A stretch of 63,848 nucleotides of DNA, counting the filler, from Licmophora abbreviata (taxonomy: Eukaryota): assembly GCA_900291995.1 (NCBI GenBank). It is 5 parts of 5 records of this genome, joined end to end, with 100 filler letters (N's around TTAATTAATTAA, not from the genome) between each part and the next. Parts side by side here need not be neighbours in the genome. Positions count along the whole stretch, not along the records: positions 38,007 to 48,078 come from OLMU01004120.1; 4 more parts are not named here. One strand, given 5' to 3'. Within the stretch, counting starts at the first letter, position 1, and every line of letters starts with the position of its first letter. The position numbers and the translations under genes are program-made. The notes beneath the pieces were generated by a model that saw only the letters and a list, made by a program, of their open reading frames with translations, ran no database searches and was not told the origin of the DNA. This document shows positions 1 through 63,848 of the stretch, piece by piece.

Positions 1-257
1 GATTGTTCGAAACTTGAGGAGGGGGCGCCCTTCAAAGATTCTATGCTTCTACGAAATTTTGATGCCGGTGGAAGTATTCTAAGTTGTCTTCGTGATAAGG
101 ATGATGGGAAGTAGTAAGAGTGTTGGTAGGTCTTTAGCTGAAAGGCGGATGCGACCGGCGAGTGATGGTCACTTCTTCTGATCAATGATGGATTGCCAGA
201 AATAAAAATCGCAAGCATTATCCAAATTGGCACTCTGCCAAACGATCTCAGTCTCAT
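1..257 (-). CDS. N-terminus of a probable plastid-targeted protein, running off the left edge
   Basis: Read manually (not in the ORF track). Open from ATG 257 to the edge: MRLRSFGRVPIWIMLAIFISGNPSLIRRSDHHSPVASAFQLK..., i.e. a hydrophobic stretch, an ASAF motif and an S/R-rich transit-like region. Confidence 0.6.
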   Translation of the reverse strand, partial: MRLRSFGRVPIWIMLAIFISGNPSLIRRSDHHSPVASAFQLKTYQHSYYFPSSLSRRQLRILPPASKFRRSIESLKGAPSSSFEQ

Positions 258-515
258 GGTGACTATGTGATTACGCTTTCGTTCTGTGTTCCCCAAAGCG
301 TCGCGGATGCCATTGTCACACCTGGTGCGATCATCGTCATGTGGTGTTTTTGCGGCGCGCACTTTTTTCAGTTTTGTCTATTTTGCTATTTTGGAAATTT
401 CCATTTGGAGTGTTTGATGTGTGTTATCATACCATGACTCGACGATGACGACACAGAGAAACATCACACGGTTGCACTTCAGCTATAAAGCATCAGCAAC
501 AACAGCGACAGCACT

Positions 516-1553
516 ATGGCACCGCATTCACCATCGTCGTCACCCTCGTCGACAGACCCACTACGTCCTCCTCTGTGGAAGGTGTGGTTCGTCGCTGCCC
601 GCCCTCACACGCTCACCGCGTCCCTCTCTCCCGTCCTGGTCGGCCATCACCTCCTGACATCGGCAGACCCCAGTTTACTACCCACACTCACTCTCCCCTG
701 GCTATGCTTTTGTATACTCATCCAGCTTGGAACTAATCTACACAATGACTATGCCGATTTTGTCAAGGGTGCCGATACGGAGGAACGGGTCGGCCATGCC
801 AGAGCGACTCAAAAGGGATGGCTGACGCCGGACGAAGTCGGACGAGCGTCGACCCTGTGCTTGGTGATGGCCACAGCCGTCTTTTTGCATCTCTTGCAGT
901 CCCTGGATCAGTGGCGTAACGCACTGCTTTGGTTCATACTCCTCAGCAGTGTATTCAATGCAGTGGCCTATACTGGAGGACCCTATCCACTGGGGTACAT
1001 TGGGCTTGAGAATGTATCCATTGGATACGCCGGCCTCGGCGATATCTTTGTCTTCTTGTACTTTGGACTCGTGGCGGTATTGACGCTACCCTACCTAGAA
1101 CTCTTATCATCTTCAGAGGAGCAGCGAACGCAACATGCAAGAACAGCAGTCGACTGGACCAAACTCATTCTCACGACGCTTCCGGTGGGTTTTTTGGGGA
1201 CGGCCATTATCGTCGTGAACAATCTGCGCGACCGTCACACCGATGTCCGGGCGGGTAAGAAGACACTGGCGGTACGATTCGGAGCGACGTTTTGTCGCGT
1301 CGAGTATACGCTGCTCCTGGCGGGATCGTATGGGATACTTTTTCTGCTGGCATCATCCAATTTCTACTACTCGTACCATGTACTGCTACCACTACTCTCG
1401 ATGCCCTTGTCGATACCACACCTTCGAGCCATGTATGTCAAGGAAGGGAGCGAGCTGAATGCACACGTTGGGGGGACGGCACTCTTGCAATTCGCCTATT
1501 GTATATTACTGTGCGTTGGACTTCGGCTTTCGAGCAGCAAGCAGGACAACTAG
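516..1553 (+). CDS. menA: 1,4-dihydroxy-2-naphthoate prenyltransferase (UbiA family)
   Basis: ARPHTLTAS, NLHNDYADFVKGAD, YTGGPYPLGY..GLGD and NNLRD...D..AGKKTLAVRFG motifs; multiple TM helices. Confidence 0.93.
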   Translation: MAPHSPSSSPSSTDPLRPPLWKVWFVAARPHTLTASLSPVLVGHHLLTSADPSLLPTLTLPWLCFCILIQLGTNLHNDYADFVKGADTEERVGHARATQKGWLTPDEVGRASTLCLVMATAVFLHLLQSLDQWRNALLWFILLSSVFNAVAYTGGPYPLGYIGLENVSIGYAGLGDIFVFLYFGLVAVLTLPYLELLSSSEEQRTQHARTAVDWTKLILTTLPVGFLGTAIIVVNNLRDRHTDVRAGKKTLAVRFGATFCRVEYTLLLAGSYGILFLLASSNFYYSYHVLLPLLSMPLSIPHLRAMYVKEGSELNAHVGGTALLQFAYCILLCVGLRLSSSKQDN

Positions 1554-1640
1554 AGTAACAGTGCTACTCGCTATACGAACAATCGCGCGGACATGCATGT
1601 ATCATATGCGACTGCAGCTCTCTACTTCTCTAGTATAAGT

Positions 1641-3009
1641 CTACTTCCACAATCGCTGCAATGACACATTCGCATCACTGTCCTTCTTCATGACCTTGGA
1701 AACTGCCATTTCAAAGTCTTCTTGAGTCACATGCACTCGTCGTTCGCGTAAGGCAAACATGCCCGCTTCTGTACACACGGCTTTACACTCGGCACCGCTT
1801 GCATTGACCATCTTTTCAGCAATCGTCTGCAGATCAATGTTGCGCAGCAAATTCATCTTGCGCGAGTGAATCTTCATAATGCTGACACGATTCTCCACAT
1901 TGGGATTGGGAAATTCAATCTTGCGATCGATACGCCCGGGACGCAACAAGGCACTGTCCAGAATGTCGATGCGATTCGTGGCCATGATGACCTTGATATT
2001 CTGTGCCGGTTCGAATCCATCCAACTGGTTCAAGAGTTCCAACATGGTTCGCTGAACTTCACTGTCGCCGCCTCCGTCGCCACGGGAACTTCCAATGGAA
2101 TCAATCTCGTCCATAAAGATAATACTCGGGGCTGCCTCTCGGGCCATGACAAAGAGTTCCCTCACCATACGACTACCTTCTCCAATGTACTTTTGTACCA
2201 ATTCCGCTCCGCTGACTCGAATAAAGGTACAATCGGTATGATGAGCCACAGCACGTGCGAGGAGCGTCTTGCCGGTCCCGGGCGGCCCGTACAACAAGAC
2301 GCCCTTGGGTTGCGCCACACCAAGAGACTCAAAGAGTTCCGGATGCTTGATGGGCAGTTCAATGACTTCCTTAATTTCCAAAACCTGTTTTTCCAGTCCC
2401 CCAATGACATCGTACGTCGAGTCCGGCACCGCCTCGACCTTCATCAATGACACGAGGGGGTCTACCTTGGTTGGTAGGATCTTGTGCAGTGTATAACTAT
2501 CATTCCTCAAGGCCACACGCGTGTTCGGTTTCAAGTCGTGAATGTCAATGTCCTTGTCTAGATCAACGACGTACTTGCCCTCGGGATTGATCTTGACCAA
2601 GACCTTGGACTGTCCCATTTGCTTGACGACCTCCCCCACGTAAGATCCGGGTTCTTGGAGGTGAAAGAGTTCCTCGCGGAGCATGCGGACTTTGGCGTTC
2701 AGTTCGTTCCGACGCGCTTTCAATCGTTGCAAGTCGGCAAGGCGCTCCTGGACAGTCTGCAATTTACAGAATGAAAGGCGTAGAAGTAGTAGAGAGACCA
2801 AGGCGTGAGTACAAGTATCGAGGGTATTCAGACGAGGCCATCATTGCTGTTATTGCACTACGAAAAATACAAGAATTCCAATACACTATTTCTCCACAGC
2901 AATACAGAATCGTCGAAATACACACCTCACTGAGCTCTCCCACTTTGCTCGCATAATACTGGCCCATTGTGCTTGATTCAGACGTCGATGCAGTCACTGT
3001 AGACGCCAT
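1641..3009 (-). CDS. RPT6: 26S proteasome AAA-ATPase subunit Rpt6; 2 exons, intron 2757-2925
   Basis: GPPGTGKT Walker A, FMDEIDS Walker [13 protein letters not shown]-terminal LWK. The GT..CAG intron joins MASTV...GELSE to TVQERL in frame. Confidence 0.97.
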
Positions 3010-3422
3010 GATGATTTCTAAAACGAGTGGGACCAACGAACGCGACGGCGAGACAAGAATAAGGAATGTGTCGCGACCACACGAAAGATTGTGAGAAGCG
3101 CGGAGAATGGCATCGATGTTCAATGTATGCATGGACGCAGCGGAGCTCGTGACCGGACTGGAACTGCAGCACGAGCGTGAGTTGAGTGAGTCGAGTCACG
3201 AGTCACTCAGTCAATATTTTTGTTTTTCAGATTTCGAGAGCTTTCCCGCCACATCCGCCATCATCTCTTCATGAAACGACGGCACCGAGTCACCGACAAC
3301 GACGAGGACGAGGACGAGGACCCGCTGCTGGGATAAAACAAGAACGAGAACAGCGGCGCCTGTTCAGCAAGTATCGTGTCGTGCTTGTATCAGGCCAAGT
3401 CCTTGTTCAAGTTTGACAAAAC

Positions 3423-4688
3423 ATGGACCAAGTCATGAACTTACTGGATCCGCCGATCGGACATGGTTTGAGCGTTGCGGGTGTCTCCAGGGCGTACTCG
3501 GCGCTCTTGTTCTTATTGGAAGAAGAAGAAGAAGAAGAGGAGGAAGGCTCCACAGTGCGTCAACATGCACGGGTAAAGACCATTCGAAATATCTCGCGTG
3601 ATGAGTCTCGTCACAACTTTCCTGCATCATCATCATCATCATCATCACTGCTGGACTGGCTACAACAACAGACCGACTTGTACCGCGCTCTACTAGTCGC
3701 CTCCTATCTATGGCTCGAACTTGGAGTGGCCTTGGATGAACAACTCATTCGGACACTCCAACAAAACATGGAACGATCCATACTACTACTTCAGGTACTG
3801 TTGGGTGCTACATTGAATTCCAACGCGTGGAAGACGCGACTGCCGCCTTCGTCCTATCCATTGTTGCAAGCAGCGCTCGATCCCTCTTCTTCACTGATTC
3901 CGTTGAATCGAGACGAGCGCTTGTACATGTACCAGATGCAGAGACAAAAGCATGGGAAAGCAGCGTCAGCAGAGGGCGACGATACGGAGCAACATGGTCA
4001 TGATGACGGTAGTGGTGATATCGTACCTCCCGATCGACTGCAGTTGCAACGAGAAGAGCAGGAGCTGCTGAGAATGGCGTGGAAACCGATCCCAACAGTA
4101 ACGATGAGGAGTGATGAGAAAGATATTGGTGGCGGCGAGAAGGGCGCTACAAGTAGCAAACACGACATGGTGGCAGCGACGACGACAAACGCGGCGACTG
4201 CATGCCAGAACGACAACTTTTACAGAACTGTCATTCGACAAGGGCTGCGTGTCGTGTGGCAAGCGGAGACTCCTTCTTCCTCAACTGCTAGCAGTAGTAC
4301 CGACTGGCGACCGTGCACAATGACACTCTACGCCTGTGGAGCAGTCGTTCTCGCGATGGATAATTGCGATGGGAACGACGACGAGAGACAAGTCGACTAC
4401 GTCTACTACTTTTTGACACAGTACAGTACGTGCAAACCAGAACTTGACCCTCCTGATTTCTATCTGGTACTGCAGAACTGCATGTCACTCTCCGACATTC
4501 ACAGCACAGTTGTATCTCTAACCTTTCGCATGAACTCCTTGGAGGAAGGTCGTGACTGTATTGTGGCTCTTCAGAAGCAAGTGATTGGTCCAATCAAGTC
4601 TTGGGCCAAGCTCCAGCGAGAACTCGAAGCCGAGTGGGAAGATGAGTATCGCACCAAGTGTCGACGAGCATGGGACGACTCTCTGTAG
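3423..4688 (+). CDS. hypothetical protein (421 aa) with a possible PH-like C-terminal region
   Basis: Long ORF with poly-E and poly-S tracts; the C-terminal strand/helix pattern (WRPCTMTLYACG...LTFRMNSLEEGRDCIVALQ) is loosely PH-like. Confidence 0.6.
   Translation: MDQVMNLLDPPIGHGLSVAGVSRAYSALLFLLEEEEEEEEEGSTVRQHARVKTIRNISRDESRHNFPASSSSSSSLLDWLQQQTDLYRALLVASYLWLELGVALDEQLIRTLQQNMERSILLLQVLLGATLNSNAWKTRLPPSSYPLLQAALDPSSSLIPLNRDERLYMYQMQRQKHGKAASAEGDDTEQHGHDDGSGDIVPPDRLQLQREEQELLRMAWKPIPTVTMRSDEKDIGGGEKGATSSKHDMVAATTTNAATACQNDNFYRTVIRQGLRVVWQAETPSSSTASSSTDWRPCTMTLYACGAVVLAMDNCDGNDDERQVDYVYYFLTQYSTCKPELDPPDFYLVLQNCMSLSDIHSTVVSLTFRMNSLEEGRDCIVALQKQVIGPIKSWAKLQRELEAEWEDEYRTKCRRAWDDSL
3626..3646. 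repeat. (CAT)n microsatellite encoding poly-Ser
   Basis: Direct reading. Confidence 0.85.
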
Positions 4689-4760
4689 TTGGATGGTAAT
4701 TGTTGATAGCTATTAGTAGCAATTCGATAGACTGTATTCTTGGCTCTCACTCTTCTGTAG

Positions 4761-5615
4761 CTAAGAGTTGCTCTGCTGTTGTTCGCTGCTTTCGCTTCTC
4801 CTATTTTCTCGTGCATCCTGTTTTGCTTTGTAAAAGGCAGGATAGAGCAAGTCGCGCAGTACCGGTCGCAAGAAAAAGGCAGTGAGTCCCCATATATTTC
4901 CGTACGGTGAGGGAAAGTAAGGCGCCGGAGAGTTCAAGCGTCCCAAGACATGTGACTCTTCTTCTTCCACCAATCTTTCAATGGATCGATAAAAGACAGT
5001 ATCAACTTCGTCAGGGTGACCTTGAAAAGTGGCCGAACCATTGACACCGGCATCGTCAGCGGTGCCGTCTTGAATCTCATAGGGCAGTACTGCAATCACG
5101 GGCGTCACGGGTGTCCCTCGGATGGACGGAATGGCCGTCCCGATTCCAATGATTTCGACATGATTCCACGGATAGGACGACCCGCTACTACTGACGTCGG
5201 ATGACAAGAGTTCCTCTTGTGCTTCTCGAAGTGCTGTGCGAATCAGGTCGTTCTCATCGCGCGGTTCGAGATGCCCTCCTGGGAAGGAAATTTCAGATTT
5301 GTGCGTGGTAACTTTCGACGATCGTACTGTAAAGAGGATAGAGGGTGTATCATTGACGCTGCATATAGGAATAAGCACTGCTGCTTGTCGTCGCTCGTGA
5401 CTTCCGTCCGAAGGTGTGTGCGGATACATGTCCCAGGCCTGTTGGAGTTGCTCCGGCGGGAAAACTTGAAATTCGGAATTGTCGTTCTTTGTTTGAGCGA
5501 AGCGTCGACGAAGTTCGGGGAGGGCCTTGTCAAGAGAAGAGGAACGAATCCAGCGATGCGCTGAAGAGGATGACATTGTACTTTGTGTGACCGCGGCGTT
5601 TGCTGTGCTCGTCAT
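4761..5615 (-). CDS. Nudix hydrolase, CoA pyrophosphatase subfamily (NUDT7/NUDT8-like)
   Basis: AAVLIP, LFTVRSSKVTTHKSEISFPGG, TALREAQEEL Nudix box and IWGLTA motif; first in-frame ATG at 5615. Confidence 0.9.
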   Translation of the reverse strand: MTSTANAAVTQSTMSSSSAHRWIRSSSLDKALPELRRRFAQTKNDNSEFQVFPPEQLQQAWDMYPHTPSDGSHERRQAAVLIPICSVNDTPSILFTVRSSKVTTHKSEISFPGGHLEPRDENDLIRTALREAQEELLSSDVSSSGSSYPWNHVEIIGIGTAIPSIRGTPVTPVIAVLPYEIQDGTADDAGVNGSATFQGHPDEVDTVFYRSIERLVEEEESHVLGRLNSPAPYFPSPYGNIWGLTAFFLRPVLRDLLYPAFYKAKQDARENRRSESSEQQQSNS

Positions 5616-5818
5616 GCTGGTGAGACGGAGCACATCATCATTATCATCATCATGGAACGCGGTGATGACACATCACTAAGCATTTTCAATTTTCAATTTC
5701 GACTGTGATACCGAGGTTTTCACATGTCAGTTCCGGGTTATCTCGCTCATAGCTCTGACATACGGGCAGACACAGACACGTCCAAGCCAGTTTCAAGTTT
5801 GGAATGTTACCGCGCGCG

Positions 5819-5846
5819 AGTGTGTGTGTGTGTGTGTGTGTGTGTG
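5819..5846. repeat. (GT)n microsatellite upstream of the PPR gene
   Basis: About 14 GT units, read directly. Confidence 0.95.
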
Positions 5847-5891
5847 TCGAAACGCAGGCACAGCAAGACAGAACGCACAACCACCACCACG

Positions 5892-7930
5892 ATGGCGTCG
5901 GTCCGGACGGGATATCGCTGTGCCATTGGAAGGGTCAAGTGTCATGTGGCGGGGTCAAGTAGCACGGCATCGAAAAGACGAACGCTGGGTGTCCAGGGGA
6001 CGAATATTTTCTGGAAGTCTCGTCGTCGAGCAGCGGCAACAGCACTAAGCAGCAGGTCTTCCTTTTCAAGCAGAAGTAGTAGTACCAGCAGCAGCACCAG
6101 TCGTCTCGAACAAGCAGAGACGGACAGTGCGGATGACCGTCCGATTGCCGTTTCTTACGAGGATTCCAATAATGAACCTTGTTTCGAGCTGAAGCCAGAG
6201 GAGGTGATACAGTGCGTCAGGCGAGCTACCGAACGGAACCCAGCAGAAGAAGACGGTGCTAGTGTCACTCGCACGCCGCAACAAGTCCAGAGTCTCTGCC
6301 GCCGTGCTGTAGACATGTACGATCGACACCTTTCGCACATTCTGAAGAGACTGGATGAGGCTTCTGACAAGTCTTTATCTGCAATCATTTCTGATCCAGA
6401 TCTCGTCGATGCCACGCAACGCTTGCTTTCGGCAGACGTGGCCGATCAGGTCGTCATGGCTCTCACTAGGAGCAAATTGTCCATTTCCAAACTCTCTCGA
6501 CGGGTGCGAGAACTGGAACGATTGATTGGAGCCATCGGAATGACACCCCTCACCGATGACCTGTCCTTGCGATTGCTGGAAGCCAACGGCAAGGCTGGAA
6601 ATGTAGGCCGCGCCTTGAGTCTTCTCCAGCTGCGTCAGGCACGAGAGTATCCTGCTGCGGGGAGACACGAGTTTGAGTGTGCCGTCAACGCCATTGTTTC
6701 AGCTGGCCTCTTGCTACGGAAGGATCGTAATATATATGTGGGTGATGAGTTGCAGCCGGCGATCGACAATCCCACAAGGTGGCTCGATGCGATTCTCTTC
6801 AACATGCACCAACGCGGAGTCCCGCTCACTACGAGTATGGCAAATCTCCTGTTGGACACGTACTCTTCGACCGGCAGAACAGGCAAGGCACTTCACTTCT
6901 TTTATGACATTGCGCGAGTACCGCATCATCAACCGCTGCTGGAAGAAAACGAACAATCGACAGCGAGAAAACCCAAGAAGGTTGTGCGAATGAGCTTTCG
7001 AAAGCCTCCTCCGTACTACAAGGTACCGTCGCTCGCTGGAGACAAACCGGTTGGTATTCCTCGACAGGCAGGGCGAAAACCGAAATTAGAGTGGGAGTCG
7101 GATGCAGAGTGGTCCCGCCCCCTTACTGCCGCCTTTGCGTTTGCCGACAGCTTAATGCATGGCGCGTGTGGTGAGTTAGCAGTGATGTGCTATGATACGC
7201 CGGTTGCTCTGCATATGTCACGCCATGGGCACCAACATCCTTTGTGTCACCTTGTGCAGGACATGAACCGATTGAACTAGACGTTGTGAGTTGGAATACA
7301 CTGATCAAAGCTTGCTGTTATAGAGGAAGCCTATGGCGAGCGTTACAGATTTTGAACGAGATTATGCCGCGGCACGGCATCCAGCCTGACACCTACACCT
7401 ACAACACATTGTTGGCTGGCTTGGCAAGAGTGGTACGTATCGTCCCTCTAAACTCCAGGTGGGCATAGCGGCAGACTATGCGTAACTCACCTTGCCCGTG
7501 TATTGCTTCTTGTGCACAACAGGGCGATACGGACAAGTCGAAGGAACTGTTGTTGGAAATGACCAACAAGGGTATACCACTCGATGACTTGACAGTACAG
7601 GCCCTCGTGGATGGAAAGCTGAATGTTGGGGATGTGGCTGGTGCCATTTCGCTTGTCCAAGATCTATTCAATCAGCACTCTGTCGTGCCGCCGTACACGA
7701 CGCATTTGAAGATTATCGAATTTGCACTTTCCTCGGGGCTTGTTTACGAAGCGAAACGCCATGTCTACGTATTGCAGCAATTCTGGAAGTGGCAGCCAAA
7801 CGCCTATCACGACCCAGAGTTTGTAGAAAAGATGGAGCTAACGAAGAAGAACCACAAGCTCTCTAAGGAGGCATTGCAGAACCTCTTTGACTACTTTGGC
7901 GAGACACTGGTGGACAGCGACTTTTTCTAG
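5892..7930 (+). CDS. pentatricopeptide-repeat protein, probably mitochondrial; introns 7171-7259 and 7433-7522
   Basis: PPR motifs VVSWNTLIKACCYRG and PDTYTYNTLLAGLAR; R/S-rich N-terminus; both GT-AG introns restore the frame. Confidence 0.85.
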
Positions 7931-8043
7931 AGCACCGATGTACTAGTAACGCGTGTGAATAATAAATTATGCTATTGCATGGATAGTCTATAGGTCTACG
8001 AGCAAAGAGGGAGTGCATCCTCATCGCCTTTCTTTTGTATTTG

Positions 8044-9717
8044 TCACATCTCCTCGCCCAACAAGAGAAAGTCCCGCTCCAGTTCCTTCTTCATTTCCCT
8101 CATTCGGAACTCATGCTGCACTCGCCACTTCCAAACTTCCATGGCGGTCGTAAACATCGTTCTGTCGGAATCTATTCGCATGATCTCTTGCTCTCGTACC
8201 CATCCAACGGTCCTTTCAAAGAGTGCAACGCAACGGCGTTGTCGTCGCCGCACCTCCTCGAATGGTATCACCTTTAACAATCGGGGTAGATCAATAATGC
8301 GAGCTTCGCTGACTCGAACGAGACAGCCGTCCCAGTCGAGTTCTGGCGAGAACGGAGGAACAAGCTCGGCTGTCACGACTGGAATAGCTCCAAGGCCCAA
8401 GGCTTCCGCAAAGCGATAAGATTGTGTTGACCCACCACCCGGGCAGAAGGCAAAGGTGGAATTGGTCAATAGCTCCACATAGTCGTATTCACTCGTGTAC
8501 TCGATCTTTTCCTTGACGCCATTGTTGCCACGGCATACCAGATCGACCGCTACTTCTTCGTCATTTGGATCCCAAAATTCATAGGCAAGCCATCGATGAT
8601 GCCACCACACTTGCTGTAGATTATGCGTCTTGCCCTTATAGGCCAACAGCCAACGTCGTTTCACACCAAACTGCTGTTGCACTAGCTCTACAAGGCTTCT
8701 ATTGACTTTGAACTCATTCACGTACAACCCACGAACACGAGGAATGGCCACATCATACCCCTTGCGCAAATTGGCATCCATCCGCGTCGATGTGGCCACG
8801 GCTGCTTTGCGAAAGTTGACATTGTCATACGGGTAATCGCCAAAGCCAAAACAGCTCGTTGCTTCCCAAATGAAGTAGTTCTGGCCATCTCCGAAGTTGT
8901 CGTCGGCCACCAACTGACGAAAGTCGCCGTAGGAGTTGCATGATACAACCAATAGACAGGCTTGCGACGGATCTCGTACATGAATGATGGTGTCTGGGTG
9001 GTGCCGGGCGACATGCGAGACTAGTTCGAACGCTGTACTCTTATAGTGTTCTCTTGTGTGCGCGTATACCTTTAGCGGTCCATCCCCCGGTGCGCAGCGT
9101 GTCAGATTGAAACAGTAATCCCCGCTCATGTCGCAGTCGATCTGCTCGTATCGTCGCGAGATCCCGTAATGCGACAGTATCTGACGCGTCGCGTGATGTG
9201 ATGCCGTGGGATCGTAGAAGCTGTGCGATCGAGCATACGGGGAGTCCCAGTCTTCTACTTTGGGTATTTCAAAACAGACATTGCGTGGCTGTAGCGGTGT
9301 GCAGTCTACCCAGTCCCTCTGAGTCGTCAATCCACAGTCTCGACAGTCCCATCGATCTCCATCATGCCGGCAGCTTCGACCGATTCGCAAATTGTCTTGC
9401 AACAAATTGGCTGGAAGAAGCGTGGTTTCTCTTGGCGGAAAGTGGTGTTTTGACTTCTTTTCGGCTGTCTTGTTTTGATCGTCGTGGAAGGCGCTGGCAG
9501 AGGCACGCGGTTCCGAGTTATCGCTATCGAGGGACAATTCTGCAGAGCAAGTTCGACAGGGAAAGAACAACACCAACGCCATCGTCAGAACTATGGTGGT
9601 AACTGCCAGTAGCAGAAACAGCGTCAATAACAACGGCCGCCGCCGCCTTCGGACGACGACCGGCGTCATGGTGGATGGGATGGACGATGTATGGACAACG
9701 CTGTGACCCATCAGCAT
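8044..9717 (-). CDS. exostosin-family (GT47) glycosyltransferase, type II membrane
   Basis: Y.ELLTNSTFAFCPGGGSTQSYRFAEALGLGAIPVV..ELVPPFSPELDW motif; N-terminal RRRRR followed by a TM anchor; exact start uncertain. Confidence 0.9.
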   Translation of the reverse strand: MLMGHSVVHTSSIPSTMTPVVVRRRRRPLLLTLFLLLAVTTIVLTMALVLFFPCRTCSAELSLDSDNSEPRASASAFHDDQNKTAEKKSKHHFPPRETTLLPANLLQDNLRIGRSCRHDGDRWDCRDCGLTTQRDWVDCTPLQPRNVCFEIPKVEDWDSPYARSHSFYDPTASHHATRQILSHYGISRRYEQIDCDMSGDYCFNLTRCAPGDGPLKVYAHTREHYKSTAFELVSHVARHHPDTIIHVRDPSQACLLVVSCNSYGDFRQLVADDNFGDGQNYFIWEATSCFGFGDYPYDNVNFRKAAVATSTRMDANLRKGYDVAIPRVRGLYVNEFKVNRSLVELVQQQFGVKRRWLLAYKGKTHNLQQVWWHHRWLAYEFWDPNDEEVAVDLVCRGNNGVKEKIEYTSEYDYVELLTNSTFAFCPGGGSTQSYRFAEALGLGAIPVVTAELVPPFSPELDWDGCLVRVSEARIIDLPRLLKVIPFEEVRRRQRRCVALFERTVGWVREQEIMRIDSDRTMFTTAMEVWKWRVQHEFRMREMKKELERDFLLLGEEM

Positions 9718-10137
9718 CAACAAAGTGACCGGCGGTGTGCCGGTGCGGCCGCTCGGCGGCGTTCTGAATTCGGTCTATACGCGTACATGTACAATGGAGG
9801 GAAGTGGGCTAAGTGATGAGTACCGGTACGACAAGTGGTTCATATTCAAAAATCATGATCATGTATTCACTGATGTATGATCGAAAATGTCAATTGGCAA
9901 TCTTGCTTGCTTCGGATGCACATGGTGGCGGCAGCTTCTTCGTTTCGTCCATGACGAGAGGGCGTCACACATCTTATCCCTCACGTTGGTATCGATGGAT
10001 GGAATCCACCCCACCATGCGTCAACACGAAGCTGCCGAGACACTTGACGAAGGGATAGACGAAAAATCAATCGACGACGAACGCGACGAGGTAGAGCGAA
10101 TGCCACGACTGCTCACCAGAGAACCACATGGTCTGTC

Positions 10138-12447
10138 ATGACGGGACTGCATCTGGTCGTTGTGGTTGTTGTTGTATTGGGAATTCTCTTGTCGGAGGGC
10201 GTGGCGCAGTCAATCCAGAGTCCAGCGCCATCCATGGAACCTTCGAGAGTGTTCTCCCATGTCCCAAGTGAGATTCCGTCAAGAATATTCAGCAGAAGGC
10301 CATCGACCATGCCGAATGCTGCACCGCGTTTGCCGACCCTGCTCCCCACCGAAGTGAGAGCGCCCGATTCGGATGCACCTTCCGCAGGTCCACTCCCCTC
10401 GGAGACTCCCTCACTACCTGCGGCTTTTCCGAGCGCTGTTCCGTCAACTGATCCTATCACAACTGCTCCCAGTCCTTCGCCTACATCCGCTGCGACCATG
10501 GATCCGACAAAGGTGCCGAGTCCAAGTCCTACGGATGCTCCAACGACCTTTCCTACGCTTGGACCGTCCCCGTTTCCTACTGCCCGTACCCCGACCAGAG
10601 CACCGGTTGTAGCCCCAACGATACCGCCGCCAACAGATGCACCGACTCCCGTTCCCACACCTCTTCCAACAGCAGGTTCAACTCCCTTGCCAACTCCAGT
10701 ACCGACCCTTGCCACGACGCCTCTCCCAACGCCTGCTCCTACACCAGTACCGACCCTTGCTACGACGCCTCTCCCTACCTCCGGTCCTACGTCCCTGTCG
10801 ACTCCTGTACCTTCTACTGTGGCACCGACTCCTCTCCCTACGCCTGGTCCTACGCCCCGGTCGACGTCTCGGTCTTCTTCGGTGCCAACCCAGGCTCCTT
10901 CACTCGAGCCGACCCCTCTGCCCTCTGGAAGACCGACGCCAGCCCCTACACCAGATCCATCACAAGCCCCGACGAGGCGGCCATCGTCGGCGCCATTACC
11001 TGCTCCTACACCAGAGCCCACACCTCAGCCGACGCCGCTGCCCACTCCTCGACCGACGTTCAGTCCAAGTACGAGTCCTTCGCGATCTCCGACTGCCTAC
11101 CCATCTGATGCTCCGTCGTCAGAGCCCACTGTTACTCCGCAGCCCACCGTTACCGATGAACCATCTCCCAGTCCTTCTATTTCTTTTTCCCCTTCAGTGT
11201 CTCCAACAGACGCTCCCTCCACGCTTCCATCGGTACAGCCATCTCCAGCTCCGTCCAGAATGACTGAGTCGCCGACGTTGGTATTGCAGGAACTCTATCA
11301 GACAGGTTTTGGAATGACGATTTCTGGAGTCGAGCCCATGGGACAGACTGAGCGCACTGCGTGGGCTGATACTACAGCAGCGCATTTAGCCAATCATGTG
11401 GAAACCGAGCTTGGTCTACAGGGTGTGACTGGTTTGGAGGTGACTGTCGTGTTTCAGGGCCAGGATCCTTCCTTTCCAGAGGACGGATTGCGGCAATTGT
11501 CGGAGTCGTCGGAGCTGGATATTTCTTTTGATGTTGTCATGTTTCTGAGGTCAGAAGTCACCGATCATACCGTAATTGGCTATGTGAAAGGGGCGTTTGA
11601 CGATGACCGTGAGGTGCAGTCGTATCTTGTCGACTTGAAGGCTGCCGATATTACGTTTTCCGGCGCACAGTCGGTCGCGGTCGCCTCGCCAGACGTGACG
11701 ACTCCTTCCCCGGCACCACTCGTGTCGCTTCCGTCCTCACCGGGAGAGAGTAAGTCGAGCACTGCTGGAATCGTTGGAGGCCTCGCAGCGGCGGGAGCAG
11801 TAACAGTCGCAGCGGCGGGGCTCTTAATGTATACGCGACGAAAACGACGCCTCGCCGAATCCACGAGCCAAGTAAAAGCGGACGATCTACCCCAACACTG
11901 CTATGCTTCGGAAATTGATGTGCCACTTGATGACGTGGAAGTGAGTACGTTAGGAGATCCGACTCTTCCCGGTGGCATGTCCGACTACCAAAATGATCCG
12001 AGTGTGGCGGATGCGTTGTCCTTGGACTACGACTTCCGGAGAAACTGGGACGTTTCACCTTCGTTGGCGCCATCCTTTGACGACACTCACATGTTTGTCC
12101 CGACAGACGATGCTACGTTAAATGCGCACTACTTTGCGGAGAACCAGTTTGAAGTGGAGGCACCACCGGGGATGATCGGACTTGTACTGGAAACGGCAGG
12201 ACGAGTCAGCGTGCCGACGGTTCACGTCATCAAGGAGAATAGTCCTCTGGTTGCGCTGGTCAAAATTGGCGACCAGCTTTTATCGGTGGATGGAACAGAC
12301 GTTACGGACATGCTCGCATCGGACGTGTCGAGTCTTATCGCTTCGAGACAACAGAATCCGATCAGACACTTGGTGTTTGCTCGACCGGCGTACACGATCA
12401 AAATCGCAGACGCAACTGACGAGGCAGGTAATGAAGATCATCCCTAG
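10138..12447 (+). CDS. Pro/Thr/Ser-rich type I membrane protein with a cytosolic PDZ-like domain
   Basis: Signal peptide, about 350 aa of PTP/PS repeats, a globular lumenal domain, TM followed by RRKRR, and PDZ-like [11 protein letters not shown]...[10 protein letters not shown]...[13 protein letters not shown]-terminus may be spliced differently. Confidence 0.85.
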
Positions 12448-12752
12448 GTGTTTTCAAGTTCCGGAATGGATTTCTAAAGTTATGATGCGGAAGACCCTAG
12501 AGGTAGCGAGGACTCTCTGTCATTTGAACCGTTCGAGCCTTCGTTTCCATCGCTTCAGACTTCTACGCGGGATGTTTCCGAATGTCACTAGCAAAGACCG
12601 CAGGATCCAAAGCTCAAGTGTTACCTTAATGTGATATAGAGTGTAAGAATGGTGTGTTCGGCTTGCTACGGGAATATATGATAGCACTTCCAGTCCATGT
12701 CGAATATTGTACTATGCTTAGGTGCTGGTCTCAAATGAAGTCGCTGCTCCGT

Positions 12753-13337
12753 TCAAAACCCAAGTCCCGCCAACCATTCCTTTACGTCTCGTACTCGATT
12801 GCCATCAACTTCAATTGTTCCTCCCGTTCGCACTCGAATCGCGTCAAACCTCGGGTTCTGGGGCGCGGGTACGTTCAAGACAGAGCGGAGTTCTTCCAAA
12901 AAGACGCCTTGATCTCCAGTCACTTTCTTGATACGAGTCGTGATCTTTGTATTCTTCCTGTATGAGTAGACAGGCAGAAATCCAACGGTGCCGCCTGGTT
13001 TCTGGGAGGTTCGCATGACGCGGAAGGGATAGGAGGGAATCTCCACGTCGTCGGGAGGAGGAGGGTTCCAGCCGTTGGGACGAGTGACAGGATTTTGAAT
13101 CACAGGGGTAAACTGCGGAGGCCGCAAGGGTACTTCTTGGCCTTGTACTGCGTTGGATGTGCCTTGCAGACGAGATTGGACTCGAGCGCGGGCAGGATTG
13201 CTCTTTCCGAAAAGGCGCTTGCGCTGTCGGGCCGAGTGTTTCAAGCGGCACTGTACTGTCTGCGACGGAATTCTCAGTCGCGGCAGCGATTCAGAAGCTG
13301 ATCGAAGGCTAAAAGAGCCAATCAGCTGAGATAACAT
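12753..13337 (-). CDS. MRPL49: mitochondrial ribosomal protein mL49 (Img2)
   Basis: YPFRVMRT...FLPVY...TRIKKVTGD...IEVDGNRVRDVKEWLAGLGF; mitochondrial-type presequence. Confidence 0.85.
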   Translation of the reverse strand: MLSQLIGSFSLRSASESLPRLRIPSQTVQCRLKHSARQRKRLFGKSNPARARVQSRLQGTSNAVQGQEVPLRPPQFTPVIQNPVTRPNGWNPPPPDDVEIPSYPFRVMRTSQKPGGTVGFLPVYSYRKNTKITTRIKKVTGDQGVFLEELRSVLNVPAPQNPRFDAIRVRTGGTIEVDGNRVRDVKEWLAGLGF

Positions 13338-13655
13338 TATTAAGATGCGAGGGAGAATAGAACGGGGAGCTAGAAATCAACAGAAAGCGGCGACGGCAGA
13401 GCGACAGTGTTCATCATGGTCGATGTCGACAGATGCACTCGATTAGGACCACACAAACATGCTCGGTACATCTTTGTAGAGCTCGCAGCTCGTGCTGAAG
13501 AGAGCTGGGCGGGACTGACCAACTCGGGACTCGCAAGTCGTCCGTCTCGTTACGTGTTATTACAGCCGTCAGTCCGGCGACCAGCTGGGTCACTGAAATC
13601 TGAAATCTGAAATGTTGGCCGCTGCACCGCTGAACCTCACAATGGCAGCCCCAAA

Positions 13656-16600
13656 ATGACGGCGCTTCCGACGGCCAAACAGCTCCAAGACGCTGTCCAG
13701 GAGGAAGGGGCATGTCGAGATTTGCTGCTGCAAGCGTTTTCGTATGGGACCGATTACGATTCGTTCCAAAATCGAGATAATGACGAGGCTTCTCTCTCAA
13801 AGCGGACAAAAGAGGCTTCCAAGGTACTGGTTGCGGCTTTTGAGGCAGAACCCTCGCTCCAGCCGCTCCTTCAAGACACTCTATGGCTCGTTGGGTCTCT
13901 TGTATCGTCCAATGAGTCGGCAAATGAAGCGTTAGCACAGATTCTCAATGCCTTGGTCAAGCAGGTTCCGGATCGGGGACAATTTTGGGTCGCCCTGCAG
14001 TCCTCCCTCGACCCCTCCTTGCTGGAAGCAGTTGGACTGCTGCCGCAAGGCGGGAAAGAAACTTTGCTCAAGAAGGTGCGCAAAATCAACACGGAAACGC
14101 ACTATCGGCAGCAAAAGTTCAATCTTCTTCACGAACAATCGGAAGGATACGCCAAGCTAGTCACCTTGCTGGCGCGTGAATCCTGGACCAGCTCTGAAAC
14201 CCTCAAGTCGCTGTTACGCCACCACATTGGGACGTTTGCACTCGATCCCAACCGTGTTTTGGATCTACTGGTAGATGCCCTGGAGTCCCATCTCAGGCTT
14301 ACTGGCTTTGATGGAAAGAGCAGCACTGCGGATGACATGACCGTGACGCTACTCGAGGTCATTCGATCTTTTTCGCTCGACAAACTCCCTCACTTGATTG
14401 GATTCAAAATTCGATCCAATGCTTCGAGACCGATTCCTCGATCACTCTGTCTTTGTCTCGTTCTACTTACCAAAGAAGGGCTGGTCGAGCTGTCGAACTT
14501 GAGACCTCACCTTCCGCCGTCTTTGGAAATCGAGAAGGCCAATTCCGCGTATGTGCACTATGAAACGCTTCAGATCAAGGCGATGGGACGGATTCGCCTT
14601 ACCGATAGCAGTGGCGGTGGACCCAAGGAAGACCCGAAACTCGTCGAGAGTAGGAAACAGGTGCAGAAGGCAAAATCTGACTTGGGAGCTAATGCTCTCG
14701 TGTCGATACTTATGGTGTTGTTGGAGTGCAAAGAGGTGGAGCTTGCCAGACTCCTACTTCCGTCGCCGTCCATGTGGAGCACTGTGTGTACGTTACTTCC
14801 AGAAACCGTAGGTAACGCCTTGTGTCGGCTGATGTGCGAGCAAGTTCAGTTGATTTATGCTGCGATCGTTCCAACACCGGCGTTGAGCGCGAAAGACGGA
14901 ACCGATGAGGCTGGACAAGTTGCCAGTGCCGCTGCCATTCCAGTCAATGCCTCGCTTGATCAAGTCCTTCAGACTATCTCAGGGTCTCTCAAGGCCGTCG
15001 TCGAATCGGCTTGCATAGCGTCACACCCAACGTTGTACTGTGAATTGTGTCGTCTCTTACGTGTTCTCGTTCAGAACGAGCAGTGCGCCGACTCAGTCGA
15101 CGAGTCAACTTACTCCGTGCTGCAGGCACTCGTCGCTTCGCTCTCATTGTTTACTCCGAATCCTGCGGTGGCTGGAGATCTGTGGTCACTCATATCAATC
15201 TTACCCTATCCCACGCGATATCGGTTGTACCAAAGCTGGCGTGGCGCAGGCCTAGAAAAGGCTGGGCTTTCTTCCAAGCCGCTGGTTCAAGTTAAAAGCG
15301 AAATGGAGGCTGGTAGGGCGGCGCGCTACGCTCTCAAGCGACTATCGAAGGAGAATGTGCGAGACATGGGTCGGCAGATGTCGAAGGTAACGCATTCCAA
15401 CCCTCTAGTTGTGTTTACTACGATTCTGAACCAGATTGAAAGCTATGACAACTTGATTGAAATGATGATCGAGTCAGTTCGTTCTGTTACACCACTGGGT
15501 CTTGATGTGTTGGGGTTTTGCATTTTAACTCGCCTAATGGGATCGAGTGACGCTGAGAGTGGTAGAAGCCGTGTGAAAGGTGCGGCTCCATTCGCTCGTT
15601 TGACTTCTGGACACGTTATTGAATCAAGACCTCTCATACAGTGCTTCGGGTTTCTTTGTAGATGATGGTGTACACGCGTCTCAGTGGCTCTCTTCACTTG
15701 AAAGTTTTACTGGCGCTTTCTATCGACGGTGCCCTGGTGTGGAGTGTCGAGGTATTGTGCAGTTTATTGTGCGTCGTCTTACTAAAGGGCATGTGCAGGA
15801 GCTTGGGGTCCTTCGAACGCTGCTGAAGACTGCCGGTGGGTACGGATTTGCGGACTATGGGCCTGTCGCGTCGTTGGCCACTGGACAGCTCGAAGGCAGA
15901 AGCGGGTCCCAACTACTCAAGCGCGAAACATTTGCCTTTGGCGTCGTTGAGAGATTCAATCCTATCGCCGCTCGCCGACTGCGCTCCGTTCTCCAGAGCG
16001 ATAACATGGGTGTGACAGTACTTATCCTGTTGGCCCAGATTCGTGGCACGCTTGTCTTTGGTAACTCTGGGCAGCGTGCTAAGCCTGTCAAGCTAATTGG
16101 GAATCTTTTTGACACCTGCCAGGTGGTCATGGAAATGCTTCTTGAGTTTCTTACCGATACCACAGAAGGCGCCGAAGGCGACGGTCCCAGCCCAGTCCAG
16201 TCGTATGCATCGGACCTTCCTCCGCTAGACGATCTTCTAACAACGTTTGGCCTTAATGCCGAGTCGGCGTGGATTCTTTGTCGCCCTGTGTGCAGAGCGG
16301 CGTTGGCTGAAGAAAGTGACGCGACGAAGAACAAGAATGGTTCGGAGAAGGCCGTCATGGCGTACCTTCCAAGCTCTACTGGAATGCGCGCCGTCTACCC
16401 AAGCATGCTCCCAGAGGCAGCATGGTCGAATCTCTCTACAGAGCTGTTTGAGCTTTTCTATTCTCTTTCACTGTATGACATTGGCAACCCAAAAGACACC
16501 TACGAAGCCGAGGTCGCAAGGCTTCAGAAAGACGTAGAGCGACTTGTCCAGCTTCAGAAAGGGACGCCTGGGTCGCTACAAATGGGCCAGCGTTTTGGCA

Positions 16601-18107
16601 AAGCGGAGGAAGCCCAGCTAGAACGCCTACGTCGTCATGTCAAGGTCCTATCGTCTGACATGTCGAAACAAAGTATTCATTTCAGCGCAACGCATGAGAG
16701 AGCGGAATCAATCAAGGATAAGCTCTTCAAAACCAAGACTGCCTCGATACCATCGGTGCACGGGTTTCTGACGCACTGTATCTACCCCCGGTGTCTTGTC
16801 AGTCCTGACGACGCACTGTATTGCACCAGATTTGTCGAGCTTCTTCACTCGCTCGGCACCCCCGGTTTCAGTACGATGAACTATTTTGACAATCTCGTCG
16901 GAGTTTTGGCCGGCGCATTGTACTGCGTAACAGAAACTGAGGCGGCTGCGATGGGAATCGTGTTGCTGGAAACGTGGAGGCTTCTTAGCAGATGGAGATA
17001 CGACGAAGAGGCATTTGAGGACGAAGTGGCGGGGAAGGTATGTGTCTTTTTTATGCCGTGTGCATTGTATGTCCTACGACGCGGCTGGCTTACGTGGTCC
17101 CCTCCCATCGTTTCCTACCTCCTCACAGCCTGGCTCCACCATGGAGCTGCAAGATAGTGAGGATGCAGTCAAAGTCTCTCGCGAAGACTATGTGACACTC
17201 TACAACAAGTGGCATGCAACGCTGGGAGCAGCCGCGCTTGGATGCTTAAAATCTACAGAATACATGTATACGCGCGCGGGCCTCGTCGTCCTGACTCGTA
17301 TTGTCGATGTGTTTCCAACACGACCCGGTCTTGGTCAGAAGCTCATTGACGAACTCGCCCCCATTCAGCAAGACGACTACCCGCTACCAGACATTAGAAC
17401 TACCGCGCAGGCCTATGCCATGCTTATTGAAAGAGCGCGTATGGACGGGGTGTGGAAAGAGGAAGACGTCGCCGTCGCAAAGGCGCGCGCAGATAAGGAG
17501 AAAGCTGCCATCGCAGAACGAAAAAAGAAGGCGGAGCAGCAGTTTGCCGAAATGAAACGTGAGAGTGAACGCATCACAGAGGAACTAGGTGAATCCGAAA
17601 CAAGGGGGAGAGACGATCGAAGAAGAGGTACAAAGCGAGGGCAGGTTCCGCAGATGGAAACGCGTCGAGTAAGTTTTTCTACGTTTTTTACTTGTAAGAA
17701 CGGAGCTTGTGGCGAATCTCATGCACGTTTGCCTTTGCTCGCAGTCAGCGCCGCCTACGTTCGAGCCTGCCGGTCGCGGTTCCGCTGAGAAATCAAATGG
17801 CCATGACGGGTTACATCGAACACGAGGGAGAGATGAAGAAGGAGCGAGGGCTCGTGACGGCCCGGGGTCTGGCCGGGATCAGCATAGCAGTCTGGGGGGT
17901 CGATGGGAACGGGGGACAACTCAGGCGGTGGGCCGTGGTCCACCTGCGCTGGGGAAACGCCCTCGATCGCCCGAACGTGACGAGCAAGGCCCCACTCGAC
18001 AGCGCGGACGAAATGGGGACGACCATCGCGGACCGCCTCCAACAGGACAGCACGCTGATCGCACTACGCGTCGTTCTGATAGACGAGGGGGGCAACAGAG
18101 ACGATGA
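13656..18107 (+). CDS. THO2: THO complex subunit 2; introns 15580-15661, 17038-17128 and 17669-17744
   Basis: YRQQKFNLLHEQSEGYAKL, IGTFALDPNRVLDL, LKRLSKENV, CIYPRCLVSPDDALYC; all three introns are GT-AG and restore the frame; R/G/D-rich tail. Confidence 0.93.
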
Positions 18108-18175
18108 CTCAATTTTGTCTTCAGATAAAAATGCTTGAGGGGTAGAGGTCTAGTTTTCCAATCGATTAGTACAGT

Positions 18176-19429
18176 CTAGAGCTTTTTTCGCTTCGTACTC
18201 TTCTGGAACAGAAAGGTCCAGTGTGTTAGCAGAACTGCAAGGCCACTCAAGAGGACCCCGTAGACGAACCACGGAAGCTGCGCTCGATCCAGGCTCATTC
18301 GGGAGATGGCAACCGCAATGCAAGTAACGACAATAGCCTTCCATAACGGCATACCGGGTGAGCGTTTGTCTATCACAATCGACTTGGATGGCGCCAACAT
18401 GCTCCTCTTCTCTCTCATCGAGGACTTTCGTGTTTTGCTGGCCACTCGACTCTTCATAATTTCCTTGTTCGCTCGCTGATTCACGGCTGCTGTCTCTGCG
18501 ACGACTCGTTCCTCAATGTCACGATAGTAATCTTGCTTCCCATTGACGCGCTCCTCCCAGGGTGAGCCTTCGTAGTTCCGAATGACCTTCTTGAAAGATT
18601 GAATAAAATCATAAGAGACACTCCCTTCCGCAAGCCAGTTCAAAACAAACGCTGGTACGAACCGCAGCTTTGGATTGTCGTGTGAAATTTCACAGAAGCG
18701 CACCTCGTCCCCTGGCAGCATCTCCAAAAAGAAGATTGTTCGAACCTCCATGCGCACTCGCCCTCGCTTCACAGGCGGAATTTCACAGTAATCTGAATGG
18801 TCGATACTTTTTGTAAACACAAGTATGGCATTCTGGTCGCTCAGGTGGTAGCCAATGCCTTCGCAAACGATATCCCGGTCGGATATGGGCAATTTGCGGA
18901 ACTTCAGTACGGACTGAAAGATCTGGCGATATTTTGACGGTTGAGCCAGCAGTGTTACGCTGTCCAGAACGTTCTGTGGGAACCACAACGGCATTAGATC
19001 AGACTCAACAAACAAGGATACCAAGTGAACGAAGTCCGTTGTTGTAAAGTTCTCCAGAATCGTGTGTGTCTTGACCGCATGAATGGGCGAGCCGTCGACG
19101 TGTTTAGATTTGACCGTCACTCCCTTGTGTTCGTTGGATAGCTTCCATCCCTCGTCGCTCTGCAGGTCATGAAGCATATCTTGAATCAGCTTTGAATCGA
19201 CCCGAATACGCTGGATTTCCCGTTGACGCTTGTCTGAAATGTTAGTTTTCAATGCCGGCGTCTGTCTAGTCATGGCCTCAATTTTGTCGAGTGCCGTGCG
19301 TGCATCCAGGATTCGATCGAGCGCCATATGACCCTCCATTTCGTTGAACAACTGCTCTAACTCATCCTTGGGGTCAACCTGCTCCAGATCTGCCTCATGG
19401 CGGCGACGTCCTCGCCAGCGGGGAGCCAT
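18176..19429 (-). CDS. START/SRPBCC-like lipid-binding protein with C-terminal TM helices
   Basis: GWKLSNEHKGVTV, E.DLMPLWFP, ISDRDIV, IPPVKRGRVRM and PKLRFVPAFVLNW motifs. Confidence 0.75.
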   Translation of the reverse strand: MAPRWRGRRRHEADLEQVDPKDELEQLFNEMEGHMALDRILDARTALDKIEAMTRQTPALKTNISDKRQREIQRIRVDSKLIQDMLHDLQSDEGWKLSNEHKGVTVKSKHVDGSPIHAVKTHTILENFTTTDFVHLVSLFVESDLMPLWFPQNVLDSVTLLAQPSKYRQIFQSVLKFRKLPISDRDIVCEGIGYHLSDQNAILVFTKSIDHSDYCEIPPVKRGRVRMEVRTIFFLEMLPGDEVRFCEISHDNPKLRFVPAFVLNWLAEGSVSYDFIQSFKKVIRNYEGSPWEERVNGKQDYYRDIEERVVAETAAVNQRANKEIMKSRVASKTRKSSMREKRSMLAPSKSIVIDKRSPGMPLWKAIVVTCIAVAISRMSLDRAQLPWFVYGVLLSGLAVLLTHWTFLFQKSTKRKKL

Positions 19430-19894
19430 GGTCTGATCGGTGGACCCAAAATTGAGAATGACTGATCGAATGGAATGAATCGGACGGTGAAAGAATCGAA
19501 TCTTCCAATTCCAATCTTGGGAAGCGTTGGGACTCGTTGTGACGTCATCGTACGGGCATGCGCAGACAGATTGGTGTCATGATACTTCTCACGGAGCCGA
19601 TCTACGACTCGGTGTGAAAGGGATCGAGCCGGACGTAGACTCCCCGCAGTGATGGCAAGTGCGTTGATATGGTTTGCTATTTATTTACAGTGAGCCATCG
19701 GCTCGTACACGGGCGCAGTTTTTGCTTAGCGTTGCGATATCCCGCTGTATTTTGTCACACGGAAGGAGAATAGGTCCGCGTGACCTGTCGCTCATTCTCG
19801 AGAGTTCAATGTGTAGAAATTCATGGTGATGTGAACAACCTTCTCTTTCGGAGAAAGTGTAGTATGGTACAAGGACTCAGTCGTTGGGGCAAGC

Positions 19895-22800
19895 TTACAG
19901 TAGTTCGCTGCCAAACTACGGTTCAATAACCAGCGAAAATGGAGAAGTTAGACGTCACTGCAAACATTGGCAATTTACAACCACGCACGGAACAAGGATC
20001 AAACTCACTCTTCGTTCGACCGACATGACGGATCGGACGGCTCCGAGGGCGTCCATAAGTTTCTGGAGGTGCTCGAGACTCGATACCTTTACCAGAAATA
20101 CCAACGTGGCGTGCTCGCGACTTGACGAGCTACCCGTTCTTACAATCTCTGACTGTTCTGACACGATCTCGGAACAGTCGGCCAACAGTAGTTTTCGATC
20201 CTGAGCAACGACGGCAACTTCAGTGAAGAACGGGATAGGATGCTCATCATCTACGCTCAGTGAGGACCACTGAAGCTTGACTGGTTCGCCAGGGGTGGCT
20301 GGCTCCGTCGCACCATGCCCACGCGAGAAGCGACTCGATTTCTTCATTATGCGAAGAGAGACGCTGTTGATTCGATCCAAAGCCGTCTGTTTTGTATTGT
20401 CGGATGATTCAATGTGTGAAGCTGTGGAGTGGTTGATAGCAAACTGTGCGTGGGGGCAGCCCACGCGGTGGACCGTTGTAGTGTCGTCGCCGACTGGTCG
20501 TGTGCCGAGGATCGCATCACCGTAGACGGGAAGGCAATCCTCGCACAAGTGCTCCGGATCAGCGTATTCTACATCACCAAGCTCGTCACCACATGCTTTT
20601 TCCATGGACTTCTCGACAGTATCGGATATACTTTGCTCGTAGTACGATGAGCTGCGCACGACCTGCGTCGAGTTGTCAATGGCGGACGCAGCAGCCTCTG
20701 CTGCGTCCTTTGCCACTTCGCGATTCTGCTGGACGGCTTGAGCGACACTCTGTGGCAGCGCCGTGGCTCGGCGATTCTTCTCGGCTTCCACCAACACTGA
20801 CTGTGGAACCAGAAAAAGCTTGGCCACGACAGCATGGAGGAACATACGATCGTGTTTCTTTCCAATATCGACTAGCATGTCGTCAATATCTTCGTAGCGA
20901 GTTCTTCCTGGCAAAAACTTTGCCACATCGCTCACAGTTGAAGGGACGACCAGTGATTCCTTCAGGTATGTATTGCTCGCCAAGAGTGGACTGTGCATCC
21001 ACAAATAGTCCATCAGCAGGATCTGCCCAGCTTCACGCAAGCTTTCCTTCTGTTTGGACCGAAAGTAGGAACGTAGCTTCGACCGAGTAGATCGACTCTT
21101 GGCATAGCGCATCCAGTCGGTTGCTGGCTTGCCTTCGCCTGTAAGAATGGAAACGACATCACCGTTCCGAAGCTCGTATGAGAAGGGAACCTGCGATTCG
21201 CAAGTAGACGAAGAGTAGATGTCGCGTGAGGCAAGCTCCTTTCGACATACGATCACCACATAGCTGTACACGTCTACTCACCGGCTTGCCGTTAATTTCG
21301 ACCCCATGCATGGCCAGTCCAACAGCTGTGTGAATCTGGAACGCTGCATCGATCGCCGTCGCGCCTCTTGCAAGATTCAAAATCTTCCCATTTCGGAGAA
21401 ACACAAATACGCGCTTGCCCAACAACTCTCTCCTTACGCTATCGACAAAGTCTCGCGAGTTGACCGTATCGTCTTGCCATTCCTTAATGCTAGACAGCCA
21501 TGGGGTATTATAGAAGTCTTGGTCGTTCCGCATGCGTCGTTTTCCGTCCGTGTAGGACCAGTGCGAGGCCATGCCGTACTCTGCCACCTGATGCATGGCA
21601 GACGTACGAATCTGCACTTCGATGGCTTGGCCATTGAGGATGAGCGCCGTATGCAAGCTTTGATAGCCGTTAGGCTTGGGAAAAGATATGTAATCCTTTA
21701 CTTTGGTCGGGACGGGCTGGAATCCAGGCAAGTGCTGCACCAATCCAAGTATATGGTAGCAAAGCCACACGCCTCGATCAGAGTCGTTGGCAGTATCAGC
21801 GGCATCTTCATCGTCATCGCTTGACCTCGGCGTAATGATAACTCGCAGCGCCACCACGTCAACAATGTGGTCGAGATTGTGCTCGCCTTTAGTCTCCATC
21901 TTGTGCCAGAGCGAGTAGATCTCCTTGGTTCGCCCGTACACTTTGACATCCATAGCTTGATCTCCTAACGTCCGATCCGCCCGCAAGGTTCGTTGCAAAA
22001 TCTCTTGTGACTTGTCCAGCGTATCACTAAACTTGGACTGATGTTGTCGCAATCTTCGATTCAGTCGCTTGTACTCCTGTGGGTACAAATACATGAAAGC
22101 CGTATCCTCCAACTCACTCTTGAACTGCCAGATTCCCATGCGATGCGCCAATGGCGCAAATATATCGAGAGTTTCCCGAGAAATTTTAATTTGTTTTTCT
22201 GGTTTCATGTGTCGCAGGGTCCGCATATTGTGCAGTCGATCCGCCAACTTGACAATAATGATCCGATAGTCGTCCGTCATGGCGACAAACATCTGCCGCA
22301 AATTTTCTGCCTGTTCGTCGGCATAATCCGAAAAGGCCAGCTTGGGCAGTTTCGATACTTTCGTTTCACCCTCGACGATGCTTCGCACGACTTGCCCAAA
22401 CATGGCTTCAATCTGGGCAAAGGTGAGATCAGTATCTTCGACAGTATCATGCAGCAGGCCCGCCATGACAGTCTCGGCGTCCATCTTGAGTCCACTAAGA
22501 AGCAGTGCAACTTCGACAGGATGAACGATAAAAGGCTCTCCCGACTTGCGCATTTGTCCGCGATGTGCTCGATAGGCAACCCGAAGAGCATCATAGATCT
22601 TCGCCACATTCGACGTTCCTAGGTAGCTGACGGTAGGCATGAGCCGGTCCCAATAGCTTTCGACTTGCTGCTTGTCATAGTCCGACATGTCCTTGAGCTC
22701 TTGATACAATGCTTCTACATTGGGAGTGCTATCGGCTTCATCTCGCAAGTACTCCTTGGACATGACGGCCGTCCACTGATTGACTTCCGGGGCTGTCGGC

Positions 22801-23153
22801 AAAGCCTTGCGGCCATTCTTGTTGGTGAAGATGGCACCATTGTATGGATTCGAAACCTCAGACGACCCTGGCGGTGGCGAGGACAAAGTCGAGTGAACGT
22901 CGGTACGATTGCTGCCACGGGTGGCCGCGTAGCCTCCTTCCGAGTCGTGCAGGTGCCATGGTGATGCCGAAGAAATGCTTCGACTGTGAACACGGCGCTG
23001 CCACGAAGGGAAGACACCGAAGCCAGTGGCTCGCGGCAGCGGTTCCGGGTGCAGCCACGAGACTATTCCAAGAAGATACAACAGAACCCCTACTGACGGT
23101 CTTTCTGGAAGTCGATTCAGCCTCGTCGCTCGTCTTCTCTTGCTGCAACGCAT
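19895..23153 (-). CDS. RSH: long RelA/SpoT homolog, (p)ppGpp synthetase/hydrolase, probably plastid-targeted; introns 21191-21281 and 19916-20008
   Basis: HRGQMRKSGEPFIVHP, LHDTVED, VKLADRLHNMRTL, KDYISFPKPNGYQSLHT, EVQIRT; TGS, Cys-rich ZFD-like and ACT domains; inferred end VERRFGSELL*. Confidence 0.95.
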
Positions 23154-23903
23154 CGTCGACGAGTGCGTCCTCTTGTCTGGTGACTGAAAGCGAGAGGCCC
23201 TTGAAAAGCGAGCGAACCAGAATGACTTCAATTCTTGATCTTTCGACGCCTCGTTAGCTCCGCCGTGTCCTTTTACTTGTCCGAGACACTCCAGCGTACT
23301 CAATGGCAGCCACAAGGTATAAGACGGGCCCGAATACGTTGCTCTAGTCTGTCTCAACAGCGAGACCACACGTTGCACTGCCGAGAAGGCCTTCGCTCAA
23401 TATTCGACTACGCAGTTGGCTTCTGTCAGCCTTCTGTCCTAAGTATAAAACGTGCTGACGTCATACATGTACTTATGGGGGTGTGAATCGATCCGAAAAA
23501 GGCGGGAAGCACGAGGGAGGTACAGAAGAGTGGCGTTTCTTGCTCTTTTCCGTTGGATCTCTGGAACTGATGGCTCACGAACCAGACAAAAGGAGCGTTC
23601 CGATGTGGATGGAAGCAATCTGAGAGGCAGAGAGATTCTCAGACCTTTCCAATAGCGCCCAGTTCTGTAGGGGTGAAGGCGGGGTCTTGTTGTTGTGTGA
23701 TGATGGAAAATGAGTGATACGAAATCTTCAGAATTCCCGCCGCTTCGTAGCAATTGGTACAAACCTTCCGTAGCAGCTCGAGCTCCAAATCCTCTAAATG
23801 TCTCCCGCCGACAGCGATAAAAAATTCAAAAAGATTCACCAAGTTTGGGTTTCCACTTTCAACTTGTGTACGATAGAGAACGAGATCTCTTCTGCTTCTG
23901 ACC

Positions 23904-24743
23904 ATGTCGGACGCTCCGAATGTACCACCTATAGGGGGCGAGTCTTCGACGACAGCACCGGCTCCCAAGCGAGACAAGTTTGCTAGCATGGCAGCTCGGG
24001 TGCAAGACGATTCCAAGGCGTCGACAGCAAAGACTGGATCCGCCGCAGCGGTACAACCACAACAACAACAACGACGCGGCAGCAAATTGGCAAGCATGGT
24101 CGCGTTGCAGCAACAACAGAAAACGACAGATGAGACTACTGAGAATGACCCGACACAGGAGGCTGGTACACGAGCTCCGTCGACGGCACCATCCTTGCAA
24201 GCCCGTCGAACGCAGCGCGACAAGACAATGCGTGATCTAGCGCAAGCTCAAGGCTGGACGTGGCAGCTGATCCTATTAGCAGAAAAGACTGCCAAAGAGC
24301 TTTCTCATGTCGAGACAGCCGATGCATCGATAATCCAGGAAACTAGTGAAAAGTACTTGGCAACGCTGCAAAACATTCATGGAACCCTTACGCCTCATGC
24401 CGAGTTGGTAGTGGCCTACAAGAACCATCAAGTGGATAGCACTGTAGCTGAAGGTGACAATAGAGCAGGGGTCGCTACTGCGTCGACAGAACCGGAAAAG
24501 GAAACGTCTGATGCGACTCTCCGCAGCAAGAACATGTATGCAGCACGCGTGGAAATGCGGCTAGCGGAGGAACGACGGAACGTGTTGCAAGAGATGTTGA
24601 ACTTGGAACGACAGCAAGGAGAAAAGGACGAGCACCAGAGAGCAAGTTCTGACGCCGAAGTGGACGCGGATGCCATTGATGTAAAATCGCAAGAGGATCA
24701 AGAGGTGCCTAAGGCGGCGCCCGAAAAGAAGCGAAAACGTTAG
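23904..24743 (+). CDS. probable Mediator subunit 11-like protein
   Basis: Helical core (LILLAEKTAKEL...YLATLQNIHGTL...Y...MYAARVEMRLAEER) resembles MED11; C-terminal NLS KKRKR. Confidence 0.5.
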   Translation: MSDAPNVPPIGGESSTTAPAPKRDKFASMAARVQDDSKASTAKTGSAAAVQPQQQQRRGSKLASMVALQQQQKTTDETTENDPTQEAGTRAPSTAPSLQARRTQRDKTMRDLAQAQGWTWQLILLAEKTAKELSHVETADASIIQETSEKYLATLQNIHGTLTPHAELVVAYKNHQVDSTVAEGDNRAGVATASTEPEKETSDATLRSKNMYAARVEMRLAEERRNVLQEMLNLERQQGEKDEHQRASSDAEVDADAIDVKSQEDQEVPKAAPEKKRKR

Positions 24744-25184
24744 CGACTATTGCCGAGGGTGGTGAGAAAGAAACAACGTAGCAAATCGCTGCATAAGCAC
24801 CTTCATTGTAGAGATACTGGTACTCAGATCCAGCTTTCCATATGGGCTTTACAAGCTAGCAATCTGGCCTTATACTTGGTGCCGCGTCCACGAGCTTCGT
24901 TGAATGCACCAGTAGACCTATCTGGCAACGACATACTTAACGAAGAGCTATAGCTTTCACTTCAGTACGACCAGTGCCAATGCCTGGCATAAATCGTGCT
25001 ATAGTACGTCCAGCTGGACATCACAGCGTAAACTAAAACGACATTGAAAATTTCGGTAGAAGCATTTTCTCCAAGCTAGTTTACCAGGCAGTAGAGATTG
25101 ACTACGAGCACTGAACCCCGAACAAGCCGAAGATTGCAAGAGCCTCCTCCAATACGTCCCTCTCGACCTACGCGCTTTCGATGC

Positions 25185-25607
<423 letters not shown>

Positions 25608-25927
25608 TTACAACAATACCAACGGCGGCGATGACAGTAGCACCAAGCGCAACAGCAACGTGCGGTCAATGAGTGAATGTGAGAAGGCTGAGTAAGCGGT
25701 AAGGAGAGAAGGCTCACAACAAGGTGAGTCAGACAGTATGCTCGAAACAGATACCGGGTACGAGGAGGTACCAAAATATATAGCGGAAGAAGACAGCCAG
25801 GAGCACAACACAGGCACGTTCCGAATTCCGAACGCGCGAGCTCCGCAAAACATGCAAGTCGAGGTGACCATGGTGCTGTGACTCGTGTTCATTCGACCGC
25901 ACTTGTTTCATCTCTCTCTTATTGACA

Positions 25928-26506
25928 ATGAATGCGATGGCAGACGACTCATCCCAAAACTCCCGCAGCTCGCTGTCCGGCTCGTTGCTCGAACGAATTC
26001 GAGCGCAGCGCGAACGAGAGGCTGCTCAACAGACTGGAACGAATGATGGTAGCTACATTGCGCCGCAGCAGCAAACTGTGCAGACTCCTACTTTGACGAG
26101 CGATCTCGAGAGTTCTGGATTGGCGCCCCCTTCCGCAGGAGCTATGGACGACTTCGACGATGACTTTGCGCCGGTCGTTGGGGCGGGGTCCCGTGGGATG
26201 GGGCTGCAGGAGCAGCAGCTGCTGCGCACTGATACCACGACACGATCTTCCCTCTGGCCTATGCAGATTTCCTGGCCGTCGTTTCCTCGCATAGAAAACA
26301 CTACTGGAAGTGGCGATGGGGCTGCTTCCTCGGAAGCCTTGTTGGGTGGCCACCGGGACGATTCCCAAGACAATTACACAATGACCAACTACTTCACGAC
26401 CTTCATCACAGACGTTTACAATCTCTTTCGAGGCATGCATCCAGTTTTGCGGGGACTCGTTGTGTTTATCATGGTCTTTCTGACATTTAGGTTGTTGTCT
26501 TTGTGA
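25928..26506 (+). CDS. hypothetical tail-anchored membrane protein
   Basis: Disordered body with a single C-terminal hydrophobic helix; SLLERIRAQRERE motif. Confidence 0.7.
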   Translation: MNAMADDSSQNSRSSLSGSLLERIRAQREREAAQQTGTNDGSYIAPQQQTVQTPTLTSDLESSGLAPPSAGAMDDFDDDFAPVVGAGSRGMGLQEQQLLRTDTTTRSSLWPMQISWPSFPRIENTTGSGDGAASSEALLGGHRDDSQDNYTMTNYFTTFITDVYNLFRGMHPVLRGLVVFIMVFLTFRLLSL

Positions 26507-26741
26507 GCACAAGACGCGGATTTTCTTGATGACAAACATGGGAGGCAGGCCGTTGCTGCCCTTTCAATTAACTTGCACTGTATGATTGTGCCGAAAAGTA
26601 GAAGTAGTAGTAGGTACGATTTCGATCCCTCAACATTGCTAGCGTTATTGAAAGTAGACAATGCCCGGCGTGTTTGCTCGGTTGCCCTCACAGTGGTCTC
26701 GAATAGCAAGACCCCGTCTTCAGGGGCTGCCGTTGCCGCTA

Positions 26742-28557
26742 CTACAATACGCGTTTCATGCTTCGGTCACCGGGTACCCACGCCCCGTGAAAGTCCATTG
26801 GCGATCGATTGCCGGTCCATATTTCAGATACTACCGTCATATCTCGAGCATCCAACACGATCAGAGACGTTTGCTGTTGCACCCCATCGTATACTTGACT
26901 AAGTATCACGCCGTCGTCTTCGGCGGTCCCATCGGGGTCTGCCACGAAGATTGGCTCAGACACGTACCGAGAGTCGCGTTGGTAAGAAGCTTCAATACAG
27001 TCTTTTTCCATATCAAACTTAAAGAGTCCCCACGAGTCGTACTCGGACGAACCGTTGGCATATGCCCCAAATGCATAGACGTAGCGAGGATGCTGTTTCG
27101 CATACTGCGCCGAATCCGGCCCAAACGCACGAGAATACCGTGTCGTCGGAAGCTCAAAGCCCTGCTCTAGATCCTTCCATTCCACATGTACTCTGCCCGC
27201 TTGAATCCGACATTCAACATCACACGCGGTCCCTCCCTTTGGTATGCGATTGCGCCACTCTCTACCCAGCCGACATTGCTCGAGTCGCATAAATTGATGT
27301 TCTCCAGTAATAATTGCGGGGGAGTCGTATGCACAGACTCGCATACTAATCACTGTGCTGTTTTCTTCGTCTTGCCATTCGGCAGTACTTATTGTGTGGT
27401 AGAAATAGATCCGTTCGTCGATCGACTGATCCAACACGACAGAGCCGTCCTGCAGGTCAAAGACAAGCAAACGAGTCTTCTCAGCTGGCCGCATGGCACG
27501 CAGGAATCCCCGTTCAAGTGTCGCTGAGAGATCGCTCAAGTTGACACGCAATGGCTGCAACACGACAACTGCATGACGATGCGTCAGTCCAAAGGAATGG
27601 AGGTATGGAACGCCATCATCAATCGGTTGCGAAGATCCGACGACGCTCCGCTCTCCAGAACTAGTCTCACATGTCAAACTGACGCGAGGCCCTGATAGTC
27701 CTAGTTCCACCACTACATTGTAGGTCGCATCAGATGTTTTAGAGTATTCTGGATGTGCAGTGGAGAGAAGCTCGTAGCCAGTACTGGCTGCCAATGGCGT
27801 TGAAGGCGCAGTGCCAGAGTACTGAGTTTGTAGGGTGTCGAGCGACAGGTCGGCACGGGCGGGTGCATCGGTCAAGGCACTGATTGCAGCAGTAGAAGAT
27901 GTAGAATGGGCCTTGCTGGGGTCATAATCCCAGATATTGACGGGTGTGTTGTCGAACTGCAGCGCATTCACCAACGCGCCGACGAGACGCAACATCCCCG
28001 TCTTGGTTTCCTTCGTACCTGCACTCAGCACGGGACCGACCGCCAGCGAAGGTGGAATCTCTCGAGTCGATTGTACCTTGCGATACCACGCGGAGTCAAT
28101 GAACTTGTTCAGATACTCAACTGAGCAGTCGCCCCTATCACTGAATCGATACGCCGAAACCTTGGCGAGTCCATCGAAAATGTGGGAGTACTGGTCACCG
28201 CCCGGAATGCCCCAGAGCCCCCCGCCATTTCGAATCAAGGTGCCGCCGCGGAGGTAACCAGGAAGCGTACCAGTAATGTTAGTCAGCGGAACCCAGTCAG
28301 GGACTTCGTTGGGAGCATNNNNNNNNNNNNNNNNNNNNNNNNNNNNNNNNNNNNNNNNNNNNTTAATTAATTAANNNNNNNNNNNNNNNNNNNNNNNNNN
28401 NNNNNNNNNNNNNNNNNNCGCTGATCCAGTCTTCAAAGTTGACGTTCGCCGCTGCGGTTGATCGGGAGGGACCCTGTTGCCTGTTCGTCGTGGATGAGAA
28501 AGAGCTCGCCAATGACACTAGCGACACGGAAATCAGAAAATAGACACAGTGCGACAT
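26742..28557 (-). CDS. carotenoid cleavage oxygenase (RPE65/CCD family), probably plastid-targeted; interrupted by the spacer at 28319-28418
   Basis: GTLPGYLRGGTLIRNG, FDGLA, four Fe-binding His (TAHP, YLHSFG, FYHTI, DFHGAW) and SEPIFV. The segment across the gap, MSHCVYFLISVSLVSLASSF, is a bipartite presequence. Confidence 0.9.
28319..28418. other. artificial assembly spacer N44-TTAATTAATTAA-N44
   Basis: The identical 100-nt structure occurs four times; the 12-mer has stops in all six frames. Confidence 0.98.
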
Positions 28558-28835
28558 GCTAACAAAGTCTCTCTCGTAGGAAACGACGGGGCTCTCAAGC
28601 CTTGAAGCTGATGCCGCTCGCGAGGGTCAGGTTTGAGCAGGACGAAATTGAAGTCGTCCAGGAACCCTTTGGCGCCAAAAAACCTCGCGAAGGCATCGCG
28701 TCGTGACGACGAGGTATGACATCATCCGCGACTGATATCCAACTCATGACTTACGTCCAGATTTGAGATTTATGATGGATGATGGCGCCATGGCGCCCCG
28801 CCAAGTTCCGTCACCGCGGGTCATCACCCTAGTTC

Positions 28836-29939
28836 ATGACCATGAGGTCAAGGCCTTCCAGCCCCTTCTGGTACCATGCTTTCGTGGGAGCGGTTCTTTT
28901 ATTTGCGATTGCTGGATCGTTTGTCAATGTTTTCATCTCCGAGACTCTCCTTGTGAACCACTCGAACACACATTCGCTCGTTGCTCTGCAGAACGACGCC
29001 GGGCAGTGGCGTCGACGGATCGTGGAAGATGACACTGAATCAGGAGGAGGTACTAAGGAAACCAGCCAGGAAATCACGCAATCAACTAATACGAATAGGA
29101 CTCTGGTGGTAGTTATTGGAAATCTCCGTGGTGGCGAGTCGGCATGGGAAAGTCTCTACCGCCATGTTCTGGATATCAACTCGGCCGACTTGGCGTTGGT
29201 GATTGGAGAAGTTCCTAGTACTAATCGTACATCCAGCATGTACCATCGTGCCAAGTATCTTTACGAGTTTCCCGAATTTGAAGACTACGCTGACGCGATC
29301 GACTTGATCAATGGAAGTGATTGGCGGCAATCCGTCCTGCCACTCAGCCAAGACCCACATGGCTTGTTTGGGGGCGTCAAAGGGCGTCATGGGAGTGGTG
29401 CCGTAATTTTCATGGCACGTTGGTTTGTCAGTCAGTTTCTGCAACAACACAATCTACTCAAGATCTACGATCGATTCGTTCTCACCAGATCTGATCACTA
29501 CTACGTTTGCCCGTACGATATGAGAGTGCTCGATCCAAACTACATCCATGTTCCGGTCGGAGAAGACTGGCATGGTATATCTGATCGCCACGCCATCGTT
29601 TCCACTCAATATGTGCTGAGAATGCTTAATATGTTCCCTCCACTCGTCTACAAAACAAGCCACCTTCTAAAGGGTGAGACCCTGCGAAGAATTAATCCGG
29701 AAGGCTTCATCAAGGCCCGGTGGAAGGAAGAGGGGATATGGAAGCTTGTCAGACGACACGATCGAGTGATGTTTACTTGTGCTGTAGACGGTGATACGAC
29801 TCGGTGGCAGCGGCATTCCAGTACGCTGAACGCGGAGTTCAACGTGTACATAAAATATTTCCACGAGTATTCGGCTGCGACGTGCAACTGTGGAGGGCGA
29901 CGCTGGAATGAGCCGAACAAGACATGCGGCAACTTATAG
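28836..29939 (+). CDS. type II membrane protein, putative glycosyltransferase-like
   Basis: N-terminal TM; YDRFVLTRSDHYY and GED.HGISDRH motifs. Confidence 0.7.
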   Translation: MTMRSRPSSPFWYHAFVGAVLLFAIAGSFVNVFISETLLVNHSNTHSLVALQNDAGQWRRRIVEDDTESGGGTKETSQEITQSTNTNRTLVVVIGNLRGGESAWESLYRHVLDINSADLALVIGEVPSTNRTSSMYHRAKYLYEFPEFEDYADAIDLINGSDWRQSVLPLSQDPHGLFGGVKGRHGSGAVIFMARWFVSQFLQQHNLLKIYDRFVLTRSDHYYVCPYDMRVLDPNYIHVPVGEDWHGISDRHAIVSTQYVLRMLNMFPPLVYKTSHLLKGETLRRINPEGFIKARWKEEGIWKLVRRHDRVMFTCAVDGDTTRWQRHSSTLNAEFNVYIKYFHEYSAATCNCGGRRWNEPNKTCGNL

Positions 29940-30477
29940 ATGCCGCACGTCAGTATTAGACTCTCATATGCGAAGGCAAGTCGATTGTCAGGATGCTCTG
30001 ATACCTGGCAGTGCAATGTACTCTAGAATAGTAGAGCTATCGCGATCCTTTTCGTAGCTAGAGCAGGTAGTGTTGCGCTGATTAGGCCTTATGCGGACGT
30101 ATTTCATCTATTCGTGGCATATGCTAGGTGCCGGTAGGTTTCCCGATAAACAACGCTTCATCGACGCGCTCCCTCATCGGTTGGCCAAATGGCAAGCGCT
30201 TTGTCGAACCACGTCAATCGACGGAATAAGATGGCGCCGAATGGAATGCAATCTGGCACCACCGACAGCGTCTGAGATGGACTGTCTCTCATTACACTTC
30301 ATCGCAGACACGTCTATATTCCAGATATCATGACACTTCTAAAATTTTGAGGCGCGAAAAAAGTCCCGGCACCGCCCAGCAGTTTGACAGATTTGAGAGC
30401 ACCGCGTCTCACAACCAGACGACGAATGTGAAGGAGATGTTGTTTCGGCTGCATTAATCTACTGAACTGCAACAACC

Positions 30478-31449
30478 ATGACCTCTCCCCCTCCATCCTT
30501 CGTGAAAGCGTTCGTCTATTGCATCCCGATCTTTATTCCGATGGCATGGCCGAAGAAGATTGCAGCTCGAACTCTATTCTCTAGCATCGGATGTGCCGCT
30601 GTGATTTCCTTTCTCCTAGTCGTACCACCTTTGCTCTTGCACGTCTTCATTCTTGAACTCAACATCCAAACGGCGTTAAATGGTTTGTACTGCATCATTC
30701 TTTGGGTGTATCTTATCCTACCCATGCGAGAAGCGAAACCTCGGGTCAAAAACTATCTAGAGCATCGACAAGAGCCATTTCCTGAAGCCGTTGAACGAAT
30801 GCAGGAACGACAAGAGCAGGGACGCTTCCAGCGACACGATTTGTATGATTTATACTTGCCCCCTTCTGGTTTGGAGTTGAAACAGGCGCTATTGTATATT
30901 CCGGGAGCTCTAGTCGATCGCACGGCGTATGCCACTGTCATGTCGGACTTGGCCGATCGAGGAGTGGCTGTGGCCGTGATGAACTTGGAGCCGATGAGGT
31001 TGCCCATGAGACATCTGGGAGCGAATGCGAAGAAAGCCAAGTGGATAATCAGTTTTGTGGAAGCAGAACTGGGAAAGAAGGAGTGTCTAGCTTGGTCGCT
31101 GGGAGGACACAGTATGGGCGGATACACGGCAAGCGAGATTATTGTGAAGATGGGAAAGAAGCATCGATTAGTCATGTGGGCAGGCGGACCTATCGTAAAG
31201 GAATTTGCGACATCCAACTTGCCTATGCTCTCTATACATGCGTCCAATGATAAGATCACCGGCGAGCCTAAGAAGGACGCGCTTCCGGAAGCGGTGCGCT
31301 TCGTCCAGATCGACGGAGGAAACCATTCTGGCTTCGGAAGCTATGGACCTCAGACCTTTCCGCATTCGGACGGGGAGAGATCTATCTCATTAGAGGAACA
31401 ACAGAAACAAGCTGTCGATGCCACGGCTTCATTTCTACTTGGGAAATGA
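30478..31449 (+). CDS. alpha/beta hydrolase with N-terminal TM segments
   Basis: YIPGALVD, GGHSMGG nucleophile elbow, ASNDKI, IDGGNHSGFGSYGPQ. Confidence 0.9.
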   Translation: MTSPPPSFVKAFVYCIPIFIPMAWPKKIAARTLFSSIGCAAVISFLLVVPPLLLHVFILELNIQTALNGLYCIILWVYLILPMREAKPRVKNYLEHRQEPFPEAVERMQERQEQGRFQRHDLYDLYLPPSGLELKQALLYIPGALVDRTAYATVMSDLADRGVAVAVMNLEPMRLPMRHLGANAKKAKWIISFVEAELGKKECLAWSLGGHSMGGYTASEIIVKMGKKHRLVMWAGGPIVKEFATSNLPMLSIHASNDKITGEPKKDALPEAVRFVQIDGGNHSGFGSYGPQTFPHSDGERSISLEEQQKQAVDATASFLLGK

Positions 31450-31761
31450 TGAACGATCGTGGAACCTGAATGCTTCGGAATCAATCTTCTAAACCGACGC
31501 ACGACACGCTTCAACCAGACGACTTGACTCGTCCGTGTGCTATCATTGTAACGATCATCCGCTACGAGATAACTCAGAAGTGCGTGAAGTCCTAGCTACG
31601 TAGATTAAGAAACGGTCGTAATAACATCATTGGATTGTCTCTTCACTTAGATCTACCCGTCTACATAGAAAGGAACACACAGCTCCGGCAAAAGGTTAAG
31701 TTGGGCATATTGGGCCTACACCAAAGGCTATAGATACAAATGAAACGTGACATTCGGTACC

Positions 31762-33087
31762 TTACGCCATGGCGCCGCCTTGACGGGAAAGATCGGCCTT
31801 GCCACCCTTTGTGAGCTTCGAGTGAAGCATGCCGGCGTACACGGCAAGTCCAACAGTTCCTAGGATGAAGAAAGTAAGGGCGAACTTTTGGCCGCCAGTG
31901 GTCTTTCCTCCGCCACCTCCCTTGATGAAGCTTCCACCGATGACGATCTCGCCCTCCTCGTCATAGGTTCCCTTGACAAGAGACTCGATGAAGTCACAGA
32001 CAATCTCCTCATTGGCGAGCTGGTTATCGTATCCGTAGTAGCTGCTGTATCCGCTTTCAAATCCGTGGGTCTGCTCGCACTTGGCGGCGTCCGTGTAGAG
32101 AGCTTCGCACATTTCGTTGACCATGTCTGCGTCATTGTCAGCATTCTGGGAGCTGGTCTCGTCCTCATTTGCCGCCTCCATACAGGAGATGCATGTGTCG
32201 GTGTAGGTGGTCTTCAAAAGAGCATGGGAGAGCTTCATGACAACACCATCTCCGTCAACTAGATAGTCATCGACGCTCAGGGAGGAGTCGTGCATGTTGC
32301 ACTCCTCGTCCGTGAAGATTCCAATCTTGATCTTGGATCCAGAATTGGCGCACATCGGTCCGGCGTAAAGGCCTGTCTTGCCATCGTCTTCCGGATCGTA
32401 GACCATTTGGCACTCAAGGAACTCGGTGGCATCAATGTAGCCATTCTCCTCCATGTTCTCGATCTTCTGACACTCATCGTAACAGGAGTCGCAGTCGACC
32501 TCAAGATTGCGGAGAGCACGCATGGCACGACGACCTCCCTCGTCCTGCTGGTCCCCTTCTTCCTGCTGGTCCCCTTCGTCCTGCTGTTCCCCTTCATCCT
32601 GCTGGGTCCCGTCCTGCTGCTGCGTTTCGGTTGCGTCTTGTCCGCACTCATCACAAGCCTGGCACATATCCTCCTGAAGTTCTTGCTGGTAGGCGACGGT
32701 GGCCTCGAGGTACTCGTCAAGGGAGATGATGTATTCACCGTAGTTGTAATTGCAAGAGCTGCAGCCGTCGTCGGGGCAAAGACGGAAGATGACGAAGCGC
32801 TTGGTTCCAAGGACAGTGGAGTACTCCTCGTTCTCTGCAAGCTCATCGTCGTAGGTCTTGACGAACTGACACTTCTCGAATTTCATAAAGTATCCGGAAA
32901 CGTCAACCTCGTACTCCGCCTGGTCGAGACGACGGAGCTGCGAGCCCGGAGTCTCCTTGGCGCCGCCCATGAGCTTGGAGTGGTAGGCCGATTGGGCCGA
33001 GTTCTTGCTCTTGGCCACGAAGGGGTTCTTGGCGGCAGTTGCCGTAGCGGCCGCGAGCAGCGAAAGAGCAACGGAAACGAACTTCAT
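31762..33087 (-). CDS. Sin1: silicanin-1-like silica deposition vesicle membrane protein
   Basis: Signal peptide, pro-region ending SQLRRL, KFEKCQFVK, FVIFRLCP, YGEYII, Cys-rich acidic lumenal domain, TM and cytosolic tail ending LSRQGGAMA, matching Sin1 as recalled. Confidence 0.88.
   Translation of the reverse strand: MKFVSVALSLLAAATATAAKNPFVAKSKNSAQSAYHSKLMGGAKETPGSQLRRLDQAEYEVDVSGYFMKFEKCQFVKTYDDELAENEEYSTVLGTKRFVIFRLCPDDGCSSCNYNYGEYIISLDEYLEATVAYQQELQEDMCQACDECGQDATETQQQDGTQQDEGEQQDEGDQQEEGDQQDEGGRRAMRALRNLEVDCDSCYDECQKIENMEENGYIDATEFLECQMVYDPEDDGKTGLYAGPMCANSGSKIKIGIFTDEECNMHDSSLSVDDYLVDGDGVVMKLSHALLKTTYTDTCISCMEAANEDETSSQNADNDADMVNEMCEALYTDAAKCEQTHGFESGYSSYYGYDNQLANEEIVCDFIESLVKGTYDEEGEIVIGGSFIKGGGGGKTTGGQKFALTFFILGTVGLAVYAGMLHSKLTKGGKADLSRQGGAMA
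32537..32620 (-). repeat. 18-nt coding tandem repeat (QQDEGD-type, about 5 units) within Sin1
   Basis: QQDGTQQDEGEQQDEGDQQEEGDQQDEG. Confidence 0.9.
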
Positions 33088-34693
33088 TGTGGCTGTAGAA
33101 TCGATGAAGAGAGACAGAGACGACGGTGTGAGTAGGATCACAGCTCGTATTCAGACACGGACACACGCCGTATCCCCATCACAGTGCAGATCACAGCGCC
33201 GCACAAGGAAAAGCAATTGCCCGAGACGACGGTCGACTGCACCACCAACGCTGCACGACATTACACAACGGACAGAGGACCGACTCGCAGTGTAGAAACA
33301 CAAGGCGTTCGACTCGATGGTCTCATTTCGATGTCGAGAGCGACTCAGGCCGACCCGCGAGCATTGCCGAAGGACGCCACACGTAGAACTCAGTACAAGA
33401 TTGGAGTAGAAAGTCACAGCGCACTCCCGACGAGGAGGCTGCTATCGACCATGAAGTCGACGCCGAAACTCGCCCTTTCATTCCGTCTGTCGCTTTCTGC
33501 ACCCAAAGTACTCTTCAGAGTGACTGACGGAGCAAAGTCTTGTCCAAATGGCCATGAGGAACGGCGCAAAAAGGCTCTCACCTGCTACGAAATCTCCAAT
33601 GGATTTGTGGCGAGATCACGTGATTTCAAGAGGGCGACGCCCGCCCGCGAAAAGGTAGAATCGCTGAAATTCAAAGAATTCACGAGATTCAAGCCGTAAG
33701 TAATCTGGCCAGCGCGCTTCAGTATCGGGCGACATGGAGTATGTCCACTATTGGCCTATAGGTTTACATTCTTATTTTGCCATCGCCGCCACTAGGTTTT
33801 CTGGTAGGAATTCTACAAGAAGCTGGACGGCTACACTCAATGCAAGTTTGGTGTTCTCGGTTTGGAATATCAACGTATATATTTCCGACTACTCCAGCTT
33901 GTTGACTGAAAAATGATGCCAATGCCTGCTGTGGTATGCATGTAGGATTCTACGGAGTCATCCGTATTTGATACTTTCACTATCATTCGTGTAAGCCGTT
34001 GGCGAAATTTCTGCGATGACCAAAAGTTTTTGTTAGAGAAAGATTCATCGTCCTCAGGACTTAAGCAAAAGTTATTCTTTGTGTAACGGCTGGTGTTCTC
34101 TTCAAAATTCTCCAAAAAAGGGCTGCTGGCGCGCCAATGCGTGGAGGCTCTCGTAGGACGTTACGTGCTTTGGCGATCGCGACGAACACCGAGCGTGAAA
34201 CCCGCCAGAATCCATCGCTTCTGCCACAACTTTTTGGATCGCACCGAGGTTCGAGGTGAGGACCGATGTTTGCCATGGCGTGGCTTTTTTCGACGCCACT
34301 AGGCACTCTCCCCCTTCACATGTCGGGATGGAGACTCTGTGATATGCTTGGTTGATGCGCAAGAGCGGCAGAATGAGCGGCGGTGCCATGTTTCGCGACG
34401 CTCTCTTCGGCATTGGGGTAGCCCGGCGATGGCGAGCGCTCCACGTAGATCCTACCTGGATTTACTACTGCAGTGGCTTGTGATCTCGGTCGGCTTGAAG
34501 ACTTGGTCGAGCCACCGGGAGGGCACTGCGAGTGCACTGGTGGCAAACACCATCGGGCGTTTGGATGGAACTGCCGGGCATCTCGGGCCTCGACGTGACT
34601 GAAGCATCGTAGATTTTTGTATCGCCCAAATATCTCGCCTCACAAAACTCCTTGTCTGTGTCGTCTTGTGCTCTACTCACAGATTATATCACA

Positions 34694-35926
34694 ATGAAGC
34701 TCCTCGTCGCCTTGATGTCACTGGCCACGGCCTCGGCTACTCTGCCTATCTTTGGCGCCAACAAGAGACAGTCCCAGCAACTGTCCTTCGACCACGCAAT
34801 CAAGGCGGACTCCGCGGCCGGAACCAAGCTGCTGAGCAGTGCCCGTCGTGTCGAGGAAGAGAACGGCGACGAGATTGACTTCACCTGGGTCGCTGATTAC
34901 TCCATCAAGTTTCAGGGATGCCACCACATCTCTCAGTGGAACGCGGATGAAGAGGGCGGAGACGGCGGAGAGGGACAAGACGACGTTCGTATCGCGACCA
35001 AGCGTCTCATTCGCTTCCGTCTGTGCCCGGCAGACACTTGCACTACCACCAACGCCGGCGGCTGCAACAGTGGCTACGGAGACTACATCATCGATATGAA
35101 CACCTACCTTCAGGTCTACTTTGAGGCCCGTGCCAACTACTGGGAATACAAGTGCGCATACATGGAGGAAGTTGGATGTGGCTGCAACAACGACGATGGC
35201 AACGGAGGTCGTCGTCTCGACCAAAACTATTGCATCTACAACTGTATGGTGGAGAATGGAATCGACGAAGAGTGCGAAGCCGAGAACCCCAACGGAAATG
35301 ACAACAGCCAGCAAGAAGAAGCCTTCCAACTCGAGGATTACATGGAGTGCGCCAACTACGAGTTTGGAAACAACAACAACAACCGCCGTCAGCTTGACCA
35401 AAATGAGGTCGAATACTTCTTGGGACCCTACTGCGCCTCTCAGGGAGGAGAGGTCTTCCTTGGTCTTTTCACTGACGACACATGCACCACGTTTGCTGAT
35501 GATTATGGTGGAAAGGAAACGTTCGAGTCCCTCTCGTATGGCGCTGAAATGCCCTACGGCTCCACCAGTCTCCTCGACATGGATTGCCTTTCATGCAAGG
35601 AACCTGAAGAGTGGAACAACGACGGAAACGATGCCAACGACGCTGATGAAGTTGTCGAAACTTGCGAAATGATCTACTCCGCTGCTGGAAAGTGCGAGTC
35701 TGGACTCTACGATGTCGTCGACGAGCCCAACGAGAACGCGTGCAACTACATGGAGGGAATCAAAATCGTGCGCAAGAATGGAACCATCATCCAAGGGTCG
35801 TCCGGTGCCAACAAGACTGCCTCAATCTTCATCGGCATCTTCGTCGTTGCATTTGTCCTTCTTGCCGCATACGTCTACTTCCTCAAGACCAAGCTCGACC
35901 GCGCATCGATCAACCTCTCCGAGTAA
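34694..35926 (+). CDS. second silicanin-family protein (divergent clade)
   Basis: Signal peptide, ARRVEE, YSIKFQGCHH, RLIRFRLCP, GYGDYIIDM, YFLGPYCA, GLFTDDTC, CLSCKE, AGKCE; TM and tail KTKLDRASINLSE. Confidence 0.85.
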   Translation: MKLLVALMSLATASATLPIFGANKRQSQQLSFDHAIKADSAAGTKLLSSARRVEEENGDEIDFTWVADYSIKFQGCHHISQWNADEEGGDGGEGQDDVRIATKRLIRFRLCPADTCTTTNAGGCNSGYGDYIIDMNTYLQVYFEARANYWEYKCAYMEEVGCGCNNDDGNGGRRLDQNYCIYNCMVENGIDEECEAENPNGNDNSQQEEAFQLEDYMECANYEFGNNNNNRRQLDQNEVEYFLGPYCASQGGEVFLGLFTDDTCTTFADDYGGKETFESLSYGAEMPYGSTSLLDMDCLSCKEPEEWNNDGNDANDADEVVETCEMIYSAAGKCESGLYDVVDEPNENACNYMEGIKIVRKNGTIIQGSSGANKTASIFIGIFVVAFVLLAAYVYFLKTKLDRASINLSE

Positions 35927-36374
35927 ATTTGTTGCTTCGTTGACGAGATCGATTAGACTAGGTCAACATATCAATGTACATGTTAGTGTCATTCTCGGGA
36001 GTTTCAGTTCTGAATTAAGTTGAAAGAAAGATATTTGAACGTACGCGACTCTATGCTAGAATCGATCTGTATTATGAAAGAGAGTGCGATCGCCACCATC
36101 ATCTTTTCCGTATGTTGGATGTCGGCTGCCGCTTTGCCATCTTCGTCACATCCCAAGGCTAGCTAGTGGCAGCTTCTTTATCGAAGTCGTAGCATTCACG
36201 GGAGTTCGACGGGCATTGCCAACTCAAAAAATAAAACATGCTATGATAGTTGTACTGAGTCTACTCGACTAACACCACATCTCGACGGCGTTTCAACGAC
36301 TTGCTGTCATGGGGCGCTACAACTTCCACCACAATTCGCAATGCTATGACAAGCGCCGAAAGATCCTCCTTCCT

Positions 36375-37738
36375 CTAATATTCTTCTCGCATGTAGAGCT
36401 GCAAAGGAGGCGCTCCGTTGTTAACGAGAATCTCGTCTCCCAACTCCAAATTGTGCGTCAAGTGCGAGCCGTCAATAAAGATGCGCCCCTTTTGAGAGTT
36501 CCACCGCAAGTGCATTTTTTCATCCTCCAGCAGAAAGTCATTGTCCATCTTTCGAAGTGCCTCGCGATTCTCAGAGTTCTCGATCATATGTTCTCTAATC
36601 AAGTATTGCAAATCTCGCGACTCGAGTTCCATGTACTTGCCACCGGCAGCGGCCATGGCAGCCGTGGACCCCGTTGCCGTACATACCCACATTCCTGAAC
36701 TCCACACGTTCAGACTATTCTGCACCTCGTATGGTTGTCCACCAAATCGAATGGTCGTCCCGTACATATTCGATGGTGCTGCATGGGGGTGATCGCCAGG
36801 CTTGTTGACGGGGACGTGCAGCGCTTTCTCACTCACTGGATTCAACCATCCCATTCGAAATCGACTTACTGCCGCCGGGCTTGGATTGGCAATGAGCAAG
36901 TCATTCAGCGCTGGCACCAGCCGAGTTTCCGAAAAGGTTGACTTGACGGAGCAATGAATGCGCGTCCGCTTGCCCAGCCACGCTCCTCCGTGCAGGACTT
37001 TGGCAACACCGTCCTCCATGTCGTGCGCTGTGCACATGCACAGGGCCCCGTGAGATCTACCATTCAAAACAAGCAGTGCAACGAGGCATCGTGAGCTTGT
37101 AACGCACAAGCAAAAGGTACTTCTCGACCTTGCGTCTTACTCGCGTACCTTCGTTCGTCACTCTTCTTCTTGACGGAATGCTCCTCAGTCGATCGCATCG
37201 GATCCGAGTTGATACCCAAGAGGGGTATCGTCCCATGATCAAGAAAGTGTGCAGCCGAAAGGACAGTCCCATCTCCTCCTACCGCCACCATGAGGTCGAC
37301 ATCCGCCAGATGTTGTCGGTCAAGTTCGACTCGATTCACGCAAGAAAAATTGACTTGGTGCTGGCGTAGAATGCCCAACAGGTCGTTTACACACTGCTTG
37401 TGCGCCTTGTAGCGAGATTCGAGTCGTTTCCATCTCAGTGCCTTCGGAGCTTGACCGCGAAGCTTCAACTTTGTGAGGGGGTAATGAAAATGACAAAGTG
37501 TCAGTGCGGTCTCGAGGCGATCAGAAAAGATTCGGCTGTCCTGGTTGGATCCGACGGTTTGCAAGCCCAGAAGGTACAGTCCGGCGACATTGAGCCGATA
37601 GCGGGGAATTCACGTTTCAAACCGACAAAACCAACTCACTTGAGAATATTCTTCATACGCGGTCTGCTTGATGACTACGAGCAGGTTGTGGTACCTCAAC
37701 GTCTTCCCTGAGGCGTGTAATCCAGCCAAGCTCGCCAT
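36375..37738 (-). CDS. NAD(H) kinase (NADK3-like); introns 37469-37639 and 37057-37148
   Basis: AVGGDGTVL, LLGINSDP, ALNDLLIA, SSGMWVCTATGSTAAMAAAGG; spliced frame is continuous. Confidence 0.92.
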
Positions 37739-37906
37739 GGTCGCTGGATGCTGGGTACTGGATGGAATGAAACTTGACGCGTTGATTTTTTTCTGGATCG
37801 GCGCCGTCTTTACCTGGTACTTGTACCGGACAGCCGGACAGAAGACGACGGCGAACGTCAAACTTTAAACTTTGATGAGATTGATTCATTCCTTGGAACG
37901 ACTACG

Positions 37907-38006
37907 NNNNNNNNNNNNNNNNNNNNNNNNNNNNNNNNNNNNNNNNNNNNTTAATTAATTAANNNNNNNNNNNNNNNNNNNNNNNNNNNNNNNNNNNNNN
38001 NNNNNN
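37907..38006. other. artificial assembly spacer
   Basis: N44-TTAATTAATTAA-N44. Confidence 0.98.
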
Positions 38007-38075
38007 ACCCCATTATGGCACAACCCAACTTCGCGCCATTCAATCTATACAATACAATCATCGTGTCTTACAGGG

Positions 38076-39290
38076 CTAATACAGTGCCCGATAGAACAGA
38101 GGTATAGCTTTCTCGTCTGTTGGTGGCACGTGCCTACGTCGTCGCGCTGTATTGCGAAACGGGCCAAGTCGACTGTCCTCGTCGGTGTACCATGGAAGCA
38201 CAATCGGTGGATAGAAAGCATAGTGTACCTTGTACTTCGTATGTACAAAGATGCTTCTCCAATCTTCCAACGTCGGAGCTGGCCTGTACTTCCAGTCAAT
38301 GTCAGCGTCTGTGAAGATCCGATCCGTCGCCCGGGCTCGCAGATCTCTGGGGATCGATACACGCATCGACGTGGGAAGGCTATGCAAGACATACTCTGTA
38401 GATGGGACATGTATTGTACCTAGGCTGCCCAGGCGATTCGCACAGATCTCTACGCACTGCCTAACACATCGAAGAGCCTGTCTGCTTTCATCAAGCAACT
38501 GCGACTCCACATAGAAACCAGAAGGAATGTCCTCCGTGAGTAATAAAATACTTGAACGACTCCCATCGTTCTCACCCCGCCTGTCTGTTCGCTGAATGTT
38601 AAACGATACCACCGTCGCACCGTACTTGCGGAGCGGATACCGGACGTTGTCAGCCTCGTCCCAAACATGATTCGTGAGCGCGACGTCGAGCTTGACATAT
38701 CCAAGACGAACCGTCCTCAACAGGAAACAAAAGTGCTGAGTTTGTTCGACATGAAGCACGTTTGGCTTGGATCGATTCCTCCGGAACAGGTCTGGCCTGT
38801 AGGACATCCGGCTGGGGAGCCGACATTCACGGACGATAAAGGGCACCGAGTGAGATTGGATGTAGTGAGTTACTGCCTTGTCCATCTCGCGGCATGTCAT
38901 CCTCATGGACACGAGTTCTTCAGGTCCCAGAAAGGGCATCAGTACGTCTCGCACTACCTCGAAGGGAATGATAGGAGGGGAATCCGAGCCCGGAGACAGC
39001 ATAGTGTTGTTTCCCACGTCGCACGGACGAAGAGAACTCTTCGTGGATGAGGACGCAGCAACTCTTCGACGAAAAAGCGGTCTTCGCCTATTTTCCCGTA
39101 AGTCCCGCTTTCGGAGATGACAATGGGGGGCACACGACAGCATTACAGTCCGACAGTCGCATCCAGAGAAACTGAAATGAATTCTGAGTGTTCGCTGATT
39201 ACTTTTGATGTCTGATGTCTCTTCTTCCCGAAGAAGCGGAGAGCCTTTGTGTCTCATCACCGAGGAATTCTCAATCTGTAGTAATATCAT
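38076..39290 (-). CDS. hypothetical protein with an F-box-like motif (true start may be downstream)
   Basis: IPFEVVRDVLMPFLGPEELVSMRMTCREMDKAV fits the F-box pattern. Confidence 0.6.
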   Translation of the reverse strand: MILLQIENSSVMRHKGSPLLREEETSDIKSNQRTLRIHFSFSGCDCRTVMLSCAPHCHLRKRDLRENRRRPLFRRRVAASSSTKSSLRPCDVGNNTMLSPGSDSPPIIPFEVVRDVLMPFLGPEELVSMRMTCREMDKAVTHYIQSHSVPFIVRECRLPSRMSYRPDLFRRNRSKPNVLHVEQTQHFCFLLRTVRLGYVKLDVALTNHVWDEADNVRYPLRKYGATVVSFNIQRTDRRGENDGSRSSILLLTEDIPSGFYVESQLLDESRQALRCVRQCVEICANRLGSLGTIHVPSTEYVLHSLPTSMRVSIPRDLRARATDRIFTDADIDWKYRPAPTLEDWRSIFVHTKYKVHYAFYPPIVLPWYTDEDSRLGPFRNTARRRRHVPPTDEKAIPLFYRALY

Positions 39291-40048
39291 GCACGCTCAA
39301 AGCGCGAATCGTGCCAACCGGGTGGGCGTACTCTCATAGAGTAGATGCCACAGCGCCAACACTACTTTATTGAGAGAAGGTCCCCGTTATGATAAACATT
39401 AACAAATGAATAAAACATATACTACTTTACTTATGTATCCCGGGTCTCAGAAATATATCGAACATTCACCCTTGAAGATTTGAAGATGTTATATAAAAAA
39501 GTGGCTCACCCAACCCTAACAGCTCTCATCATCACTGTCATTACAAGCTCGACTGCCGTGAACGATCGACAGTACCAGGTACCATGGTATTATCAAAGTT
39601 AGCAATCATGCGCAATGTAATCATTCGTCCTTCACGCTTGCAGGGTGGGAAGCTATGGAAATGCAAGCCCATGGTACTCAGCAAATGTCCTCGTGAGACA
39701 GTAAGTAGAATAGCCTGCCCGGATTTGTCTCGACAATGTGTCGGCATATCGGTATAACTCGTACACAGTGAAGTTTGTTACGGTACAGTGGTCTCACGCG
39801 ACTTCGATCGTAATCATTTGCAAACCAGGTCGAATATAGGGTGAAACGCCTGGGGAAGGCTTATTCTGTTCAAGTATAGCCTGCATCTACAGTAATCTCA
39901 GAAGATCGATTTGGGCTCCCATACGGACTACCGCATCAGCAAATAAGTCTCAAGTGAATTTTTCGACCAAGAACCAGCATCCGTTAATCGCCCAGACGAT
40001 CACAACATGAGGGTCTCACGATTATAGACTAAAGGCGCAATTAGAACT

Positions 40049-40974
40049 TTAGAACACCATATTGTGTGGCTTGTCGCTGCTCGTCAGAGAGAACCGGGCA
40101 GCCAGGTATCCCTCCAACATTGGGACACCACCGACAGCTGCGAGTAGAGCTGTGTCGACCTTCTTTTGATCTGCTTTGCGCTCGTCGCTAACAACTGCTG
40201 GCTTGGGTGCATCCCCCATAAAGAATTCGTCTTCTCCCTCCTTGTCATCGTCCTTGGCCCGAGAAAAGTATTCGTCTTTGATGGACGACACGTCCACACC
40301 GGACACATCGACCTTGGTGGAAGTAGCAATGACGTATGCTTGGTTGACGCGACGAAGCGGCACACCGTTAATTTTGTACGGTCCTGACACGAGCAGCAGT
40401 CCCGACTCAAGAGCCTTCAAGCAAACGACGCGCTTTCCACGGAATCGGCCCGCCAGCAAGATCAACACAGTTCCGGGTGTGATGGAAGCGCGAATCCGCG
40501 GGGCCTACATCGAAAGACAAAAGGGAATCGAGAACGAAGGGCAATGACGTGAGATGAGTTGCTCCAGCATAGCGTGTAAATACTGCGGAAATCTGGTTGG
40601 AGCGGGATCTCACTACAGCCCGATATCATAATCGACACGACGTACATTCTGTTTGACCTTGTGGACAGCCTTTCGTGGCTTGGCGTCCTCAGCGGGATAA
40701 TACCGCGTGCTCTTTGCAGTCTGTAGCAACAAAAGAGGCGGAAATGAATGGTCAGTCAGGGGTCCAACAACGAGAGCATGGCGTCGCGTGCATATGCAGC
40801 GGGCCTGGTTCAGTGCGTCGCTCGTAACGAAATTATTCTTGTCCCCTTTCTCAGCGATTTTTGTTTTTCCCATGGCACAATCTCCACACGCAAGGTCGAA
40901 AGTACATCCGCACCCGTCGGTACGCTCCGCTTTCCCGTCTCTGCTTGCAGAAATCAACTTACAGCAGCAGTCAT
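40049..40974 (-). CDS. RPL6: 60S ribosomal protein L6 (eL6); exons 40974-40963, 40720-40646 and 40504-40049
   Basis: [55 protein letters not shown] and GTACGT donors. Confidence 0.95.
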
Positions 40975-41376
40975 GGTCGTCTTCTTGGTGAGGCAAATTG
41001 CGGTCGACAGCGTGCCATGAGTTTGCGGCTGGGGTAGTCAAGCTTTCAACGGTGTTTTCTACGCATGGCGTATTAGTCTAGTAAGCAGTAACTGGAACAG
41101 GTTTTGAGTTTCGACGTTTCTTAGCCAGTTTCAACGTGAGCGTCGGACAGACGAGTCGCGATCTCTCGTCTCTCTTGGTGTGCGACGGATGACACAGAAA
41201 GCAGTCGAATTACTTCGTACATGAACTCGTCCCAGGCACCTACGACACCCAAAAGTCCTAACCCTAACTGTAAATAATCAGTCGCTGCTACTAAAGAGAT
41301 CTTCAAACTAGAGATAAACTTGCAGGAGCCAGCAATGTAACACTCTTCTAAACGACGGTTGCTACCCTTTCCGTGA

Positions 41377-44300
41377 TTATTGCGATTCTTTTCGTTTCTG
41401 CAAACGCTCCTTATGGCGAGCCAGAGCTATCTCTGATCGTCGCTGCATCGACGCAGCAGCTCCTCCGTTTTCATACCGCTGTTTCATTTTGTCCAACAGA
41501 AGCGTCTCCTTGCCCTTGAACTTATCCATTATTGTATCGATGCGGTCCACCTTCGCCTTGTCGTACTTCTCCAGCAAGGCAAGAACCTGATCGCGTATTT
41601 CAGCCACATCTTCGGGAGGAACAGGCGATGGAACTTCCGGAGAGGATTTCACATTACGTATGACCGGGGAGTTGGGCGATGCCACGGCGGTCCGCCCAGG
41701 TGTTCTCGACGTCCGATTCATTATCTGGGCAGTACGCGCACGAAGAGTCGCCGCCGACGATGCATCCTTGGCACGTCGCAGATCCTTAGAAGACTTTGCC
41801 AGAAGCGACTCTTTGTCGTCCAGCGCTCGGGACAGTTTTTCTCGTTCGCGCGTCGCCTTTGACAGCTTTTGCTGAACGACGCGGAGCTGAAGCAGCGTTC
41901 GCATCCAATGAACAGACTGTTAGTGACGAACGGTCAACATTTGTAAGCATGATAACAGGCCTCCAAACGGTCTCCTTACCTCGTCGCGACACTTTTCCAG
42001 CTCCGTAGACGCCTCTTCTCGAAGCGCCTTTTCTTTCTGCCACCGACTCGCCATTTCGGTGTTGGTCTTTCGAAGAACCTCCATGGAGCGATTCTCCGTT
42101 TGTGCTTTGGCCCGTGACTGGGAAATGTTCGCGAGTCTTTCCTGAATTCGAGTGTTGTCGCGTTTTAGGGACTGAAGCTGATGCTCAGATTTCTCTTTGG
42201 CCCTCGTCAGCTTTTTCATCTCTGATGTGAGCGACTTGACAGTCTCCTCTAGATTCTTGGACGTTACATTGCGCTGGGCGGCTCCGAGCTGGATTCTGCG
42301 TACACGCGTTGCAAACTTGAGAGCGTGGACCGACTCATCGAATGCGATGTCCATGGGACAGACTGCAACAACCATCATCGTTCTTGAATTGCCACCCAGT
42401 GCATCTTGGAGAAGATATGTGAGCTTGCTATCGCGATAAGGAACATGAGAGGCCTTCCGATCCAGGGCCTCCATAACGTTGCCCAACGCTGCAAGACTCT
42501 TATTGATATAACCGGCCTCCTTCAGTTGCTCTCCTTCGACCTTACTCTTCCTGACGCGCTCTGATCCTGCGAGGTCGACAAGATACAGAGTGCCGTTGTT
42601 TCCCGGCTGTTCGCCGATAGTGGACTTGACATCAACTGAGAGCACCATGTGCGACCGACTGCTGTGTTCGTTCAGATCGGTCGATGCCGTCGCTCGGTTC
42701 GCGTTGCCCCGCTTCAGCAGGTTCATCACATCAGTAATGCTTCCCACCGGTTCCTTCGAAAGACCCGGAACTTCTATATGACCATCCTCCGTCCTCCTGA
42801 TACTTAGCGTCGCTTTTGCCCCATTCTTTCGAGCTTCGCGTTTCTTGGCGGACGCTGTTATTCCTTCCGCAGACGACGCGAGAAGATCATACACTTCGTC
42901 GTTGTAGATTTCTAGCATTCCTAACTGTAAGGAAAAGTCGAACTCTCCTATGTCTTCCTGTCCTTCACTGCGTGCGATGATAGCCGCTGCTTTCTGCTGC
43001 TGTGCACGTAGATTCAACAAGTGGAAGATCTTCTGAATGGTGCGGTAGCTGATACCGTACTGATTGCCCTCTGGACTGCCCTCCATAGTGTAAGTCTTCC
43101 CGCTTCCACTGTAGAAGTAAGTCCACAGGAAGAGCAATGATGAGTGAGTTATCAATCGCATATACATTTCGCGAGCCTCCAATCGGAAACAAATATTGTC
43201 ATCCCAAAGCAGAACTTACGTTTGACCGTACGCGAAGATACACGCGTTGTATCCATCGACGACGCTAAGCGCAAGAGGCTCGACGTCCTGAAACACGCTA
43301 CTCTGCGATTGGTCAGGACCCCAGACCCTATCGAATCCGAAGCTCTTCCATTTGTTCGTTCGCTGGTCGTAGCATCCGATCTCGGTCTCGCTGAGCGCTT
43401 CGACAACACCTTTGTTGCCGGAATGAATCTCTGACATTCGCATGGGTCGCACGCGGCAATAAACTTGTATATTACCCTGGAGACTGAGAATCTTGCTGAG
43501 GAGCTGTGCGTTATAGTCGCGCTGCTTGTCACTCTTTTTATCGATTCTCCTCAATTCTTCGACAATCACATCCAAATCGCCGCTCTCGATTACCTCTTGC
43601 ATGTGTGACTCTCCAATATCGCGAATGTCCCCAAGCGAGTCACCTCCTTTCTCTGGACTTGCTAGGGCACTGATGCGGGACATCTGCGGCGGCACAACTG
43701 CTGCATCACTGCTCGTGCTAAAGAGTTGCGTCTGTAGCACCTGTAGATCCTCCTCGAGGCGCTTCACGCGGACCTCGCCCATTCGACTCTGGTCCTGGAG
43801 CGAATCGCACTCTTTCCGAAGAGTCTTTGCTTTCTTCTCCTCTTCCTCAACGCGATAGATGAGCCGCTGTGGTGTGGTTGGTGAGGTCGATCGAGCACGC
43901 CGACGTCGGACCGAGCGGAGTCGTCGCGAAAATGACTGAGACTCGTCGACACCTCGGATAATAGGATCAAAGTCGTCACGACTGTCGACCGACATATCGG
44001 ACATGGAGCGTTCCGATCGTCTCGATGAGACGGTTGTCTTGGGCTTTCGATGCTTTGCGTTCTGTTTTGGAATCGTCGGGGCCGCCCGATCCTTCTCGCG
44101 ACGGATGACTATCAGGTTTGCTTCCGCCTCAGCCAGCTTGCCTTTGGTGGTGGACAGCTCCTTCTCGAGCCGTGTCACGTCCGCCTCCGCTTTAGTTACC
44201 CTCCCTTCGACAGCAGTTCCTAGCTTGTTGATATCACGCTCCTTTTGTTCGAGAACATCCTTCGTTCGAGCCAGCTGTTCTTTCAGCTTCACCACAAGTT

Positions 44301-45803
44301 CGCTGTGTGCTGTGTCCGACTCTTCGTTCTGTTGGTCTCGTGTAGAAGCAATCGTTGTTTCAGCGACGTCGACCTGAGCTTGCAGATCAGAGTTCGCCTC
44401 CGATAGTGATGTCAACTTGGCCCGTAGGTCATTCATTTCCTTCTCCACTTCTGCTTTCATGGACGTACGGACGCTGTCGGCGGCTGTCTTCTCCGCTTCG
44501 CGGCGTGATTCGTCAAATCGGTCGTTGACGGCCTCCAGCTCTTCGACAAGAGCTTCTTGATCCTTCTTTCCGTTCTCCAGAGACGTTTCTAGGTTAGCAA
44601 TTTCTGTTCTCAGTCGAATCGTTTCCTCCGTAGCAGCGGCCATGGTCTTTTCCAAAGTGTCGACCTCGGCGACAGCAGTCCGTGCTTCGGTCTCTGTTTG
44701 ATCGAGCTTACTCTGCAACTGGTGGATCTCGTCTCGATGCTCTACGCGGATGCCTTCGATCCTGGCATTGAAGTGGCCAACATCTTCCAGTGAAGCCTTG
44801 AGCTCTTCCTGTGTCAATGTCAGCTCCTCTTTAAGCAACGATACCTCCTCGCGCAACTTGTGCTCCTCTCCCAAACGAGCTTCGCTCGCTTCATTGGGCT
44901 CCTGAACAACATCGGTATCGGACAAGCCTCTCTGTGTGGCCTCCTTTTCAGCGGTTGTATGTTCGTGGGTGGACTTCGCATCCGCCAGCTCCTCTTCCGT
45001 CTGAGTCAAGCGTTGTTCAGTCTCGATGAGCTGTTCCGTGACGAGCTCAAGTTCATCCTCCAAGCGTTTGACATAGTCGTCGCTGCGGCTCTCGTCGAGA
45101 GAGGGATATCCATCGTCGTTTTCGTCAACCGACGATCTAGTGCTTTCAGTCCCGCCATTCCCAATTGGCTTTGGCGAGGCGTCACGTGGCTCGGAGGTAC
45201 CATTCTGAGTCTGTCGAGACACGGCGAGATCCGACCGAAGCTCGTCCATGTCGACACGATGGCGCTCCTTTTCGACTTCCAGTTCGAGACGAGTTTCCTC
45301 TAGTTCACTCTCTTTGAAAGCAAGCTCTTCATGTGCTGCGTCGCACTCATCCTTGAGAGCGAACAAGTCCCCCTCAGCTTCGCGCAGCCGCGTTTCTGCT
45401 TCATCCTGGGCCTGCTCTGCCTGTCGCCGCAGTTTTTGTTCTCGATCCAGTTTTGCCCGAGTGTCCGTCAATGCCTGTTCCAGTGACGAAAGTTGCGGCG
45501 CAATGTTCTCGAGCTGCGATGACAAAGCGGAGTTTGCAGCAGAGCTCTCGGCGAGCTTGTCCTCTAAGATTGAAGTGAAGCGGTACAAGCGACGACAAAT
45601 GACAAAAGTGAAGAATGAGCCACCGAGTCCGGAGAAGCTCAAAAGTACTCCGTTGAGCGCAAAGCGATTCGCTACTTACGCATCTTGGATAGTTCCGCAT
45701 CCAGCTCTTCCTCTAGCTCCCGGGAAGACGCAATGTACTCATCAAAGGCGCTCTGTAGAGCTGCCAGCTCCGCCTCGCGGTCGGCAATAGACGCGCTTGC
45801 CAT
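41377..45803 (-). CDS. kinesin-14-like motor with a long N-terminal coiled coil; introns 45564-45679, 43109-43219 and 41887-41979
   Basis: Neck LQGNIQVYCRVRP, AYGQTGSGKT (split by an intron), NEHSSRSH, LVDLAGSER, HVPYRDSKLTYLLQDALGG. Confidence 0.93.
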
Positions 45804-46467
45804 TGCGTGGCTCTTTTACCCGGTCGTCTCCAGTAGCAATGAATTCTCAAGCGAAGCAACGACGTTTCTCGCTCCCCCTCTTTCTTGATGGTACCCTGGT
45901 ACTCTTTGTGTAGTGCGGCTTGCAAAGAACAAGACTCGATCGGAAAGGCAGAGGCACAGGGCCGCCGATGGTCTAGCGCCGCGCTGCTCTTCTTTTTTGG
46001 ACTTTTTGAACTTCTTGTGTGGCAACATTCATTGATTGAAACACGACAGAGACGTGTATGAAAGACGATTGACGCAGATCCTCGTATAGGTTCTACGCAT
46101 TGACGAGCAGAATCTGGCGCGCTTCGGACTCCCCGAAGCCTAAATGTCATCAACGGAAGTATGATAGAAGGCACGGGACTGAAAAGCTCTGTGCGAAAAA
46201 GTTGGCACGACGAATGCGACTATGATACAAGTATCGTAGAAATACAGAAAACAGATCAACGCCACTACTGCAGCAACTACCTTATTGTCATGTTGCCGAA
46301 TCATGGAGCAAGTTAGGTCGCGCCTCTACTCTGTCACGGGAAGCTCGATGGTTTCAAGAACAGCGACCAGACGTAGTCAAGGACATATCTTCAATCTACC
46401 AAACTCGGCATGCATGGTACAATTATGATACAGTGCCGCGAAACAGAAATCTCCCTCCGCCCAGGAA

Positions 46468-47187
46468 TCATACGTAAGTTGTAGTTGGTGCAGCTGCAGT
46501 CGCTTGAGAAGCTCCGCCACGCCCGACGAGAAAACCAAATAGATTCGATCGAATGGCCGTCATGGCGCCAGCTTGCGCGCCTTGCGCCATCATTTCTTGC
46601 AACTTTTCCTTTTGATCGGAGCTGCACTTGTAGTATCCATAGACATTGGAGGCACTGAGACCAAGCGCCATGACGACTGTAATGAGCCATCCGACCTCGA
46701 ATTTGAGTATTCCAATCACGAAGAGCGCTGCCCAGATAAAAGGCGTGGCGTATAGGACAGTCCAGAAGACACTGTGATCGAACTTGTTGACCGCTCGTTC
46801 ATTGGCCGACTCAAAGATCCACTTGGTGCTGTCTCCCTCGACTTGATTCCACCATCGCAGTCCAACAAGCAACCGACCCGTGATATTCTTGACGACCCAA
46901 AAATCGGCTGCAAGGAGCAGTATGCAGATGACTGTGATGGTAATAAAGTTCGCGCCCTTCGCTTCCCCACTACCGACGAACCATCCTCCGAAAATGTACA
47001 GAAAGAGAGCACACCCCTTGAAGAGAAAGTGAAATACGCAGGCGACCGGATGGGATGAGGCGCTCAAACCAGTGGAACTGGAGGCAGAGGGGGGTCCCGA
47101 CGCAGAGGCAGACGGTTCCGTGTCCATTGAGCCCTGAAGTCCGCCACTCTTATTAGATACGTCGAACTGCAGATCAGAGGACATCAT
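46468..47187 (-). CDS. TVP23: Golgi membrane protein TVP23/FAM18 (ECHIDNA-like)
   Basis: HPVACVFHFLFK, DFWVVKNITGRLLVGLRWWN, NVYGYYKC. Confidence 0.95.
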   Translation of the reverse strand: MMSSDLQFDVSNKSGGLQGSMDTEPSASASGPPSASSSTGLSASSHPVACVFHFLFKGCALFLYIFGGWFVGSGEAKGANFITITVICILLLAADFWVVKNITGRLLVGLRWWNQVEGDSTKWIFESANERAVNKFDHSVFWTVLYATPFIWAALFVIGILKFEVGWLITVVMALGLSASNVYGYYKCSSDQKEKLQEMMAQGAQAGAMTAIRSNLFGFLVGRGGASQATAAAPTTTYV

Positions 47188-47475
47188 TGAGACAAATCAC
47201 AGTGCCAGGGTAGTACAATTCGAGAAAGGCGCCTGCTGTTGGTGGTCGTCGTCGCGTCGTGTGTCGTCGTGATTGTTTCCTCGTGTGTTCGCCAAGCAAA
47301 AATGACCGGCGAGCTCCACACAGTCTGGCCTCTCTCAGAATAGCTCGCGTGATTTTCGAACTTTCCCGCAAAACTGAAAACGAGAGAAAGTTTCAACTTT
47401 CAACTTTGAGCAGGCATCAGGCCAAATTCCAAATTCAATATCACAACAGCAGTCGAGTCTAGACTACGATCGACC

Positions 47476-48078
47476 ATGAGCAGCAGCTCGACACCGTCGG
47501 GCGCCGCTGTTTCCAGTGCAGACGCTGCCTCCGTGTCCCCGATACTTTCAATGCCTGAAATGCCATGTTCTCACAAATGCCGGTCGTGTGCGGACTGCAG
47601 TTGCGGAGAAAATTGCCAGTGCACCGAAACACTCTGTCGATGTCAAGCATCGTCGATACTCAACTCACTCCAGAAGGGTCGGGAAGCGCAGTGGGACATT
47701 CAAGGAATGACTTGTAAATCCTGTGTTCGTACTGTACAGTCTGTGTTGGGAAGGGATAGTCATGTGTCCTTGTCGGAGGGAACGGCCAAAGCGGATGTCG
47801 CGAGTCGCACACACGCAGAAGACCTTACGGGAGAGCTCATGGATGTCGGCTTTCAAGCTACCCTCCTGTCGGTTTCGGAGCCACACGACTCATGCGCAAG
47901 TCCGCAGCTGCGCTTTGTTTCTGGCCCTGTGTCTCCGGCGCGGCCTTGTTCCCATACTGCGGATGTATCGCAATCTCTTTTGGATTCTCCCACATGTCGG
48001 GCCCCGGCAGAAGATCCCCTGGCACCTCCACTGCCATCCTCACCTCCCTTGACGGTAAATACGCCTGCAACGCAAACT
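47476..48078 (+). CDS. Cys-rich plus HMA-domain protein, probably the N-terminus of a Cu-transporting P1B-ATPase; truncated at the gap
   Basis: CSHKCRSCADCSCGENCQCTETLCRC followed by IQGMTCKSCV...VSL.....DVGF. Confidence 0.75.
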
Positions 48079-48178
48079 NNNNNNNNNNNNNNNNNNNNNN
48101 NNNNNNNNNNNNNNNNNNNNNNTTAATTAATTAANNNNNNNNNNNNNNNNNNNNNNNNNNNNNNNNNNNNNNNNNNNN
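48079..48178. other. artificial assembly spacer
   Basis: N44-TTAATTAATTAA-N44. Confidence 0.98.
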
Positions 48179-49039
48179 AATCATTCAGTATCAGTACGTA
48201 GGCAACTGGTAGACCAGAGGTCTTCGCGCCGGCAAGCACCGACGATGTGAACTGAGCGCGCCAGAATTCTGAGCATTCGAGAGTCGAGTCGAGTAAGTCG
48301 AGTATATCGGGATCACCCGATTGACTCAATCGACTCGACTCAATTCACACTTCAAACTCCGACACCAGCCTAGAGACTCGACCCGACCCGACCCGGCCCA
48401 CTCACACAGCCTCATTCAAGTTGCATAGTAAAAGTAGTCTAGATCCGCTCGATCATGATCTTCGTCAAAGGAGTCACGATTCTCGCTCTAGCCCAAAGTT
48501 CTTGGATGTGAGCGCCCTTGGCGGAAGTTACCGAGAGAGACAGTTGACCTTCATTGGCCTACAAGCTAGCTAGCTAACGTAACGTTGCATCACTCTTGTA
48601 TAACTACGCCGCGGCAGTGCTACAAATCAATCAAAACCTACCAACATCTTAAGAATATGCTACTACTAGATCACTGCAAGAAAAGGAGGCTCCCCTGTCA
48701 AACATACAACAACAGCAACAAGGAGAAAAAACGACCACAATCCACACAAGCAAGAAAGTAGTGAGGATTCACAATTGTACATTAATAAGAGACACATTCT
48801 TCCATCAAAAGTCTAGTTCGTTCCACGACAATCCCTCAGAAGGAAGTCAGCATGACTGTTTTCGACATGTAAGCCTTCTCGAGTATATTGTTTTTGTAGA
48901 TATGCAAGAATCCTCATTGGGCGTGAACGATGATCATCATTCTTTGTTATCAACAACGTACCATATCTTGCAGTACGCAGCAAAGACTCCCAACCCATCC
49001 TTTCTCATTATCTAAGGCAACAAGCGACAATAGTAATAA

Positions 49040-49447
49040 TTAACTGTGAGAGGGGAGAAGACGATGGCATGAGCAAGCGTGTGCGCACAAGAATACCGAC
49101 GGTGCGGCGTATCGTTCATACAGAAAATACTTGTTACTAGTAGTAGAGTGTCTCGTTTCAAGCTACTGCACTTACGTTCCATCATCGTCGTCGTCCGAGA
49201 AGTCGCCAAGAGAGCGTGGGATTTGAGGTTCAGCCGACGAAGTTTGCAGGAGAGTGATATCAAGCGCTCGACTTGCCGTAATCGCCAGTGTTCGTCTCCA
49301 TTCCAGTCGATGCAGTTGCGAATATTGTGTTGTTGTCGGTGCTCTTGTTCTCCTTGTTACTGCTATTGTTCTAGTAGTAGCGTTTGTTGCGGCTCGTCGT
49401 AGAGCCCCTCGGACTACTGCGGTGGCGCGGAATGCTGTGTTCAGCAT
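49040..49447 (-). CDS. small (91 aa) probably mitochondrial protein ending DDDDDGT; intron 49044-49175 inside the last codon
   Basis: R/T/A-rich presequence-like N-terminus and acidic tail; GTAAGT donor and polypyrimidine-CACAG acceptor. Confidence 0.65.
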
Positions 49448-49910
49448 AATGATGTCAATGTACAATGATTGCAGCTGCGAGTAATGTTCGTATCGAGTTC
49501 TCTGAGAAAACAGTCGACGCGCAAAAGGACTACTAGTGAAGAGAGTGGACTGGTTCAATCGGGAGGGCAAGGGGAAGAAGGTCGTAGCTGCTGTAGAGGA
49601 CTAGACTGCGGAGCGACTCGAGATCGTCATCAGCAACAAGTATGATGAAAGTCAGTTTCAAAGTTGGCAGAAAAAAGCAGCGGCTCCCGAGTGGCTGATC
49701 TGTCCGTCTGTAAGACGCACGAGCTCCGTTCTCGCGCTCTTTGTTCTCAATAAAAATGCGAGGGTTTTGGCGGGTCATTATTTCAATTTGTTGTCTTCGG
49801 CGACAAGCACCATGATGGCGAAGGAATGAGCGAAACGGCTCGTTGTCATTGTCGTAGTGGATCCCACACGTAGACGGACTCTTCCTACTACTATCAGTGC
49901 ACTTTGAAAT

Positions 49911-51288
49911 ATGCCATCGTCGATGTTTTCGCGTCGCCGTATGACTGTCTTGCGCAACGTGCTCTTCCTTGTTCCACTTGCCTTGCTCATTTGGGAACAC
50001 TCGGTCGGTACGCTACTCGTCTTGCAGAAAGAGGATGCGCGGGTGCCATTGGAGGTCGAAAGTATCCTTCCCTTATTGATCTTCAACAAGACGATTAGTA
50101 GCAGTAGCAGCATCAACAGTGGCGCTACAGAGGCAGCAGCACCAGCCACATTGTTGCATCGCCGACAGGACCATGTCGACGAGACGCTTCCCCGCGTTCC
50201 GATTGAAGTACTGACTCGCTCCAACGAAGCATCTACATGTAAACATGGCTTGATTGCGATACAAGACCGTCACATCCCACAGAACAACAATGATCGACGC
50301 TTGATTCCACGCATCGTCCACCAGACGTCTCGATCTCGATGCGTGACGCGCAACATGGCTAGAATTACCAAGGGTTGGCTCTTACAGGAAGACGATCAGG
50401 ACACCTCGACAGAATGGTCTTACTACTTTCACGATGATGCCAGTGTCAATGACTTGTTTCTCTTGGACTGGCCCGAGTTTCCGCATCTCCATCATGTACT
50501 CGCGTGCCTGCAGTCGGGAACCATGCGTGCCGATCTATGGCGATATCTCGTCTTGTATGAATACGGAGGAGTCTACGCTGATCTCGACACCAAACCCAAC
50601 AAATTTACTCCCAATATGATTATCAACACGACGGATGGATTCTTTGTAGTCGAACAGTATCATATACTGAGTCAATGGTGCGTGTGCCTATGAAACGTTG
50701 CATGTGTGAAGAGGGATGCGATTCTTTCTCGCAAAGACTTTCTCATCAACTCTCGCTCGCTCGCTCTCTCATTCATACTCTTTCTCAAAATTTAGGTTCA
50801 TGGCCATGTCTCCACGTCATCCCCTCATGTACTATACCATTCAGCATGCACTCCTCAGTATACTACAACAATTGGACACGTCCACCATGGACGCCCCGTA
50901 CGTTACTGGACCACACGCTCTGTTACACGGCTACAGCACCTTTCGCAAAGACGTTGGCGTCATAGTTCCTAGGTCGGTCCCTAAGAACAAGTGCGTCAAG
51001 GCGGGAAATTGGGTCGGTACGGACCAGCGGAGTATTACCGTCGTGGGAGTTGGGGAGAATGAAAAGGAATTTGTCATTCGTGAGGCCATTACGCGACCCC
51101 ACAAGATTCAAGAATACCAACAAATGGGTATGAAACATTTTTCGGGAGAAACGACTGATAAGCAGGGGCGCATTTGTTTATCGGCAATATATCACGAGCA
51201 CATGGACCGGCGTGTTCTTGGTACTGGGAACGCGACCGAGGGTAGACGACGTCTCTCAGAGAGCGTCACACCGTGGCCGGGGCTGTAG
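49911..51288 (+). CDS. GT32 (DXD, OCH1-like) glycosyltransferase; intron 50678-50795
   Basis: IPRIVHQTS, RADLWRYLVLYEYGGVYADLD, QWFMAMSPRHP, VTGPHAL; N-terminal TM. Confidence 0.9.
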
Positions 51289-51401
51289 TCCGAGTGTAGC
51301 ATACCGGAAGAAACGTGCAAACTACTAGGTGCAATTTAGATTCTTATACATTTGAATTTATATTCTCTAAGTAAACCAAGCTTCCACTTCCGTTTGACCA
51401 A

Positions 51402-53972
51402 CTACACATAACAACGGTCGCAACAAGCGCACACGACCTCGGGAGGGTCGCCTGCGCAATCTGATGTCAAATATATTCGATCGCCAGGAGGTATTCCTCG
51501 GCTACAAAGCTCCTCTGAAATAGTCCCCCTCAGCTCGTTTCCATGCAACAATAACTCCTCTGTCAACGACAGTACAAAATAGTTTGGGGTGGGTCAGAGA
51601 GTACAGGGTATGACAACGTGCCATCGGCGACAAGAAGCATGTCCCAAACATTAGTCACAACACTCACCCAAATCCAGCAAGAAGTCAAAGTCCGAAGGGA
51701 CTGGACCAGTGAACGTGTTGTCGTTCAAGTGCAGATCTGTCATATCCACCAGTTGCGCAAAACTTCGTCCGGCAGTCTCCGCTACGCTCCCAGTCACGTT
51801 CACAGTAGCACTGTAACCCGTAAGATTGCCCGTGAATTGTGCATTGTTGAGAAATAAGCGCCGCAACGTTGTAAGAGAAAACAGTTCCGACGGTAGAGTA
51901 CCGCTAAACCCCGTCGCATTCAGTCCCAGCTCGCGCAGTCTTGTCAGTTGTCCAATTAACGAAGGAATGCTCCCGACCAATTCATTGTCGTCGAGCCGCA
52001 ACCGTATCAGGTCGGTACGAGTGTAGAGCTCGGCTGGGACCTCGCCCTCGAGACGATTCTTCTGGAGCTCCAGGACGCCTGTCATTAAGAAGATCAATAG
52101 CAGAAACGACTAGTCATTAGTGTGAGTTGTACCGTATGAGACAAGTCAGGAAGATACAAAGCACACGACACACATACCCAGCACCGGCATACTTCCTAAC
52201 TCGCTAGGAATATTGCCTGTAAAGTTAGAGTCTTCCATTCGAATGTCCGAGAGCACTGGCAGCGTCGTCAAAACGGTGGGGATTTGACCTCCCAGCATGC
52301 GGTTCCGCCCAATGAGAAGAGTCGTCAGCGACGTAGTTCCCACGAAGGTGTCTGGAGCAATCGTTCCAGTAAACTCGTTGCCGGGAACAATCAACGCTAG
52401 CAAATTGGAAAAGTTGGAGAGGAACGTTGGGAGCGTGCCTCTCAAAAAGTTCTCTTGAATGAAAATGGTATGAATGTCGGTCAATAGCGAAATTTCAAAC
52501 GGAAGCGTCCCAATCATGTTGTTACCCTGACGATCTGAAAAGAACAACTGATCGACACTATCGTCGTCGTTGCATCGAATGCCAAACCATTCGCACTCCT
52601 GCGTTGCAGATAGCCACTTGTCATTGAACGTCCAGTCTTTGCCTGCGAGAGCAAAGAAGAACGTAGCGAGATAGTAACGCTGCAAGAGCTGCCCACTACC
52701 GACTGCTAGCTCAGGATCGATCATATCCTCCTCGGCCACCCACGATGCTGCTTGGTACTGCGGACTGCTTCGATCGAGAAACACGTCCGCACCCGAAATG
52801 GGAACCAAAAGGTCCAGAAGTTGGTCAAATTTTGTTGATGTTGGCGCTAACGTCGGCATGGACGACGGGGCCATTGATGGCATGGCCGTAGGCGCGAACT
52901 CGTCGTCGCCCCCAATCAGCATCGCGGTGGGTACCACAATTGCCACGACGATAACAATCATGGCAATACATCCATAGCGGCGAAGCTTCCTATATTTCTT
53001 TTGTTCGAACGCTTCTTCTTCCTGCTCGGTCATTACCACAGCTACACCACCCGCCTCCACCACTTCCTGACGTTCAGGAGCGATAAATGCTTGGAGCGTC
53101 GCCATGTTGGCATTCGCTTCCCCGTGCTCGACCGGAGGATGATATTCACCCTGCGGTCCTGTCACACCAGCGACATGCTGGCCACCATCCACCAGATTTA
53201 TATGGGCTGCACTTGCAATGGGCGCCGGAGGTTGCACAATTCCAGCCGCCGCTGCAACTGTGGGCACAGTATTGCTAGGAGCCTCCTGCGAACCCTCCAC
53301 ATCACCCTGCGGTCCTGTCACACCAGCGACATGCTGGCCACCATCCACCAGATTTATATGGGCTGCACTTGCAATGGGCGCCGGAGGTTGCACAATTCCA
53401 GCCGCCGCTGCAACTGTGGGCACAGTATTGCTAGGAGCCTCCTGCGAACCCTCCACATCAGTGGCCTCCCCACGTGCGGCTCTTCCAGCGGCAAGCTGCA
53501 AGCCCGTGTTAGACTTCCCTTTCCCCTTTGACGTGTGCGCAGCAACGGCTGCAGCACGAGATGACTTGGCCGTACCTGAACTAGAGGCAGTAGGATCGTC
53601 GCTACTAGGCACAGCACCTGCAGTTCTGGCTCTACCGGGGGAAAGCTGTAAGCCTTTGCTAGGCGTATCATCGCCCTCTGAGGTGTGTGCAGTAGAGGCT
53701 GAGGCACGAGCGGCCTTAGGAGGTGCAGGATCAGTACCTAAACCAGTGGAAGCACCCGCTGCCGCACCTCCAGTTGCGCCCGGGATATTTGCAGAGGCTT
53801 CCGTCTTCTTTTGGAATGCTGGATCCCTTTTGTCGAATGAAACGCCCGGTGCAGATGAAGTAGCACGAGCTGCAGTCGCACTTCTTCGTGCCGCCGCAGC
53901 CGCACGAGACGCCTTGGATTTGGCGGTGTCGCCTTTCGAGACGCCCAACTTTTTCTCGTCGTCACTTGGCAT
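51402..53972 (-). CDS. diatom-type LRR type II membrane protein; introns 52079-52177 and 51560-51667
   Basis: SPQYQAASWV, LLQRYYLATFFF, ECEWFGIRC LRR N-cap, plant-type LRRs (N.L.GTIP); inferred terminal exon ends LTSDC...VVCACCDRCYV*. Confidence 0.9.
53146..53460. repeat. perfect 156-bp tandem duplication (2 x 52 aa) within the LRR gene
   Basis: Units starting at 53146 and 53302 read identically. Confidence 0.95.
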
Positions 53973-54567
53973 GCTCTCTCAAATCTGTTTTTAGAGATGG
54001 ACCAGGAAACTACAGAAACTGGCGAAGAGGAGCAAGCCCACAAAAGCTCGCGACTAAGGTGTCCGTCGGTACACAGATTTGAGCTGTTCCAATAGAAAAG
54101 GCGATGCCGGGAGCGCCAAGCGGTCGTTTCAGACCTTCAGCTAAACACTGGAAACCTGAAAAGGAGACTCTGAAGCATGCGAGGGAAGGCACAAGGCGAA
54201 TCGAGTCCTAACTTCAAGCGCGATGCAAGTTCTTTGCGTGAAGTTACGAAGTGTGTTTTTTTGACGATCCGGCGTAAGATATTTCGGTCTTTCCGTGACC
54301 AAGGTAGATACTTCTCGTAGCTTTATACGCACACAAAACTTGCCACCACGACTGATGACTCGCGACTCGAAGTTTGAAGTTTCGTTTCGGTCTTGGCTAA
54401 AGATACCTACCGCACGTAGACCGTGGTACTTAGTCTACGAGAAGAGCCAGATCCCAATGTCCAAACTTCAAATTTCAATTTTTAATTTTTGGAATGATGT
54501 CTGGACGAAGCACCCCGTTCAAGCAACAGCGGAAGGGTGGACGCAATAAGGACGAAGCACCAACAGG

Positions 54568-55476
54568 ATGGGAAATCAGGCATCCTCCGCCGCCTCCTCT
54601 GGGGCTCCTCTGATACAGCCCCTGTTGGCGTCGCAAGCAGGCTCACTGTGGACGATGCGAGGAAAGCAGAAATTCTTTGGCGGCATGATGGAGATTGGTG
54701 GATTCGGCGTCATCGCGAGACTGCCGCACAGTACGTCTCTGGCCGTCATTAACCCAATTGAACTTACTGATTCACTTCTCACAGAGGTGAACGATCTTCA
54801 GGAAGAAACCAAATCCCGGATACAGGTGCTTGTGAGTCCAGGCGACTGGCATCACTTGCACATCATGAAATGGGTGGAGACATTTCCGGCCGCGAAAGTG
54901 TATGTGGCCAGTGACCGCGTGCTACAAAAACAGCCAGCACTGTCTACAAAAGGAGCCATTGTAATGAACCGACTGTGTCCAGAGGTCCCAGAACTCTCCG
55001 AATCGTTCGATATAATCCCCTTCCTGGGATGTCAGCAGCCGCAATGGATCTTGGGAGGTGACCGCTCGGGGACAGATCGGGTCGAGCATGTCCTGTTTCA
55101 CAAGCAAACGCGTACACTCTTCATTACGGATCATCTGTTCGCTCCTTCAGCCAGTAAGACGGACCCCATGCACAGTTGGACGTATCCCATGAAGCTCATG
55201 TGCAACACGGGCGGTTTTCGCATCAAGAACGCCAACGAGGCAGCAGACAGTGCAATGCGTGTGTTGGACAAGCGCCCGAAGAACGTGGTATTTTCTCATG
55301 GTACGGTATCTACGTTCGCCATTAATGACATCGATATACGGGAGCGGCTCGAACCAACCTACAATCACGAAGAAGACCATGAAGAGACAACTGTTCACAC
55401 ACTTCTGTCAAAAGCATACTCCTACCACTTTCTCAAAGGGCGACAAAGTGAGTCTAGCCAGCGCAAAGAAGGGTAA
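54568..55476 (+). CDS. DUF4336-like (metallo-beta-lactamase-fold-like) protein, possibly N-myristoylated
   Basis: NPIELT, VSPGDWHHLHIMKWVETFPAAKVY, EHVLFHKQTRTLFITD, FSHG; MGNQAS N-terminus. Confidence 0.75.
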   Translation: MGNQASSAASSGAPLIQPLLASQAGSLWTMRGKQKFFGGMMEIGGFGVIARLPHSTSLAVINPIELTDSLLTEVNDLQEETKSRIQVLVSPGDWHHLHIMKWVETFPAAKVYVASDRVLQKQPALSTKGAIVMNRLCPEVPELSESFDIIPFLGCQQPQWILGGDRSGTDRVEHVLFHKQTRTLFITDHLFAPSASKTDPMHSWTYPMKLMCNTGGFRIKNANEAADSAMRVLDKRPKNVVFSHGTVSTFAINDIDIRERLEPTYNHEEDHEETTVHTLLSKAYSYHFLKGRQSESSQRKEG

Positions 55477-55796
55477 ACCAATGACAGCAGCTCGTCCTGT
55501 ATCCCACGGTTTAAGCGCGCTCTCATGGCCAATTGTCTCTGGCGTCGAGTTGGTATTGAGACGGTGCGATCGCCCCTATCTGTGCGAGCTTGTGGTCCTC
55601 GACTCGATGCGATGCCTTAAATACGATGGGTCCTTTCTGACGGCCTTACGAAGCACCATGTAAAATCCTCTTCAAGTTCTAGTCGCGGGGCTCGACTTTA
55701 GCACGCGAGCGACGTGTTCAACACGCCGAGCACGCAAGTACAGCTGTAGTACAGCACTAGTAGTGCAGAGGTACGATTGCATGTTACCGTAAGACT

Positions 55797-56319
55797 CTAG
55801 CTATTCTCTAGAGAGTTCGAGATTCGTTTGTTCACAAGTGCACTGAGCTTTTGAGCTTGTTTAGGATATTGCTTTGAGAGCATCCGGACCAGACCAGCGG
55901 CTCGCTCACTCATGTCCTCTGTTTGCACTGCATCTGGGTCATGCGCAACTAGAATTCCCAAAACGCTCTCCGAGCCATTGTATCGCACAACATAGTAAGG
56001 AGGCGAATGGCCCTTTTTGTCTAGTCTTGACACATTGCCATCAGTTGGATGCAGCACTAGTACCCGCACGACATCGATCGGTGCTTTGAAACGACAGGCG
56101 TAGTGTGCAGCGGTGTCATTCCCTTCCATCCTCAACCATCAGAAGGCCTTCGGGAAAGGCCCGTATCAGAGCTTCCACTAGCCCAGAATCAGTACAGCGC
56201 CGATAGCACACATGATACAGTGCTACCCATCCATCATCCATCCATCCGGACCGACGGCGTGCCGCGGGTGAGACGAGGAGGAGCGTCATACTGATGGGGC
56301 CGTCGCGAGCCCCGACCAA
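55797..56319 (-). pseudogene. degraded ankyrin-like repeat gene fragment
   Basis: Two overlapping frames (ALYHVCYRR...LVEALIRAFPEGL and TAAHYACRFKAPIDVVRVL...DKKGHSP) joined by an apparent frameshift near 56130; no clean start. Confidence 0.5.
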
Positions 56320-57186
56320 TTCGCATTACAGGCTGCATCGTAAATAGCCGACTCTTCTCGATTCAGCCCACTTCTCCTCTGACGCCATTAAGGTGTTATG
56401 AAGTATAGTAATCACACTCACTAGGAAGCATCAATCGTTCTTCTTGTACCGGTATGTGAAGTCGAGGCAATCGCAGGAGCGCTCTTCCTTGCCGAGAGTC
56501 CAACAGCGTTCTTTTCCTTTCTCGCTACCGGTACCGCTACGACACGAATTACACATGATCTCCATCCCAGAACCGTTGCACGTACTCCCTGAGGCTTACG
56601 TCGTACCGTGGTATGCTGTTAACAGGACCAAGTTGAAAGTACAAGTCGGCCCGAGTGAGTCGAGTCTCAGTCTAGGAATGCCCATCATCGCGTTCCATTC
56701 GTCGTTGTAGCGCGCGCAAAAAATTGGTGTTCGTATCTCAAGAAATCCTGTTGAATGTTTAATGAAGACTCACGTAGGGATGACAATTCATAGTCGCGAG
56801 CGTCGCGTTACTTTAAGCGTGAGTGAATGTCCATCGGCCTGTCATCATGCTGTGTCTTCTGGTACACGCCTTACAAATAAGTTTTTCACGCGCGACATTT
56901 CATTCACTAGTGTTTGAATGTCGCGCATCCGATGGATTCGTCCCAAAAGCACTGCATATACACACAAATCGGACTGCATCTGACCGAGGCAAGCCCTTCT
57001 CGTTATCCGGTCCAAACCATCAGCAGTCCCGGTGTTCCTCATTTTCCCTAGGGCGCAATCCCATCCATTGTTGAAAGCACTTCGTTCACCATGGAGCCTG
57101 TCCATCAGCGTTGTCCACCCCGCATGAAAGACAGATGTTCGCTCTCTGAACGTCGCCAGAACTCCAAGCGGCAATCGCCGTCTACG

Positions 57187-58653
57187 ATGCAACTATTTAT
57201 TAGCGTGGTCTTGGTGGCGGCGTACTTGGACATATCAGAACGTCTCTTCCTTCCGTTCACGACCACCGTGGGCCCGATAGTTGGTCAAGATTCTCTCGTA
57301 GGTAGGGTCTCGGGGCGAGCGCTGGCTCATACTATGCGAAACTTGCACCCGCCGTCAAGTGCAAATGCGACTTCGAAATATCATGTCATCTTCCCAACTG
57401 CATGTTGGGAGTACGAGAACTGGCAATCATACGTCTTTTTCTATCACGCTCTCAAGTCGGGACAGCAAGGAACCATCACTCGCATAGCGTCGGGCTGCTC
57501 AAGTACCAAAAGGGAGGCCTCTCAACGATTCTTCCGAGAGCATATACAACCCATGTCGGATCGATTCCGTTTCCACGTCACTCCGAACTACGCGAGCAAA
57601 TTGAGACACGACAATGAGAAGCAGTATACGAATTTCAATATTCCTTTCGGCGTACTGCACTGGTTGGAGGATAAGGAAGCGCTACACTACCCAAAAGCCA
57701 AGGGGACGAGCGTCGACGACGACGTGGTGATTCTCATGACTCTTGATCAGTTGCTCCTCAGACCGTTCACCGACGACTTTTCCGAATCCACGGAAGTTTG
57801 GTACGACAAGGAACGACATCCGAACCAAACAAATCCCCTTAAGGTTCAACAAGGATTACCATTTGCTCAGGCTTACAGGCTGTCGTACGAGAAAAACGGC
57901 ACTGCCTTGTTCCCAAACGTGACAGACATTACGCTAGACAAGAAGTCTCCTGCCAATAATATTTCACGAAACGACACGAGTCATCACTTCCAGTACGGCC
58001 CCCCGTACATTGCCACAGCTCGAGATATGTACCGGATTACCCAGAAATGGACCGAATTTGTGCCCCGGGTGCACGACGTGAATCCTGACATATCGGCAGA
58101 GATGGTACGTACTCGTAGTGCTCTGAAGGAGTGTACTCGACCGAAGGAAGCTAACGTTCACGCCCACTCTTCACAGTACGCCTACGCTATTGCTTCTGCG
58201 CACTTGGGTCTTCGTCATCAAACTGCAAGATCGTTCATGGTCGCGGATGTGAACAAGAACACAACTGAGGCGTGGTCTCTGGTGGACGTCGTTCCGAAAA
58301 ACGATGTATGCAGGCTCAACTCGTATGAGCACATGCCTCATACGATCCGCTATAATCAAGAATACAAATTGGGGAAACATTACTTTCACGCTGAGAAAAT
58401 TCCGGAGCGCTTTGTCTCATGCGAATCGGGCTTGTTACGAGAGCCATCAGAGAACCTAGGCCAAATAAGCTACTACATGGAACCTGGAGAGTACGGGCGG
58501 CGGTTGGCACCTGCCGATCTACGTAAGCGAAATGCCTTTGCCCTTTGCAGCCTGCTCCCTGGGTTGAACGAAGCCTCTGAAAACTTCAAGCAATACCACT
58601 GTGACGCTGCGACAGCCAACTTCAGCAAGAGCGTACAGTTCACAATGATGTGA
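57187..58653 (+). CDS. peptidyl-serine galactosyltransferase / Hyp-arabinosyltransferase-like protein, copy A; in-frame intron 58105-58176
   Basis: YHVIFPTAC..YENWQS, SGQQGTITRIASGC, GPPYIA, W.EFVPRV, AEMYAY. Confidence 0.8.
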   Translation: MQLFISVVLVAAYLDISERLFLPFTTTVGPIVGQDSLVGRVSGRALAHTMRNLHPPSSANATSKYHVIFPTACWEYENWQSYVFFYHALKSGQQGTITRIASGCSSTKREASQRFFREHIQPMSDRFRFHVTPNYASKLRHDNEKQYTNFNIPFGVLHWLEDKEALHYPKAKGTSVDDDVVILMTLDQLLLRPFTDDFSESTEVWYDKERHPNQTNPLKVQQGLPFAQAYRLSYEKNGTALFPNVTDITLDKKSPANNISRNDTSHHFQYGPPYIATARDMYRITQKWTEFVPRVHDVNPDISAEMVRTRSALKECTRPKEANVHAHSSQYAYAIASAHLGLRHQTARSFMVADVNKNTTEAWSLVDVVPKNDVCRLNSYEHMPHTIRYNQEYKLGKHYFHAEKIPERFVSCESGLLREPSENLGQISYYMEPGEYGRRLAPADLRKRNAFALCSLLPGLNEASENFKQYHCDAATANFSKSVQFTMM

Positions 58654-59141
58654 CCTCAAAGAGATGCTCACTATGATACCTACGTCGTAGCACATTCCGG
58701 TTGGCACTGGCGGAAGGCGTTCTCCACCTGATCTATCTCTTGTCTTGGAGTCAGTCTGGAAGTCCTGATGACAGCATCATTCGTACTTTAATTTTTTCCT
58801 TTTCTAAACTATATTCAGTATGATAGGAACGAGCTGTATATAATATATACCTTACTTATAGCCCAAACAGTTGACTCACTCATCTTGTATGTTATGCATG
58901 TCGATTTCGGATTTGATGCTCGTGTCTCACATAATTTTCAATTTCGCGCAAAACTTTTGTTTCTATTCAGTGCCGTGCGTGATTCGAAAGAAGTATGCGG
59001 CGTGATGGCGAAGCCTTGCGAAACTTCCCGTGGAGCACTTGTTATGAATGATGTAACTACTGTGGTGATACCGTAAAACACGAACATACCTACCTGGTAT
59101 TGGTCATTTCAACGCGGTAGCTTCTTCCAAGGAGGGTGATC

Positions 59142-60731
59142 ATGCAGCGTCGGACAAGAGCGCACAGAGAGGCCGAAGTAGTCTGGCGTCCTCCGACGCT
59201 TATTCCCAAACGGTCCAACAGGAGAACTGCGCTGCTATTGCCTTTCGTTGTAGCGAGCGGTGTCCTAGTCTACTGCTGGAATCTTCCCTTGACAACTTCT
59301 CAAATCGTGGTAGAATCATTCCTTCCTTCCAACAATATGCGACGCGCAACAACGCTAGTCCAAAACCCAAGTTCGCCCGTTCGGTATCATGTCGTCTTTT
59401 CGACATCCTGCTCATCTTACCAAGAATGGCAATCCTACGTATTCTTCTATCATGCCATGACGTCTGGACAGCTCGGTACCGTCACTCGTATCGCTTCGGG
59501 TTGCACGTCCCAGGGAAAACAGTCCGTCCGACGACTCTTTGAAGAGCGAATACAACCCATGTCGGATCGATTCCATCTCCATTTTACTCCCGACTACTCG
59601 CGGATACGCCATCAGGAATACATGTATACGAATAAGCCTTTCGGACTGAAACACTGGATGGAGAACAATCTGGGATATCCGCTGGCCTCTGGTTCTCGGC
59701 TGGACAATGATATTGTGATTCTCATGGACCCCGACCAGCTCCTGCTCCGCCCCTTTACTAATGACTTTTCCAAGTCGAACGAGGTCTGGTACAATGAGAC
59801 TACCACCCCTACAGAAGGCCCTAACGATGCGCTTAAAGTCCAACATGGATCACCCTTTGCTCAATCCTACGAGTTGTGGCATAACTGGACCGCGCTGTTT
59901 CCCAACATGACCGACATTACACGCGATCCTGACTCGCCCGCCAATACGATTTCACTCGACGAGATTCAACAAGACTTTCGCTTTGGTCCTCCGTACATTG
60001 CCACGGCGAGAGATATGTATCGGATTGTTGAAAAATGGACCGAGTTTGTACCGCGAGTCTATGCTCAGTACCCCGAGCTCCTGGCGGAAATGGTGAGTTT
60101 CTTTCTTCCGTATAAAGGTGCGAACGGTTTCGTCTTTTATGTTCGCCTTCCCACATACTCACACTCTGCTTATTTCTAGTATGCCTACTGCATCGCTGCT
60201 GCTCACTTGAGTCTCTCCCACCGCATGGCTCGCTCTTTCATGGTATCTAACGTTGAGATGAATGAAACGGAAGCATGGTCGATGATTGATGCGATTCCAA
60301 AGACTGATGTCTGCCAAAGTGGTGGTGGAAGCACTACGAGCCAAGATGATATTCCCCATTCCATTCACTACTGTCAAGAGTATATGCTGGGTCCACATAA
60401 CTTTTTCAAAGGCACCGTTCCCCTCAAATTCATCTCGTGCAACGCATCTGCATTGGAAGAGCCACCCGCTCAAGTTGCTAATTTCAACTACTACGTAGAA
60501 CCCGAGCAGCCAGACCAACGACAACAAAAAGATGACGGAAAAGAGCGACGGTTGATCATGCCACGACACTTGCGGATTCGACATGCATTCATGCTTTGTA
60601 CGTTGATACACGGACTGAATGAAGCTGCCGAGTATTTCAAGCAATCTCATTGTGGAGCGGGCGATCGTATGATACAAACAACAACACTGCGAAGAACTTC
60701 GTTGGTGAGAGCAGTCGAAGCACAAGCGTAA
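59142..60731 (+). CDS. peptidyl-serine galactosyltransferase / Hyp-arabinosyltransferase-like protein, copy B; intron 60093-60179
   Basis: YHVVFSTSCSSYQEWQS, NKPFGLKHW, ILMDPDQ, GPPYIA, LLAEMYAYC, IHYCQEY. Confidence 0.85.
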
Positions 60732-61222
60732 GTTAGTTGCACTCGATTCCTACTGCTATTGTACCGGTAAGCCGAAAGGTATCAATGTAGAGTAAAGTCC
60801 TCCAGCTATGACAGGCCAAAGTCGTTTTATAAAACCGGTACCGGTACCGGCACATCGTAACGGGTACCGAGGTTACTGTATCGACTTCTGTTCTTGTCGA
60901 AAAAAAAACTGGCGCGCCCGGATGGTCGAGCTCTTTCAGGAGAAAGATATTCGTAGCTCGCGCCTTTTCAAATTCGTACTGGAGTTCTACATACAATTAA
61001 TACGTGGATTGTGATACATTCAAAGTCAGCCCGCCGGCTTAATGTACATGCACTATGATATTCGGCGATCAGGGACTCAAATTGCATGTCTGCTGTCTCA
61101 TGCAACGTGTGAACCCAGAAACCCCGAATTTGTGCCAACAACTCGTTGGCAGAAATCGAGGGTCTCCATTGTTCTTTTGAGACTCCCGTCAACATTGCGG
61201 ACGGAATTGTATTAAAATCAGC

Positions 61223-61464
61223 ATGAGCAATGACGAAACCGAGAACACCCCCAGCGAGGCTGACAGGGGACCGGCAAGGCCTCCTGATGCAATCGACGGC
61301 ATGAACGGCGCTGTCCTGGCAAAGCCTGTCGAAACCAAACGTGGTCAGTCCACGAGCGAGGAGCAGCAAGATGTCGTCATTGCCCCTGGGGGCGCCTACA
61401 ATGAGTGCGATGGAAAGGCTGATACCATTGGCGAAGAAGCCAAGAAGAGAGCCAGTGAAACGTC
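61223..61464 (+). CDS. N-terminal fragment of an unknown gene, truncated by the gap
   Basis: ATG with good context after a promoter-like region; open to the spacer. Confidence 0.4.
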
Positions 61465-61564
61465 NNNNNNNNNNNNNNNNNNNNNNNNNNNNNNNNNNNN
61501 NNNNNNNNTTAATTAATTAANNNNNNNNNNNNNNNNNNNNNNNNNNNNNNNNNNNNNNNNNNNN
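61465..61564. other. artificial assembly spacer
   Basis: N44-TTAATTAATTAA-N44. Confidence 0.98.
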
Positions 61565-61895
61565 AATGAAAGATTCTGCTAGGGACGACGAGAGGCCCAC
61601 AAAGAACGGTGAACCTTCAAGTACGAGTAGGAACTACTTCCAAAAGACAGTCTAGACAAACAAGTGCTCTCATCATCAGTGGGATGGACTTCGACAACGG
61701 ACGCACGCCAGACTACTGGAAACGGTGTGATGGCAAGTTGTGAGGATGACCCCACACACACACCCAACAGACTTTTGAAAGCATGATGAATGTTATCACA
61801 TCTACACTCTCTGCCTTACCCTTTAACACATTTGTTCCACACACACGACTGTCACGACACGAAAACAAACAAAACAAACCAAAACAAACAAAAAC

Positions 61896-63848
61896 ATGCC
61901 TTTGTATCACATCGACAAAAGCAATACTACTTCTCTTCACAAGAAGAATCTTCGACAACCACACAGCGACATTCATTCATCGCCCTACCTCTTTCACAAT
62001 GATACACTGCCTCATCAGTTTCATCCCATTCAAGAGTACTACTACGAAGACACTACTACTATCAATACTATCCATACTTCTACCAGTACTAACAACAACG
62101 CGGACAAGAGCAGTACACTGACCTTCATCCTCGAAGTCACATGGCCTCGCGTCGTACTCTTCTACCACGCTTCTTCTCACGCATGCCGTGCGTTCCTAGA
62201 CGCCTACGTACACACCGCACGGCAGATCAAGCATCAGTCGACTCGCACTGTGGTCGACTTTTGGGCCGTCTCGTGTGAGGTCTACGGAGAAGCCTGCGAG
62301 GATTTGGAGATTCATCAAGTACCCACGCTCTTGGCCTTCCCAGCGGGCAAGATTCAAGGTCAAGTCTTGCACCGGACGGGGGACAATCGATTGAGTACAC
62401 GGCATGTGGCAGAGACTCTGGGAGTGGAACTCCAACAACAACAACAACACCACCATGACGAAGAGGAGCAGACTCACAGTCAAGACAAACAGAATCTTCC
62501 CGTGAACAATTTCGTCGGTGACACAAAAGACCATTCCACTACGTTGCTACTACACCCCCAGCATCATCCTCAACATCATGACTCATCATCATCGTCATCA
62601 TCACTATTGAACGACGTTTATCGAGATGCCATGGCGTCCTTCTTGTACAGCATACACTCAAGTGTACAACGTGACGTAGAAACGAATCAACTCATACCAT
62701 GGTCTCCTCCACAGCTGCACGCGCTTCAGGAATGGTTGGACCTATTGCACTGGAGTCTTCCCAGTCGAGACTTGGCTTCCTTGCACAATGTCGTCAATGA
62801 CTTGCGCAACAATCTGAAACATACAACAAATGCACCAGCTGTCATCGGAAGGGTTCTAGCGTCGCATGACTATTATCGCAACGGCCAGGTACTACAAACG
62901 TGGAGCGATTCCTGTAGGCGCACAAACAATGGCGACAACAATGGAGAACTAGCATGTGGATTTTGGAAGTTGCTGCATGTCATGAGTATTGGTGTGGTCG
63001 AGCAGCACAGTAAGGTCATGGGTGACTTGAACCGAGTCTTGGTGCCGCATGTGATGACAACGGTACGAAACTACATTCACGAATTTGGGTTTGGAGAGAA
63101 TAAAGAAGCGCGGGATTGTCTTTTGCAAAGTTATCAACAGTGTCAAGAGTCGGACGCGTGTCGTGAGACTATGGGGTTGTTGCGTCAGACAACATTTTCA
63201 TCTACTTGGTGGCATCGCCCACACGTTCCAGCACCGAATGATCCCTCCTGGAGGAATATGGCTCTTTGGCTGTGGAGAGTTCACAATGAGTATCGGACTC
63301 GTAGGCTAACAGTCGACGAGGAAGGCTCCGATGCGCTGCTGTCGGTGCATGGGACATATTGGCCTCCGGTCGCAGTGTGCGAGAAGTGTCATGACGGCGA
63401 GCCTCGTGCGCTGGACGACGAGGATAAACACGACATGTCCGCGACGGCAGATGGTGTCGTTTGGGATTTGCAAGCGGTCTACAATCACATACATCATGAA
63501 TACTGGCCTAAGACGATACAGAGTCCGCGTTTGGTTGTACTGGACAGGTGGGGCACCAGGAGACACTTCTACAGCATGCTTTTCTACGAGCGTTTCGCTC
63601 GTGCGACAGAACGCTTCATTGGGGGCGCCGTTGTGTGTTGCATCATTCTGCTTCTGGAGCGATACTGTCTGTCTCGCTGGTACCGATTCCGTCATTCTGG
63701 ACGACACAAGAAGGACCGCTATGATATCGATGATTACTTGGCCGACGCCCCCATTCGGCATCGAACGCGACGACCACGACGACGCAGTGCCACCGGAAAC
63801 AACAGCCGTCTCATTTCAAGAGTCCCGCGTCCACTTTTAGACAGATAG
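61896..63848 (+). CDS. QSOX-like protein (thioredoxin-like + Erv/ALR-like + TM); 5' end uncertain
   Basis: RVVLFY...WAVSC.VY..AC....I..VPTL, CGFWKLLHVMSIG, LWLWRVHNE, WPPVAVCEKC; C-terminal TM. Confidence 0.75.
   Translation: MPLYHIDKSNTTSLHKKNLRQPHSDIHSSPYLFHNDTLPHQFHPIQEYYYEDTTTINTIHTSTSTNNNADKSSTLTFILEVTWPRVVLFYHASSHACRAFLDAYVHTARQIKHQSTRTVVDFWAVSCEVYGEACEDLEIHQVPTLLAFPAGKIQGQVLHRTGDNRLSTRHVAETLGVELQQQQQHHHDEEEQTHSQDKQNLPVNNFVGDTKDHSTTLLLHPQHHPQHHDSSSSSSSLLNDVYRDAMASFLYSIHSSVQRDVETNQLIPWSPPQLHALQEWLDLLHWSLPSRDLASLHNVVNDLRNNLKHTTNAPAVIGRVLASHDYYRNGQVLQTWSDSCRRTNNGDNNGELACGFWKLLHVMSIGVVEQHSKVMGDLNRVLVPHVMTTVRNYIHEFGFGENKEARDCLLQSYQQCQESDACRETMGLLRQTTFSSTWWHRPHVPAPNDPSWRNMALWLWRVHNEYRTRRLTVDEEGSDALLSVHGTYWPPVAVCEKCHDGEPRALDDEDKHDMSATADGVVWDLQAVYNHIHHEYWPKTIQSPRLVVLDRWGTRRHFYSMLFYERFARATERFIGGAVVCCIILLLERYCLSRWYRFRHSGRHKKDRYDIDDYLADAPIRHRTRRPRRRSATGNNSRLISRVPRPLLDR

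Follow-up and report, generated by a model that had tools for sequence, protein, structure and literature searches.

A NudE-like coiled coil at the N-terminus of a kinesin-14-type protein in the diatom Licmophora abbreviata

NudE proteins are free-standing scaffolds through which LIS1 reaches cytoplasmic dynein. The other motors that move towards microtubule minus ends are the kinesin-14s, which often act in parallel to dynein in spindles; the basic tails of Ncd and HSET bind a second microtubule. A non-covalent link between a kinesin and the NudE-LIS1-dynein system is seen in neurons and in Aspergillus, where LIS1, NDEL1 and dynein undergo kinesin-1-dependent plus-end transport.

The gene described here lies in a 63,848-nucleotide window of joined records from the L. 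abbreviata assembly GCA_900291995.1, within the part derived from OLMU01004120.1. In our preferred reading (probability of about 0.6), its 1368-residue product is a kinesin-14-type motor with an N-terminal tail (residues 8-161) that is homologous to NudE/NDEL1 and docks LIS1/dynein. The N-terminal coil resembles those of NDEL1 (PDB 2V71, 2V66) and NDE1 (7E1T) over ~145 columns with the same start and end, including the S-R-E-L-E acidic patch and an E..R pair 11 residues apart. Unlike NudE, however, the L. abbreviata protein is without PF04880, its coil is 11 residues shorter between two conserved blocks, and the domain is fused to ~1200 further residues that include the motor. By contrast, 118 further NudE proteins, from a listing of 120 of 1807 matches, all stand alone, with 253-498 amino acids. 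As in KIFC3, KCBP, Ncd and Kar3, a long coiled-coil stalk and a kinesin-14-type neck precede the motor. The tail differs from those of the kinesin-14s Ncd and HSET in being acidic (pI 4.4) and NudE-like, and the motor is not at the extreme C-terminus, an arrangement reminiscent of KCBP and of plant kinesin-14s whose motors are internal. As in the kinesin-1 link, a kinesin and a NudE-LIS1 module would share cargo; that link, however, joins separate proteins and is plus-end-directed, whereas here the NudE-like domain is built into the chain of a kinesin presumed to move to minus ends.

The combination of a NudE-like coil with a kinesin-14 motor is a real new architecture made of two known parts. 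A literature search found no published report of a NudE/NDEL1-kinesin-14 fusion, nor of NudE/NDEL1 tied to diatom kinesins, and the kinesin survey PMC1434745 mentions neither NudE nor NDEL1.

Gene structure and motor domain

The gene model is given in Table 1. The start codon of exon 1 at 45803 is preceded, 15 nt upstream, by an in-frame TAA, and the same exon encodes the NudE-type acidic patch (F-D-E-Y ... S-S-R-E-L-E-E-E-L-D). Removal of intron 1 rejoins a split CAG codon in frame. Exon 2 encodes the remainder of the NudE-like coil, a linker of poor conservation and a second conserved motif that is also present in non-motor family members; these are followed by the stalk, a coiled coil, then by a Ser/Arg-rich basic stretch, the neck and the beginning of the motor. 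Splicing of intron 2 rebuilds the P-loop G-Q-T-G-S-G-K-T at residue 821, and exon 4 contains a conserved tail (residues 1301-1350, conservation 0.66). The original prediction had proposed the intron at 45564-45679 and quoted three peptide stretches: all three are present in the translated sequence, and the intron was borne out by its GT..AG ends and by the same spliced junction in 51 of the 120 listed diatom orthologues.

Table 1. Features of the L. abbreviata kinesin-14-type gene, in positions of the window
Feature	Position	Strand	Content and basis
Whole gene	41377-45803	minus	Four exons, 1368-residue protein
Exon 1	45680..45803	minus	Residues 1-41 and first base of codon 42; translation
Intron 1	45564..45679	minus	116 nt, GTAAGT...AG, phase 1
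Exon 2	43220..45563	minus	Residues 43-822; translation, Pfam matches
Intron 2	43109..43219	minus	GTAAGT...AG; splits a P-loop codon, T823
Exon 3	41980..43108	minus	Residues 824-1199; bulk of the motor and beginning of the C-terminal coiled coil
Intron 3	41887..41979	minus	GTAAGG...AG, phase 0
Exon 4	41377..41886	minus	Residues 1200-1368 and TAA stop; basic C-terminal extension
NudE-homology coiled coil (probable)	45205..45782	minus	Residues 8-161, intron 1 inside; HMM, hhalign, residue mapping
Second conserved motif	45010..45081	minus	Residues ~203-226, D-D-Y-V-K-R-L-E-D-E-L-E-L-V-T-E-Q-L-I-E
Kinesin motor domain	42292..43455	minus	Residues ~745-1095, intron 2 inside; PF00225, PF16796

PF00225 was matched by the end of exon 2 (E = 8e-13) and by exon 3 (E = 3.9e-81). 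The kinesin-14-type neck (PF16796, E = 2.7e-16) lies immediately upstream of the motor, with N-I-Q-V-Y-C-R-V-R-P at residue 739. In addition to the P-loop, switch I (S-S-R-S-H, 972) and switch II (D-L-A-G-S-E, 1001) are present, so that the nucleotide-binding motifs are intact. The five PDB entries closest to the nearest full-length orthologue are KIFC3 (E = 3.4e-71), two of KCBP and two Ncd chimeras, with KIF4 and kinesin-1 ranking below them; the Ncd alignments extend into the neck. Exon 3 alone retrieved KIFC3 first and KIF4 second. Classified by its best matches and its neck family, the motor is of the kinesin-14 type, and its position C-terminal to the stalk agrees with this assignment, which had been proposed at the outset. 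The motor is followed by 263 basic residues (1106-1368, pI 10.1).

Homology of the N-terminal coil and its linkage to the motor

Profile comparisons indicate that residues 8-161 are very probably homologous to the coiled coil of NudE/NDE1/NDEL1. When the part encoded by exon 2 was searched alone against 177,635 PDB sequences, NDEL1/NDE1 chains took the top three places. NDEL1 was also first with the family profile A1 (E = 3.7e-5) and with the independent profile A2 (E = 3.9e-6), and the PDB matches cover nearly the entire crystallised NDEL1 coil. Among 8000 word-sharing candidates, the family profile found 13 matches at E <= 10, of which 11 are family members; the remaining two both carry PF04880, or NUDE_C (E = 1.1e-4 and 1e-3 at a database size of 5.8 billion).

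In the reciprocal direction, an HMM was built from 36 proteins with NUDE_C, using their N-terminal part. It matched residues 8-161 of the L. abbreviata protein with 26.4 bits, the next region reaching 3.2 bits, and across 53 long family members the N-terminus was the best match in 51 (14.1-35.6 bits), with at most 8.9 bits elsewhere in long family members and zero matches to reversed copies of the same 53 proteins. Comparison by hhalign with the 36 NUDE_C-bearing proteins gave probabilities of 97.8% (E = 7.3e-13) and 98.4% (E = 6.1e-15), and the range over all comparisons was 97.5-98.4% (P = 8.5e-12 to 6e-15, 144-145 columns).

Pfam and NCBIfam gave weak coiled-coil noise for the N-terminal pieces, such as SMC and Rad50, and a protein language-model atlas yielded generic coiled-coil clusters, all below 0.9 and NudE not among them. 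No canonical NudE appeared among the best 150 of 241 matches in a library of 1.84 billion proteins, where PF04880 was found in 0 of 42 family members scanned (E <= 0.01). In L. abbreviata itself, none of the four translated exons matched PF04880 at E <= 10, and comparison of the sequence beyond the coil with the C-terminal alignment of NudE gave P = 0.34-0.51; by these comparisons the NUDE_C region is absent from the protein. The second conserved motif was considered as a remnant of NUDE_C and rejected (P = 0.34).

Two alternatives would undo the proposed architecture. One is that there is no homology, two acidic heptad-repeat coiled coils merely resembling each other in a generic way. It draws on the marginal E-values of the single-sequence PDB search (0.0098-0.08, NDEL1 being best at 0.0098), on lamin and crescentin, which trail NDEL1 by only about one order of magnitude with profile A2, on the generic outcome of the atlas, and on the nearly invariant NudE positions, of which 8 of 25 are kept when slid registers reach a maximum of 8. 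At the invariant positions, however, 11 of 15 residues are identical, those equivalent to E48, E119 and R130 among them, compared with 0-5 in 42 slid registers. The hhalign controls also speak against it: P was 0.0016-0.022 for reversed alignments and 3.8e-4 to 0.053 for seven regions elsewhere in the same set of kinesins, most of them coiled coil, which leaves the NudE match at least 7 orders of magnitude above both. The reciprocal HMM and the NUDE_C carriers as sole non-family matches point the same way, and the coils of L. abbreviata and NudE stop at the same point, giving way to disordered sequence in both. Purely generic resemblance is thus very improbable, and the likeness exceeds that of a generic coiled coil, as the original prediction had it (97.8-98.4% for true NudE proteins, 1-36% for controls). 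Its alignment with NudE stands as collinear but not as gapless, NudE being 11 residues longer between the conserved blocks and one residue shorter later. The other alternative, to which we give even less credence, is that the gene model is wrong in L. abbreviata, with exon 1 or the entire NudE-like part transcribed separately from the motor. Exon 1 is absent from 67 of the 120 automatic gene predictions for relatives (here and below, 120 listed of 202 matches at E <= 0.01), but in these 67 unrelated residues reach the junction itself, a pattern that a missed 5' exon would produce. Within exon 2 alone, moreover, an open frame of 780 codons runs without a break from residues 43-161 of the coil into the beginning of the motor, the splice sites are canonical, and the position of intron 1 recurs in other diatoms: an equivalent of exon 1 with the junction K-M-Q-[E/D]-K-L is present in 51 of the 120 listed orthologous products, and two listed gene calls read into an intron precisely at this junction. 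Five of the 120 are MMETSP transcripts marked complete, and complete transcript-derived proteins of ~1340 amino acids from other diatoms hold both the N-terminal part and the motor, as a single transcript had been predicted to do. PF00225 is present in 111 of the 120 listed proteins, whose named carriers include Pseudo-nitzschia, Nitzschia, Cylindrotheca, Attheya and Bacillariaceae metagenome bins. The NudE-like part and the motor are therefore almost certainly a single polypeptide.

Partner-binding residues and a possible mechanism

The N-terminal domain is conserved as strongly as the motor. Across 23 orthologues, identity to the L. abbreviata protein is 71-80% over residues 1-150; in 50-residue windows of the same orthologues it is 49-88% in the motor, 30-55% in the stalk and 12% in the linker.

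In the parts of PMC3013018 available, the Nudel acidic patch E36, E39, F40, E46, E48 and E52 is required for binding of the dynein intermediate chain; there and in the corresponding parts of PMC3101096, mutation of E48 abolishes this binding and mutation of E119/R130 abolishes that of LIS1. The L. abbreviata equivalents of the patch are E22, Y23, E29, E31 and D35: E39, E46 and E48 are identical, F40 is replaced by Tyr, E52 by Asp and E36 by Ala. Those of the LIS1 site are E91 (Nudel E119) and R102 (Nudel R130). Retention of the acidic dynein-binding patch and of the E..R pair, part of the original prediction, is thus upheld at the level of residue alignment, and the residues kept are ones whose mutation lowers or abolishes intermediate-chain or LIS1 binding, so far as the same portions of PMC3013018 and PMC3101096 describe. 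The core residues L118 and L125 are replaced by Ala, and the invariant N122 by Gln. The review PMC9041303, in its available part, numbers the LIS1-site mutants E116A/R127A; we adopted E119A/R130A from the primary papers (PMC3013018 and PMC3101096, likewise in part), which agrees with fish Ndel1. The equivalents of E48 and E119 are invariant in all three family alignments (A1, A2 and A3), and that of R130 is found in at least 90% of A1. The odds that binding of LIS1 and/or the dynein intermediate chain has been retained are somewhat better than even.

We hypothesize that the N-terminal segment dimerises in parallel, as NDEL1 does, and that it binds LIS1 or the dynein intermediate chain, with the segment around E91/R102 contacting the LIS1 beta-propellers. 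The motor would move to microtubule minus ends. If so, LIS1 and perhaps dynein would be tethered or carried minus-endward, the poles of the spindle and the surface of the nucleus being possible destinations, and two minus-end-directed motor systems would be coupled within one polypeptide. The protein may then act in the spindle or in nuclear migration, as the original prediction suggested.

The N-terminal module on other carriers

The same N-terminal module heads kinesins of at least two clades, ~300-residue basic-tailed proteins, proteins with a CaaX-like end (C-I-I-S or C-T-I-S) and motorless coiled-coil proteins of 1000-2300 residues. Since it heads non-motor proteins too, the module behaves as a portable unit in diatoms and their relatives, and its partner in these organisms could therefore be something else. 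A true NudE homologue might have been turned to a different use: it would serve for dimerisation or hetero-dimerisation, or dock a partner other than LIS1/dynein; the kinesin could, for instance, pair with lipid-anchored or giant coiled-coil members of the module family. Over its first 35 residues the module is near-identical between the architecture groups, as would be expected if the groups paired with one another, and evidence for Nde1/Ndel1 heterodimers is cited in the available part of the review PMC9041303. The absence of NUDE_C and the changes at E36, L118, L125 and N122 fit such a use as well. However, invariance throughout the family is confined to one Leu and the counterparts of E48 and E119, and E48 and E119 are surface residues that serve the intermediate chain and LIS1 in NudE and do not belong to the pairing core. 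Cytoplasmic dynein 1 is also present in diatoms, T. pseudonana encoding a canonical heavy chain according to the accessible portion of PMC2239267. Another use is, on this evidence, rather unlikely, and docking of LIS1/dynein by the kinesin-14-type protein is the reading we prefer.

A broader scenario may be put forward tentatively, with the odds somewhat against it. In diatoms and their relatives, the NudE coiled coil may have turned into a portable LIS1/dynein docking module borne by a range of proteins (kinesin-14s of at least two clades, small basic-tailed and lipid-anchored proteins, and giant coiled coils), perhaps replacing canonical NudE altogether. In that case the fusions with kinesin-14 would act as hybrid minus-end machines, the kinesin positioning or priming dynein; this might take place, for example, at the poles of the central spindle in diatoms or while the nucleus moves as valves form.

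The NudE coiled coil has, to our knowledge, no Pfam model, and exon 1 is missed by more than half of the listed gene calls; for these two reasons ordinary annotation does not reveal the fusion. The union of a NudE-type coil and a kinesin-14 motor in a conserved polypeptide suggests direct, hard-wired cross-talk between the dynein and kinesin-14 systems, on which the fusion would offer a simple handle in transformable diatoms. The motor and non-motor carriers of the module, in turn, would bear on the evolution of dynein regulation outside animals and fungi.

Gene structure, transcript and motor

The features of the locus are collected in the table. The start codon, read directly on the minus strand, is the ATG at 45803 and is preceded by an in-frame TAA 15 nt upstream, and in-script splicing yielded a product of 1368 residues with a single stop, at its end. 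Intron 1, with its GTAAGT and AG borders, lies exactly where the original prediction had placed it, and every peptide quoted there was found in the sequence.

Features of the kinesin gene and its neighbours (window positions)
Feature	Position	Strand	Remark
Exon 1	45803..45680	-	begins with ATG
Intron 1	45679..45564	-	GTAAGT to AG
Exon 2	45563..43220	-	single long open frame
Intron 2	43219..43109	-	within P-loop codon
Exon 3	43108..41980	-	
Intron 3	41979..41887	-	
Exon 4	ends 41377	-	ends with TAA
Second conserved motif	45010-45081	-	~residues 203-226; D-D-Y-V-K-R-L-E-D-E-L-E-L-V-T-E-Q-L-I-E
Basic Ser/Arg-rich stretch	43700-44000	-	residues 561-660; pI 9.4
Extreme C-terminal tail	41380-41530	-	~residues 1301-1350
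DUF846 membrane protein gene	46471-47187	-	upstream neighbour of kinesin; PF05832, E 3.8e-50
Cys-rich open frame	47476-48078	+	gap-truncated
Gap	48079-48179		12-mer TTAATTAATTAA between two N runs

Queried with the first 113 residues of exon 2, a word-indexed search returned 202 proteins at E ≤ 0.01, and the counts given here cover the best 120 of them. The kinesin family PF00225 was present in 111, PF16796 alone in 4, and the remaining 5 were short fragments with neither. Sources include Pseudo-nitzschia multistriata, Nitzschia inconspicua, Cylindrotheca fusiformis, Attheya sp. and Bacillariaceae metagenome bins, together with MMETSP transcripts marked complete (~1340 aa). The exon-1 equivalent and the K-M-Q-[E/D]-K-L junction are found as in the spliced window in 51/120, and two others run into intron-like sequence exactly at the junction point, so the position of intron 1 is common to diatoms. 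The other 67 are automated gene calls from diatom genomes and metagenomes without exon 1, in which unrelated residues fill up to the junction. Automated calls thus often miss the first exon, and this, with intron read-through, hides the NudE-like start in many public models. The orthologous products place the N-terminal coil and the motor on a single transcript in relatives, and a wrong gene model is now unlikely.

The motor motifs are intact (G-Q-T-G-S-G-K-T at 821, S-S-R-S-H at 972, D-L-A-G-S-E at 1001), and the protein matches both PF00225 and PF16796, the neck family of kinesin-14. Among PDB sequences, the best match of exon 3 is KIFC3 (6.9e-49), with KIF4 second; the closest full-length orthologue likewise matches KIFC3 best (3.4e-71), then KCBP (7e-69, 2.7e-66) and Ncd chimeras (~1e-59), whose alignments reach into the neck, with KIF4 and kinesin-1 ranking below. 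The PF16796 neck and these best matches (KIFC3, KCBP, Ncd) point to a kinesin-14 motor, in agreement with the original prediction. The N-terminal tail (residues 1-165) is acidic, with a pI of 4.4, and a basic extension of 263 residues follows the motor. Within this otherwise variable extension, the extreme C-terminal tail shows 66% identity to the window across 23 orthologues, with no Pfam match. The Ser/Arg-rich stretch, which contains the run R-R-R-R-A-R-S, lies within the acidic stalk; it might serve as a nuclear localisation signal, be regulated by phosphorylation or bind microtubules at a second site.

Beyond the DUF846 gene, the Cys-rich frame has a weak match to a heavy-metal-associated domain (PF00403, E 0.0031, under the curated cut-off). 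The N runs and the 12-mer that follow mark a scaffold gap whose linker carries stops in all frames; the gap cuts the plus-strand gene starting at 47476.

Homology of the N-terminal coil to NudE

When the exon-2 part alone was compared with 177,635 PDB sequences, NDEL1 2V66 came first (E 0.0098), followed by NDE1 7E1T (0.07) and NDEL1 2V71 (0.08). A profile built from the N-termini of 19 diatom proteins (A1) aligned with 2V71 through its positions 10-148 (E 3.7e-5), with a centriole coiled coil as runner-up (0.0021). A profile of more distant members only, with the orthologue clade of the window protein excluded (A2), again placed 2V71 first (3.9e-6, positions 11-146), with lamin (2.6e-5) and crescentin (6.9e-5) close after. 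Against 1.84 billion representatives, A1 gave 241 matches at E ≤ 0.001, with no canonical NudE among the best 150. After nine N-terminally truncated fragments were dropped from the 51 new matches of at least 200 aa, 42 were scanned; a kinesin motor was found in 15 of them, and the NudE C-terminal family NUDE_C (PF04880) in none, nor in any piece of the window protein. A protein atlas search returned generic coiled-coil clusters only. Taken alone, these diatom-side searches are suggestive and leave the case for homology open.

A bridge to true NudE proteins was found with A3, a profile of 25 family sequences, which was scored on the 8000 candidates (74-641 aa) sharing most words with it. Of 13 matches at E ≤ 10, 11 were family members, and the remaining two, P0275 (E 1.1e-4) and P0276 (E 1e-3), carry precomputed NUDE_C annotations; the match itself does not include NUDE_C, so the annotations do not depend on that match. 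Used as seeds, the two proteins led to another 118 with NUDE_C, many of which NCBI names NudE or NudE-like, and 36 with <62% pairwise identity were chosen from these. An HMM of their N-terminal 183 columns matched residues 8-161 of the window protein with 26.4 bits, as against 3.2 bits for the second-best region, in a protein that is coiled coil for most of its length. In 51 of 53 family proteins of at least 1000 aa with an intact N-terminus, the best match was N-terminal (14.1-35.6 bits, median 21.9); no match elsewhere exceeded 8.9 bits, and reversed copies of the 53 gave nothing at E ≤ 100.

Profile-profile comparison by hhalign with the NudE N-terminal alignment gave 97.5% (P 8.5e-12, 144 columns) for A1 and 98.2% (P 4e-14) for A2; with A5, the alignment of full-length NUDE_C-bearing NudE proteins, the values were 97.8% (E 7.3e-13) and 98.4% (E 6.1e-15) over 145 columns. 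As controls, reversal of either partner gave P 0.0016-0.022 (2-16%), and seven regions from elsewhere in the 23 orthologues, most of them coiled coil, gave P 3.8e-4 to 0.053 (1-36%). Generic coiled-coil likeness is now an unlikely explanation. The alignment ends at coinciding points, D-L-R-Q-E-L-A-V in fish Ndel1 (P0349) and E-L-R-S-D-L-A-V in the window protein, beyond which neither has alignable similarity to the other. The predicted collinear relationship to NudE holds, though with gaps: NudE has 11 additional residues between the two conserved blocks and one fewer later.

The second conserved motif lies ~45 residues past the coil, behind a poorly conserved linker, and recurs in family members with and without a motor. 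It matched no known family and, compared as a candidate NUDE_C with the NudE C-terminal alignment, did not resemble it (P 0.34). With PF04880 also absent, the window protein holds a NudE-homology domain and is not a full NudE family member.

Conserved residues, wider family and proposed function

Dynein binding via the intermediate chain is reported to require Nudel E36, E39, F40, E46, E48 and E52, and LIS1 binding to be greatly reduced by E119A or R130A singly and lost in the double mutant (PMC3013018, Wang and Zheng; PMC3101096, Zylkiewicz et al.). Residues were mapped via P0349, whose numbering fits. The acidic patch recognized in the original prediction is largely kept, with E39, E46 and E48 as E22, E29 and E31, F40 replaced by Y23, E52 by D35 and E36 by A19; the E..R pair of the LIS1-binding segment is retained as E91 and R102. 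In the two broad family alignments few columns are invariant, three in A2 and four in A3, and the E48 and E119 equivalents are among them in both. At the 15 invariant columns of the A5 N-terminal part the window protein is identical in 11, compared with 0-5 for 42 slid registers; at the 25 nearly invariant columns it keeps 8, no better than slid registers (maximum 8). The positions of L118 and L125 are occupied by Ala, and that of N122 by Gln.

Across 23 orthologues, residues 1-150 show 71-80% identity to the window, which falls inside the range of the motor (49-88% in windows of 50 residues) and clearly exceeds the values for the stalk (30-55%) and the linker (12%).

The NudE-like module stands at the N-terminus of several types of protein, in most cases together with the second motif: kinesins, including at least one further clade with an 8-residue insertion; small proteins of 280-366 aa with a basic K-R-K-R-G ... 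W-F-R tail (P0149, P0154, P0156, P0169); proteins ending in a CaaX-like C-I-I-S or C-T-I-S (P0147, P0150); and motor-less coiled-coil proteins of 1005-2348 aa (P0163, P0167, P0175, P0177, P0188, P0192).

Observed here are the domain architecture, its homology to NudE, the retained residues and a strong constraint on the NudE-like domain; the main rival to a NudE-like role is a module retained for another partner or for hetero-dimerisation within the family. A canonical cytoplasmic dynein 1 heavy chain is reported to be encoded in T. pseudonana, so the partner motor is present in diatoms, and P. tricornutum is not on the list of species without dynein heavy chains in the same source (PMC2239267). 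No paper tying NudE/NDEL1 to diatom or kinesin-14 fusions was found in the literature covered, which leaves out most subscription journals; in a kinesin survey with T. pseudonana among its species, NudE and LIS1 are not mentioned, and most of its diatom kinesin models are described as short (PMC1434745). The protein is probably a new domain architecture that combines two known kinds. By analogy with NDEL1, its N-terminal coil would form a parallel dimer whose acidic patch may contact the dynein intermediate chain, while LIS1 may bind at the E91/R102 face, and the resulting complex would be held on microtubules, or moved towards their minus ends, by the kinesin-14 motor.
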